NCBI GenBank assembly: GCA_963825135.1
Contig: CAWGRW010000009.1
Span: 544,001-608,000, forward strand
Length of the DNA: 64,000 nt
DNA from: an uncultured bacterium
GTDB taxonomy: Bacteria > Desulfobacterota_D > UBA1144 > Nemesobacterales > UBA2774
Direction: 5' to 3'
Position 1 is the stretch's first letter; every line of letters begins with the position of its first letter. Shown piece after piece: positions 1 to 64,000 of this stretch. The position numbers and the translations under genes were made by a program. The notes under the pieces are model-generated. The model saw only the letters and a program-made list of their open reading frames with translations, searched no databases and was not told the origin of the DNA.

Positions 1-9832: not shown

Positions 9833-9950
9833 AACGTATACTTGCAATAATTCTAATAATCAAGGATTATTATGGTAGAGCTATAAACAAATATATTAAC
9901 AATGTTAAAGAACAATGCTAAAATAATTTTTTGAGAGGGGGATCCGAATA

Positions 9951-12707
9951 ATGGGGATAATAATCCGAGAATCGAAAGAACGGAGAAGGCATGAAAGAAT
10001 CCCTGTGGATTTTCATGTCTATTCGAAAAATTCCGGCAAGAAGATCGGGCAGGCGAAAGACCTCTCGTATAAAGGGCTATTCATACAAACTGAAGACGAG
10101 TTCAAGCCGGGAACTAAGCTCCTTCTCGAGTGTGATTTATCAGGCACGTTTCCCATCAAGGCCTACTGTGAAGTAAAGAGGCACGAAACAAACGGTACCG
10201 GCGAGCACGGTATCGGGGTCGAATTCATAAACATATACGATTCGGACAGGACGAAGTTAGAGAGCTATATCGAGAAAAGTAAAAATACCCTCAACTCCGA
10301 CGACTATTATCTATCCGACTTCGCGGACATCCCGGACGAGGACCTCTTTAAAAAGGCCGAAGTATTCTGGCAATACGGACTGGACATGGCGTCGAAGGGA
10401 TACATCAGATACAGAAGACCCCTGGCGTCGCCCTCGGCGCACAGAGTGATCATCGACGACGACTTCACCGGAAAGAAAAAAGAGATGATCATGATGGGCA
10501 GCAACAACTACCTCGGGCTCACATCCCATCCGAGGGTTATGAAAATAGCCAAAGAAAATATCGATAAATACGGCGCAGGCGCAGGCTCGGTGCCGCTCCT
10601 GGCCGGGTCGTTCGACATACACAGGCGGCTGGAGATGAAGCTGGCCGAGCTCAAGGGCGCAGAGGACGCGATAATCTTTCCGAGCGGATACGTTACGAAC
10701 CTCGGATGCATACAGGCGCTTGTTAAAAATGAGGACCTCGCGGTCATAGACAGGCTCGCCCACGCGAGCATCATCGACGGCTGTATGCTGTCCTCAGGCA
10801 CATTCAGGACATTCAAGCACTCGGACGTCCGGAGCCTCGAAAACGTATTAAAAAGAAATAGAGACAATTTTAAAGGAAGGATAGTTATAGTCGACGGCGT
10901 ATACAGCATGGACGGGGACATAGCCCCTCTCAGGCAGATCGCCGAGACGGCCCACAGGTACGGCGCCAAGGTTATGGTGGACGAGGCTCACGCCACAGGT
11001 GTCATTGGGGACAGGGGCAAGGGAACTCCCAGCCATTTTAAAATGAAGCCCGGAGAGATAGATATCGTTATGGGCACGCTGAGCAAATCCCTGGGCGGCG
11101 TCGGCGGATTCATAGCTTCGACGAAAGAAGTAGTGAGCTACCTGAGGTACTACACCAGGTCCTTTTTCTTCTCGTCCAATTTCCCCCCTTCCGTCGCGGC
11201 CTCGGTACTGGCCGCGATCGAGGTAATGGAAACGGATAAATCCATCCACGAAAACCTCTGGAAGAATATCAAGCACATGAAGGAAAACCTGAAATCAATG
11301 GGATTCAACACGGGGCAGACCGAGTCGGCGATCATCCCCGTTATGACCGGCGACGAGCTCACCCAGAAAAAGATGAGCAGGAGGTTCCATGAAGAGGGGA
11401 TATACGTAAACGCGATACCTCATCCCGCCGTGCCGAAAGGACATGAAAGGTTCAGGTTCAGCCTAATGGCCACACACACGCGCGAAGACATCGACAAGAC
11501 GCTCGAGGTTGTTGAAAAACTGGGAAGGGAATTCGGTATCATCGACAGACCGGTCTCTCTCTACGTGTCTGAAAATGACAAATACACCGTGAGAGAAATA
11601 TCTACCAAAGAGGAGATCGAAAAATCTGTCAGGTTCTCGTGGGGAGTGTACAAGGATTATCCCGCGTGGGTGCCTTACTTCCTGATAAAAGATCAGGTTA
11701 AGCTCGTTTCGAACGACTACTTCTACTTCAGAAAGGTCTACGGGAAGCGGTTCGTTGTGGAGGAAAAAGGAGAGATAGCGGGAACCGTAAGTGCGTTTAT
11801 CGACAATTACTACAACCGTTATCACGATACCAACGCAGGGTTCCTCGGGTTTTTCGAGGCCCTCCCTGAAAAACAGGAAGCTGTGGGACTGATGCTGAAG
11901 AAGGCGGAAGATTTCCTCACCGGCAACGGATGTACCGAGCTGCAAGGACCCGTGAACGGGATATTCGGTCTCTTCGGCGGCGGCCTGCTCTCGAGCAACT
12001 ACGGGAAGATACCGTCCTTCCTCCAGGTATACACCCAGCCCTACTACCACGACTATTTCACAAACGCGGGGTTCGGGCCGGTGAAAAAGCTCCTGCACTA
12101 CACTATAGACCTTAAATCGCCCGAGAACGTGGAAGCGATAATGAAATACTCTCGGGAATCGGCGCTGCAGGATATAAAGATAAGGCGAATGAACAAATCC
12201 GACTGGGAGAACGAGGTGAGGAGCGTGGTCAGGATTTTCAACAATTCCCTCGCTCAGCTCTGGGGCAATGTCCCGTTTGACGCCGACGAGTTCATAGAGA
12301 TCGCGGATGAATTCAAGAGCCTTATAGTTCCCGAATACTGGCTAATCGCGGAATCGGCCGGCGAAGCTATAGGCTTCATAGGGGGATTCCCCCAGTACGC
12401 TTCCGTATTCAGGGGCTTAAACGGGGAGATCAAGCCCCACAAGCTGGTGACGCTGCCCCTCCGGCTAAGAGGCATCAAGGAAGGCGTGTTAATGATCATG
12501 GGCCTCATGGACGAATTTAAGGGAAGGAGAATCGGCACCCTCCTCCTCAGCAGAGTCTGCGAGGCGATGATCGGGAACGGGTACGAAAAGGTAGCCGGCA
12601 CATGGGTTCTGGAAGATAACCTGGGCTCGCGGCGTATCGTGGAGAACCTGGGCGGCAAGGTAGATCTATACTGGGATATGTATTCGAAAACACCTGTTAC
12701 AGGCTGA
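9951..12707 (+). CDS. Fusion: PilZ + PLP-dependent alpha-oxoamine synthase (serine palmitoyltransferase-like) + YghO/bacterial ceramide synthase-like GNAT
   Basis: PilZ: RRHER (RxxxR, aa12-16) and DLSYKG (aa37-42). AOS: GSNNYLGL, AHASIIDG, DGVYSMDGD, DEAH, GTLSKS (K379), PAVP..ERFRFS. C-terminal part: VYKDYPAWVP, GFLGFFEA, LQGPVN, PYYHDYF, WVLEDN. Confidence 0.85.
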   Translation: MGIIIRESKERRRHERIPVDFHVYSKNSGKKIGQAKDLSYKGLFIQTEDEFKPGTKLLLECDLSGTFPIKAYCEVKRHETNGTGEHGIGVEFINIYDSDRTKLESYIEKSKNTLNSDDYYLSDFADIPDEDLFKKAEVFWQYGLDMASKGYIRYRRPLASPSAHRVIIDDDFTGKKKEMIMMGSNNYLGLTSHPRVMKIAKENIDKYGAGAGSVPLLAGSFDIHRRLEMKLAELKGAEDAIIFPSGYVTNLGCIQALVKNEDLAVIDRLAHASIIDGCMLSSGTFRTFKHSDVRSLENVLKRNRDNFKGRIVIVDGVYSMDGDIAPLRQIAETAHRYGAKVMVDEAHATGVIGDRGKGTPSHFKMKPGEIDIVMGTLSKSLGGVGGFIASTKEVVSYLRYYTRSFFFSSNFPPSVAASVLAAIEVMETDKSIHENLWKNIKHMKENLKSMGFNTGQTESAIIPVMTGDELTQKKMSRRFHEEGIYVNAIPHPAVPKGHERFRFSLMATHTREDIDKTLEVVEKLGREFGIIDRPVSLYVSENDKYTVREISTKEEIEKSVRFSWGVYKDYPAWVPYFLIKDQVKLVSNDYFYFRKVYGKRFVVEEKGEIAGTVSAFIDNYYNRYHDTNAGFLGFFEALPEKQEAVGLMLKKAEDFLTGNGCTELQGPVNGIFGLFGGGLLSSNYGKIPSFLQVYTQPYYHDYFTNAGFGPVKKLLHYTIDLKSPENVEAIMKYSRESALQDIKIRRMNKSDWENEVRSVVRIFNNSLAQLWGNVPFDADEFIEIADEFKSLIVPEYWLIAESAGEAIGFIGGFPQYASVFRGLNGEIKPHKLVTLPLRLRGIKEGVLMIMGLMDEFKGRRIGTLLLSRVCEAMIGNGYEKVAGTWVLEDNLGSRRIVENLGGKVDLYWDMYSKTPVTG

Positions 12708-12714
12708 TCTGATA

Positions 12715-15288
12715 ATGAATGAGAAACAGCTGACTATGCCGAAATACGGCACTGCGAACATACAGAAATCTGTATTCAGCATAGTTATATTTATTTTGCT
12801 GTTGTTTTGCATAGCAAACTTCGTTTTAGGCCTGAACTGGACAAATAAACCATATCCGGGATTTTTCTTCTATAGAAACCTCGTAATAACCGATATCTCT
12901 CCGAAGACAGTTGACGGAGATTCACTAAAAAGATTCAAAGACCAGATAAAGAAAGTTAATGGCATACCGGTCACAACACCGGGCGATGTATTCAACATAT
13001 TAGACGATCTCCCTGTAGGCACCGAGGTGGACTACACGATAGCGAGAAACAGCGGGACTTTCGATCTAAGAATCCCTATTGAGAGGTTCAGTTTAAAAGA
13101 ACTGCTCGTTATGTTCGGAATCGGATATGTAATCGGCATTGTCTTCCTCGCTATCGGCGTACTCGTCCTGTACAAGAAACCGAACATAAAGGCGAGTAAA
13201 GCGTTCTTCATATTCTGCGTGTCTATTTGTATATGGTTTGTTGGCTCGTTCGACGCGCAGGCCATCTATTTCTTCGACCAGCTGACTTTCTTCTCCTGGA
13301 TCTTCAGTCCGCTCTTCGGCATTTATCTGATGTTCATTTTTCCTTCTGATGCGCAGGTAAACGGAGTGACGCACACCGTCACTTCAATCCTGTTTTTATT
13401 TATCTCGGCAATGCTATTCGTCCTCCAATTCATCTTCTTCTACAACTATGAAATATGGAAATATGTCAATACCATAAGCTGGATTTACGTAGTCCTGAGC
13501 ACCATGATTTTCCCCATCTCTTCGCTCGTGACCTACATGCATCCGTCGTCGGCGCTTGAAAAACAACGCGCACAGATAATCTTGCTCGGCTGCATTTTCG
13601 GCCTCATCGCCCCGGCTTCGGTGGTGGCTTGCATCACGGTCTTTAAAATTAGCATGCCGTACAATCTGATGGCTCTCCCAGTGATAATATTCCCGGTGTC
13701 CATCGCATACTCCATAGTAAAACACAAGCTCTTCGACATAGACGTTATCATTGAAAAGGCGCTCACGTACGGACTCCTCACAGGAGCCGTCGGCGGCATC
13801 TTCGCCCTCACCGTGCTCGGATTCAATGTCGCATTCGCCAAATACGGGGGCTGGAAGAATCCCGCATTCTTCGTAATCCTGAGCGGGTTTCTCGTAATTG
13901 CGTTAAACCCCCTCAAAACCCGGATACAGGACCTGGTAGACCTGACCTTTTTCAGAAAGAAGTACGATTACAGGGGAACCGTCGAGGAAGTAAGCTATGC
14001 GATGACGTCCCTCCTGAGCCTCGACAAGATCATCGATAAGATCATCGATATAGTCGAAAGCACCATGTTCTCCACCCCTGTTACCGTATCCGTATACAAC
14101 CAGGACCTGGGGGCTTATGAGCGGTATTCCAAAGAGGGCGTCATCCAGAGCTCTCCCGATACGACGCTCGCGGAGGACAATATTCTCGTACAGCAGCTCA
14201 ATTTTCACGGAAACGAGATATTCAAGGAAGACCTTATAGCGGACGAGAGGTATATCCACAACTCCCAGAGACTCGTGAACGAATTCGAGAGATTCGGCGC
14301 ATCGCTCATCATTCCGCTTTTTTTCAAAAAACAACTCATCGGCTTCATAGCCCTCGGAGAAAAGAAGTCCGGACTCTCGTACACATCACGGGACGTGAAA
14401 CTCCTAAAGCTTCTCGCAAACCAGAGCGCTATAGCCATAGAAAACGCGCTCGCATTCAAGCTCGTCGAGGACTACGCCAAGAAGCTCGAAAAAACGAATA
14501 AGGAGCTCAAGGATGCGCAGATGCAGCTCGTGCATGCTGAAAAGATGTCCGCGATCGGACAGCTTGCCGCGGGCGTTGCCCACGAGATAAGGAACCCGCT
14601 GAACATCATCGAAGGCGCCAGGTACTACATCTCCACCTACATGATGGACAAAGAAAATACGGAGGTCGTCGGAGAGTACCTCGACTACATAAAACACGAG
14701 ATCGACAGGACGAACCGTCTGATAGACAGCCTGCTCAAGTTCTCAAAAGCCGAGCCGCCCTATTTCGAGAGGGTTAATATAAACAGCGTGCTCGAGAACG
14801 TCGTTATCCTCGTACGCAAGCAGCTCTCGGACAACAACATCAACCTCACCCAGAACCTGGACGAGAACATCCCTCCCATAATGGCGGACCCGAACCAGCT
14901 CTGGCAGGTATTCATAAACATTATTTTAAACGCGATACAAGCGATGCCGAAAGGCGGAGACTTCGTAATAGAGACTTCTACGCGCTGGGACGAATTCGCC
15001 AGCGGGGACTCCGGACACGTCTACATACATTTCAAAGACTCCGGAGTGGGAATAGATAAAGAAGACATGATGAGAATCTTCGATCCGTTCTTCACAAAGA
15101 AAGATATGGGGACGGGACTCGGGCTTTCGATAGCCTACAAGATCATCGAAAAGCATAAAGGAAGAATAATAGTTGAGAGCGAAAAGGGGCAAGGAACGGT
15201 ATTTACGATTGAACTTCCGTCAAATAACTATAATATTACTTCAGGAGAGGTTGATGACGAACACGAAAAAGAGGGTGCTGGTTGTTGA
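12715..15288 (+). CDS. Membrane sensor histidine kinase (TM, PDZ-like loop, multi-TM bundle, GAF, HisKA, HATPase)
   Basis: DQIKKVNGIPV...PVGTEVDYTIAR PDZ-like segment, about 9 hydrophobic helices, GAF (LIIPLF..LIGFIALGEKKSG..LANQSAIAIEN), H-box AHEIRNPL, NAIQAM, DSGVG, FFTKK, GTGLGL. Confidence 0.92.
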   Translation: MNEKQLTMPKYGTANIQKSVFSIVIFILLLFCIANFVLGLNWTNKPYPGFFFYRNLVITDISPKTVDGDSLKRFKDQIKKVNGIPVTTPGDVFNILDDLPVGTEVDYTIARNSGTFDLRIPIERFSLKELLVMFGIGYVIGIVFLAIGVLVLYKKPNIKASKAFFIFCVSICIWFVGSFDAQAIYFFDQLTFFSWIFSPLFGIYLMFIFPSDAQVNGVTHTVTSILFLFISAMLFVLQFIFFYNYEIWKYVNTISWIYVVLSTMIFPISSLVTYMHPSSALEKQRAQIILLGCIFGLIAPASVVACITVFKISMPYNLMALPVIIFPVSIAYSIVKHKLFDIDVIIEKALTYGLLTGAVGGIFALTVLGFNVAFAKYGGWKNPAFFVILSGFLVIALNPLKTRIQDLVDLTFFRKKYDYRGTVEEVSYAMTSLLSLDKIIDKIIDIVESTMFSTPVTVSVYNQDLGAYERYSKEGVIQSSPDTTLAEDNILVQQLNFHGNEIFKEDLIADERYIHNSQRLVNEFERFGASLIIPLFFKKQLIGFIALGEKKSGLSYTSRDVKLLKLLANQSAIAIENALAFKLVEDYAKKLEKTNKELKDAQMQLVHAEKMSAIGQLAAGVAHEIRNPLNIIEGARYYISTYMMDKENTEVVGEYLDYIKHEIDRTNRLIDSLLKFSKAEPPYFERVNINSVLENVVILVRKQLSDNNINLTQNLDENIPPIMADPNQLWQVFINIILNAIQAMPKGGDFVIETSTRWDEFASGDSGHVYIHFKDSGVGIDKEDMMRIFDPFFTKKDMGTGLGLSIAYKIIEKHKGRIIVESEKGQGTVFTIELPSNNYNITSGEVDDEHEKEGAGC

Positions 15289-17170
15289 CGACGAGCTCCT
15301 TATATTGAAAATCATTTCCGACATCCTGACCAAGGAGGGGTATGAAGTCGTAGTCGCCAATAACTGCGAGAAAGCGACCGAGTACCTGAGGGCGTCCAAT
15401 TTCAATGTAGTCTTGTCCGACATCAAAATGCCGGTAAAAAGCGGTATCGACCTTCTTGAGGAAATAAAGAAGAAAGACCCGAATATCCCCGTAATACTTA
15501 TGACCGGATTTGCTTCGTTGGAAACAGCGGTTGAGGCAGTACAGAACGGAGCCTTCGATTACCTCATTAAACCACTCGACTACGGGAAACTCAGGAGCGT
15601 CATAGACCACGCAGCCGATAGATTCGAACTCCACAGCGAAAACACGCGCCTGCTGAGCGATTTGAAAGAGCTGAACACGAATCTTGAATTGAAGGTCCGG
15701 GAAAGGAACAGGCAGCTTGAGAATACGCTGAATAGTACGATAGAGAGCATAATCACAACCGACAGGGACCTGATAATAGAATCAGCGAACCCGAAGACCT
15801 CGGAAATTTTCGGCAGAAGCTGCGTGGGCGAAAAACTGAGTCTCTTATTTCAGGGTGTTAATTTTGACACAATTATTCCAAACATTCTAAGCGACCCCTC
15901 ATATTCGACGAAGCACGAAATAAGATACGACAATAAGTTCCTCGAAGTTAGCCTGTCGCCCCTGATCGATTTTGAGACGAAAGAAATTTTCGGCGTGATA
16001 GCAGCGACGGAAGACATAACGGAGAAGAAGAAGCTCGAAGCGCAGCTCATACATTCCGCGAAGATGTCGGGTGTCGGCCAGCTGGCCGCCGGCGTCGCAC
16101 ACGAATTCAATAATATCTTGTCAGGCATCATAGGCTACACGAGCCTCGCGCTCACGAGGCAGGACCTGGACAGCGTCAGGAAAGACCTGAGAGTAATCGA
16201 GAAGGCCTCCGACAGGGCGGTCGAGATAGTGAACAAACTCCTTTCCTTCTCAAGACAAAAAGGGGAGAAATTCCAGGTCGCACAGATAGAGAGCATCATA
16301 GACGACGCGCTCGGACTCGTTGAGCACAACTTCGAAACGGAGGGTATAAGAATACTCAGGAGTTACGAAAAGGTCCCCGCCATCCGATTGAATCCGGGGG
16401 AGATACAGCAGGTGTTCCTGAACCTCGCGATCAACTCGAAACACGCCATGCCTAAAGGCGGAGCGATAGCGATCAGCACGAAGCTCTCCGGCAATTATGT
16501 GAGAATCGATTTCTCCGATACGGGCATTGGCGTATCACCGGAGAACCTGCCCAGGATATTCGAACCCTTTTTCACGACAAAACTGAGCGAGGGCACAAAA
16601 TCCGGCACGGGTCTCGGTCTGTCGGTAATATACGCGATCATAGAAAGACACGGCGGGCGCATCGAAGTATCGAGCGAGGTCAATAAAGGCACGACGTTCA
16701 CGATTCACCTGCCGAACATTCAGGCCATTGCCAAAACTCCCGAGATCGAGCCCGCTCAGAAAGTACAGAACGCCAAAGTAATCGAAATGAGGCGAAAAGG
16801 GAATGTCTTGATAGTCGATGACGAAGAATTCATCAGAGATATCGTAAGTGATTGCCTTTCCAGCACCGGACACAATGTTATGACGGCTGAAAGCGGCGAC
16901 CAGGCGATCGAGCTCATAAAGAGGAATCATTTCGACATCACGTTCCTCGATTTCTCCATGCCTAATAAAAGCGGTCTCGAACTTCTGAGAGAAATAAAAG
17001 TTATCGATCCCAACTCCACGGTGGTAATAATAAGCTCGAGACCGGAAGAGCAGCTCCCGGACGAGCTTTCGGACGAGGGCTCGTACAATATAATTAAGAA
17101 ACCGTTCTCGGTCGACCAGATTCAAAACGCGGTCTCCAGGGTTCTTGGGGCCGAGGCGATGAGCAGATAA
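15254..17170 (+). CDS. Hybrid sensor kinase/response regulator (REC-PAS-HisKA-HATPase-REC)
   Basis: VLVVDDE/SDIKMP/LIKP receiver, PAS-like middle, AHEFNNIL H-box, GTGLGL, second receiver IVDDE/LDFSMP/KKPF. Start set at ATG 15254 after GGAGAGG; overlaps the upstream kinase by 35 nt. Confidence 0.92.
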   Translation: MTNTKKRVLVVDDELLILKIISDILTKEGYEVVVANNCEKATEYLRASNFNVVLSDIKMPVKSGIDLLEEIKKKDPNIPVILMTGFASLETAVEAVQNGAFDYLIKPLDYGKLRSVIDHAADRFELHSENTRLLSDLKELNTNLELKVRERNRQLENTLNSTIESIITTDRDLIIESANPKTSEIFGRSCVGEKLSLLFQGVNFDTIIPNILSDPSYSTKHEIRYDNKFLEVSLSPLIDFETKEIFGVIAATEDITEKKKLEAQLIHSAKMSGVGQLAAGVAHEFNNILSGIIGYTSLALTRQDLDSVRKDLRVIEKASDRAVEIVNKLLSFSRQKGEKFQVAQIESIIDDALGLVEHNFETEGIRILRSYEKVPAIRLNPGEIQQVFLNLAINSKHAMPKGGAIAISTKLSGNYVRIDFSDTGIGVSPENLPRIFEPFFTTKLSEGTKSGTGLGLSVIYAIIERHGGRIEVSSEVNKGTTFTIHLPNIQAIAKTPEIEPAQKVQNAKVIEMRRKGNVLIVDDEEFIRDIVSDCLSSTGHNVMTAESGDQAIELIKRNHFDITFLDFSMPNKSGLELLREIKVIDPNSTVVIISSRPEEQLPDELSDEGSYNIIKKPFSVDQIQNAVSRVLGAEAMSR

Positions 17171-17186
17171 TAAAGCGCGACGGAAT

Positions 17187-17549
17187 ATGGAAGACGCTCC
17201 TTCTTTTTACTGCAAAATATTCGTAAACGAAAACGAGATATATTCGGGAGACTTCGGGGAAGTCCCCGAGAAGTTCAGGACCGGCATGGTCAGGGACCTG
17301 TCGGAATGGGCGGGATCGCTCGGCAAGAGGGGCCTGAACGAGCTCATTTATTCACACCTCGCCTGGTATGAAGAAAAGGGTCAATATTGCGAGGAGTGCG
17401 GAACGTGGAAGGCGGAAAGCGGTGTGAAAGAGTGCGGCGAGTGCGGAAAAAAGCTGAAAGAACGTTATATTTATGAGCGGGAGAAGAGGCTCGACATGAT
17501 TATCACCTGTGTGGGAATGATATCAGGAGTGCAAATTTCAGCAGCTTAG
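17187..17549 (+). CDS. Hypothetical protein with Cys4 zinc ribbon
   Basis: CEEC...CGEC; starts 16 nt after the hybrid kinase stop. Confidence 0.65.
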   Translation: MEDAPSFYCKIFVNENEIYSGDFGEVPEKFRTGMVRDLSEWAGSLGKRGLNELIYSHLAWYEEKGQYCEECGTWKAESGVKECGECGKKLKERYIYEREKRLDMIITCVGMISGVQISAA

Positions 17550-17591
17550 AACGGAAGCCTGACGACAGGCGCAATTCAATAGGGGTCGAAA

Positions 17592-17882
17592 ATGAAATTA
17601 ACAGTTAAAGGTCAGATTTTTCCCGGGGTCTGGAAGATCGCGGATAGCGTCAGGAAACTGAGAGACGACAGAAAGCCCGTTAATATAGGATCCGGGACGG
17701 TCGGATTTCCCGTCTATGAAGTGGACCTCCCGGACAATACCAGAAAAGAGGGTCTATACTTTGTGACTCCGGAGGGCACAAGACTCTACTTTAACCCTGG
17801 CGATCAGTATCAGGTCGGCTACCTGATATCCGAAACCGACAGCGACCCGCTGCGAGAAAAACATTTTAAAGGGACCGCATAA
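17592..17882 (+). CDS. Hypothetical protein (96 aa)
   Basis: AGGGG SD before ATG; fills the gap; no motif recognised. Confidence 0.6.
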   Translation: MKLTVKGQIFPGVWKIADSVRKLRDDRKPVNIGSGTVGFPVYEVDLPDNTRKEGLYFVTPEGTRLYFNPGDQYQVGYLISETDSDPLREKHFKGTA

Positions 17883-17959
17883 AGCGCGCCTTCGTCTAAA
17901 ACCCGCCCGGACGGCCTGCATTTTGACTCCCGGCAGGAGGCTATGTACTTTTAATTCCG

Positions 17960-18910
17960 ATGGAGCAGCACGACCATACTCACGAGATAAGAAACGCCAA
18001 GGAAAAAAAGGCGCTGATTATAGTGCTTATAATCACGGCGAGCTTCATGATACTGGAAGCCGCTTCCGGATTCTACACCGGAAGTCTCGCCCTCCTATCG
18101 GACGCGGCGCACATGCTCACGGACGTGTTCGCGCTGTCGATCGCTTACTTCGCCCTCTGGTTCTCCGTTAAACCGCCGACCGTCGACAAAACCTTCGGGT
18201 TCTACAGGACGGAGATTCTCGCCGCGTTCATAAACGGAATCCTTCTGTTCGTAATCTCGGCGGGCATTATCATGGAGGCCTACGAAAGGATCAAGACCCC
18301 TCAGGAGATAAAGAGCCTTGAAATGACCGCCGTGGCAGTGACGGGTCTGATACTCAACATAGGCTCGGCCTATATGTTGTCCAGATATCAGAGCACGAAC
18401 CTGAACATAAAAAGCGCTCTCTACCATGTGATAAGCGATACGCTAGGCTCGGCAGGAGCCGTGGTCGCGGGCGTGGTGATGCTTTTCACCGGATGGTATT
18501 ATGCCGACAGCATCATAAGCATCCTGGTCTCCGTCCTGATATTGAGAAGCGCATGGGTCATCATAAAGGAGTCGGTGCATATTCTCCTCGAAGGCACGCC
18601 TCGGGGCATCGACCTCGAATCCGTACAGAGCTCGATCCGCTCACACGAGGGAGTCCTCGGCGTACACGACCTGCACGCATGGACGCTCACTCAGGGATTC
18701 GAAGCGTTAAGCGCGCACCTCGTCGTCGACGACATGCACAGAAGCGAAAGCCTGATCAGCGATATACGGGATCAGCTGTACGGCAAATTCCGCATCAGCC
18801 ACGTTACGCTTCAGCTGGAGACTAAGGAGTGCTGCTCCGCGAACAACACCTGTTACGAAGACTCTCAGGGCGGGAAAGAGAACGGGGCGGTCACTCACCC
18901 TCACGGATGA
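17960..18910 (+). CDS. Cation diffusion facilitator (CzcD/ZitB-like Zn/Co/Cd efflux)
   Basis: His-rich N-terminus, SLALLSDAAHMLTD, TFGFYR.EILAA, HVISD, HDLHAW, HVTLQLE. Confidence 0.92.
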   Translation: MEQHDHTHEIRNAKEKKALIIVLIITASFMILEAASGFYTGSLALLSDAAHMLTDVFALSIAYFALWFSVKPPTVDKTFGFYRTEILAAFINGILLFVISAGIIMEAYERIKTPQEIKSLEMTAVAVTGLILNIGSAYMLSRYQSTNLNIKSALYHVISDTLGSAGAVVAGVVMLFTGWYYADSIISILVSVLILRSAWVIIKESVHILLEGTPRGIDLESVQSSIRSHEGVLGVHDLHAWTLTQGFEALSAHLVVDDMHRSESLISDIRDQLYGKFRISHVTLQLETKECCSANNTCYEDSQGGKENGAVTHPHG

Positions 18911-20153
18911 GCTTCTCGGCATATGACTTCATATCATCGCCTACCTTCTTGAGCTCGGGTTTGGATTGCACATACTTCTCGAGCGCTTCGAGCACGCTCA
19001 TGGTCTTTGTGAGCTCGGTCTGTCTCATTGTTTTCCCGGGCTTGGAGAAGATTCTCTCTATCTTTAGCGTCTGAGCGCCCTCGAACGCGGCCCTGATCCC
19101 GCGTTCGTCCACTTCCTCCCCGGGACTCCCGACCTCGTATCTTACCCTCACTACGGCTCCGTTTACGTCTATTCGGGAGAACCTGTCGAGACCCGGGTCT
19201 TTGCCGCGGTCCGCACCCACTTCTCCCAGATCAATTGTGATAAATTTCCTCGCCGGGGTCTCCCTGAATTCAAAGACGCAGGTCCAGCCTCCGGGCGTCT
19301 CTACAAGCTCGCCCAGGACAAATCCCTTTCGCTCCTTCTCCTCCGTGAAGTCGATCCTCTCGATACTGCCCGAATAGACCACCGGGGGGACGTCCCCTTC
19401 GTTCAGGTCCTGAAACCGGTGGATGTGACCGAGCGCGACATAATTAAACGCGCTGTCGCCGAGCACCGCTACCGGGACCACGGGATCGGAAGTCGATAGC
19501 GTGTCGAGTTCGGTACCGGATAGTTTCGCCCCCCTTGCCGCCACGTGCCCGAGCAATACCGCGGGGTCTCTCCTGTCGATCTTTTTTGCGAGTCCGCGGA
19601 TTATATCCCCCAGTCTCCTTTCTATCTCCGCCTGGAGCTCCTGAGGGGATAGCGACCTGTATTCTTCTTTCGCGAGAAGAGCGCCCCTTCCCGCCCACGG
19701 CAGGCATGCGACCTGGACCGTTCCGCTATTCGTGCTTACATGAATCAACTCGGGTTTTCTGGCTATGGTCACGCCCTCGATAGCGAGGGCAGGGAAGATT
19801 TCCACGGCGGAAGCGCCTGTGCCTGAAGCCGAGTAGTCATGGTTCCCGAGCACTATGACAACCCGGGCCCCGTCTCTACCGGCCGCTTTTCCGATTCTGC
19901 GGGCGAATTCTATTTCTTCCGCGGGAAGCGGGTTTTCTCTGTGGAACACATCTCCCGCGATGAGTATGAGGTCGACGGATTCGTTCGACGCGGTTTCCAA
20001 TACGTGATCGAGACACTTCAGTATGTCTTCGAATCTCGTGTTGTATCCCGTCGACGGGTTCAGCCTGCCGTGCGTCAGAAGTCCGATATGTATATCGGAT
20101 AAGTGAATGAACCTTATTTTTCTCAACCGCGGTCCGGCGCTTCGGAAACTCAA
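18891..20153 (-). CDS. sbcD: Exonuclease SbcCD subunit D (Mre11-like)
   Basis: HLSDIHIG, IAGDVF, GNHD, YVALGHIH, YSGSIERIDFTE. Start may instead be TTG at 20126. Confidence 0.88.
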   Translation of the reverse strand: MSFRSAGPRLRKIRFIHLSDIHIGLLTHGRLNPSTGYNTRFEDILKCLDHVLETASNESVDLILIAGDVFHRENPLPAEEIEFARRIGKAAGRDGARVVIVLGNHDYSASGTGASAVEIFPALAIEGVTIARKPELIHVSTNSGTVQVACLPWAGRGALLAKEEYRSLSPQELQAEIERRLGDIIRGLAKKIDRRDPAVLLGHVAARGAKLSGTELDTLSTSDPVVPVAVLGDSAFNYVALGHIHRFQDLNEGDVPPVVYSGSIERIDFTEEKERKGFVLGELVETPGGWTCVFEFRETPARKFITIDLGEVGADRGKDPGLDRFSRIDVNGAVVRVRYEVGSPGEEVDERGIRAAFEGAQTLKIERIFSKPGKTMRQTELTKTMSVLEALEKYVQSKPELKKVGDDMKSYAEKLIREGE

Positions 20154-20174
20154 CCGTTCCCTGGAACGCTTCTT

Positions 20175-21317
20175 TTATTTATCTCCGAATAGAATTTCGG
20201 ACGCCTTTTTCGTCCCGGCTCCGTAGTTGAACTTGTAGCCGAGCTTGTGGAGCACGCTCTCTATCGCCGATATGAAGAACAATGTATCCGTTCTGTCCAA
20301 ATCGCCGATGTGCGACACGCGGAATATTACTCCCTTGGCCTGGTCCTGCCCGTCGGCGACTGTTATGCCGAATTCGCTGCTGAGCGCCTTGATGACCTTC
20401 GAGGAGCCTATTTCAGGGGGAGCTATCACCGTAGTGAGCGCGGGGCTCGGAACGTCTTTCACATATATATCAAGCCCTATCGCCTTCATTCCTTCCCTCA
20501 TGGCGAGAGAGAGCTTGGCATGACGTTTGAACATGCTCTCCCTTCCCTCTTCTTTAAATCTCCTCAGCACGGCGGCGAGTCCGATAATCAGCGTGACGGC
20601 CGGGGTATAGGGGGTCGTATTTTTCTCCGCGTTTTTCTGAGCGGCTTTAAAATCGAAATAGTATTTCGGGAGGTCCGAAGTCTTATTGAACTTCCAGGCC
20701 TTTTCACTCATAGCGGCGAAGGACAGCCCCGGGGGCAGCATGAAAGCCTTCTGGGAGCCGCCTACCATCACGTCTATACCGATCTCGTCGAAAGGCAGCG
20801 GGAAAACGCCCACTCCCGTTATGCCGTCCACAATAAGGATTACGTCGTCTCTATGCCTGGTGATGTCGGCGATTTCCTTTATCGGATGCATGGCGCCTGT
20901 AGAGGTCTCGCTCGCCTGTACCAAAACGGCCCGTATGGAAGGGTCTTCCGCGAGGGCTTTCTCGATTTCCGCGGGATCGACCGAACGGCCCCACTCCACC
21001 ATAAGCTCTTCGGTCTCAAGCCCGAAAGCGCGGCATATCTTTCCCCACCTTTCGCCGAATTTCCCGCCGTTGACGACGAGCACCCTGTCGCCCCTGGAGA
21101 GCGTATTGACCACGGCCCCCTCCATTGCGCCCGTTCCCGAAGCCGCGAGTATAAATACTTCCTGTTTGGTATCGTATATGTATTTGAGCCCTTCCCTGAC
21201 TTCGGCGAATATGGCCTCGAATTCCTTAGTCCTGTGGTGCATGATGGGCTTCGCCATCTCAATGAGAACTTCGCTTGGCACGGCTACCGGCCCGGGTGTA
21301 AATATGTAGTTTTTCAC
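20175..21317 (-). CDS. Class V aminotransferase (serine-pyruvate/alanine-glyoxylate family)
   Basis: FTPGP, HHR, SGTGAMEG, ETSTG, GSQKAFMLPPG (PLP Lys), FRVSHIG. Confidence 0.92.
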   Translation of the reverse strand: MKNYIFTPGPVAVPSEVLIEMAKPIMHHRTKEFEAIFAEVREGLKYIYDTKQEVFILAASGTGAMEGAVVNTLSRGDRVLVVNGGKFGERWGKICRAFGLETEELMVEWGRSVDPAEIEKALAEDPSIRAVLVQASETSTGAMHPIKEIADITRHRDDVILIVDGITGVGVFPLPFDEIGIDVMVGGSQKAFMLPPGLSFAAMSEKAWKFNKTSDLPKYYFDFKAAQKNAEKNTTPYTPAVTLIIGLAAVLRRFKEEGRESMFKRHAKLSLAMREGMKAIGLDIYVKDVPSPALTTVIAPPEIGSSKVIKALSSEFGITVADGQDQAKGVIFRVSHIGDLDRTDTLFFISAIESVLHKLGYKFNYGAGTKKASEILFGDK

Positions 21318-21517
21318 TTTGTAATTCTCCTCTGTAGTGATTTTATTTCAGTATTCGAGAAACCCGACTGTCGAATCATTCCATTCACTGACGATATCGT
21401 GTGAAGCTAACGGGTTAGAAACATAGAAATTTACCCTAAGATCAGGATAATTCAACTATCCTTGCTTTTGAAAACCCAAACCTTATATTATTAAAATAAA
21501 GAAAAAGGGAGCGCGAA

Positions 21518-22628
21518 ATGTTCGGAGAAAATAAAGAGCAAATACAGGAACTTAGAAAGAGACTCCTAGTCCTTGGGGACTTTCTTTGACCTTCCCGGAA
21601 AGAATTCGCGCCTGAAAGAGCTCGAAGAGATCACGGGGAAGGAAGGCTTCTGGAATAACGCCGAAAAGGCGCAGGAAATTTTGAGGGAGCAGGCGCGTAT
21701 TAAAAGCGCGCTCGACAGCCTGACCAGGCTCACCCGCGACCTCGAGGACGCTGAAATCCTGGAGGAGCTTTCTCTCGAAGCGGAAGACGAGGAGGCGGCA
21801 AGGGAGGCCAGGGAGAAGCTGTCCGAGATCGAGAACCAGGTAGAAACGCTGGAATTCAAGAGGATACTCGGCGAGCCCGACGACGAGAGGAACGCAATCG
21901 TTTCGATCAACGCCGGAGCGGGGGGTACGGAAGCCCAGGACTGGGCGGAGATGCTCCTCCGAATGTATCTGAGATACGCCGAGCTTAACAAATACACTAC
22001 CGAAATGGTCGAGTATCAGGAAGGGGACGAAGCGGGAATGAAGAGCGCTACGTTCCTCGTAAAGGGGGATTACGCGTTCGGTTACCTCAAGGGCGAGAGC
22101 GGCGTTCACAGACTCGTCAGGATATCCCCGTTCGATGCTAATAAAAGGAGGCATACGTCGTTCGCGTCGGTATTCGTGTCTCCGGAAATCGATGACAGCA
22201 TCGTGGTCGAGATAGAAGAGAAAGATTTGAGGGTGGATACCTACCGGGCGAGCGGAGCCGGCGGGCAGCACGTAAACAAAACCGATTCGGCTATAAGGAT
22301 AACCCACTTTCCGACGGGTATAGTCGTGAGTTGTCAGAACGAGCGATCCCAGCACCAGAACCGCGCGACAGCCATGAAGATATTGAAGGCGAGGATGTAC
22401 GAGCTTGAGAAAGAAAAACAGAGAGAAAAGATCGACGAGATGCACTCTACAAAGAAGGAGATCGGCTGGGGGAGCCAGATACGCTCCTACGTCCTCCATC
22501 CGTACAGGATGATTAAGGACCATAGGACCGGATACGAAACGGGGAACGTCGAGCCGGTTCTGGACGGAGACCTGAGCGAGTTCATAAAATCCTACCTCCT
22601 GATGCAGGCCGGGGAAAAGCCGCTCTAA
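21518..22628 (+). CDS. prfB: Peptide chain release factor 2 with programmed +1 frameshift at CTT-TGA-C (21584-21590)
   Basis: ATG 21518 opens MFGENKEQIQELRKRLLVLGDFL*; the +1 frame continues DLPGKN... and contains SPF and GGQ motifs. Confidence 0.96.
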
Positions 22629-22763
22629 AACCGAAAAGAGCGCCAAGGCCTCCCGGCTCACACCCCGTAATCCTATGTTTCCCTCCGCGGGGTGGTATAT
22701 TTATCATTCGACAACAGCGGCACCTGAAAACTAGTCTTCATCCCTGTCGGGAGGGGCGGTATT

Positions 22764-23633
22764 TTGAGAATCGGAATAATCGGGAAAACGAATATCAACA
22801 AGACCTGCGAGATCGCGAAAGACCTCGGCAAATGGTTTAAAAACAGGGGGGTCGAGGTCATTCTCGAAAGAGAGCTCGGAGAGAAAATCCGCCATAAAAA
22901 TTCTGTCCCCGCCGCCGAATTACCCGATCTCGTGGATGTAATCCTGGTTTTCGGAGGCGACGGCTCGTTCCTGGGCGTGGCCAGGCTCGCCTGCAGGCAC
23001 GGGACTCCTATTTTGGGAATAAACCTCGGAGGACTCGGGTTTCTTACCGAGATAACAGTCGACGAAATTTATCCGATGATGGAGAGGATATTGAGCGGCG
23101 ATTATGAAATAGAGAACCGAAGGATGCTCCGTACTACATTAAGGAGAGGAAAAACCAGAGCAAGGAACTACGAAGTCCTGAACGATGTGGTTATAAACAA
23201 AGAGGCCGTCGCCAGGATTATCGATCTCGAAATCTACATAGAAGGCTCACACGTCACGACGTACAAGGCGGACGGGATAATCCTCTCGACCCCCACGGGC
23301 TCGACCGCCTATTCCCTCTCGGCGGGAGGACCCATAGTCCACCCCGCGCTTCCCGTAACGATCATAACGCCTATTTGTCCTCATACACTCACAAACAGAC
23401 CGCTCGTAGTAGCAAGCGAAATGAAGGTCGAAATAAAAATCACCACGCAGGAGCCCGATACCTACCTTACGCTCGACGGCCAGATCGGAATCAGGCTCAA
23501 GACCGGCGACATAATAGAGGTTATAGAGTCCGATACGGTCGTAAAGCTGATAAAATCACCTTTCAGGGATTATTTCACCATCCTCAAGACCAAGCTCATG
23601 TGGGGAGAAAGATATGGCAAGATCAACGGATGA
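22764..23633 (+). CDS. nadK: NAD kinase
   Basis: GGDG, GINLGGLGFL, LNDVV, DGIILSTPTGSTAYSLSAGGP, PICPH. Confidence 0.95.
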   Translation: MRIGIIGKTNINKTCEIAKDLGKWFKNRGVEVILERELGEKIRHKNSVPAAELPDLVDVILVFGGDGSFLGVARLACRHGTPILGINLGGLGFLTEITVDEIYPMMERILSGDYEIENRRMLRTTLRRGKTRARNYEVLNDVVINKEAVARIIDLEIYIEGSHVTTYKADGIILSTPTGSTAYSLSAGGPIVHPALPVTIITPICPHTLTNRPLVVASEMKVEIKITTQEPDTYLTLDGQIGIRLKTGDIIEVIESDTVVKLIKSPFRDYFTILKTKLMWGERYGKING

Positions 23634-23982
23634 GCAGTTCCTGCACGACTGGGTGATAAGGAAGGTGCATGAGAAATATTCGAGGCTATACAGCGAGATA
23701 CGCATAAATCCGGGCAGAGAGACGAATTTCGATTACAAGGGTAAATACCCGGACATAATCATAGTAAATTACGGGCAGGTCGTTCAAATAGTCGAAGTGG
23801 AAACAAGGGAGTCGATAAATATCGAAAGAGTCCCCAAATGGAAGGAGCTCTCGGAGCTAGGCGTGAAATTTACCCTCATGGTGCCAAAAGAGCTGGAGGG
23901 ACACGCAAGGGACATCTGCTGGAAGAACGGGCTTGCCGCTAAAGTTAATCTCGGGGGCTTCGACGTTCTGATTAACACCTGA
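23614..23982 (+). CDS. Hypothetical protein, possible PD-(D/E)xK-like fold
   Basis: YPDIIIV...IVEVET; overlaps the nadK stop by 20 nt. Confidence 0.65.
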   Translation: MARSTDEQFLHDWVIRKVHEKYSRLYSEIRINPGRETNFDYKGKYPDIIIVNYGQVVQIVEVETRESINIERVPKWKELSELGVKFTLMVPKELEGHARDICWKNGLAAKVNLGGFDVLINT

Positions 23983-23993
23983 TTCTGCCGCCC

Positions 23994-26036
23994 CTAATCG
24001 CGTGCTCCGGTTTTCTTCGTCGATATCGGGAAAACGATATTGAACATAGTCCCGTTTTCGTTCCGGAGCTCCACCGTCCCCTTGAGCTGATCCGCGAGTG
24101 TGCAGACTAGCTGAAGACCGAGGGTATTCGTATTCCGGATGTCCATATTAACGGGAAATCCGACTCCGTTGTCCCTTACCGAGAGGGTAAGAATCCCGTC
24201 CGAATCCGAATATATTTCCACCGACACTTTGTTCCTGGCCCTCTTGGCCGGATTATCGCCGTCCGGATAATTGAAGGCGTGCTTGAGGCAATTCGAGAAA
24301 AGCTCGTTGATTATCAGCCCGCAGGGAATCGCCTGATCGACATCAATCGAGATATCGTACGCATTTATTTGAACTTGCATATTCTCCCCGAAATCCTTAT
24401 AGACCCTGAGCAGGTTTCTGGTCAGGTCCGTTATATAGTCGAGCATTTTTATCTCGTCGATGTTCCTCGACTGGTAGAGCTTCTCGTGGATCAGAGCTAT
24501 TGTGGATATCCTGCTCTGACTCTCATAGAAAAGGGCTAGTGATTCCTCGTCCTTCGCGTAATCGGACTGGAGGCTCAACAGGCTCGATATGACCTGGAGG
24601 TTGTTCTTTACCCTGTGGTGTATCTCCCTCAGCAGGGACTCCTTCCGCATGAGCGATTCCTGTATCTGTTCGTCGGACTTTTTACGCTCCGTGATATCGC
24701 GTGTATCGACTATCGCCCTGATCTCCCCCGTCGACGTCCTGAACGGTTTGCCGGTGGCTTCGAACCAGCGCCAATCCCCGTTTTTATGCCTGTACCTGTA
24801 AACGGCTCTCCCGGCGGACCCGGAGCTGAACCCCTGTACGAATGCAGACATCACGGCAGAGCGGTCATCCGGGTGCATAAATTCGAACGCATTTTTCCCG
24901 AAAAGCTCCTCGGGTTCATATCCCAATATCTCTTTATGGTTGGAGCTGGCGTACATTATGCGCCCGTCGTACAATATCTCGAGAATGAGGTCATGCGCGT
25001 TCTCGACGAGCGTGCGGTACAACTCCTCTTTTTCCTTCAGCATGTCCTCCGCTCTTTTGCGCTCTATCATCGTGCCGATCCAGCGTCCCATGAGCCTTAT
25101 AAAATCCTTGTCCGCCGTTGTAAAAGGCTCCTTCCGCGGATGTGGACTTGCAAAATTAAGCGTCCCGAATACCATTCCGTTAATCCGTAAAGGTACGCCG
25201 ATATAGGACTCGAAGCCGAAGTCTTTATAGAACTCTTCATTCCGATACTCGGATTCTCCCACGTGGTCAATGGCAAGAACGTCGTCGTTTGCGAGTGTAA
25301 TTTTGCAGTAAGTCTTCGAAAGCTCACATTCGAGGCCCTGAGTCACTCTCCCCATCTCATCGTAGCAATATAGGACCGTGCAATACTTGCCGGCGATCCG
25401 GCCGACTCCCGCAACTTCCATACATAGCATGTCGGCGCCCGTCTTGAGTGTCTCGACGAGCTGCGTTTCGATCCCTACGCCGGGTTCAGCCGAGATCTCA
25501 TAGAGGGACCTGATCCGTTTCTCCTGGAGCGCGTGCGCCTCGTCGGAGAGCTTCCTTCCGGTGTTGTCCCTGAGTGAGCCGATGATACCCGTGACATTAC
25601 CCCCCTTCGCGCCGGACGAAACCGACACCTCGGCGCTTACGGAACCGCCTCCGCTTAAAAGGATATCAGCTTCAAAAACCCCTCTCTGCCCCCCATTCTC
25701 AAATTCGAGGTAATTGCGCGCTGAGTTATGTCCCGTATCGTTAGCGAGCAGATCAGAAAACGGTCTGCCTATCCACAAGTTGCGCTTCCAGCCCGTCAGC
25801 GTCTCGAACGCGGGATTGATATAGGTAATAACGCCTTCCGGTGTGAGACTGAAAAAAACATCGGGCGCATTCTCCAAAAGGCCGAAAAAGAAATCCCCGT
25901 TGCTCAAAACCTCGTTCATACCGGGGGCGGGGGAACACCCGTCGTCAAGGAATGTACCGACAGGACCTATAAGATCGAGCGCTGCCTGTTTTAGATCAAG
26001 CTCCGGCACAATATTTTGTTTCAATTTGCTCTTCAT
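23994..26036 (-). CDS. Cytoplasmic PAS-GAF-PAS histidine kinase (HisKA_2 type)
   Basis: PAS (YINPAFETLTG; MHPDDR..WRWFE), GAF (YIGVPL..FGTLNF), EIHHRVKNNLQ, NELFSNCLKHAF, DNGVG, LGLQLV. Confidence 0.92.
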   Translation of the reverse strand: MKSKLKQNIVPELDLKQAALDLIGPVGTFLDDGCSPAPGMNEVLSNGDFFFGLLENAPDVFFSLTPEGVITYINPAFETLTGWKRNLWIGRPFSDLLANDTGHNSARNYLEFENGGQRGVFEADILLSGGGSVSAEVSVSSGAKGGNVTGIIGSLRDNTGRKLSDEAHALQEKRIRSLYEISAEPGVGIETQLVETLKTGADMLCMEVAGVGRIAGKYCTVLYCYDEMGRVTQGLECELSKTYCKITLANDDVLAIDHVGESEYRNEEFYKDFGFESYIGVPLRINGMVFGTLNFASPHPRKEPFTTADKDFIRLMGRWIGTMIERKRAEDMLKEKEELYRTLVENAHDLILEILYDGRIMYASSNHKEILGYEPEELFGKNAFEFMHPDDRSAVMSAFVQGFSSGSAGRAVYRYRHKNGDWRWFEATGKPFRTSTGEIRAIVDTRDITERKKSDEQIQESLMRKESLLREIHHRVKNNLQVISSLLSLQSDYAKDEESLALFYESQSRISTIALIHEKLYQSRNIDEIKMLDYITDLTRNLLRVYKDFGENMQVQINAYDISIDVDQAIPCGLIINELFSNCLKHAFNYPDGDNPAKRARNKVSVEIYSDSDGILTLSVRDNGVGFPVNMDIRNTNTLGLQLVCTLADQLKGTVELRNENGTMFNIVFPISTKKTGARD

Positions 26037-26300
26037 AGTAAAAATCCAATGAGGCCGAATCCGGCGAAGGAAACAACCGCGGCTGCCCGGCCTTGATTCA
26101 TATACATAAATTTTTTCTGAATCGCCGAACGCCTAACTTTATTGTAATAACATACTCAAATACATGCAATCCGCTAGTCTCGCGTCCCGCGTGTTAATCA
26201 ATAACATATGTTATTATCGGCTGCCAGGCGCTTCCGGTAATGCTCCATTCCGATTGCCCGCTATCGAGTCCGCCGCCCGCATTAAGGAACGGCGCCCTGC

Positions 26301-26329
26301 TTGATAATTCGTCCAATCTTGGATAGGCT
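26301..26329 (+). promoter_or_regulatory. Putative sigma70 promoter of glyA-nrdR-tatD
   Basis: TTGATA, 17 nt, TAGGCT; SD AGGGGG precedes ATG 26358. Confidence 0.45.
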
Positions 26330-26357
26330 TTACTTGAATTAAGGGGGTAGGTATCAG

Positions 26358-27605
26358 ATGTCGAAGCTCGAAATTGTCGATCCCGAAATTTACCGCGCGA
26401 TCAAGGCCGAAGTCGAGCGCCAGGAGTACAAACTGGAGCTCATCGCTTCGGAAAACTACGTGAGCGAAGCGGTTCTGGAAGCCCTGGGCTCGGTGCTGAC
26501 GAACAAGTACGCGGAAGGTCTTCCCGGAAAGAGGTACTACGGCGGGTGCGAGTTCGTGGACATCGCCGAGAACCTGGCAAGGGACCGGGCAAAGGCGCTT
26601 TTCGGCTGCGATGCGGTGAACGTGCAGCCCCACTCGGGCGCTCAGGCAAATATGTCCGTCTATTTCGCCTGCCTCGAGCCGGGCGACACCATACTGGGAA
26701 TGAACCTCGCTCACGGCGGTCATCTGACCCACGGGAGCCCGGTAAACTTCTCCGGGCGTCTGTACAACGTCATCCCCTACGGGGTTACCGAGGATACGAA
26801 CCTCATCGATTTCGACGAGGTAAGAAGGCTTGCCCTCGAGCACAAGCCGAAACTCATAGTCGCCGGCTGGAGCGCATATCCGAGGGATATAGACTTTGCC
26901 AGGTTCAGGGAAATAGCGGACGAAGCGGGATCCCTACTCATGGCCGACATCGCTCACCCGGCGGGCTTGGTCGTGGCCGGACTCTATTCGAACCCGATCC
27001 CCCACTGCGATTTCGTAACTACTACGACACATAAGACCCTCAGGGGACCGAGGGGCGGAATGGTAATGATGAAGGAAAGCCAGGAAAAGCAGGTCAACAG
27101 CAGGGTGTTCCCCGGCACTCAAGGGGGCCCTCTCATGCACGTAATCGCCGCAAAGGCGGTTGCATTTAAAGAAGCTCTCGAACCCGGCTTCAAGGAATAT
27201 CAAAAACAGATCGTGAAGAATTCCAGAAAATTAGGGGAGTGCCTGACTAAAATGGGGCTCAAACTGGTCTCCGGAGGCACTGACACCCACCTGGTGCTTG
27301 TGGACTTGAGAGAGACCGAGCTCACCGGAAAAATAGCCGAGGAGACGCTGGAGCAGGCCGGTATCACAGTCAATAAGAACGCTATTCCGTTTGACCCGCG
27401 GCCGCCCGCAGTAACGAGTGGAATAAGGATAGGAACCCCCGCAGTCACCACGAGAGGCATGAAGGAAAAAGAAATCGAGATGATCGCTAATTTCATCAAA
27501 GAGGCTTTAAACAACCCGGGAAGCGAGAAGGTCCTTTCGAGGATAAAGAACGACGTCCGGGAACTTTGCAGCCAATTCCCGATCTACAGACACAGACTAA
27601 TTTAG
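26358..27605 (+). CDS. glyA: Serine hydroxymethyltransferase
   Basis: [46 protein letters not shown]. Confidence 0.98.
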
Positions 27606-28139
27606 ATGAAATGTCCATTCTGCTCCAGCCTTGAGAGTAAGGTAATAGATTCACGTCTCGCCAAGGAAGATACTTCCATCAGGAGACGGAGGGAATGCCT
27701 CAGCTGTAAAAGCCGTTTCACGACATATGAGAGAGTGGAGGAAGTCGAGCTCCTGGTCATCAAGAAGGGCGGAGTCAGGGAGCCCTTCGACCGCAATAAA
27801 ATAATCGCGGGAATGATCAAGGCATGCGAGAAAAGACCCATCAGCATGGAGGTCATAGAGAACTTCGTCTCCGATCTGGAACGGGAGTTCCAGGAAAGAG
27901 GGGACAGGGAAGTGGATAGCAGCGAAATTGGGGAGAGGGTGATCAACAAGCTGTACGAGATTGACGAGGTGGCGTATGTGAGGTTCGCTTCCGTTTACCG
28001 GTCGTTTAAGGACGTGAATCAGTTCCTGAGCGAGCTGACCGACCTTCTCAAGGAGAAGGGCGGACAGATGACATTGAGGGGCAAACCGGATTCTCTGGTT
28101 AATAGTCTATCGCTTATAAAGGACAAGACAAAGAAGTAA
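27606..28139 (+). CDS. nrdR: Transcriptional repressor NrdR
   Basis: [27 protein letters not shown]-cone, [10 protein letters not shown]. Confidence 0.96.
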
Positions 28140-28900
28140 TGCTCATAGATACTCATGCACACCTGGATTCCCTCGATGATCTGCCCGGCGCTCTCGCAAG
28201 GGCAGGGGCAGAAGGGATAGAGAAGATAATAGCGATATCCTCGGACCTGGAATCCTCGCTGAGCACAATTTCAATTGCGGAAAATAATAATAGCGTCTTC
28301 GCAGCCGCTGGCATACACCCGCACGCCGCCAGGACCGCCGACGTAAGATCTCTATCCGAAATAGAGAGGCTCGCCCGGACCGGAAAAGTGGTAGCAGTCG
28401 GCGAGACCGGCCTCGACTATCACTACATGAACTCCGATAAAAACGCGCAGATAAATTCATTTACAGAGCAAATCGGTATCGCGTCTCGCCTCGGCCTCCC
28501 GATCGTAATCCATGTACGGGACGCCGACCACGATCTCATAGACATTCTCAAGTCCGAGAAAGTGTCCGACAGGACCGGAGTTATCCACTGCTTTACAGGG
28601 GATTACGAGACCGCCAGAATGTATCTCGACCTGGGGTTCTACATTTCCTTTTCAGGAATCGCAACATTTAAGAAATCGGAGGATATCCGCGACGCGGCGA
28701 AAAAAATCCCCGGAGACAGGCTGCTGGTCGAAACGGATTCGCCTTACCTGGCCCCGGTGCCGCTGAGAGGGAAAGCAAACGAGCCCGCCTACGTGAAATA
28801 TATCGCCGAGATGATAGCCGGAATAAGAGGCGTGTCGTTTGAGGAGATAGCCGGGATGACGACAGACAATGCTGAAAGGTTATTTAGGCTAGGGCGATGA
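28139..28900 (+). CDS. tatD: TatD-family nuclease
   Basis: IDTHAH, GIHPH, GETGLD, IHVR, IHCF, ETDSPYLAP. Confidence 0.93.
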   Translation: MLIDTHAHLDSLDDLPGALARAGAEGIEKIIAISSDLESSLSTISIAENNNSVFAAAGIHPHAARTADVRSLSEIERLARTGKVVAVGETGLDYHYMNSDKNAQINSFTEQIGIASRLGLPIVIHVRDADHDLIDILKSEKVSDRTGVIHCFTGDYETARMYLDLGFYISFSGIATFKKSEDIRDAAKKIPGDRLLVETDSPYLAPVPLRGKANEPAYVKYIAEMIAGIRGVSFEEIAGMTTDNAERLFRLGR

Positions 28901-28961
28901 TTATCAGGCGCGAGTCTAGGGACGACATCGATCGTAAATCTTCATTCATGAGATACCCGTT

Positions 28962-29927
28962 ATGAGCGCGAAACCTAGGATAGGAATATCGATGGGCGAC
29001 CCGAACGGCATAAGCCCGGAGATCGTAGTAAAAGCCCTTAACTCAAGAGAGGTGACGGATGTATGCTCTCCCGTGGTGTTCGGGAGCTCCGAAGTTCTGG
29101 AATCTGCGGCGAACCTGACGGGGTCGAGATTGGACTTCAAGGTTGTCGATACGTCGGAATTCGGGATCGCCGACCTCAAGCCCGCCAGAGTGGACAGGAA
29201 AGCGGGAGAAGCCAGTCTTTCTTACATTCGCGAGGCTGTTAAAGCGGCGATGTCGGGCAGCATCGATGCGGTAGTCACCGCTCCCATCAGTAAAGAATCC
29301 ACCCACCTGGCAGGGTCAAAATACCCGGGGCATACGGAAATGCTTAAAGATCTCACGGGCGCCGACGAGGTCGTGATGATGTTCGAAGGGGGAAGTTTCA
29401 GAGTCGTACTCGTCACAATTCACACCGCGCTGAGAGAGGTGCCGAAGCTTATAACGAAAGAAAAGGTGCTTTCGGTAATAAATATCACGCACCGGGCGCT
29501 CGTGAACCAGTTCAAGATAAAGGATCCGAAGCTGGTCGTCTGCGGCCTGAACCCCCACGCCGGTGAGTCGGGGGCATTCGGAGACGAGGAGATCCTCCAT
29601 ATCGCGCCTGCGGTGGCGGAGGCGAGAAAACAGGGAATCACCATTACCGGTCCCCTTCCGGCGGACACTCTCTTTTACTACGCCCACAAAGGGAAATGGG
29701 ACGCCGTCGTTGCAATGTATCACGACCAGGGCCTGATCCCGTTCAAGATGCTCTCGTTTAACGTTGGAGTAAATCTGACTCTCGGTCTGCCGATAATAAG
29801 GACTTCCCCCGACCACGGAACGGCTTTTAACATTGCATGGAAAGGAATTGCCGATCCGTCGAGCATGATCGCTTCAGTCATCGTAGCATCCAGACTCGCA
29901 TTAATCCCGGACCAAATCCCGGAATAA
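28962..29927 (+). CDS. pdxA: 4-hydroxythreonine-4-phosphate dehydrogenase
   Basis: MGDPNGISPE, TAPISK, GHTE, LNPHAGE, MYHDQG, RTSPDHGTA. Confidence 0.95.
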   Translation: MSAKPRIGISMGDPNGISPEIVVKALNSREVTDVCSPVVFGSSEVLESAANLTGSRLDFKVVDTSEFGIADLKPARVDRKAGEASLSYIREAVKAAMSGSIDAVVTAPISKESTHLAGSKYPGHTEMLKDLTGADEVVMMFEGGSFRVVLVTIHTALREVPKLITKEKVLSVINITHRALVNQFKIKDPKLVVCGLNPHAGESGAFGDEEILHIAPAVAEARKQGITITGPLPADTLFYYAHKGKWDAVVAMYHDQGLIPFKMLSFNVGVNLTLGLPIIRTSPDHGTAFNIAWKGIADPSSMIASVIVASRLALIPDQIPE

Positions 29928-29941
29928 GCGATTGAATCACT

Positions 29942-30694
29942 TCAACTGTAGGCTTGCCGGGGTTTATAGAGAAGGGGGAGAACCTCCCCGGACTTACCGA
30001 GTATCGTGAGATCGAAAAGCGGCGAGTTGGGAGTATATTCGAGGTTTATCTCGACAACTGTCTTTCCGGTCTGCTTGGCCACGAGGCCCATCGATGCCGC
30101 GGGCTCAACGATTCCTGAGGTGCCTACGATGAGCATCACGTCGCACTCTTCGATTGACTTAAGCGATCTGTCTATAACCTGCATGGGTATGATCTCGCCG
30201 AACCATACCACGTTCGGCCGTCCGATCTCATTGCAAAGACCGCACCTGGGCGGTATCTCCTCGAGAGGGACCTTATGGTTCTGCTGGATGTCGCCGCACT
30301 TCGTGCACCTTACCTGCCATACATTCCCGTGCATCTCCAGAATATTCCTGCTGCCGGCCATCTGATGGAGACCGTCTATATTCTGCGTAATCAGCGTGAA
30401 CTTCTTTTTCTGGCTTTCAAGCTCCGCGAGAGCGAAATGCCCGGGATTCGGCTTCGCGTCCTTTATCGCATTCCTTCTCCAGTCATACCATTCCCACACG
30501 AGCTTCGGGTCGTCCCAGAACGCTTCCGCGGTCGCCAGGTCCTCCGACCGGAAATTCCGCCAGAGCCCGTCCTTGCCCCTGAAAGTCGGAACTCCGCTCT
30601 CAGCCGAAATACCGGCGCCGGTCAGTACCGTGAGCGAGGAACAATTCTCTATGATCTCCCTCGCGGCTTCTATTTTCTCGTGCATCTCGTTCAT
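29942..30694 (-). CDS. cobB: NAD-dependent protein deacylase (sirtuin, class III-like)
   Basis: GAGISAESGVPTFRG, WYDWRR, TQNIDGLH, HG, two CxxC pairs, RPNVVWFGE, GTSG. Confidence 0.93.
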   Translation of the reverse strand: MNEMHEKIEAAREIIENCSSLTVLTGAGISAESGVPTFRGKDGLWRNFRSEDLATAEAFWDDPKLVWEWYDWRRNAIKDAKPNPGHFALAELESQKKKFTLITQNIDGLHQMAGSRNILEMHGNVWQVRCTKCGDIQQNHKVPLEEIPPRCGLCNEIGRPNVVWFGEIIPMQVIDRSLKSIEECDVMLIVGTSGIVEPAASMGLVAKQTGKTVVEINLEYTPNSPLFDLTILGKSGEVLPLLYKPRQAYS

Positions 30695-30840
30695 ATAGAG
30701 TAAGTGTACAGCACTTCATAATTATCCAATATTCTTTTTTTCATTACTCACCCCGGGGAGCCGCGTGGAGATAATTAGGGTGTTCTGAAAGTAAGAATTT
30801 ATTGGTTTTAAAAGCGATGCAATCGCTCTTGAGGAGCCTC

Positions 30841-31974
30841 TCAATAGGCGGGCGTCATCGGATACGTAAATACTGCTTCTGAAAGATGCCCGGGATGGAC
30901 GATCATCTTTCTACCGCCTTGCCATTGAACGACGACCATTTCATGCCCAGTCTGAGAGCCCATATGATCCGTCCTGAAAATCCCGTAAAAAGTTTTGAAT
31001 TCAGCGCGCCGTCCTTTCTCTCTTAAGACCTTATCGTCGATGGTCCCCGCTTCCTCGATGCATTTTTGCACGATCAAGCCGATATTGTAACCCTGAGCCG
31101 CCACGTAATCCGGATCCTTCCCGTATGCCGACTTAAACCTGCCGACGAAATCCTCCGGCGACGGTCCGAGGTCGGGCGTTATTTTAATTCCGCTCTCCCA
31201 CTGACTGCAGGAGAGGAATCCATCCGCGTCGCTCCGAAACGTATCCTTAAACAGATTTATAGAAGCGGCGACAAGGGCGACCGCTTTTACCCTCGTTCCC
31301 GTTTTTATTATTTGCCCCGCAAGCGCGAGATCGTCGTGGGCTCGCCCCGCTCCCAGAATCATGTCCGGCAAAAAATCCAGGGCTTCCTCCAGAAGCCCCG
31401 AGAAATCCTCATGTCCGGACCGGAAGTTAAATTCCTTTATGGCGAATCCGTTCTCCCCCGCGAATGTCCTCGCTCCTCGGGCGATGTTTTTAGAGAAACC
31501 GCTGTCGAGGGCGCTGAATACCGCTATCCGCCCGGCCCCCGGGTCCTGTTTCCTGAGGAGCGTGATGATGCCTTCCGAGTACCTGCTCGCGGGAGTAATG
31601 GCGCTCACCAGGCAGTTAAATCCCCTTTCCTCGATTTCGTCGGTAGCCCCCCCGTGGTTCCAGAGAGTTACATCGTGCACCTCGGCAATTTCGGCCGAAG
31701 CGAGCGTAAGGGAGCTCGAATAAGGGCCGAAAACAATATCGACATTCTCTTTCGAGACCAGCCGCTCCGTATTCGACCGGCATGTCCGGACAGAGCTCCC
31801 GTCGTCCAGGCAAACGAGATCGACCGGGAGCTTTCTCCCGTATTCCTTTACGAAGATTCCCCCTTCTTTATTTACGTCCGCGACCCAGAGGCTCGTACCC
31901 CCAAAGCTCTCCCTGCCCTGGACGGAATAGATCCCGGTGAGTGAAACGGATATACCGATTTTGATTTTTCGCAT
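30841..31974 (-). CDS. Branched-chain-amino-acid-type solute-binding-fold protein lacking a signal peptide
   Basis: IKIGISVSLTG, VNKEGG, LDDGS, FGPYSS, FKTFYG, VVQWQ; no N-terminal hydrophobic segment. Confidence 0.8.
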   Translation of the reverse strand: MRKIKIGISVSLTGIYSVQGRESFGGTSLWVADVNKEGGIFVKEYGRKLPVDLVCLDDGSSVRTCRSNTERLVSKENVDIVFGPYSSSLTLASAEIAEVHDVTLWNHGGATDEIEERGFNCLVSAITPASRYSEGIITLLRKQDPGAGRIAVFSALDSGFSKNIARGARTFAGENGFAIKEFNFRSGHEDFSGLLEEALDFLPDMILGAGRAHDDLALAGQIIKTGTRVKAVALVAASINLFKDTFRSDADGFLSCSQWESGIKITPDLGPSPEDFVGRFKSAYGKDPDYVAAQGYNIGLIVQKCIEEAGTIDDKVLREKGRRAEFKTFYGIFRTDHMGSQTGHEMVVVQWQGGRKMIVHPGHLSEAVFTYPMTPAY

Positions 31975-32090
31975 GTCCGGAAGCCGCGCGAGTCAGCCTT
32001 AGACCGAGCGGGCCCTCCGCATATATTATATGCACATTATAAAGCCGCGTTTATGGGTGATATCCGGAACCGCAGGGGGGAACCCCGGCG

Positions 32091-33284
32091 TCAGCTCAGC
32101 TTTTTGACCGCTTCCTCGATCCTGTCCATTCCCTTAATTATATTTTCCATGGACGTCGCGAAAGATATCCTCACGTGGTTGTCCGATCCGAACGAATCAC
32201 CCGGGACTACGGCGACCTTCGCTTCGTCGAGCAGGAATTCAGTGAAATCCATCGAGCTGTTGATCGCTTTTCCGTTATATCGCTTGCCGAAAAATCCTGA
32301 TATATTGGGGAAAGCGTAGAAGGCGCCCTGGGGGCTGAAACATTTTATCCCCGGAATAGAATTCAGCCTCTCGACTATATAGTTCTTCCTCTTTTCAAAC
32401 TCCCGCGTCCTCTCCTCAATGATGTCGTGGGGACCCCTGTATGCTTCGAGGGCCGCCCACTGCGAGATGGATGTCGGGTTCGAAGTGGACTGTCCCTGGA
32501 GCTTGCCCATCGCGTTTATTACATCCTTGTCGCCTGCGGCATAGCCTATCCTCCACCCGGTCATCGAATACGTCTTTGAAACCCCGTTGACGAGAATAGT
32601 CGCTTTTTTTACGTCCTCTCCCAGAGCAGCTACGGGCGTGTGCTTCACGCCGTCATATATGATCTTGTCGTATATTTCGTCCGAGATGATTATAAGCCCC
32701 GCTTCCATCGCCACGTCCACAATCCGTCTGAGCTCCACTTCGTTATAGGTAGCCCCTGTGGGGTTTGAAGGGTAATTAAGAATGAGCGCCCTCGTCCTGG
32801 GGGTTATCAGCTTCCCGAGCTCGGCGGGGTCTATCTTGAAACCCTCATCCTCCTTCGTTTCGAGAATGACGGGAACAGCCCCAGCGAGCGTAATCTGCTC
32901 CGGATAAGACACCCAGTATGGTGACGGTATTATCACCTCGTCCCCTTCCTCGAAAAGGGCCTGGGTAAGGTTATAGAGGGTATGTTTGGCGCCGTTTGAG
33001 ACTATTATTTCGGACTTCTGATACTCGAGCCCGTAGTCAAGCTTCATCCTGTTGATTATCGCTTCCTTGAGCTCGTCAATGCCGCCCACGGCCGTATACT
33101 TCGTAAAACCGGATCTGATGGCCTTAACCGCTTCTTCCTTCACATTCTCCGGACTGTCGAAATCGGGCTCGCCGGCTCCGAACCCTATAACGTCCACGCC
33201 TTGAGATTTGAGCGCCTTCTCCTTTGCAGTAATTGCGAGAGTCGCCGAAGGCTGCAACTTTTTCGCGCGCGCAGAGAGTTTCAT
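32091..33284 (-). CDS. aspC: Aspartate aminotransferase (class I/II)
   Basis: GAGEPDF, NGAKH, PYWVSY, PSNPTG, SDEIY, SKTYSMTGWRIG, GAFY. Confidence 0.9.
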   Translation of the reverse strand: MKLSARAKKLQPSATLAITAKEKALKSQGVDVIGFGAGEPDFDSPENVKEEAVKAIRSGFTKYTAVGGIDELKEAIINRMKLDYGLEYQKSEIIVSNGAKHTLYNLTQALFEEGDEVIIPSPYWVSYPEQITLAGAVPVILETKEDEGFKIDPAELGKLITPRTRALILNYPSNPTGATYNEVELRRIVDVAMEAGLIIISDEIYDKIIYDGVKHTPVAALGEDVKKATILVNGVSKTYSMTGWRIGYAAGDKDVINAMGKLQGQSTSNPTSISQWAALEAYRGPHDIIEERTREFEKRKNYIVERLNSIPGIKCFSPQGAFYAFPNISGFFGKRYNGKAINSSMDFTEFLLDEAKVAVVPGDSFGSDNHVRISFATSMENIIKGMDRIEEAVKKLS

Positions 33285-33289
33285 CTGAT

Positions 33290-33784
33290 TTAATCCCTCC
33301 CGACCTGTAATAGTTTTTCCTTAAGCTTGATTTCGACAATCTGCGGGACCATTTTCACGGCTGACCCGCCCAGGGATACGACTTCCCTGATCACGGACGA
33401 GCTTATATGCGAGAACTCGCTGTCGGTCACCATAAATACGGTCTCCAGCTCGGCACTGAGCGTCTTATTAGCGAGGGCCATCTGGAGCTCGTACTCGAAG
33501 TCAGATACGGTCCTCATTCCCCTGAGCACGATGTTCGTCCCCATTTTCTTCGCATAATCCACCAGCAGACCCCCGAAATAATCGATCCTTACGTCCTCAC
33601 GGCCGCGGAATATCTCATTCAGCAGCTCGACCCTTTCCTCGAGCGTAAATATCGTTTTCTTCGAAGTGTTATGCGCGACCGCCACGACGATCTGACCGAA
33701 CACCTTCACGCCCCGCTCAATAATATTCTGATGGCCCTTTGTGAAGGGGTCGAACGATCCCGGATATATGGCTACTTTACACAT
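33290..33784 (-). CDS. coaD: Phosphopantetheine adenylyltransferase
   Basis: YPGSFDPFTKGH, RGMR..SDFEYE, ISSS. Confidence 0.96.
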   Translation of the reverse strand: MCKVAIYPGSFDPFTKGHQNIIERGVKVFGQIVVAVAHNTSKKTIFTLEERVELLNEIFRGREDVRIDYFGGLLVDYAKKMGTNIVLRGMRTVSDFEYELQMALANKTLSAELETVFMVTDSEFSHISSSVIREVVSLGGSAVKMVPQIVEIKLKEKLLQVGRD

Positions 33785-34332
33785 TCATCGCTCCTTCTGA
33801 AAAAACTGAGATGTGTGCCGCCGAACGGTTTTGTAAACCTCGCGAAACCCGGAGGCGCGTCGTTTATCTTGTGGTCGTGCTCAATAACCACGAGCCCTTT
33901 ATCCCCGAGCACGGGGGCGGCGCTCTGTATGAAATCCCCTACCTTGAGAACCTCGTAGAGCTTGTAGGGAGGGTCTATAAAAATGATATCGAACGTCTCG
34001 CCGTTGTTGCTCAGGACCTTAAGCGCATGGTCATAACCGGCGCACATCAGATCCGCGCGGTCGATAAATCCGCAATCAGTTAAATTCTGAATGAGTATCT
34101 TGAAGACGGAAGGGTCTTTCTCGATAAAAGTCACGTGAGAGGACCCGCGGCTGAGAGACTCGATCCCCAGACCTCCCGTGCCCGCGAATATATCCAGCAC
34201 CCTGAGACCCGAAATGTCCCCGAGCCTGTCGAACATCGATTTCTTCACCCTGCTCGTCGTAGGGCGTATCTTTTGACCCTTCGGGACCTTGAGTTTCCTG
34301 CCCTTGTGAGAACCTGTTAGCACCTGCAACAT
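33772..34332 (-). CDS. rsmD: 16S rRNA m2G966 methyltransferase
   Basis: KGRKL, RPT, LDIFAGTG, DPPY; canonical rsmD-coaD synteny. Confidence 0.92.
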   Translation of the reverse strand: MLQVLTGSHKGRKLKVPKGQKIRPTTSRVKKSMFDRLGDISGLRVLDIFAGTGGLGIESLSRGSSHVTFIEKDPSVFKILIQNLTDCGFIDRADLMCAGYDHALKVLSNNGETFDIIFIDPPYKLYEVLKVGDFIQSAAPVLGDKGLVVIEHDHKINDAPPGFARFTKPFGGTHLSFFRRSDECVK

Positions 34333-34414
34333 AAGGGTTCATATACTACCATAGCGGCCTTTTTTGGCAAAAACGTTATACGGATGGGTCTAAACGGAGG
34401 GCGGCGCGGCATTT

Positions 34415-35338
34415 CTAACCGAGCACGGCGCCCGGCTCTATCTTCCTTCCCGAAAGAAACGTCTTTGTGTCGAGCCTCTTTCCCCCCTCCGTCTGAAGCT
34501 CCAGAATATCGAGCGCTCCTTCCCCCGTCATGACCCGTAGAATTCCCTGCCCGGCAGCCAGCACCTCGCCGGGTTTCCCCTCCCCCTCCGACACCGCCGC
34601 TTTATAGAGCTTAAGCAGCTTACCGCCGGAAAATGTAAACGCCCCCGGCCAGGGGAGCATCCCCCTTATCAGGTTTCTTATGCCGCCCGCCGTATTATTC
34701 CAGTCTATCCTGCCGTCCTCTTTCTTCAGCATCGGCGCATACGTCGCGAGCGCATTATCCTGCTTGACGGGTACGAGATGTCCTTTCTTGAGCCCGGCGA
34801 TCGCCCGTAAGAGGAGCTCCGCCCCGGCGAGCGACAGCTTTTCGGTCAGGGTCTCCCCGGTGTCGTCGTACTCGATCGGGGTCTCCCGCGTAAGCAGTAT
34901 GTCCCCCGTATCCATCCCCTCGTCCATCCGCATGATGGTAACGCCCGTGACCGTCTCTCCGCGCGCGATGGCCCAATTTATGGGCGCGGCTCCCCTGTAT
35001 TTGGGGAGCAGGGAGGCGTGGACGTTAATGCAGCCATACTGCGGGAGTTCGAGCACGGCCTTGGGGAGAATCTTTCCGTAGGCCGCGACACATATGAGGT
35101 CCGGGCCCAGCGAAGCAAGCTCTCGCAAGAACCCTTCGGTTCTTATTCCCGGAGGCTGAAGAACCGGGATGCCGTGTTCTTCCGCGATTATCCTGGTCGG
35201 GGGCGGAGAGGGTTTGAGCCCCCTGCCCTTGGGCTTATCGGGCTGCGCCACGAGCGCGGCAACCTCGTCTTCAGACCCCAGCAATGCCTTTAACGAGGGC
35301 ACGGCGAACTCGGGCGTCCCCATGAATACGATCCTCAT
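34415..35338 (-). CDS. fmt: Methionyl-tRNA formyltransferase
   Basis: FMGTPEFA, QPDKPKGRG, AYGKIL, NVHASLLPKYRGAAP, MDTGD, PWPGA. Confidence 0.97.
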   Translation of the reverse strand: MRIVFMGTPEFAVPSLKALLGSEDEVAALVAQPDKPKGRGLKPSPPPTRIIAEEHGIPVLQPPGIRTEGFLRELASLGPDLICVAAYGKILPKAVLELPQYGCINVHASLLPKYRGAAPINWAIARGETVTGVTIMRMDEGMDTGDILLTRETPIEYDDTGETLTEKLSLAGAELLLRAIAGLKKGHLVPVKQDNALATYAPMLKKEDGRIDWNNTAGGIRNLIRGMLPWPGAFTFSGGKLLKLYKAAVSEGEGKPGEVLAAGQGILRVMTGEGALDILELQTEGGKRLDTKTFLSGRKIEPGAVLG

Positions 35339-35346
35339 GCATCTGG

Positions 35347-35375
35347 ATTATATTCACAAGAGTCCCTGTATTCAA
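35347..35375 (-). promoter_or_regulatory. Putative sigma70 promoter giving a near-leaderless fmt transcript
   Basis: TTGAAT, 17 nt, TATAAT; ATG eight nt downstream; no SD. Confidence 0.65.
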
Positions 35376-35482
35376 ACTATATTACAGAGGTGTAATCGCA
35401 GGTACTCCGGCTTGAGAGAGAGGGGTAACAGTGTTATGCCCGTGCGATACGGATTGGGATTGAATTTGAACAGAGGCGGAAT

Positions 35483-36811
35483 TTATTGGCCGTTCTCTTC
35501 GGGCTTTTCCGAAACTGCCTTGGTGAACTCTTCGGTTATCCATTTTTTTATCCCTTCCTGAGACCCCTTGCCGATGAGCTTCCTGACATTCTTTAATGAG
35601 ATGACCGCCTTCGCTGCGGACCTGTGTCCGCCGGCGCTGCCGATGTCTTTGAACAATTCCCTCACGAGCCTGCCCGCGCTCTTTACATACCCGACGTTTC
35701 TCACCGATATAATGAGGTGCGAATTCGCCAGCGTCCCGAATGCGACCGACCACTCGATGCCCTTTACCTGAATACCGAAGTCGGCCATTTTCGGAATCAG
35801 GTATTCCCTTTCCACCTTGCCTACGCTGACGAAGAATATCTGATTCACTATCCAATGGTCGGCAAGCGCCTGCCCGAAAGACTTTATCTCGGACGGGGGG
35901 ACTTCCGCGCGCTCGATGCGTCTCAATAGGCCGAGGTTCGCGAGCGGGTAGAGGAACGTGAAAGCCTCGACGTCGTCCGGGTCAGCGTCCCTGTTCAGCA
36001 TGACGGTATCCGTTTTGATTCCGTAGAGAAGCGCCGTCGCAAGCCTCTCCGATATATCGGTCTGGGACGCCCTCAGGTACTTAGTAAGAATCGTGGAGGT
36101 CGCTCCCTCCTCGGTCCTGATTTCCTTGAACCTCGCATCGTAAGAGCCGACAAGGGGGTGGTGGTCTATAACCGTATCCACAGGCGGCAGCTCCAAACCG
36201 AAAAACGGGGGCTGCACATCGAGGAGCGCGATCGAATCGAAGTCCCTGAGGTCTTCTACGCCAAGCTCCTGCAAATCAATTTCGAGGAGTTCTATCATTG
36301 CTACGTTTTCAGGACGGGAGATCTTATCCCCGAGATGGCCTATGATCGCGGTCTGTTTATTCCGCTTGAGGAGCGCCCTCAGCGCAAGCGCGCTCGCGAT
36401 CGAGTCGGGGTCAGGATGGTCGTGGAGCAGTATGAGCATCTTCTTCGCGTTGGCGTGGACTTTCCTGAGCTCGTCCACACGCAAGTCCGTCCTGGCGAGC
36501 TTTTCTTCGCGGGCTATCTCTTCGGACAGCAGTTTATGAAAGGCTACGAACCGCACGGACGGCGGAGGCTCTTCTTTCTGCTCACCGTTACTGACTATGA
36601 TCGGCGTCTGGGGATAATGCGCGGTCAGCTCCTTTGTAATCTCGGGAGTAAAAGAGCCGCTCTCAATCATGATTATGGAAAAATTGCCGGTCTGGTTGAG
36701 GGCTTCCTCGATCGAGCTCACCCAAATTACCTCGCCCCTTTTGGAGAAAAGCCCGAGTAGGAAGGAATCGAAATCCCCAATGAAAAGATAACGTCTGAGT
36801 TCCTTCGGCAT
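35483..36811 (-). CDS. DHH-family phosphoesterase with an extra N-terminal domain of about 110 aa
   Basis: HDHPDPDS, LLDV, IDHH, GATSTI, GIKTDT, SAGGH; start overlaps the trpA stop (TAATG). Confidence 0.88.
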   Translation of the reverse strand: MPKELRRYLFIGDFDSFLLGLFSKRGEVIWVSSIEEALNQTGNFSIIMIESGSFTPEITKELTAHYPQTPIIVSNGEQKEEPPPSVRFVAFHKLLSEEIAREEKLARTDLRVDELRKVHANAKKMLILLHDHPDPDSIASALALRALLKRNKQTAIIGHLGDKISRPENVAMIELLEIDLQELGVEDLRDFDSIALLDVQPPFFGLELPPVDTVIDHHPLVGSYDARFKEIRTEEGATSTILTKYLRASQTDISERLATALLYGIKTDTVMLNRDADPDDVEAFTFLYPLANLGLLRRIERAEVPPSEIKSFGQALADHWIVNQIFFVSVGKVEREYLIPKMADFGIQVKGIEWSVAFGTLANSHLIISVRNVGYVKSAGRLVRELFKDIGSAGGHRSAAKAVISLKNVRKLIGKGSQEGIKKWITEEFTKAVSEKPEENGQ

Positions 36812-37644
36812 TATGTATCAGCCCTGCTCGGGGATCTTTCACCCCTGCTGCCGCATGCCCCGCTCAAGCCGCTAACGAACCCGGAGAGCTCGTCAAATAA
36901 TTCTTTCTTCCTTTCACCGTGCTTTTCTATGATTCGGACTATCGCGCTCCCTACAATAACGGCGTCGGCATAGCCCGCGATTTTCGATACCTGCTCCGGC
37001 GAGGATATGCCGAACCCCACCCCTACGGGGAGCTTCGTCGAGCGCCTTATCTCCGACGTGAGGTCTTCGAGCGAATATTCCATACCGGGCCTGACGCCCG
37101 TAATGCCGGTAACCGAAACCAGATATACGAAACCGCTCGCGTTTTTAGTTACGAGACCGATCCTATCGCCCGTGCTCGTCGGAGCGAGGAGAAAAATGAA
37201 ATCGAGACCCGCCTTATCCGTGTAAACCTTGAATTCGCCCGCCTCTTCGGGAGGGAGGTCAACGGCGAGAACACCGTCGGCCCCCGCTTCCGCGGCGTCT
37301 TTGGAGAACCTTTCCAGCCCGTATTTAAAATAAGGATTATAGTAGCCGAAAAGGATTATGGGTATCTCGGATTTTTTCCTTATGCGCTTGACTATCTCCA
37401 GAACCGTCTTGAGGGTCGTGCCCTTTTTGAGGGCCCTTTCAGAGGCGAGCTGGATAACCGGCCCGTCCGCCATGGGGTCCGAGAACGGGACGCCCAGCTC
37501 GATTATGTCTGCCCCGCTCTCCTCGAGCTTGAGCACCAGGTCGGCCGTCAATTCGGGCGACGGGTCTCCCGCCGTAACGTAATTGACCAGAGCGATCCTG
37601 TTCTTCTTTTTCAGCTCTTTGAACTTATCGGCTATTCTGCTCAT
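36811..37644 (-). CDS. trpA: Tryptophan synthase alpha subunit
   Basis: AGDP, ELGVPFSDPMADGPVIQ, YYNP, DLPPEE, VGFGIS, VGSA. Confidence 0.97.
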   Translation of the reverse strand: MSRIADKFKELKKKNRIALVNYVTAGDPSPELTADLVLKLEESGADIIELGVPFSDPMADGPVIQLASERALKKGTTLKTVLEIVKRIRKKSEIPIILFGYYNPYFKYGLERFSKDAAEAGADGVLAVDLPPEEAGEFKVYTDKAGLDFIFLLAPTSTGDRIGLVTKNASGFVYLVSVTGITGVRPGMEYSLEDLTSEIRRSTKLPVGVGFGISSPEQVSKIAGYADAVIVGSAIVRIIEKHGERKKELFDELSGFVSGLSGACGSRGERSPSRADT

Positions 37645-37892
37645 GTGTTTTGGAGGTGGAATTAAAATGAGGTCAGCTGACAGTAATTTCTTCCCGGACC
37701 ACAGCTTTTTTTGAAGGTCATTTCGAAGATATAATCGCTAATTTAAAAGTAAGGAAACCCGCCCCGTAACTAAAGATTATGGGACACAATCTAACACCTC
37801 CGGGTCTAAAGTCAAGATTGGGCACGGGAGCCCGGCCGTAGGCAAACTCATGGGACGTCATAATCCGAGGATCGCGGAATTTGCAATAATAT

Positions 37893-39101
37893 TCATTGTT
37901 TTATGCCCTTTACAAGGATATCGGAAACGGTGTTGATGTCCTTGTCCCCCCTCCCCGAGAGGCATATAATAATTACCGAATCCCCGGGCATTCCGGGCGC
38001 GACCTTTCTCGCGTAGGCGATGGCGTGTGATGACTCGAGCGCCGGGATTATCCCCTCCATCCGGGAGAGGTATTTGAATCCTTCGAGGGCTTCAGAGTCC
38101 GTAACGTTCGTGTAGGCAACCCTCCCCGTATCACTCAGATACGAATGCTCGGGGCCGACGCCCGGGTAATCGAGACCCGGGGCTATGGAATGAGTCCCCA
38201 GGACCTGCCCGTTTTCGTCCTGAAGCAGATAGGTCTTGCTGCCGTGGAGAACCCCGACTGTTCCGCTGGAGATAGTTGCCGAGTGGCGCCCCGACTCCAG
38301 GCCGCTTCCGGCGGCCTCGACTCCCGTCATTTTAACCTTTTCATCGCCGAGGAACGGGTAGAAGAGACCCATGGCATTTGAGCCCCCGCCCACACAGGCG
38401 ATGAGGAGATCGGGCAGGCACTTCTCTTTCTCCAGTATCTGCTCCCTCGCCTCACTGCCTATGACCGACTGGAAGTCCCTGACCATCATGGGATAGGGAT
38501 GAGGTCCCGCCACGCTGCCTATTATATAAAAAGTGTCCCTTACGTTAGTGATCCAGTCCCTCATTGCCTCGTTCATCGCGTCTTTAAGCGTCTGAGTCCC
38601 CTGTGTCACCTCCCTCACCGTCGCGCCCAGGAGTTTCATGCGCGTTACGTTGAGCGCCTGACGTCTCGTATCCTCAAGCCCCATGAATATCTCGCATTCC
38701 ATGTCGAGGAGCGCCGCGACTGTCGCCGTTGCCACGCCGTGTTGTCCCGCCCCTGTCTCGGCGATTATCCTCTTCTTCCCCATCCGTGACGCAAGGAGCG
38801 CCTGGCCTATTGTGTTGTTTATCTTGTGAGCGCCCGTGTGCGCGAGGTCCTCGCGCTTGAGATAAATCCTCGCTCCCCCGAGGTCCTTCGTCATCCGCTC
38901 GGCGAAATAAAGCGGCGTCGGACGTCCGACGTATTCCTTCAGATAGAAATCGAGCTCCTTTTTGAACTCCGGGTCGTCTTTAATTTCGAGATACGCCTTT
39001 TCGAGCTGCAGTATCGCGGGCATCAGGGTTTCCGAGACATACCTGCCGCCGAATATGCCGAAATGCCCCGATTCGTCCGGCATTACAGGTCTAACCGCCA
39101 T
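37893..39101 (-). CDS. trpB: Tryptophan synthase beta subunit
   Basis: [48 protein letters not shown]. Confidence 0.98.
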
Positions 39102-39705
39102 TTTTCACCGCCTCGATAAATTTTCTCATCTTCATATGATTCTTTTTCCCCGGCGAGTCTTCCACGCCCGTGCTCACGTCGACCCCGTACGGCTCGACCG
39201 TTTCTATGGCGCGGATCACGTTTTCCGGGGTCAATCCCCCGGATAAAATAATCTTTTTCGATATTTGAATATCCTTTAATACCGCCCAGTCGAAGCTCGA
39301 ACCCGTCCCCCCGTACATTTCATCGGTGTGCTTATCAAAGAGGATAGCCCGAACCGGATAAAGTTCAACACGTTCCGTATCCACAGTGTCCTTCACCCTG
39401 ACCGCCTTTATCAATTTATAAGGGAGCCCTGCGCAGAACTCCGGGGTCTCGTCACCGTGGAGCTGTACTGTATCGATGCCCGACGCCTCGGCCGCTCCCT
39501 TTACCTCGCTGGCGCTCTGGTTCACGAAGACACCGACTGAAGAGACGAACGGAGGCAGTGAGGAGATTATCCGACCGGCGTCGCGGGGGTCTATATACCT
39601 CTTGCTGCCCTTATAAAATATAAAACCCAGCGCGTCCGCGCCCAGCTCCGCAGCCTGAAGAGCGTCCGCTGTATTCGTAATTCCACACACCTTTACTCTT
39701 GTCAT
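39091..39705 (-). CDS. trpF: Phosphoribosylanthranilate isomerase
   Basis: [41 protein letters not shown]. Confidence 0.96.
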
Positions 39706-39716
39706 AGGAATGGAAA

Positions 39717-39745
39717 ATTATAAAAGCACAATCCGCTTATGTAAA
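39717..39745 (-). promoter_or_regulatory. Putative sigma70 promoter of trpF-trpB
   Basis: TTTACA, 17 nt, TATAAT; 11 nt upstream of ATG; no SD. Confidence 0.55.
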
Positions 39746-39771
39746 ACGGCCTGCTCCGCCGTTACCACTCT

Positions 39772-40884
39772 TTAAAAGGCATCCAGATAACGTTTAACCG
39801 ACTCGGCAATGATCCTGTACCCGTTGCCGTTCTCGTGCCCGCCGAAGTTGTTGGGGTATATCTGCTCCGCGCCCGCGCTCCGGCTGAGCGGGGCTAAAGC
39901 GTCGACATACCGGATATGGCGCTCGTCGAAATACTTTTTTACCTCTTTATCCACAGTCCTCTCGCTCCCGATGAGATAATCGATTTTATCGGAGGCAGGG
40001 AGGGTTTTGTTCCCCTCGATGTACCCGGCGAATACGCTCTCCTTGGTGGGTATGATGAGGACAATAAATTCGATATCGTTTTTTTGCGCGAGCTCATTCA
40101 TCCGGTCGAAGAATTCGAGGCTCAGCCGAAGCCCTTCTCTTATGTCGGCTCTACCGAGATCAAGCCCCCTGAGCCTGCGGTCAGGCGTAAACCCGGTGCT
40201 GACGCCGTTTTTTTCGTCCTCGAGCATGACTATCTGCTCGCCCCTCTTCATCCTCCTCGACTGCCTGAGGTTGTCTCCGATGAATGAAGAGCTCACGAGC
40301 CTGTAAAGAACGCTGTTCGCGGCGAGCCAGTCCCCTGCGCCGTATGAGAAACCGTCCTCGTCTTCCGGTTCCCCGGTCTCGGGTAAAGATTCATATTCCG
40401 GCTTCCTCAGACCGCTCCACCTGTCGACAGTATAGACGGCGGTGAAAGAGTCTTTGACGTCGTTACCGAGATAAAACCCCGCGATAATAATCTTCGGACG
40501 GAGCGCAAGAGCCTCCGTTTCCATGAGATAAAGATATTCCGCGGGGCCGTAGCCCCCTAGCGATATATTATATACCGTCTTACCCGTCATTCTTTCAAGC
40601 GCCCCGGGCCAGGATTCGCTCGCCCTGGCGCTGATTCCGTACGTGTGCGAATCGCCAATGGCTACGATTTCGGCAGTGTCGGGCACAGACTTGTTCCTGT
40701 ATCCGAGCCTGTCGTGCGCCCCTGTCCCGGGCTCGATCCTGTACCTGAGCACGTCGTCGGGCACTCTGCGGGGCCTGAGAAAATCAATCGGATCGAAAAC
40801 GATCCTGGAAATACCCTCGGCCGCGAGGATCGATACGAGCAATGATATAAGGATGAGAGCGAAAACCTTGAGATGTCTGTCCAA
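39772..40884 (-). CDS. Membrane-anchored SGNH/GDSL-family protein
   Basis: N-terminal TM helix, GDSHTYG, GGYGP, GND, GHEN. Confidence 0.82.
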   Translation of the reverse strand: MDRHLKVFALILISLLVSILAAEGISRIVFDPIDFLRPRRVPDDVLRYRIEPGTGAHDRLGYRNKSVPDTAEIVAIGDSHTYGISARASESWPGALERMTGKTVYNISLGGYGPAEYLYLMETEALALRPKIIIAGFYLGNDVKDSFTAVYTVDRWSGLRKPEYESLPETGEPEDEDGFSYGAGDWLAANSVLYRLVSSSFIGDNLRQSRRMKRGEQIVMLEDEKNGVSTGFTPDRRLRGLDLGRADIREGLRLSLEFFDRMNELAQKNDIEFIVLIIPTKESVFAGYIEGNKTLPASDKIDYLIGSERTVDKEVKKYFDERHIRYVDALAPLSRSAGAEQIYPNNFGGHENGNGYRIIAESVKRYLDAF

Positions 40885-41144
40885 TATAAGCGAAACCTCG
40901 CTGCCGAAACGGCTTCCCCCGGAAAAATGAGAGCAATCAGTGGGGACGCATATTACCGGAACCGGCCATCAGCATTTAAATATTCCGGATTTCCAGTAAT
41001 ATAATCCAGGAAAAAGCCCGACACAATCAGCGGACGGACGCGAATCACCGATTAAAGTTATGCTATCATATTCAGCCGTGCCGCTCTCAGAAATCCGGGA
41101 AACTTGAGAAACCGCGCATATCAATTTCAAGCCGGGAGCAAAGT

Positions 41145-42257
41145 ATGAACAAAACCGAGAACACGCGGTCCGTCAAGCAAAAGCTGTATCTTGTACTGAT
41201 CAGCGTAATATTCACCCTCATCGTTCTCGAAATCGCCACCCGTGTCTGGCTCGGGTTCATCGCCCCCGAGGACGTGGGACTCGAGTATTCGCTCTACTCA
41301 TACCTTAGCCCCGACAACCAGAGATACTCACGCCACCAATATCTGAACTATTACCCGAACCCGGAATACCGCAGGGGGAAGACCTCACATAACTCCCTCG
41401 GCTATAGAAACGACGAGTTCCCTGTGAAGAAGCCGGAAGGGGCTTTCAGGATTGTGCTGTTAGGCGGGTCCACGACGTACAACATCGGAATAGACGATAA
41501 TAAAAAGACCTGGGCCGCGCAGCTGGAGAGGATACTGAGAGATAAATACGGGTATAAAAACGTTGAGGTGATAAACGCGGGAGTTGGCGGATATAATTCC
41601 TGGGAAACCCTTATCAACCTCGAGTTCAGGGTGCTCGACCTGGATCCCGATCTGATAATAGAGTACGAGGGGACGAACGACGTGCACGCGAGATTCGTGG
41701 ACCCCGCTTCATACAGAGGGGACGATTCCGGACGGAGAAAGCAGTGGGACCCGCCGTCGATTTTCTTCCTCGAGCACAGCGCTCTATTCAGGGTGATACT
41801 GAGGAAGCTGGGCGTAACGCACCAGGTCGGAATAGGGAACTTCGTAACCCCAAAAACCGCCTACGGACCCAATTCCGTGAAGAAACACAATCCGATGGAG
41901 CTCCTGGAAAAGAACCCGCCTATTTATTTCAGACGCAATCTGAACAACATGGTCGCCATAGCGAAGGCGAACGGGGCCGATATTATGTTCTCGACATGGG
42001 CGTACTCCCCTTATCTCGACGACTACGCGTCGAAACCTTATTATCAGAAAGGGTTTGAAGAGAACAACGAGGTCGTCAGGGAGGTCGCTCTCAGCGACGG
42101 CATCCCGCTCTTCGATTTCGCGTCGGTAATGCCCAAAGACGAGAAATACTGGCACGACGGCCGGCATGTCAATGCCCTGGGTGCGGAAAAAATGGCCGGG
42201 CTATTCGCGGAATACCTCAATGGCAACGGTCTTATAAAACGGCAGAGCCGTAAATAA
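41145..42257 (+). CDS. Membrane-anchored SGNH/GDSL-family protein
   Basis: N-terminal TM helix, NSLGYR, GGSTTY, NAGVGGY, GTND, DGRH. Confidence 0.85.
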   Translation: MNKTENTRSVKQKLYLVLISVIFTLIVLEIATRVWLGFIAPEDVGLEYSLYSYLSPDNQRYSRHQYLNYYPNPEYRRGKTSHNSLGYRNDEFPVKKPEGAFRIVLLGGSTTYNIGIDDNKKTWAAQLERILRDKYGYKNVEVINAGVGGYNSWETLINLEFRVLDLDPDLIIEYEGTNDVHARFVDPASYRGDDSGRRKQWDPPSIFFLEHSALFRVILRKLGVTHQVGIGNFVTPKTAYGPNSVKKHNPMELLEKNPPIYFRRNLNNMVAIAKANGADIMFSTWAYSPYLDDYASKPYYQKGFEENNEVVREVALSDGIPLFDFASVMPKDEKYWHDGRHVNALGAEKMAGLFAEYLNGNGLIKRQSRK

Positions 42258-42266
42258 AAGACCGCC

Positions 42267-43589
42267 TCATGAGAGGCTCTCGCCCCCGTCCCGTCTCATG
42301 TAATATCCGAATACAAAGAAGGAAAGCGCCGATTTTATCACCGCAAACCCCAGAAACGCCAGCGCCGCGCCGACATAGGAATATGGAGGAACGAGGACAA
42401 ACATCAGGACCAGATAGACCACGGTGGTAACGACGTAAAACGCGGTCCTTATGCCGGGTTTCCCCATGGCGAGGAGCGCCGGGTTAATCCAGTAAGTGTA
42501 TCTCGCTATCAGCACACCGAGGGCGAGTATCCGGAGCGCGTTCGTCGCGGGAGCGTACTCCTCGCCGAAGACTATTCTCACTATCGGCCCCGCGAATACT
42601 ATAATCAAAACCGTCACCGGCACGATGAGCTTCATCAGATTCTTTGTCGATTCTTTTATGTAATTCTTGAACTCGTCCATAGCGTTAACGGTCGTGAATT
42701 TGATGAGCTCGGGGAAAATCGCCTCGTAGAGAGTATCCACTATACGGTTTAAAATACCGGCCACCGAATTCGCTATCCTGTAAAAGGCTACCGCGTCCTT
42801 GCCGGCAAAAAACCCGAGTATCATCACGCCCAGGTACTTGTCGCTCCCCGTCTTCAGCGTCGCCATGAAGCTGGTATTTCCCAAAAACCACGCGATCTCC
42901 TTCCACTGATTCCTTATCAAAAAAATATCGGCGGTAATCCAGCTGCCCAGACGCTTTTCATTGAGCGCCCTCGCCACGACCCACACCCTCACTGCGGCGG
43001 CGATGAAGTTCGATATTATGAGACCGTAGAGCGCCCCCTTTATTCCCAGTCCGGCCAAAAGGAGCGCCGCCACCAGCGCCAGCTGTGTCAGGTTCTCAAG
43101 AGAGTTTATTACGGCGATATTTTTATACTTTTCAAACACCCTCAGTATGGCGTCCGAAGTAAGCTTGGCGGTCTCGACGAAAAGTCCGAAGGCATAGATC
43201 CAGATGTAGATATAGGCCTCGGGGGAATGGATCACGTACGTGCTGATCAGCTTCGCCGTCACGATCGCAATTATGAAAGAGACCGCTCCGCTCCCCACGT
43301 CCAGGAAGTAGGAAAGTTTGATCATAGCGAGGGTTTTATCGGTCTCTCCCTGCTCCCAGTACGATCCGATATACTTGACGGTAGTTTCCCATACCCTCAC
43401 GTCGAAGAATTGGTTCATCATGGCGATGTAGGCGATAACGAGCTGAAGAAGCCCGTAGTCTGTCACCCCCAGCATCCTCGCAAGTATGACCGTCTGGATA
43501 GCCGCAAACCCCCCGGCCGCGGCTTTGCCGCTGAAGAGGAGTGATGCGTTTATAAACAGTTTTTTCTGGAGGCTCCGAGGTTCACTCAT
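42267..43589 (-). CDS. Oligosaccharide flippase (Wzx-like, MOP superfamily)
   Basis: Many TM segments; LARMLG..DYG, VAFYRIA, IVFGEEY, GAALA. Confidence 0.85.
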   Translation of the reverse strand: MSEPRSLQKKLFINASLLFSGKAAAGGFAAIQTVILARMLGVTDYGLLQLVIAYIAMMNQFFDVRVWETTVKYIGSYWEQGETDKTLAMIKLSYFLDVGSGAVSFIIAIVTAKLISTYVIHSPEAYIYIWIYAFGLFVETAKLTSDAILRVFEKYKNIAVINSLENLTQLALVAALLLAGLGIKGALYGLIISNFIAAAVRVWVVARALNEKRLGSWITADIFLIRNQWKEIAWFLGNTSFMATLKTGSDKYLGVMILGFFAGKDAVAFYRIANSVAGILNRIVDTLYEAIFPELIKFTTVNAMDEFKNYIKESTKNLMKLIVPVTVLIIVFAGPIVRIVFGEEYAPATNALRILALGVLIARYTYWINPALLAMGKPGIRTAFYVVTTVVYLVLMFVLVPPYSYVGAALAFLGFAVIKSALSFFVFGYYMRRDGGESLS

Positions 43590-43613
43590 TCGACATCGTC
43601 TAAATAGAGACTT

Positions 43614-44801
43614 TCATGATTTTCCGTCAAGCGCCGTTTTCAATACATCGATATAATTTTTTATCATTCCGGTTTCCGTATGGAATTCCTTCACAACCCC
43701 CCTGCCGCTTTCACCCATGAGGCGGGCCCTGTCCGGGTCCCTCAGGAGAGACTTTACAGCGTCCGCGATGTCCGTGACGCTTTCAGGGTCGACGAGGATT
43801 CCGGTAACACCGTCCCTCACGGCCTCGACGGACCCGCCTTGCTTCGACGCGACGACCGGCTTCGCCCTTGCGCTCGCCTCGATCAACGCGTTGGGCAGAC
43901 CCTCGATCTTGTTGCCCCACTCCCTGCTCGGCATCACGAACGCGTCCGCAAGGTCGAGATAATCAATTATTTCCTCGTGACCGACCCCCCCCGTGAAAAT
44001 TACGGAACCGCTCACGCCCGCCTCCTCCGCCAGATCCCTGAACTTGTTTTTGAACCGACCCTCGCCGACGACGAGATATATGACCCCGGGGAATTCCTTT
44101 TTCACGAGCGGGAGAGCCCTTATTACCATATCCTGGCCTTTCCTCGGGAGCACCCTCGCAATGGTGACGATGATCGGGGCATTCCCGCCGATCCCGTGTT
44201 TAGCCCTGAGTGCGCTCATCTTTTCCGCATCGGGCTTCTTCGACAGCATCTCCCCGCCCACCCCGTTATATATGACCGTGATTTTATCTTCGGGAACGCC
44301 TATACCCTCCAGAAGCCCTTTGGTGTTCCTGCTGACGGCAATTATTCGCCCGGCATTTTTGTAGAGCCTCCTCATTGGATACTTCATCAGCCTTTTGATA
44401 ATCCTGTTTCCGTAGAAACAAGTGGTAATACCGGAGCCCGCCACCCGAACCACGGGCACGAACGAGAAGTCCGGCAAGAGACCGCCTGAGGCTTCGGCCT
44501 CTTCCGTTATAAAGAGCACCACGTCCGGTTTGCTGTTTCGGAGCTCGGCCATGAGAAAAAACCAGCCGAGCAATATGTCCGCGTAAGGCAGGGCCTTTAT
44601 CCATTTGCCGCCGAGACCGGGAATCCTTCTTACCCGGCACCCGAGACGCCGGTCTATATCGCGTTCGCCGCGGCCGTAGCCGGGCGCGAGCACGACCGTC
44701 TCGATTCCCGCGCCCGAGATGCCCCGGGCCAGCCTCATGCCGGTCGTCGCAAGCCCCCCGAGAAAGGGGGGGAATTCATGGGTATAAATTAGGACCTTCA
44801 T
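43614..44801 (-). CDS. Glycosyltransferase family 4
   Basis: EFPPFLGG, IAVS, IYNGV, RKGQD, EGLPNALIEA, TGILVDP. Confidence 0.92.
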   Translation of the reverse strand: MKVLIYTHEFPPFLGGLATTGMRLARGISGAGIETVVLAPGYGRGERDIDRRLGCRVRRIPGLGGKWIKALPYADILLGWFFLMAELRNSKPDVVLFITEEAEASGGLLPDFSFVPVVRVAGSGITTCFYGNRIIKRLMKYPMRRLYKNAGRIIAVSRNTKGLLEGIGVPEDKITVIYNGVGGEMLSKKPDAEKMSALRAKHGIGGNAPIIVTIARVLPRKGQDMVIRALPLVKKEFPGVIYLVVGEGRFKNKFRDLAEEAGVSGSVIFTGGVGHEEIIDYLDLADAFVMPSREWGNKIEGLPNALIEASARAKPVVASKQGGSVEAVRDGVTGILVDPESVTDIADAVKSLLRDPDRARLMGESGRGVVKEFHTETGMIKNYIDVLKTALDGKS

Positions 44802-44982
44802 CGTGCGCCGTCATCAACAATCCAGTACGAAGTTTGACTATTACGAGCAAGCATTATTGCACTTTATTTTATAATACACTATATTTCGTTTTGGATTCCG
44901 CCTAAGGGACATTAATCAAAGCGCGGCTATTTTTTAAGGTAAAAAATAAAGCGGTCCCTGAATCAAAACCCGGGAGGGTGCT

Positions 44983-45228
44983 ATGAACGAAATTGAGAAT
45001 CAGCTACTGAACATTCTGTGCAGGGGGGCGGGCCAGGGGAATTCCAATACGGACAAGATCACGCAGGCGATCGTGGACGAGAACCCGGGACTCGATTATA
45101 ATCAGACGAAAATAAAGGTCGTCGAGTCTCTAAACGACCTAAAGGACAAAGGCCAGATTCAGATAATGACCATCAACTGGGAGCTCGGGGATGAATTCCT
45201 TTACATATGCACTAACATCGTCGAGTAA
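44983..45228 (+). CDS. Hypothetical protein (81 aa, possibly winged-helix-like)
   Basis: GGGAGG SD; helical segments followed by LKDKGQI and a beta-rich tail. Confidence 0.6.
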   Translation: MNEIENQLLNILCRGAGQGNSNTDKITQAIVDENPGLDYNQTKIKVVESLNDLKDKGQIQIMTINWELGDEFLYICTNIVE

Positions 45229-45306
45229 TACCCGTTTTCTCGATTCTATATACGGGACGCCGTCCTGTTAACCGGAGTAATTTTCTAAGTACGAACGGAG
45301 CGATTC

Positions 45307-45633
45307 GTGCCGACACTCGACTATATACGCATCGTGGGCATCCTGGATATCCATTCGGACAGCCCGGGGCCTTCGGACATAACCTTCAATATAGAGTATT
45401 CGGGCGATTCCGATTTCAGCTCCCCTATGATGGGAGTCATCACTCTGCGTATGAACGAGCTACTCGACACATCGGGACTCGGAACGGAGGATATGGAGAA
45501 AATTGCCTCCAGGCTCGTACGGCAGGTGCTCATCAGGGAAAGGAATAAGGACGGAACGATAACGATTCTTCACGTCCTCGGGCTTCCCCTGGATGAATGG
45601 CTCAGGAAGAACATACCGTTCCCGAGACACTGA
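45307..45633 (+). CDS. Hypothetical protein (108 aa)
   Basis: GGAG SD with GTG start; fills the gap. Confidence 0.55.
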   Translation: MPTLDYIRIVGILDIHSDSPGPSDITFNIEYSGDSDFSSPMMGVITLRMNELLDTSGLGTEDMEKIASRLVRQVLIRERNKDGTITILHVLGLPLDEWLRKNIPFPRH

Positions 45634-45709
45634 CGCTTCACGAAATTATTAAACTAAGCTGGCCTCTTAACCCGAAAAATCAGAAAAATTCATAACTATA
45701 TAAATCCTC

Positions 45710-45738
45710 TTACAAATCTTATTTTTTTCATGTATAAT
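45710..45738 (+). promoter_or_regulatory. Putative sigma70 promoter of the LysM/NlpC gene (5' UTR of about 120 nt)
   Basis: TTACAA, 17 nt, TATAAT; AGGAGG SD before ATG 45868. Confidence 0.55.
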
Positions 45739-45867
45739 CAGTCCCAGTTGTTTTTAAGTAGCTTACTTAGTTCTTTGAAAACCTAGACCACAAGCATGAC
45801 CGGATCTCGGTAATTTATTCCGGGGTTGGATTTCTTTTAAGATTTTGTCTCTGCAGGAGGTATAGGT

Positions 45868-48576
45868 ATGGTACTCAGGCGTTCCCTAATTATCCTTTTC
45901 GTAATTCTCCTTCCGGTAACTGCTTTCGCGGCCCAGAAATACATAGTCAGGAAAGGAGATAACCTTTATGATTTATCCAGGAAGTTCGGTATTACCGTCG
46001 ATCAACTAAAGTCGATAAACAATTTAAAAGACGACAAGCTGAACATCGGCGACGTTTTAACCCTCGAAGTCCCCGTCAAAGACGATGACGCAACAGTAGT
46101 GAACACAGCGCGCAGCAATAATAACGAATACATTGTAAAGAACGGCGATACATTAGGTGAGATAGCGGAAATATACGGTCTATCCTCGGAAGACCTGAAG
46201 AAAGCAAACGGTTTACAGAATACAAAACTACAAATAGGGCAAAAACTTTTAATCCCCCCGTCAAATTCCGAACCGGTCGAAGTCGCTCAGTCCCGGGAAC
46301 CGGCAAAAGAAGATTCAGGCAGTAAAGAAGCGAGCAACGGACAGGAATCTCCGAAAAGCGCTCCCGCGGTGCCGGCCGAGTACGCCGTCCTAAAGGGCGA
46401 CACTCTGGGACACATCGCGCTTAGGTTTAACGTATCGAGCGGCGACATTAAGAAGGCGAACGGACTCGATAACGACAGGCTACGGATAGGGCAAGTCCTC
46501 AGGATCCCCGGAAAAGGAACGGCGGAAGTGAACACCGTCCCCGCAGCGGCGGCTAAAACCCCCGACAGCCCCGCTCCGGTGAAAACGGGCGTTTATACCG
46601 TAGTTAAAGGGGATACCCCCGGCGCAATCGCCCAAAGACTGGGCGTGAGCACCGATCAACTTATTAAGCTCAACAACCTAGACAGCAAAAGACTTCAGAT
46701 CGGCCAGAGACTAGCGGTACCGGGGTACGATCAGCCGCAGTCCCCCGCCGGAGAAAAGGTCATTACCGCCGGTCAGGAAAGCACGGAACCCGACAAGGCC
46801 GCTAAGGCCGGCACACGCGTTTCTTCTGAGACACACTCCTCTTCCGAGACACACTCCGCAAAATACGTTATCAGAAAAGGCGACACGCCGGGCGCAATCG
46901 CCAAGAGATTGGGCGTTAGCACCGATGAACTTATAACGCTCAACAACCTCGACAGCGGGAAGCTGCGGATCGGGCAGGTACTCGTTCTACCGGGAATGCA
47001 GGCGGATAACGGTAAAGCCGGGCTCTCTCCCAGCGACGAGAAGGAAGACGCGGCCCCGGGTGAAGCCGCCGATAAAGAGGCTGCTCAAAGTAATGCGCCG
47101 TCTGAATACACCGTCAAAAAAGGCGACACCCTGTACGTGCTCGCTAAAACTTTCGGCGTTTCGGTAGACCGCATTAAAAAGTACAACAACCTTAAAAACA
47201 ACAATCTGAGGGTAGGGCAAAGACTCGTGCTTAACTCGTCCGGCGCTTCGGCCGCCTCAAGTGATACCGTAGAGAAAGAGACCGTACAGGCGACTGAGAC
47301 CGAAATCGCGGAATCGACGAAATACGCTACCAGATACACGGTGAGAAAAGGGGACACTTTAGGATACCTCGCCATCAAATACGGTGTTTCGCAAAATGAC
47401 CTTAAAAGAGCCAACGGTCTTAAAGGCAGCGGCTTAAGGGCGGGGCAGGTCTTGATGGTGCCCGGAACGGAGGTCGCGGCGGAGACGCAGGAAACGGCGA
47501 TAACGGAAACCGCGCCCGAGACCCTTAGCGACGTCTATATCAAGAAGAGGTACGTCGTTAAGCCGGGCGACTCTCTCGGCAGCATAGCGGAAGGTTTTAA
47601 TGTCTCCGTAGAGGAAATAAAAAAGGCGAGCGCGCTTAAAAGCGACACGATAAACAACGGCGATATACTCCTCATACCCGTTCCTCAGGAAAAAGTTACT
47701 CATGCGAAATACACAGTGGCAAAGGGCGACACGCTCGGCAGAATCAGCAGGAAGTTCGGCGTTTCCGTGAGGGAGCTCAAGAGGGCCAACGGACTTTCGA
47801 GCGACAGGCTCCGGTCGGGAATGAAGCTCAGCATACCGGGGCTGTCTTCCGCTGTATCCGGTGAGAGCGAGGCTGAGAATGTGGCGGCGGCCTCTCTGCC
47901 GCGGGGTGAATACGTTGTTAAAAAGGGCGACACGCTCGCCCGTATAGCCAGGCGCTACGACGTTACGATAAAAGAGATCAAGAGAGAGAACAATATTAAG
48001 GGCAATTCGGTAAACGCGGGGCAGGTTTTATATATCCCGGGCTACGGAAAACAGGAAACAGAATATAGGGTTGTAACGGAGAAAAAGGCGCCCCAGGAAT
48101 CAAACGGTCAATATAAGGTCGCGGAGCCCGCTGCCGAGAACGGCAGGTTCTCAAAGGAGAGCATCATAGAGGTCGCGAAGAAGTACCTTGGAGCCCCCTA
48201 TAAATTCGGAGGCAACGACCTCGCGACCGGGATCGACTGTTCCGGTTATGTGAAGAAAATTTTCAGCAGGTTCAACGTATACCTGCCCAGGACAGCCAGG
48301 GACATTTACTACAGCTCCGGGTATAGCGTCCCCAAAAAGAATCTGGATACCGGGGACCTCGTATTTTTCACCACGTATGCGAAATACCCTTCGCATGTGG
48401 GTATCTACATCGGGAACGACGAATTCATACACGCCTCCTCGGCGTCCCGAATGGTAACCATCGACAGCATCAACAAACAGTATTACAAGAAGCGCTACAT
48501 CGGCGCGAAAAGGGTAGAGCTTTCGGGGTTATTTTATGATGAGTTATCGAAAGACTACGCGGGGTTCAGTAATTAG
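45868..48576 (+). CDS. Secreted peptidoglycan endopeptidase with 10 LysM domains and a C-terminal NlpC/P60 domain
   Basis: Signal peptide ending AFA; ten Y-x-V-x-x-GD repeats; GIDCSGY, HVGIY, IHAS. Confidence 0.93.
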   Translation: MVLRRSLIILFVILLPVTAFAAQKYIVRKGDNLYDLSRKFGITVDQLKSINNLKDDKLNIGDVLTLEVPVKDDDATVVNTARSNNNEYIVKNGDTLGEIAEIYGLSSEDLKKANGLQNTKLQIGQKLLIPPSNSEPVEVAQSREPAKEDSGSKEASNGQESPKSAPAVPAEYAVLKGDTLGHIALRFNVSSGDIKKANGLDNDRLRIGQVLRIPGKGTAEVNTVPAAAAKTPDSPAPVKTGVYTVVKGDTPGAIAQRLGVSTDQLIKLNNLDSKRLQIGQRLAVPGYDQPQSPAGEKVITAGQESTEPDKAAKAGTRVSSETHSSSETHSAKYVIRKGDTPGAIAKRLGVSTDELITLNNLDSGKLRIGQVLVLPGMQADNGKAGLSPSDEKEDAAPGEAADKEAAQSNAPSEYTVKKGDTLYVLAKTFGVSVDRIKKYNNLKNNNLRVGQRLVLNSSGASAASSDTVEKETVQATETEIAESTKYATRYTVRKGDTLGYLAIKYGVSQNDLKRANGLKGSGLRAGQVLMVPGTEVAAETQETAITETAPETLSDVYIKKRYVVKPGDSLGSIAEGFNVSVEEIKKASALKSDTINNGDILLIPVPQEKVTHAKYTVAKGDTLGRISRKFGVSVRELKRANGLSSDRLRSGMKLSIPGLSSAVSGESEAENVAAASLPRGEYVVKKGDTLARIARRYDVTIKEIKRENNIKGNSVNAGQVLYIPGYGKQETEYRVVTEKKAPQESNGQYKVAEPAAENGRFSKESIIEVAKKYLGAPYKFGGNDLATGIDCSGYVKKIFSRFNVYLPRTARDIYYSSGYSVPKKNLDTGDLVFFTTYAKYPSHVGIYIGNDEFIHASSASRMVTIDSINKQYYKKRYIGAKRVELSGLFYDELSKDYAGFSN
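46822..46857 (+). repeat. 18-bp tandem duplication encoding SSETHS twice in a LysM linker
   Basis: TCTTCTGAGACACACTCC followed by TCTTCCGAGACACACTCC (1 mismatch). Confidence 0.85.
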
Positions 48577-48629
48577 AAGACAAAATTTACGGCAATCCGC
48601 GGGTCGGATAATAATTAGTTCAGCATACA

Positions 48630-48659
48630 GCCCCGGTCCTTACACCGGGGCGTCCTTTC
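48630..48659 (+). terminator. Possible intrinsic terminator after the LysM gene
   Basis: GCCCCGGT-ccttac-ACCGGGGC hairpin; the U-tract is weak. Confidence 0.4.
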
Positions 48660-48733
48660 AGTCCCCCCTATCCCTAATAAATCCGCTCCATTGAAAGATA
48701 GGGATCGGTGTTTATATTATAACGATTGATATT

Positions 48734-49630
48734 ATGGAACAGGTTATTCAACATTTCAGGGACTATCTCGGGTCCGAAAGGAATTACTCAAAACACACTG
48801 TCAAGGCTTACATAACGGACATAAGCGAGTTCTGCCGTGTGATAAAAGAAAAAAAGCTCGTTCGGGAAAAAGACGGCGGGATAGATTTCGGGAGCATCGA
48901 CGAAGCGCCCGTCAGGGCCTACATTAGCTGGCTCTATACGAGAAACTCCAGGACATCGATATCGAGGAAGCTCGCATCGGTCAGGACTTTCTTCGAATTC
49001 CTGATAAGGAACGGATCCGTTAAGAACAACCTCGCAAAGCTCGTGCCGACGCCCCGCGGAGAAAAGAGACTCCCGACATTCCTTACCGTCGACGAGGTCG
49101 TCAAACTCCTGGATATCGAAGGCTCGGGCGAGACGACTCAATCCCGGGACATCGCGATAATCGAGCTCCTCTACTCGAGCGGGCTCAGGGTGAGCGAGCT
49201 TGTCGGCGTCAATCTGAACGACATCGATCTGAATAACCTTACGGTGAAGGTCCTGGGAAAGGGCAATAAGGAAAGGATCGTGCCCGTGGGCTCAAAGGCC
49301 GCACAGGCGCTTGGGGAATACCTGCGCGCAAGGACCGGCATGAACCCCAGGGGGGACTTTCTGTTCGTCAATTCCAGGGGCGACAGGCTCAACGTAAGGA
49401 GCGTGGACAGGATTATCAAAAAATACGCCGTGCTCGCTGGAATACCCAAAAACGTGAGCCCGCACGTGCTCAGGCATACTTTCGCCACACACCTACTTGG
49501 AGGGGGCGCGGACCTGCGGGCCATACAGGAGATGCTCGGCCATAAGAGTCTTTCCACAACGCAGAGATATACTCACACGTCGATTGAAAAATTAATGGAA
49601 ATTTACGATAAAACACACCCGAGAGCGTAA
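48734..49630 (+). CDS. xerC: Tyrosine recombinase XerC
   Basis: [34 protein letters not shown]; xerC-hslVU synteny. Confidence 0.92.
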
Positions 49631-49632
49631 AC

Positions 49633-50169
49633 ATGGAAAACTTCCACGGAACAACGATAGTATGCGTAAAGGTCGGAGATAAGGTCGCAATGGCGGGAGA
49701 CGGGCAGGTCACCCTGGGCCACGCCGCGGTAAAACACTCCGCAAAAAAAGTCAGGAGAATTTTCGAGGGGAAGGTGCTTGTGGGGTTCTCCGGGGCTACG
49801 GCGGACGCCATGACACTCTTTGACAAGTTCGAGGCCAAGCTTGAGGAATTCAGGGGGAACCTCAGGAGAGCGGCCGTCGAGCTCGCGAGGGACTGGAGGA
49901 CCGACCGGATTTTAAGGAGGCTCGAAGCGCTCCTTGCGGTCGCCGATAAAGACAGCATGTTCCTTATATCCGGGAGCGGAGACGTGCTCGAGCCGGACGA
50001 CAACGTCGTGGCCGTAGGCTCCGGAGGCTCGTACGCCCAGGCGGCGGCGAAGGCCCTCTCCAGGCACTCGACGCTGAGCGCAAAAGAGATCGCGGAAGAG
50101 TCGCTCAAGATCGCTTCCGAAATATGCATTTATACCAACGACAAAATCACCGTAGAGGAACTCGCATAA
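49633..50169 (+). CDS. hslV: ATP-dependent protease peptidase subunit HslV
   Basis: TTIV, AGDGQVT, KVRR, WRTD, GSGG, ICIYTN. Confidence 0.97.
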
Positions 50170-50170
50170 A

Positions 50171-51502
50171 ATGAGCAATGAAACATTTTTTACGCCCAGA
50201 GAGATAGTCTCTGAGCTCGACAGGTATATAATCGGCCAGAATAAGGCGAAAAGAGCCGTCTCGATCGCGCTTCGCAACCGGTGGAGGAGGCAGCGCGTTT
50301 CCCCCGAGCTGAAAGACGAAATCGCGCCCAAGAACATACTCATGATCGGGCCGACCGGGGTAGGGAAGACGGAGATCGCCAGGCGGCTCGCGAAGCTCGC
50401 ACAGGCCCCTTTCCTGAAGGTCGAGGCGTCCAAATTCACGGAAGTAGGCTACGTCGGCAGGGACGTCGAGTCCATGATAAGGGACCTTACGGACATCGCG
50501 ATAAAAATGATTACGGACGAAGAGAAACAAACGGTCAGGACCAAGGCCGAGGACCTCGCCGAGGAAAGGATGCTCGACCTCCTGCTCCCCACCGGCACCG
50601 CAGAGCAGCCCCCTTCGGATACGGGCGGCGAAACGAGGGAAAAGCTGAGGAAGCTGCTCAGGGAAGGCAGGCTCGACGAGAGGTTCGTCGATATCGAGGT
50701 GACGTCAAAAAATTTCCCCATACAGGTTTTCTCCCCGCAGGGCCTCGAGGAGATGGACGTAAACATATCGGACATGCTCGGGAACCTGTTCCCTAAAAAA
50801 ACGAAGAAGAGAAAAGTGAGGGTCCCCGAAGCGATGGAGGTTCTCATTCAGGAAGAGGCGCAAAAGCTCATCGACATGGACAACGTCGTCAAAATGGCGA
50901 TCGAGCGCGTAGAGCAGTCGGGGATAATATTCATCGACGAGATAGACAAGGTCGCGGGGCGGGAGAGCACCGCCGGGCCCGACGTCTCGAGAGAAGGGGT
51001 TCAGAGGGACCTGCTCCCGATAATCGAAGGCTGTACTGTAAACACTAAACACGGCATGGTGAAGACCGACCACATATTGTTCATTGGCGCGGGAGCCTTC
51101 CACGTATCGAAGCCGTCTGACCTGATCCCGGAGCTCCAGGGCAGGTTCCCGATAAGGGTCGAGCTCGAACCGCTTACGACCGAGGACTTCGTACAGATTC
51201 TTACGCAGCCGAGAAACGCCCTGATAAAGCAATATACGGAGCTCCTCAACACGGAAAAAATAGAGCTCGCGTTCAAGGACGACGCGATACAGGAAATAGC
51301 GGAGACCGCTCAATTAGTCAACGAATCCACCGAGAACATCGGGGCGCGGAGACTGCACACGATAATGGAGAGGATGCTCGACGAAATATCATTCAACGCC
51401 CCCGACATGGCGGAGCAAAAGATAGTGATCGACGCGAAGTACGTGAGGGACAAGATCGCGGATATAGTAAAAGACAGGGACCTGAGCAGATACATCCTGT
51501 AA
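50171..51502 (+). CDS. hslU: ATP-dependent protease ATPase subunit HslU
   Basis: [29 protein letters not shown]-terminal DLSRYIL. Confidence 0.97.
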
Positions 51503-51594
51503 ACCACACGACTCACAGACAACATTCCGAAAGTGTCCGGACCTGATTCGAGGCGACCCGACAGGAGCCGCAGAACCGGACAATCCCTGACCGG

Positions 51595-52317
51595 CTACGC
51601 TTTGGTTTGCCAGAGCGCCTTTCCTATGAAAAAAGGCCCCAGGCTTTCGAGATACATAGAAGTCTGTTTGGTTTTCCTCATCGATTGGATGAGTATCGAA
51701 AGCGGGTAGAGCTCCTTCCCAAGGACCCCGATCACGAAGTCGTTATCGTTCTTGTCGAGCCCGTGACACGCGAGGCGTATGTCCTTCCCGTAACCCGCAT
51801 CCCCGAACTTAAAGCCGAGCTTCCCGTGCTCCCCCAGGACCGAACGCTGCTCCTCTGCGGAAAGGGTCTCGAACAGCTTGTGCCTCCGGAGCGGGTACCA
51901 TATCGCCCACGGCAGCCCGGGGTCGAGCACCCTTTCCCGCGGCCGGTCGACGAGCACCCTCTCGAGGTCGGGCTCATACCCGAAGGAATAAGTCCTTCCG
52001 AGCATCGTGTATTCAGGCTTCGGCGCAAGCTCCCTGAAGACCGCGCCGCCCAGAAAGTCCCTAAGCCCGCCCACGAAGTAATCGGGGTCCTCGCTCATCG
52101 CCAGAAGGCCAATACCGTATGGGTCGTTTATATCGGCATAGAGGGCGAAATCCATGCCGGACTTTTTCAATTCTTCTATTAGTTTCGTGGTGTTATGGCA
52201 GTTTCCGAAAGCGAGGAGCTGCATGAGCAGCCTCCTGTCCGAGGACAGGACAGTACCGTCCTTAGCCCTCCCCTTCTCGCTTATATCAAGACCCGCGTGC
52301 TCCGTATCGATAGACAT
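51595..52317 (-). CDS. Chlorite-dismutase-family haem protein (probable coprohaem decarboxylase type)
   Basis: WYPLRR, GEHG (proximal His), ACHGLD..DFVI, MRKT, GPFFIG. Confidence 0.8.
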   Translation of the reverse strand: MSIDTEHAGLDISEKGRAKDGTVLSSDRRLLMQLLAFGNCHNTTKLIEELKKSGMDFALYADINDPYGIGLLAMSEDPDYFVGGLRDFLGGAVFRELAPKPEYTMLGRTYSFGYEPDLERVLVDRPRERVLDPGLPWAIWYPLRRHKLFETLSAEEQRSVLGEHGKLGFKFGDAGYGKDIRLACHGLDKNDNDFVIGVLGKELYPLSILIQSMRKTKQTSMYLESLGPFFIGKALWQTKA

Positions 52318-52582
52318 TTCAATACCTCCGAGAGTATAAAATATAACAGGGAAACCCTCTATTGGCGATTCTGAACCTGTATATTCTCCCCTGCCCGAAT
52401 CAGCGGAACCGGCATCGACTCCCGCTCGAACCGGTCACATACGGACCCTCCCGGCGTCTCCCCGGCATTATATTACAGAGACCGCCGCAGGCGATTATGC
52501 GAGCTGGAAAAAGAATTTATTGGAATAAAACCATATTTCTTTTATAATAATCAGCTTTATTTTCAGGCGGAAAAAGAGGGAG

Positions 52583-53464
52583 ATGAAAAACCTAATACAG
52601 AAGGCAAAAACGCTCGTAGAAGCCCTGCCCTACATAAAGGAGTTCTACGGGCAGACGATAGTCATCAAATACGGCGGGAGCATAGGGGACGACGACCTGC
52701 CCAACTTCGCCCGCGACATCGTGCTAATGAAATTCGTGGGCATACACCCCGTAGTGATTCACGGGGGCGGCCCGCAGATCGGGAATCACCTGAAAAAGCT
52801 GGGGATAGAGTCGAAATTCATCGCCGGGCTCAGGGTGACGGACGAGGAAACCATGGAAGTCGCCGAGATGGTCCTCGTGGGGAAGATCAATCAAAAGATA
52901 ATCGAGACCATACATGCCATGGGCGGAAACGCGGTAGGAACCTCGGGCAAGGAAGGGAAGATGATTCTCGCGAGGAAGCTCGACGTTAAGAAGTTCGCGC
53001 TCGAGAACGGGCTCGACATACCGGAAGACGCCGACCTCGGAATGGTCGGAGAGGTCGAGTGCGTGAACCCTCATCTCATAAAGGTGCTCGAGAGCTCGGG
53101 CTTCATACCGATAATCGCGCCTATCGGATTCGACGAGGAAGGGAAGACCTACAATATCAACGCGGACCACGTGGCCGGCAAGGTCGCGGGCGCCCTGAAA
53201 GCCGCCAAGCTCATACTCATGACCAACGTGCCCGGAATCATGGACAAGGAAAAACACCTCCTCTCGAGTATCACCGAATCCCAGGCGAGACAGCTCATCA
53301 GAAAAGAAATCATTTCGAGCGGCATGATACCCAAGGTAATGTGCTCGATCGAAGCGCTTCACGACGGCGTGCAGAAGGTCCACATCATAGACGGGACAAT
53401 CGAGCACTCGCTGATACTCGAAATATTCACCGATGCGGGGATCGGTACGGAGATACTGCTTTGA
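52583..53464 (+). CDS. argB: Acetylglutamate kinase
   Basis: EALPYI, IKYGG, HGGGPQI, GLRVT, NINAD, GMIPK, GIGT. Confidence 0.96.
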   Translation: MKNLIQKAKTLVEALPYIKEFYGQTIVIKYGGSIGDDDLPNFARDIVLMKFVGIHPVVIHGGGPQIGNHLKKLGIESKFIAGLRVTDEETMEVAEMVLVGKINQKIIETIHAMGGNAVGTSGKEGKMILARKLDVKKFALENGLDIPEDADLGMVGEVECVNPHLIKVLESSGFIPIIAPIGFDEEGKTYNINADHVAGKVAGALKAAKLILMTNVPGIMDKEKHLLSSITESQARQLIRKEIISSGMIPKVMCSIEALHDGVQKVHIIDGTIEHSLILEIFTDAGIGTEILL

Positions 53465-54663
53465 AATCCGGAGAGATCATTTCAGACACCTCGCAATACC
53501 TCATGAACACGTACGGCAGGTACCCGATCGTGATGGTCAGGGGGAAAGGCTGCTGGGTTTGGGACGCAGAAGGGAAAAAATACCTCGATTTCGTAACGGG
53601 TATAGCCGTAAACAGCCTCGGGCACTGCCACCCGAGAGTAGTCCGGGCGATCTCCGAGCAGTCGAGGAAGCTCGTCCAGGTGTGCAACCTCTACCACGTG
53701 GAGAAACAGGTCGAGTTCGCGAGGATGCTCGTCGAGAACTCATTCGCCGACAAGGTTTTCTTCTGCAACAGCGGGGCCGAGGCGAACGAAGGGGCGATAA
53801 AGCTCGCCAGGAAATGGGGCGGGGCCAACGGGGGCAGATATAAAATCGTCCACGCCCGGGACTCGTTCCACGGCAGGACTCTCGGCGCCCTGAGCGCGAC
53901 AAACAAAAAGTACCAGAAGGGATTCGAGCCCCTCGTCCCCGGATTCAAATCCGTACCGTTCGGACAGATAGAGCCTCTGGAAAAAGCCCTCGGCGACGAA
54001 AAGGTCTGCGCGGTAATACTCGAGCCGATCCAGGGGGAGAACGGAGTGATACTCCCTTATGAAAATTTTCTAAAGGACGTGAGAAAGCTTTGCAAGCGTA
54101 AAAACGTGCTCCTCATCCTCGACGAGATACAGGTTGGGCTCGGCAGGACCGGGAAGCTCTTCGCTTACGAGCACTACGGGATAAAACCGGACATCATGAC
54201 TCTGGCCAAGGCGCTCGGGGGCGGAATCCCCTGCGGGGCGGTCCTTGCCACAGATGCGGTCGCGAAACACCTTGCCCCGGGCAATCACGGAACGACGCTC
54301 GGCGGAAACCCTCTCGCGATGAGCGCCGGAATAGCGGTGCTTAAAACGATAATGGAGGACGGTCTCCTCGACAACGCGGAGGGGATGGGAGAATATTTCC
54401 TGAGCGGGCTCCGCTCGATTAAGGACGAGTTCGGAGACCTCATCGGGGACGCAAGGGGAAAAGGTCTCATACTCGGCATCGAATTCAAGAGCGCCGATGC
54501 CGCCAGGGACGCGGTCGTGAGGTGCTCGAACCAGGGACTTCTGACCATACTGACCGAGCAGAGGGTCATGAGAATCCTCCCCCCTCTCATCGTGGGCAAA
54601 AAGGAGATCGACCGGGCGCTTAAAATAATCCGCGGGGCGCTTAAAGAGGTTGCCGTTGCCTAG
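53461..54663 (+). CDS. argD: Acetylornithine aminotransferase
   Basis: MNTYGR, GIAVNSLGH, NSGAEANE, FHGRT, EPIQGE, DEIQ, TLAKALGGG. Start set at TTG 53461, overlapping the argB stop. Confidence 0.93.
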   Translation: MKSGEIISDTSQYLMNTYGRYPIVMVRGKGCWVWDAEGKKYLDFVTGIAVNSLGHCHPRVVRAISEQSRKLVQVCNLYHVEKQVEFARMLVENSFADKVFFCNSGAEANEGAIKLARKWGGANGGRYKIVHARDSFHGRTLGALSATNKKYQKGFEPLVPGFKSVPFGQIEPLEKALGDEKVCAVILEPIQGENGVILPYENFLKDVRKLCKRKNVLLILDEIQVGLGRTGKLFAYEHYGIKPDIMTLAKALGGGIPCGAVLATDAVAKHLAPGNHGTTLGGNPLAMSAGIAVLKTIMEDGLLDNAEGMGEYFLSGLRSIKDEFGDLIGDARGKGLILGIEFKSADAARDAVVRCSNQGLLTILTEQRVMRILPPLIVGKKEIDRALKIIRGALKEVAVA

Positions 54664-55570
54664 ACACTTTCTCAGGATATCCGATCTCTCGAAAAAAGAG
54701 CTGGGCTCGCTTTTCAAAAGGGCTTCGAAGCTGAAGGCCGAAAAAAAATCCGGGAGGGTGCGCCCTTCTCTCAAAGGGAAATCGGTCGGGCTCGTTTTCG
54801 AAAAACTCTCGACCAGAACCAGGGTCTCGTTCGAGGTGGCGATAAACGACCTCGGCGCAAACTCGCTCTACCTGAATCCGAACGACCTGCAGCTGGGCAG
54901 GGGGGAAACGATAGCCGACACGGCAAAAATCCTTTCCTCCTACCTGGACGGCGTAATCCTGAGGACCTATGAACAGGAGAGACTCGATGAGTTCGTGAGA
55001 TCGGCCGGCGTGCCGGTGATAAACGCGCTTACGGATCTCGAGCACCCCACGCAAATTGTTTCCGACCTGTTCACTATCAAGGAAATGGGTCTCGATCCCG
55101 GAAAAATGAAACTGGCGTATATCGGCGACGGCAACAATATAGTCAATTCTTTCATCGGGGCGGCCGGCATCCTGGGTTTTAGACTCTCGATCGCGACGCC
55201 CGAGGGGTACGAGCCCGATATGAAGGCGCTCAACGATTCGGGATACCTCAACAAAGCCGACATCGAGATTTCAAACGATCCCGTCAAAGCCGCCTCGCGC
55301 GCGGACGTATTATATACGGACGTCTGGGTCAGCATGGGACAGGAAAAAGATACCGCGAAGAGAAAGAAGATCTTCAAACCTTACCAGATAAACAGAGGGC
55401 TTCTCTCCCACGCTAAAAAAAGTGCGTTCGTAATGCACTGCCTGCCGGCGCACAGGGGAGAGGAAATCACGAACGAAGTAGCGGACGGACCTAACTCGAT
55501 AATATTCGAGCAGGCTGAAAACAAGCTGCACGCAGGCAAAGCCATACTCGAAATGTTCATGAAAGGTTAA
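54650..55570 (+). CDS. argF: Ornithine carbamoyltransferase
   Basis: STRTRVSFE, HPTQ, GDGNN, TDVWVSMG, HCLPAHRG. Confidence 0.96.
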   Translation: MPLPRHFLRISDLSKKELGSLFKRASKLKAEKKSGRVRPSLKGKSVGLVFEKLSTRTRVSFEVAINDLGANSLYLNPNDLQLGRGETIADTAKILSSYLDGVILRTYEQERLDEFVRSAGVPVINALTDLEHPTQIVSDLFTIKEMGLDPGKMKLAYIGDGNNIVNSFIGAAGILGFRLSIATPEGYEPDMKALNDSGYLNKADIEISNDPVKAASRADVLYTDVWVSMGQEKDTAKRKKIFKPYQINRGLLSHAKKSAFVMHCLPAHRGEEITNEVADGPNSIIFEQAENKLHAGKAILEMFMKG

Positions 55571-55625
55571 ACTTCCGAGACACGGCCCCGGCCCTGAGAC
55601 CCTCGTTCCCGCGGGTCAACCGAAA

Positions 55626-55898
55626 CTAATAATCCCCGTCTATATCGATCGTCGGATTGTACTCGATATTGAATATCCTTCTTATCGGGTCCGTATTGAA
55701 CACCCAGTAAGTGCCCTTGACGAATACGCTGGTTATAGCGAGGGGCGGTCTTAACGCCAGGCTCGCCAGCTTGAACGGGTGAAGCGCGTCGCCCGGGCTG
55801 TATTTGTAGTCCGTTATCTGCGGAGCCTGCGCCCAGGAGTTTGATGCGAAAAGCGCGAAACCGAGGAGTAAAGCCGCAAAATATTTCATGTCCATCAC
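55626..55898 (-). CDS. Small exported hypothetical protein
   Basis: Signal peptide MKYFAALLLGFALFASNSWA; GGGG SD. Confidence 0.6.
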   Translation of the reverse strand: MMDMKYFAALLLGFALFASNSWAQAPQITDYKYSPGDALHPFKLASLALRPPLAITSVFVKGTYWVFNTDPIRRIFNIEYNPTIDIDGDY

Positions 55899-56151
55899 CC
55901 CTTTAAAGTAAAGTGTTAACTAATATTGGCAATTATAAGTTCTGTGCCCTGAATAGTCAATGGGCGCAATTCGCGGCTTCCAATCGGTTAAATTGCATAC
56001 TTAAAGCGGGGACTTAGAATGTATCGTTTGTCTAATCCGACCTGCCTCCCGAAAAAGTGATTTTTGCTTGCGGGGGCGTGTATAATATGTTGGTTACTTG
56101 AAAATGAACCGTAAAATTTATAGAATAGTATTTTCCGAGGCCGGATAACCG

Positions 56152-57270
56152 ATGAGAAGAGGAGAAAAGGTCTATTACGTAAAAGATTTCATTCAGACCG
56201 TCCCCCTACCCTCGCCTAAAAAGATATTCAGTGAGCTCGAGAAACTCGGCTACAGGGGCCAGCCGCAGGCCAGGAAAGCCGTATCGCTCGCCTCGTACAG
56301 GCATGTCAAGAGACTAAAGCTCCTCCACTCCAAGGGCACACCGAGGACTAATCTTCCTCCCAGACCGAACACCATATTGATGGGGCCCACGGGCTGCGGC
56401 AAAACATATCTCATCGAGCTTCTCTTCGGAGAGATATTCAAGCTCCCGTTCGTCATCATAGACATGACCAAATTCACGGAGTCGGGATATGTCGGGGATG
56501 ACGTCGTCAATATTCTGGTGCAGCTCGTCTATGCGGCCAACGAGAGCATAGACATCGCCGAGTGCGGCGTTATCGTGCTGGACGAGTTCGATAAGATAGC
56601 GGGCGCCTTCAGCAGCGCCAGGTTCGCCGGACAGGGCACGACTAAAGACGTCTCAGGGTACGGGGTCCAGAGGGAGCTCCTTAAGATCCTCGAAGGCACG
56701 GACGTTCAGATACCGCTCGACTTCGGGTTCTCCAGCCGCGGGCCGCGCGCGCTCATTTCCACGCGGGACATCACGTTCTTCTCCGTCGGGGCATTCTCGG
56801 GAATAAGAAACCTGTTCGAAAGACAGGGGGTCGGATTTATGCAGACGCTCGAGGAAAACAGAGGCGACGAAGAATCGATTGCGTACAACCTCACCGACGA
56901 GGAAGCCGACGACATCACCAAGTTTCATATGTTCGGATTCCTTCCCGAGCTTATTTCGAGGTTCAACCGCATCGTCCCGTTCTCTCCGCTCCAGAGGAGC
57001 ACGCTTAAGGAAATCATCCAGATAAAGGTGCTGAACTATCAGAGGGAGTTCGAGGAAGAGGGGTTCAAGCTCCATATCGAGCCCAAGGTCGTGGACTTTA
57101 TAATCGAGGAAGCGCTCAAGAGACAGACGGGCGCGAGGGGCCTCGACGTCATCATATCGAGATACCTGGAAGAGGTCGCTTTCGAGACGTTCGGAAGGGG
57201 CGACGAAGGCGAGGTCGTGCTTACGCTCGATACGGGCGGGGTTTCGCACGTAGTGAAGAGACGCGCATGA
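56152..57270 (+). CDS. ClpX-like AAA+ ATPase lacking the N-terminal zinc-binding domain
   Basis: GPTGCGKT, GYVG pore loop, DEFDK, DVSG.GVQRELLKILEG, VGF loop, TGARGL. Confidence 0.88.
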   Translation: MRRGEKVYYVKDFIQTVPLPSPKKIFSELEKLGYRGQPQARKAVSLASYRHVKRLKLLHSKGTPRTNLPPRPNTILMGPTGCGKTYLIELLFGEIFKLPFVIIDMTKFTESGYVGDDVVNILVQLVYAANESIDIAECGVIVLDEFDKIAGAFSSARFAGQGTTKDVSGYGVQRELLKILEGTDVQIPLDFGFSSRGPRALISTRDITFFSVGAFSGIRNLFERQGVGFMQTLEENRGDEESIAYNLTDEEADDITKFHMFGFLPELISRFNRIVPFSPLQRSTLKEIIQIKVLNYQREFEEEGFKLHIEPKVVDFIIEEALKRQTGARGLDVIISRYLEEVAFETFGRGDEGEVVLTLDTGGVSHVVKRRA

Positions 57271-58586
57271 GGATTTCGATCGTAAGCTTGGGCTGCTCGA
57301 AAAACCTCGTGGACAGCGAGATCATCACGGGGACGCTGGAGAGCGCCGGACACGAGATCTCGTCCGAAGAAAACGCCGAAGTAATAATCGTAAACACCTG
57401 CGGCTTCATAGGCGACGCGAAGAAGGAATCCGTAGACACCATACTGGAGCTCTCGAAAAGGAAGGAAGAGGGGACATGCCGCAAATTGATCGTCACCGGC
57501 TGCCTCGTCGAGAGGTATGCCGCGGAGCTGAGCCTCGCACTGCCCGAAGTAGACGCATTCTGGGGCACGGGAAACCTGCTTAAGATCAATGAGGCCCTGA
57601 ATGACCTCCAGCCCGAAAAGATACACAGAAACCCTCCGGGGACGCTCTACGACCCGGATACCCCGAGGGTCCTGCTGACGCCCGCGCACTACGCGTACGT
57701 TAAAGTGTCCGAGGGCTGCTCGAGGACCTGCTCGTTCTGCATAATCCCGAAAATGCGGGGCATAATGAAAAGCAGGCCCGTCGAATCCATAGCCGGGGAG
57801 GTCGGCGGGCTGGCCGAAAGGGGGGTGAGGGAGATAAACCTCATAGCCCAGGACATGACGAGCTACGGAAGGGACATAGGGACGAGCCTCGAGGACATGC
57901 TGAGGGCCCTCGTCAAGGTCGACGATATAAAATGGATCAGGATCCATTACTGCTACCCGTGGGGGCTTACGGATTCCCTCATCGGGCTCATAGCGGACGA
58001 AGAGAAGATACTCCCCTACATCGATATGCCGCTTCAGCACATAAGTGACCGGATACTCGGCCTAATGGACAGGAAAACCTCGGCCAAACGGATACGGGAG
58101 ATCATTCACAGGCTGAGAGGCCGTATCGATGACCTGACGCTCCGCACTACCTTCATAGTCGGGTTCCCCGGAGAGACGGAAGAGGAATTCGAAGAGCTCC
58201 TCGATTTCGTCGGGGAAACAGGGTTCGACAGGGCGGGCGCGTTCAAATACTCGCAGGAAGAAGGCACCCCTGCCGGAGTCATGGGGGATCAGGTACCGGA
58301 CGAGGTTAAAGAGGAAAGATACGATAGGCTTATGCAGGTACAGTCCGTAGTCTCGCTCAGGAAGAACGAATCCCTGATAGGCTCGATACACGAAGGTTTC
58401 ATCGAGGGGAGCGAGAACGGAAGTTATATAGCGAGAATCCCGTCGCAGGCCCCCGAAGTGGACGGACATACGTACATCAAAAGAACCGCGGCCTTAAAGA
58501 AGGGAGACATGGTAAGAATTAAAATCACCGACGCCGATATTTACGACCTTTACGGGGAAATAGCCTCTCAACAAACAACCGAATAA
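57267..58586 (+). CDS. rimO: Ribosomal protein S12 methylthiotransferase
   Basis: SLGCSKNLVDSE, NTCGFI, EGCSRTCSFC, APEVDG (TRAM). Confidence 0.95.
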   Translation: MRISIVSLGCSKNLVDSEIITGTLESAGHEISSEENAEVIIVNTCGFIGDAKKESVDTILELSKRKEEGTCRKLIVTGCLVERYAAELSLALPEVDAFWGTGNLLKINEALNDLQPEKIHRNPPGTLYDPDTPRVLLTPAHYAYVKVSEGCSRTCSFCIIPKMRGIMKSRPVESIAGEVGGLAERGVREINLIAQDMTSYGRDIGTSLEDMLRALVKVDDIKWIRIHYCYPWGLTDSLIGLIADEEKILPYIDMPLQHISDRILGLMDRKTSAKRIREIIHRLRGRIDDLTLRTTFIVGFPGETEEEFEELLDFVGETGFDRAGAFKYSQEEGTPAGVMGDQVPDEVKEERYDRLMQVQSVVSLRKNESLIGSIHEGFIEGSENGSYIARIPSQAPEVDGHTYIKRTAALKKGDMVRIKITDADIYDLYGEIASQQTTE

Positions 58587-58589
58587 CCG

Positions 58590-59792
58590 CTACGCAGCAT
58601 CGTTGCGGGAGAACATCTGTCTTATTCCGTATGTTGTCGTCCTCTCGGCCGGTATCCGGCCTATCTCCCATGTGAGGCGCCTGAACTCCTCCGGAGGGAA
58701 GTACTGCCCGTAGCTAGCGCCCGCTGAGCGCGATATCTGCTCCTCCATGAGAGTGCCGCCGAAATCGTTGGCCCCCGCCGTGAGCGAGAACTGCGCGAAT
58801 TCGGGGCCCTGCTTGACCCAGGAGACCTGTATGTTGTTTATCCACCCCCGGAGCATGAGCCTCGACACCCCGTACATCTTTAACTGGTTGAGATCCCCCG
58901 GCCCCTCCTGCACCTTGCCCTTGGAGTGCCTGTAGAGGCGCGTGTTCCAGGGTATGAACCTGAGCGGCACGAACTCCGTGAACCCGCCCGTCTCTTTCTG
59001 GATGTCCCTTAATATTCCTATGTGCTCGGCCCAGTGGTGGGGCTTGTCCACGTGGCCGTACATTATTGTGGAAGTCGTACGCATCCCGGCTTTGTGCGCT
59101 TTCTTGACTATCCTTATCCACGCCTCGGTGGGCATCTTCCGAGGGGCGATTATTTTTCTTACCTCTTCGACAAGTATCTCCGCGGCCGTACCGGGAAACG
59201 TGTTGTGGCCGACGTCTTTAAGCCTGTCGATGAAGTCCTCTTCGCTTATTCCCAATGTTTCCGCGCCGTAATAAATCTCGAACGGGGAAAAAGCGTGAGT
59301 ATGCATTTCGGGGACGGCCCTTTTAACGGCCTTTATAAGCTCTATATAGAAATTCCCGTCTATATCGGGATGCATCCCGCCCTGCATGCAGACCTCCGTA
59401 GCCCCTATATCCCAGGCCTCCTTTACCTTGTCCGCTATCTCGTCCATGGACAGGAAATACGCCCTCTCGTCCCCCTCGGGGGCCATAAAGTTGCAAAATC
59501 CGCAATAGGTGTTGCATATATTCGTAAAGTTGATGTTCCTGTTGACGACGTACGTAACCACGTCGCCCACGTCCTCGCGCCTGATCTCGTCGGCCGCAAT
59601 CGCGAGCGCTGACAGCTCGTCGGGATCGGTGATGTTAAAAAGGTCCTCCGCGTCCCCGACCGAAATCTCCTCGCCGGAGAGCGCCTTATTCAGTATCCTG
59701 CCCGTCGTTCCGTTGACCTTCCCTAAAACGCCGTCGAGCCCAAGGCTCCTGTTCTCTTCAATCCGTTCGACTGCCTCTTTAATATGCTCCAT
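58590..59792 (-). CDS. cofH: FO synthase subunit CofH (radical SAM)
   Basis: VVNRNINFTNICNTYCGFC, EVCMQGG, HAFSP, PGTAAEIL, QVSWVK, NDFGGTLMEE. Start ATG 59792 after GAGGAGG; adjacent to cofG. Confidence 0.9.
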   Translation of the reverse strand: MEHIKEAVERIEENRSLGLDGVLGKVNGTTGRILNKALSGEEISVGDAEDLFNITDPDELSALAIAADEIRREDVGDVVTYVVNRNINFTNICNTYCGFCNFMAPEGDERAYFLSMDEIADKVKEAWDIGATEVCMQGGMHPDIDGNFYIELIKAVKRAVPEMHTHAFSPFEIYYGAETLGISEEDFIDRLKDVGHNTFPGTAAEILVEEVRKIIAPRKMPTEAWIRIVKKAHKAGMRTTSTIMYGHVDKPHHWAEHIGILRDIQKETGGFTEFVPLRFIPWNTRLYRHSKGKVQEGPGDLNQLKMYGVSRLMLRGWINNIQVSWVKQGPEFAQFSLTAGANDFGGTLMEEQISRSAGASYGQYFPPEEFRRLTWEIGRIPAERTTTYGIRQMFSRNDAA

Positions 59793-61059
59793 CGGATGCC
59801 TCCTCAAGCGGAACGTAACCCTGCTCGTCAACAGCACCCCTGACCAGACCGAGCAGATCGTCGTTGATGTATTTACCGTCTATGAATTCCGGATACACGG
59901 GGAGTCTCTCCCTGAGCGTAAAACCTATATCCTCTATAATGTTTCGCATTCTTTCGAGCTTCGGCCACGGGGCTTCGGGGTTTACGTAATCTATCGTGAT
60001 CGGGGAGACGCCGCCCAGGTCGTTGACCCCCGCGTGAACAAACAGGGGATAAGTTTCGGGGTTGAGGTTAGGCGGAATCTGTATGTTCATCCCCTCGCCG
60101 AAGATGAGCCTGGATATGGCCACAATCTTGAGCATATCTATAAAATCGGGCGGAGGGTACTTCTCCATGGTTATTCCCTGTTTGGGACTGAAATTCTGAA
60201 TGATTATTTCCTGGATGTGTCCGAACCTGTCGTTGAGCTCCTTTAAAGCGAAGATGGAGTCTATCCGCTCCTCCCAGGTCTCGCCTATTCCGACGAGTAT
60301 CCCGGAGGTCCATGGAATCCGAAGCTCCCCTGCTATCTCCATCGTCTTCATCCTGTGCGCGGGCACCTTGTCCGGGCATCCATGGTGGGCCTCCCCCTTT
60401 TTCAGGAGCCTCGGGCTGATGTTCTCGAGCATAAGGCCCATGCTAGGGTTCGTTTCCCTGAATGCTTGAAGCTCGTCCCTCGTGGCGAGCCCCAGGTTGG
60501 TATGAGGGAAGATACGCTCCCTTAACCCCGCCTCGCCCATGGCTATAAGATACTCGGCCGTGCTCTTATATCCGAGCCTGCCGAGCGCCTCACGGTATTC
60601 CGGGTAAAGCAGCTCGGGCTTGTCCCCGGTCACGAAGAGGAGCTCCGTACAGCCGAGCTCCGCCCCTTTTCTGGCCATATCTATAACTTCCTCGGGCGCC
60701 ATAAAAAGAGGGCCCTCTCCGGGCTCGTATTTAAAAGTACAGTATCCGCAGCGGTTACGGCAGAGTTGCGTAAGCGGTATGAACACGTTTCTCGAAAATG
60801 TCAGAGTCCTGCCCTTCCCCCTGTCCCTGATCTTCGAAGCCGATAGGAGTATAGACGGTATATCGTCCCTCCCGGCCCCGGACAGTAAAACCGCCTCATC
60901 CCTGCTCGGAGACTCGCCGTTTTCGGCCTTCGAGAGCGTATCTCCGATTTCCCCGGAGCTACCCCCTACAGGCCCGGAGACGCCGCCCAGTATCCCGAAA
61001 AGATAGTCCGCCGCTCCCTTCCCGGCATCAGTATCCGATTTATTATAAAGAGAGGCCAT
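59779..61059 (-). CDS. cofG: FO synthase subunit CofG (radical SAM)
   Basis: TFSRNVFIPLT.LCRNRCGYC, PHTN, SMGLMLE, IQIPPNL, DLGGVSP, DYVNPEAPWP, ERLPVYP. Confidence 0.93.
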   Translation of the reverse strand: MASLYNKSDTDAGKGAADYLFGILGGVSGPVGGSSGEIGDTLSKAENGESPSRDEAVLLSGAGRDDIPSILLSASKIRDRGKGRTLTFSRNVFIPLTQLCRNRCGYCTFKYEPGEGPLFMAPEEVIDMARKGAELGCTELLFVTGDKPELLYPEYREALGRLGYKSTAEYLIAMGEAGLRERIFPHTNLGLATRDELQAFRETNPSMGLMLENISPRLLKKGEAHHGCPDKVPAHRMKTMEIAGELRIPWTSGILVGIGETWEERIDSIFALKELNDRFGHIQEIIIQNFSPKQGITMEKYPPPDFIDMLKIVAISRLIFGEGMNIQIPPNLNPETYPLFVHAGVNDLGGVSPITIDYVNPEAPWPKLERMRNIIEDIGFTLRERLPVYPEFIDGKYINDDLLGLVRGAVDEQGYVPLEEASDGAY

Positions 61060-61203
61060 ATTTCTCCCGATTATATATTCATACCAGATATTTATTTAGA
61101 TTAAAGCCCCGGCGAAACGATGCCGGCAACGGATATCACCCCGGATTGGCCTATTAATCATTGCATAAAGAGGTAAAACTTGTCAAGGAGAACCGGCCGC
61201 GGG

Positions 61204-62130
61204 TCAGATCTCGGCGAGTACGGCGGAGGCCAGTCGGGCCGCCTTTTTTTGGTCAGACATGAGTGTATCGAGGACGACGGGCTTAATACCCATTTCCCTG
61301 ATCGCGTCCGCTTCCCGGGCGTCTTCCCTGTCGATAACCATGACGTCGAGGAAGTCCCGGTAGAGCCTCGCTACTCCCGCTGACGAAACCTCCAGCCCCA
61401 ATCCCCGCATCAGCTTATCGGCGGGCCCCTTGAGCGGCACCCCGCCTATGAGGGGGCTTATGGCTATAATCCTCGGCCCCTTACCCCGGAGCGCTTCTCC
61501 TATGCCCTTTACATTGAGTATCGGGCCTATGCTTATTATGGGGTTGCTCGGGCAGATAATGACCGCGTCCGCTTTCGCGATCGCTTCGATTACTCCGGGC
61601 GCCGGCCTGGCTTTCTCGATATTCCTGAATACCACTTTAAGCACATCGGGCTTCATTCTCCGCTTGACAAAATATTCCTGGAAATGCATCTCGCCCTCGC
61701 CGGTTACGATCCACGTCTCGACATCCTCGTCCGTCATGGGAAGGACCTTTATACTTTCTTTTATGCCGAAGGCCCTGGCTATGTCCGCCGTGATTTGCGT
61801 GGGGGTCAAGCCCCTCTGTCTCGATTGAGTCCTGTAAATGTGGGTCGCGAAATCTATATCCCCAATATTGAACCAGGTCTCGGAGCCGAATCTGGCGAGA
61901 GCAGAAAGGCAGGTGAAAGTATCGCCCCCTACGCCCCACCCCTTGCTCTTGTCTATAACGCCTGAAAGCCTGTATATAATGGTATCTACGTCCGGGGAGA
62001 TCCTTAAACCGTGCAAAATTATGTCGTCTCCGGTGTTTACGACGACTGACAGCGCCTCTCCGCCGATTACCTCGGATAGTCCTTCCAGGAATTTAGCGGC
62101 ACCGACGCCTCCGCCTAAGGCAGTGATCAT
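61204..62130 (-). CDS. cofD: 2-phospho-L-lactate transferase (F420 biosynthesis)
   Basis: GGGVGAAKF, VNTGDD, SPDVDT, WFNIGD.D.ATH, HFQEYFV, PSNP..SIGPIL, GPADKLM. Confidence 0.93.
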   Translation of the reverse strand: MITALGGGVGAAKFLEGLSEVIGGEALSVVVNTGDDIILHGLRISPDVDTIIYRLSGVIDKSKGWGVGGDTFTCLSALARFGSETWFNIGDIDFATHIYRTQSRQRGLTPTQITADIARAFGIKESIKVLPMTDEDVETWIVTGEGEMHFQEYFVKRRMKPDVLKVVFRNIEKARPAPGVIEAIAKADAVIICPSNPIISIGPILNVKGIGEALRGKGPRIIAISPLIGGVPLKGPADKLMRGLGLEVSSAGVARLYRDFLDVMVIDREDAREADAIREMGIKPVVLDTLMSDQKKAARLASAVLAEI

Positions 62131-62206
62131 TGGGATGAACCTTCAAGAAAAGCGAGCATCAAAAATCGCTTGTTGATATTACGACTCCGCGTTTAAGAAG
62201 GGTCTA

Positions 62207-62235
62207 AGAATATTTGAGCGCTCCCCGCCTGTCAA
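62207..62235 (-). promoter_or_regulatory. Putative sigma70 promoter of cofD
   Basis: TTGACA, 17 nt, TATTCT on the minus strand. Confidence 0.6.
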
Positions 62236-62340
62236 GTCAGCCGACCGGCCCTTACCCGGATTAGCCGTTCAGATTAGCCGCCTCCCTCCGTTAAACAACA
62301 TAATTTTCAAGCATATATGTGGTGTCCGGCCTCAGGATTG

Positions 62341-62369
62341 TTGAAACTAAGCGGGAAGTGATATAGATT
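62341..62369 (+). promoter_or_regulatory. Putative sigma70 promoter of the ppiD-like gene
   Basis: TTGAAA, 17 nt, TAGATT. Confidence 0.5.
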
Positions 62370-62406
62370 TTGATAAGAATTCAGCATACAAGGGGAATAT
62401 GATCAT

Positions 62407-64000
62407 ATGAGTCTCAACTTTATCAGGAACAGAAACAGCTGGTTTATCAGAGGCATTTTGATATTGATCGCCGTCGCTTTTATCATAGGGATAGGACGGA
62501 ATCTCAGCAACTTCGGGGCCATAACCAATGTCCGGAACAGGAGCGCCGCGGAGGTTAACGGGGAAAATGTCAGTCTCGTGAATTTCTACCTTATGAGGGA
62601 TAGCCTGAAATCGCAATTCGGCCAGAAGGGTGAAATTCCCCAGGAATACATGAGCCAGATAAACGTGATAGCTCTCAATCAGCTTATCAATCTCAAGCTG
62701 CTCGCTCAGGAAGCAAAAAAACTCGGGTTCAAGGTAACCAATGAGGAGCTGGACAACGCAATTAAATCAGACCCGGGTTTTCAGGTCGATGGAAAGTTCG
62801 TGGGCCGGGACAGGTACAAACAGTTCATTGAACGGGCCTACAAAGAGGACGTAGGAGAGTTCGAGAACTCGTACAGAGAAAGGCTTCTCGCCGCGAAGCT
62901 CGCCGCATTTATTGACGAAACCGCGATCATCACGGACGAAAACCTGTTTAGCGTCTACGAGCAGGAAAATGAGAAGATAAACCTGTACTACGTGAGATTC
63001 CCGGGGAAAGACTTTCTTGCCTCGTACGCGCCCGGGGACGGAGACATAAAGCAGTACTATGAGAAGCACAAGAACGAATTCAAAACAGCCGAGAAGAGAA
63101 AAGTACGGTATTTCACACTGAGCCCGGACGTCTTTGAAAAGAGCGTAAAGGTTTCAGACGACGAAATCGCCTCTTATTACAACGCCTACCAGGATGAATT
63201 CAAGTCCGGAGACGGAAAGCAGCTGCCGCTTTCCGATGTCAGGAAGGATATCGAATCCAAGCTGAGAGCCCAAAAGGGGGAAGTGATACGCCAGCAGTTA
63301 ATGTCCAGAATGGAGAACCCCGAGGGCGTTAACAGCGGCATCGATTCGCTCGCGAAAGAGTATGGGGCGGCAACTATAGTCCAGAGCGAGCCTTTCGCGG
63401 CTAACGAAATTATGGCCGCTATACCGCCGATGATTACACATCAGGCGTTCGGCATGGAAAAGGGGAAGGTCGCGATAACACCCGTGGGAGCCAATATCTG
63501 GGTTCTCGAGGTAATCGACGTTGTTCCCCCCAGGGAAATGAGCTTCGAGGAAGCAAAAGCGGAAGCGGCGAATTCCTTAAAACATGAAAAATCAGTTCAG
63601 CTGGCAAAAAAGAAAGCGGAGGAGTCGATAAAGAAGCTGAGCGGCGTTAAGAAGGAGAACCTCCCGGCGGAAGCGAAGAAGCTCGGCCTCGAGCTAAAGG
63701 AGACAGGCTACTTTTCGAAGTCTGAAAGAGTGCCCGGTATTAATTCCCAGCAGCTCAGCGCGGAGGCTTTTGAGCTCGACGCGAAATCCGGTGTCCCGAA
63801 CAGGATTTATACCGACGGCGATACGTTTTACATAATTTCCGTCGAGGGAACGAAAAACGCAACCCGCGAGGATTTTGATGGAGTCAAGACCGCACTCATG
63901 GAACAGGAGCTTCAGAAACAGCGGTCTCAGGTCATTCAGAAGATGATACAGGACTTGAGACGTCAGGCGGAGATTATTCCGAACAGCAGACTTTTCCCGT
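62407..64000 (+). CDS. ppiD: PpiD/SurA-N-domain periplasmic chaperone; runs off the window edge (not in the ORF track)
   Basis: Manual translation MSLNFIRNRNSWFIRGILILIAVAFIIGIG...AAEVNGENV; same frame reads LRRQAEI at the window end with no stop seen. Confidence 0.8.
   Translation, partial: MSLNFIRNRNSWFIRGILILIAVAFIIGIGRNLSNFGAITNVRNRSAAEVNGENVSLVNFYLMRDSLKSQFGQKGEIPQEYMSQINVIALNQLINLKLLAQEAKKLGFKVTNEELDNAIKSDPGFQVDGKFVGRDRYKQFIERAYKEDVGEFENSYRERLLAAKLAAFIDETAIITDENLFSVYEQENEKINLYYVRFPGKDFLASYAPGDGDIKQYYEKHKNEFKTAEKRKVRYFTLSPDVFEKSVKVSDDEIASYYNAYQDEFKSGDGKQLPLSDVRKDIESKLRAQKGEVIRQQLMSRMENPEGVNSGIDSLAKEYGAATIVQSEPFAANEIMAAIPPMITHQAFGMEKGKVAITPVGANIWVLEVIDVVPPREMSFEEAKAEAANSLKHEKSVQLAKKKAEESIKKLSGVKKENLPAEAKKLGLELKETGYFSKSERVPGINSQQLSAEAFELDAKSGVPNRIYTDGDTFYIISVEGTKNATREDFDGVKTALMEQELQKQRSQVIQKMIQDLRRQAEIIPNSRLFP

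Follow-up and report, generated by a model that had tools for sequence, protein, structure and literature searches.

The window (the whole stretch of DNA analysed, 64,000 nucleotides from an uncultured Dadabacteria genome) carries a gene for a three-part fusion enzyme, in which a PilZ domain, an alpha-oxoamine synthase (AOS) domain and a YghO/bCerS-like GNAT domain lie in one polypeptide. It is preceded by a c-di-GMP riboswitch and followed by genes for a sensor kinase and a hybrid kinase. The features are listed below by position in the window.

9692..9720, + strand: promoter-like site upstream of the aptamer, sigma-70 type (9/12, consensus match only)
9740..9831, + strand: c-di-GMP-I riboswitch aptamer (Rfam RF01051, 78.2 bits against a cut-off of 35), 120 nt before the start codon
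9896..9924, + strand: second promoter-like site, downstream of the aptamer (10/12, extended -10, consensus match only)
9951..12707, + strand: tri-domain synthase gene (918 aa, one uninterrupted ORF, without a transmembrane segment)
9978..10274, + strand: PilZ domain, aa 10-108, with R12xxxR16 and D37xS39xxG42 (Pfam and alignment)
10050..13700, + strand: exchangeable cassette, with another allele in the same-genus genome L048 (drop in DNA identity)
10284..11555, + strand: AOS domain with N-terminal extension, aa 112-535 (profiles, structure, alignment, tree)
10590-10592, + strand: selectivity residue V214 of the AOS domain
11085-11087, + strand: PLP lysine K379 of the AOS domain
11583..12695, + strand: YghO/bCerS-like tandem GNAT domain, aa 545-915 (homology to YghO)
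12715..15288, + strand: sensor histidine kinase, 857 aa, 7 nt after the synthase
12745..13734, + strand: variable sensor module, kinase aa 11-340 (first helix, PDZ, seven-helix bundle; model pLDDT 80)
15254..17170, + strand: hybrid kinase REC-PAS-HisKA-HATPase-REC, overlapping the sensor kinase end (likely start 15254; longest ORF from 15173)

An earlier, sequence-only reading had described the synthase as a single uninterrupted 918-aa frame of three domains, and this is borne out by the ORF, by an AlphaFold model with three folded domains (mean pLDDT 79), by full-length relatives, and by Pfam, which places PilZ at aa 10-108 (54.7 bits, cut-off 22.5), Aminotran_1_2 at aa 178-520 and Acetyltransf_1 at aa 791-901. 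Among the 120 homologues listed, 40 align to 94% or more of the query, with identities of 42-98%. Each of the three joints (PilZ/AOS, AOS/GNAT, synthase/kinase) is crossed by contig pieces from public sequencing runs, no single piece covering all of them and run X1 being possibly related to the source. An assembly chimera, about which the same reading had worried, is excluded by the full-length homologues together with the bridging pieces, and the fusion is real. The two c-di-GMP motifs that it reported as kept in the PilZ domain are indeed present: RxxxR and D/NxSxxG, which we take to be the motifs that define c-di-GMP binding, both lie on the PilZ barrel, and R12, R16 and G42, along with K379, are invariant in all 39 aligned full-length synthases (alignment A1, from which P0002 and P0034 were excluded), S39 being nearly so. 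This PilZ domain is one of two PilZ matches in the genome, and we infer from its motifs that the enzyme would be gated allosterically by c-di-GMP.

The riboswitch, which the sequence-only reading had missed, doubles the link of the locus to c-di-GMP. It occurs at the same place in 10/10 and 7/9 related loci in two sets. The promoter-like site upstream of it is also seen in an alignment of 10 upstream regions, and the site at 9896..9924 would bypass the riboswitch. Three promoter-like sites were found in the leader against 0.8 expected, a search of the synthase leader for an intrinsic terminator found none, and the leader fold is non-telling (z -1.7). Among the listed data sets that hold the sequence there was no RNA set, which bears on expression in neither direction. 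The genome has 10 such riboswitches and 5 GGDEF domains, all with the canonical Asp at what we take to be the Asp/Hypr-Ser position. None of the five is of the Hypr type (with Ser, as given in the part of PMC6456294 consulted), which makes cGAMP signalling less likely.

The AOS domain belongs to the fold-type I PLP enzymes, and K379, H271, D344, H347 and R500, presumably the catalytic Lys and conserved His, Asp, His and Arg residues respectively, are invariant in 39/39 aligned proteins. Its modelled structure superimposes on 7POA and 8GUH with a TM-score of about 0.9 over the target, and its best sequence and fold matches are ThAOS (the T. thermophilus AONS/Kbl, PDB 7POA) and Sphingobacterium Spt (PDB 3A2B/8GUH) at 37-38% identity, both of which differ from it in being stand-alone proteins without PilZ, GNAT or partner kinase. 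The domain had previously been called Spt-like, in part on the strength of its GTLSKS motif. The likeness stands insofar as the domain is nearer Spt than Kbl/BioF in the tree (44-row clade, 99/99); however, the motif is not diagnostic for Spt, since it is approached by ATLSKA in the T. thermophilus AONS/Kbl and by GTLSKA in the genome's own BioF, and the domain falls outside the Spt clade. In the 49-row AOS tree, which contains a single characterised Spt on a long branch, E. coli Spt and 9 metagenomic proteins form a 100/99 clade without the window protein, which lies in a separate 29-row clade (97/96). All three NCBIfam Spt models score it below their cut-offs (379/640, 345/500 and 291/670, as score/cut-off); the control, E. 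coli Spt, reaches 599/500 on the Spt model, and of 10 stand-alone AOS genes that adjoin a gene for YghO, 7 reach 552-674 with the Bacteroidota Spt model. BioF or Kbl identity is ruled out by scores below cut-off (390/426, 395/460, 409/535), by the tree position and by the presence of a separate AOS, the genome's own BioF, in a bioB-bioA-like cluster identified from the sequences.

The position that corresponds to ThAOS V79 is Val214 in the window and Ser in Spt; according to the part of PMC11906848 consulted, Val is found here in Kbl and Ser in Spt and AONS. ThAOS, which has Val, takes Gly, Ala and Ser, so V214 leaves serine as a possible substrate. Because the domain misses the three Spt cut-offs, lies outside the Spt clade and has Val214 in place of Ser, the earlier assignment to Spt and a ceramide pathway is not supported, and the ceramide reading of the synthase appears weak. 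The Spt tree with clades A and B of PMC11334938 may already hold these proteins.

Alignment to YghO of E. coli BL21 spans the full length of the last 377 aa (24% identity over 376 aa, E 7e-37), and a YghO profile scores 171 bits on the C-terminal domain. This confirms the YghO/bCerS homology claimed from sequence and supports, as predicted chemistries, the proposed decarboxylative condensation followed by N-acylation in one chain. (The primary bCerS paper is reportedly that of Stankeviciute et al. 2022.) In the GNAT tree, which is unrooted and without Caulobacter bCerS, the 8 GNATs that are fused or encoded in the operon share one long branch (100/100), separate from the 22 stand-alone YghO-like proteins. 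A single E. coli CerR query against the genome, which is 94% complete, gave best matches of E 6e-17, 7e-16 and 1e-11, the first still far from the 1e-30 threshold in the part of PMC11334938 consulted, which was set with another program and database size. An upstream HpnA-like reductase (7502-8485) was considered as CerR but is not supported in that role: its match to the E. coli reductase is weak (E 1e-11), it accompanies aroC even without the synthase, and it lies outside the exchanged tract.

The two kinase genes downstream were also missed in the sequence-only reading. The sensor kinase has the layout TM-PDZ-7TM bundle-2 helices-GAF-HisKA (His623)-HATPase, and the hybrid kinase comes after it in related loci too. 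The sensor is modelled as a PDZ domain and a seven-helix bundle; a fold search returned PDZ domains and generic seven-helix bundles only, and Pfam and NCBIfam scans of the sensor gave no match of the CqsS/LqsS six-helix type. The sensor family comprises 622 representatives at 1e-30, with paralogues that adjoin ftsY without a synthase, orphans without any of the enzymes alongside (L149, L150), and one locus (L148) in which a methyltransferase replaces the AOS beside the sensor.

When 120 genomes were searched, an orthologous sensor was found on the same contig in 34/35 genomes with a PilZ-AOS protein, and the synthase, or a contig-end fragment of it, in 37/38 genomes with the sensor; the adjacency of the two is kept in 34/35 genomes over several families. 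The sensor kinase is thus the constant partner and the GNAT is optional across the family, its position being a variable slot that elsewhere holds a reductase, a dehydrogenase, a methyltransferase or nothing. Eleven loci have a two-domain PilZ-AOS without a GNAT beside the AOS, and 10 of these reach the sensor kinase. In those 10 the slot is occupied by an SDR in two loci, by a methyltransferase in two, and in one locus each by a Zn dehydrogenase, an SDR remnant and an unassigned ORF; in the remaining three it is empty. Individual departures are a His in place of the catalytic Lys (L138/P0062) and a locus without PilZ (L049). In a metagenome scan, the best 80 of 344 included one further full operon (L055), one AOS adjoining a 7TM-GAF kinase (L061) and many AOS-YghO pairs; in some of these loci the AOS escaped the ORF filter.

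Comparison with L048 reveals the extent of the cassette. DNA identity is 44-64% inside it against about 74-88% in the coding flanks, the G+C of L048 is 0.42/0.35 inside and 0.54/0.50 outside, and the right end (about 13700) coincides with the end of the seven-helix bundle. In seven genome pairs the enzyme module and the sensor domain diverge together and the kinase core does not. Identities of hybrid kinase/sensor/AOS are 90/36/52 for the window and L048, 88/43/58 for L050-L044, 97/40/48 for L143-L146, 76/33/50 for L051-L047, 95/48/90 for L137-L140, where the slot gene differs, and 97/63/96 for L005-L006. In this last pair and in L002-L011 the differences are confined to the sensor and the second GNAT half (from about aa 720), which have been exchanged together. 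In trees of AOS, GNAT and sensor, five type-B loci group as a single clade (100/100; L001, L004, L007, L009, L010, L012 and L053, truncated or frameshifted, were left out), and this clade, a group chosen post hoc, is rejected on GAF and kinase core (AU p=9e-8). There are 18 type-diagnostic sites in the sensor and 0 in GAF and core, and 32 sites of the synthase distinguish type A from type B, several of them within the conserved AOS motifs. L050 combines a type-C AOS with a GNAT; its sensor clusters with those of GNAT-bearing loci rather than with other type-C loci (L142 and L147, at contig ends, were left out of this comparison). The swap pairs and the type-B group were selected once the data had been seen, and the genomes are related, so that these statistics overstate; moreover, enzyme and sensor are neighbours and one recombination tract carries both, so linkage alone explains some of the co-inheritance. 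Also, the SDR has been lost in L139, whose sensor is nevertheless 93% like that of L137. That genomes trade enzyme and sensor as a single block suggests an undescribed chemical signalling system with several dialects rather than membrane-lipid synthesis.

We consider it probable that the locus encodes a c-di-GMP-gated synthase of an N-acyl aminoketone signal together with its own receptor, following the logic of CqsA/CqsS without belonging to that family. The observed basis is the domain content, the riboswitch, the gene order, the co-occurrence and the joint exchange, from which we infer the product and the ligand. In this model, the PLP domain would condense a small amino acid, glycine or alanine being likelier than serine given V214, with acyl-CoA or acyl-ACP, releasing CO2 to give an alpha-aminoketone. 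The YghO-like domain would then N-acylate it to an N-acyl aminoketone, chemically an analogue of 1-deoxy-3-keto-ceramide, which would be bound by the PDZ/7TM module of the adjacent kinase and signalled on through the hybrid kinase. c-di-GMP would gate twice, at expression through the riboswitch and at activity through the PilZ domain; relatives may complete the aminoketone by reduction, methylation or no tailoring, and lineages would swap enzyme and receptor modules together, giving signal dialects (pherotypes).

An unlikely alternative is that the product is a minor membrane amino-lipid monitored by the 7TM kinase of the same cell, for homeostasis or feedback, with no cell-to-cell role. Co-occurrence and co-variation are accounted for equally well, a diacyl product could be too hydrophobic for diffusion, and lipid-binding seven-helix proteins are among the many that the predicted bundle resembles (Z 11-14, generic for helical bundles). 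However, this offers no clear reason for orphan receptors or for the repeated exchange of whole alleles between genera, the receptor PDZ domain faces outside by predicted topology, and an outer-membrane barrel gene lies upstream in 8/10 two-domain loci.

Somewhat less likely again is envelope synthesis, with an Spt-bCerS fusion that makes (1-deoxy)ceramide under c-di-GMP and kinases that are mere neighbours. In the sources as consulted, the ceramide pathway Spt-bCerS-CerR (Caulobacter; E. coli BL21 ECD_02850-02854) draws on the same pair of enzyme families, with their reactions in the same sequence (PMC11087976, PMC9386255, PMC11334938), Spt and bCerS acting one after the other in the cytoplasm (PMC11087976), and Spt-like proteins outside the known clade are proposed as producers, including of 1-deoxyceramides in Desulfobacterota (PMC11334938). 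The full-length homology to YghO (ECD_02850, the proposed N-acyltransferase), the position of the AOS within a wider clade that includes Spt, and the genome's having one YghO homologue and one AOS besides BioF all fit. Against this, the window enzyme is fused and PilZ-capped, with an AOS that fails the Spt tests above and a GNAT on its own long branch; Pfam and the CerR query turned up neither a dedicated ACP nor an acyl-ACP synthetase nor a close CerR homologue in the locus; and the GNAT-less loci that retain the kinase, as well as the exchange of sensor together with enzymes, are left unexplained.

It is improbable that the product is an antagonistic metabolite that inhibits competitors or predators, with the kinase sensing it or related compounds to induce production or protection. 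Chemical warfare would equally be expected to diversify enzyme and sensor by exchange and to vary the tailoring genes, but none of the loci examined shows a transporter or immunity-like gene moving with the cassette, and the cassette is single-copy at a fixed chromosomal site, mostly beside aroC. Least probable, and very much so, is hitchhiking of the enzymes by adjacency to a sensor that binds something unrelated (such as a peptide via PDZ) and alone is under diversifying selection: every tract includes the sensor and reaches leftwards to different lengths, the PDZ region drifts without synthase change (62-64% in window-L002), and orphan sensors and paralogues exist, but left ends coincide with borders between modules (where the gene starts, where the AOS ends or where the second GNAT half begins), right ends fall within or at the end of the 7TM bundle short of the kinase core, and adjacency has persisted across families.

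If the signalling model is correct, it would tie c-di-GMP directly to the making of an extracellular signal, at the RNA and enzyme levels, in an uncultured lineage. It would also mean that metagenomic sphingolipid producers can be overestimated when they are counted by Spt and bCerS homology alone. More tentatively, we suggest a new family of bacterial cell-to-cell signals, comprising ceramide-like N-acyl aminoketones and their reduced or methylated relatives, with c-di-GMP-activated synthases, PDZ/7TM receptor kinases, and pherotypes generated by exchange of synthase-tailoring-receptor cassettes. On that reading, a second messenger would directly control a signal synthase, a large family of orphan receptors would gain its first class of ligand, and enzymes of the sphingolipid type would have been recruited for communication. 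The natural alleles (types A, B and C; reductase, dehydrogenase, methyltransferase and acyltransferase slots) provide matched and mismatched enzyme-receptor pairs, so signal and specificity are testable in E. coli without culturing the organism. A full-text literature search, which did not cover most subscription journals, found no paper on the system.

The closest known parallels, as described in the parts of the sources consulted, are the alpha-hydroxyketone quorum-sensing systems CqsA/CqsS of Vibrio and LqsA/LqsS/LqsR of Legionella (PMC3376566), in which a PLP-dependent AOS-family synthase is encoded with a membrane sensor kinase, N-terminal kinase helices are the candidate receptor, and aminoketone intermediates may later be reduced. 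However, with the autoinducer-synthase model NF005526 (CqsA/LqsA) the window AOS reaches 208, below the cut-off of 428, and CqsS is by description a six-helix sensor whereas the window receptor is predicted to be TM-PDZ-7TM-GAF with a separate hybrid kinase. Those sources mention no PilZ fusion, riboswitch, N-acylating domain, variable tailoring slot or exchange of a cassette. In CPR bacteria, 51 cases of CqsA homologues adjoining sensor kinases have likewise been proposed as signalling systems from genomes alone (PMC7567580); their sensors match the CqsS profile, and neither PilZ nor Dadabacteria occurs in the main text as consulted. The co-divergence of enzyme and sensor resembles the pherotype variation of Bacillus comQXPA, where the signal-making module co-varies with the N-terminal multi-helix sensor of ComP, the variable part, and the cytoplasmic kinase part is conserved (PMC4008528, in part), although ComX is a prenylated peptide and the window signal is predicted to be a small, enzyme-made acyl-aminoketone.

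The synthase and the element preceding it are situated as follows.
9740–9831: c-di-GMP-I riboswitch (78 bits), upstream of the synthase gene
9951–12707, + strand: synthase ORF, 918 aa, without interruption

The sequence-only reading proposed a single three-domain polypeptide, and on this the ORF, Pfam (PilZ, aa 10–108; Aminotran_1_2, 178–520; GNAT, 791–901), an AlphaFold model with three folded domains (pLDDT 79) and 40 full-length relatives among the 120 homologues listed (321 found; at least 94% query coverage, 42–98% identity) all agree. R12, R16, G42 and K379 are invariant across 39 aligned full-length proteins. The suggested YghO/bCerS homology also stands: E. coli BL21 YghO aligns over its whole length with the last 377 aa of the synthase (24%, E 7e-37), and a profile comparison gives 171 bits. 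In a tree, the fused GNATs group on a long branch of their own, next to 22 YghO-like proteins that stand alone. The YghO gene, ECD_02850, is the proposed N-acyltransferase of the BL21 sphingolipid cluster (PMC9386255, excerpt). In 8 of 13 loci the named relatives are Candidatus Dadabacteria or Thermodesulfobacteriota MAGs; the records of two others, L005 and L006, are labelled Spirochaetia, probably mistakenly, as they have Dadabacteria-like sequence and the same gene order. We therefore assign the window to Dadabacteria.

The alpha-oxoamine synthase (AOS) domain had been placed closer to Spt than to BioF or Kbl. A tree of 49 rows groups E. coli Spt with nine metagenomic proteins (100/99), leaving out the window's AOS, which belongs to a clade of 29 uncharacterised AOS rows (97/96); a larger clade of 44 rows (99/99) takes in both groups, with Kbl and BioF outside it. 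Nearness to Spt therefore holds, although membership fails, and no NCBIfam AOS model gives the domain a score that reaches its cut-off (score/cut-off 409/535 at best; 379/640, 345/500 and 291/670 on Spt models; 208/428 on the autoinducer synthase model). By these sequence comparisons, model cut-offs and tree, the AOS does not belong to Spt. Stand-alone AOS genes adjoining a YghO gene reach 552–674 on the Bacteroidota Spt model in seven cases of ten and 315–331 in the other three. Synthase V214 aligns with V79 of ThAOS, a site reported in an excerpt of PMC11906848 to govern selectivity (Val in Kbl, Ser in Spt); as ThAOS accepts Gly, Ala and Ser despite its Val (same source), V214 shifts the odds on the substrate rather than fixing it. 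The genome's second AOS lies within a biotin-like cluster. Elsewhere, in five loci (L101, L122, L123, L126 and L132), a non-Spt AOS whose gate Ser is followed by Pro clusters with a YghO gene and further lipid-like genes; this AOS comes from the same wider clade and may represent a genuine sphingolipid variant. Related AOS domains have further partners: a PilZ-AOS-FemAB-like GNAT protein (P0074), REC-AOS (P0085, P0091), acyl-AMP ligase-ACP-AOS (P0088) and PPTase-like-AOS (P0083, P0087).

The constant partner of PilZ-AOS is the sensor kinase, not the GNAT. Among 120 genomes of the phylum searched, PilZ-AOS matches occur in 35, the GNAT domain in 27 and the orthologous sensor in 38 at E < 1e-100 (42 at 1e-30). 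The sensor is on the same contig in 34 of the 35 PilZ-AOS genomes, and the locus of the one genome without a sensor match stops at a contig edge. Four sensor genomes lie beyond the 34: three have contig-end synthase fragments, and the fourth (L148) has a methyltransferase and an AOS N-terminus remnant where the synthase would be. Two-domain PilZ-AOS loci reach the kinase in 10 of 11 cases, and the slot between holds an SDR (L137, L145), a methyltransferase (L138, L146), a Zn dehydrogenase (L140), an SDR remnant (L139), an unassigned ORF (L142) or nothing (L141, L143, L144). As the slot varies while the kinase stays, the window's GNAT fusion represents one of several ways in which a tailoring slot is occupied.

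A gene for an outer-membrane barrel (P0142, alginate-export-like by predicted structure) is found upstream in 8 of 10 two-domain loci; in L049 it sits between an AOS lacking PilZ and a GNAT encoded on its own. Two homologues of this barrel occur elsewhere in the window's genome (G000:C9:1063848-1065413 and 262384-263967). The L148 gene (5972-7084, genome G015) encodes a SAM methyltransferase opening with the AOS N-terminal linker remnant, behind a riboswitch, and methyltransferase-AOS fusions (P0100, P0108) are among the homologues listed. L061:1817-6720 has ketosynthase, ACP, AOS and a HisKA_7TM-GAF kinase consecutively, another synthase-sensor arrangement.

The 857-aa kinase starts 7 bases past the synthase stop, and the hybrid kinase overlaps its end. 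The N-terminal part of the sensor kinase is modelled as a single helix, then PDZ, a bundle of seven helices (aa 132–340) and two further helices; fold matches of this part are generic and indicate no ligand. Two small genes 3' of the hybrid kinase (17187–17882; a 120-aa zinc-ribbon protein and a 96-aa unknown) are present in most related loci.

Enzyme and sensor are exchanged together between genomes. The window and L048, from the same genus, are 85–96% identical in aroC, dnaB, the later kinase domains and the hybrid kinase, with 38–54% identity in the synthase and 28–40% in the sensor. The exchanged tract covers roughly 10050–13700, ending on the right at the end of the seven-helix bundle and leaving the riboswitch outside; it is poor in G+C (0.42 and 0.35 vs 0.54 and 0.50). 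Seven genome pairs in all show the pattern: whole synthase and sensor (window–L048, L050–L044, L051–L047, L143–L146), slot gene and sensor with AOS at 90% (L137–L140), and second GNAT half and sensor (L005–L006, L002–L011). Window–L002, window–L003, L137–L139 and L006–L008 served as non-exchange control pairs. Among 18 loci, AOS, GNAT and sensor each unite five type B alleles in one clade, and GAF, kinase core and hybrid kinase track taxonomy; the type B sensor clade has 100/100 support and is rejected by the core (AU p 9e-8, for a group named post hoc). With the core allowed for, sensor identity follows AOS identity (partial r 0.92 over 18 loci and 0.70 over 27, both inflated by related genomes). 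The synthases of types A and B are distinguished by 32 positions, of which several fall in conserved AOS motifs, and the gate residue of type C is Ala; type-diagnostic sites number 18 in the sensor and none in GAF plus core.

The riboswitch occupies the same place in 10/10 and 7/9 related loci of two sets (a contig end accounts for one miss); in three of ten two-domain loci it separates the AOS from the gene that follows. Promoter-like sites occur 5' and 3' of the aptamer, with a further downstream TTGCAA-17-GAT(T/A)AT; a terminator was sought and not found. Aligned upstream regions have repeated conserved TTGCA elements around the aptamer (9700–9870), where the operon's own regulator may bind. 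The genome has 10 c-di-GMP-I aptamers, 5 GGDEF domains (canonical Asp) and 2 PilZ domains. Read by eye, its other riboswitch-led genes resemble type IV pilus, polysaccharide export and secreted protein genes, which would fit a surface or biofilm programme. Riboswitches at G000:C9:1674752 (+), 2164259 (+) and 2471061 (-) precede, by eye, pilM/N/O-like genes, a polysaccharide export-like cluster and a 919-aa unknown gene; that at 2332743-2332828 (-) precedes a subtilisin-type peptidase-like gene and a 63-aa ORF, reminiscent by eye of cyanobactin-type protease clusters.

We consider it rather probable that this is a c-di-GMP-gated synthase of an aminoketone-type signal paired with the adjoining PDZ/7TM receptor kinase, product and binding being predictions. 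The AOS would condense an acyl thioester and a small amino acid, and the YghO-like domain would N-acylate the resulting aminoketone; the PDZ/7TM module would perceive the product, phosphotransfer would pass from sensor kinase to hybrid kinase, and c-di-GMP would gate at two points, riboswitch and PilZ. Several observations count against a signal: in window–L002 the PDZ region falls to 62–64% with the synthase unchanged; the L139 sensor is still 93% like that of L137 though the SDR is lost; orphan sensors adjoin aroC in L149 and L150; one allele has His at the K379 position; and the sensor belongs to a large family (622 representatives at 1e-30), with paralogues lacking a synthase. Sensing of a lipid within the cell is the least unlikely alternative, though we doubt it; synthesis of membrane ceramide is doubted slightly more, and antagonism is improbable. 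Hitchhiking contributes to co-inheritance, because the exchanged parts adjoin each other, but as the whole explanation it is the most improbable of all.

The orphan kinases (L149:7447-9969 in genome G031; L150:4011-4514 in G030) have no synthase beside them, nor, in L149, a hybrid kinase, and are candidate eavesdropping receptors; G031 has a full operon elsewhere. The His-for-Lys PilZ-AOS (L138:3900-5552 in G004; P0062, a cluster of 14 sequences) has a riboswitch and a methyltransferase behind it and is possibly an inactive synthase that the operon has kept.

Full-text search results, with most subscription journals outside their reach, held no relevant description of a PilZ-AOS-GNAT and sensor kinase system, and a term search of a c-di-GMP receptor review (PMC10519070) gave no passage on a PilZ-AOS-type fusion. 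AOS-kinase pairs lacking PilZ have been predicted in CPR genomes (PMC7567580, excerpt). The window's AOS is not a member of Spt, and in working logic the system resembles CqsA/CqsS and LqsA/LqsS, although it lies outside that family (PMC3376566, excerpt); its manner of variation is similar to that of comQXP, of which it is likewise not a family member (PMC4008528, excerpt).
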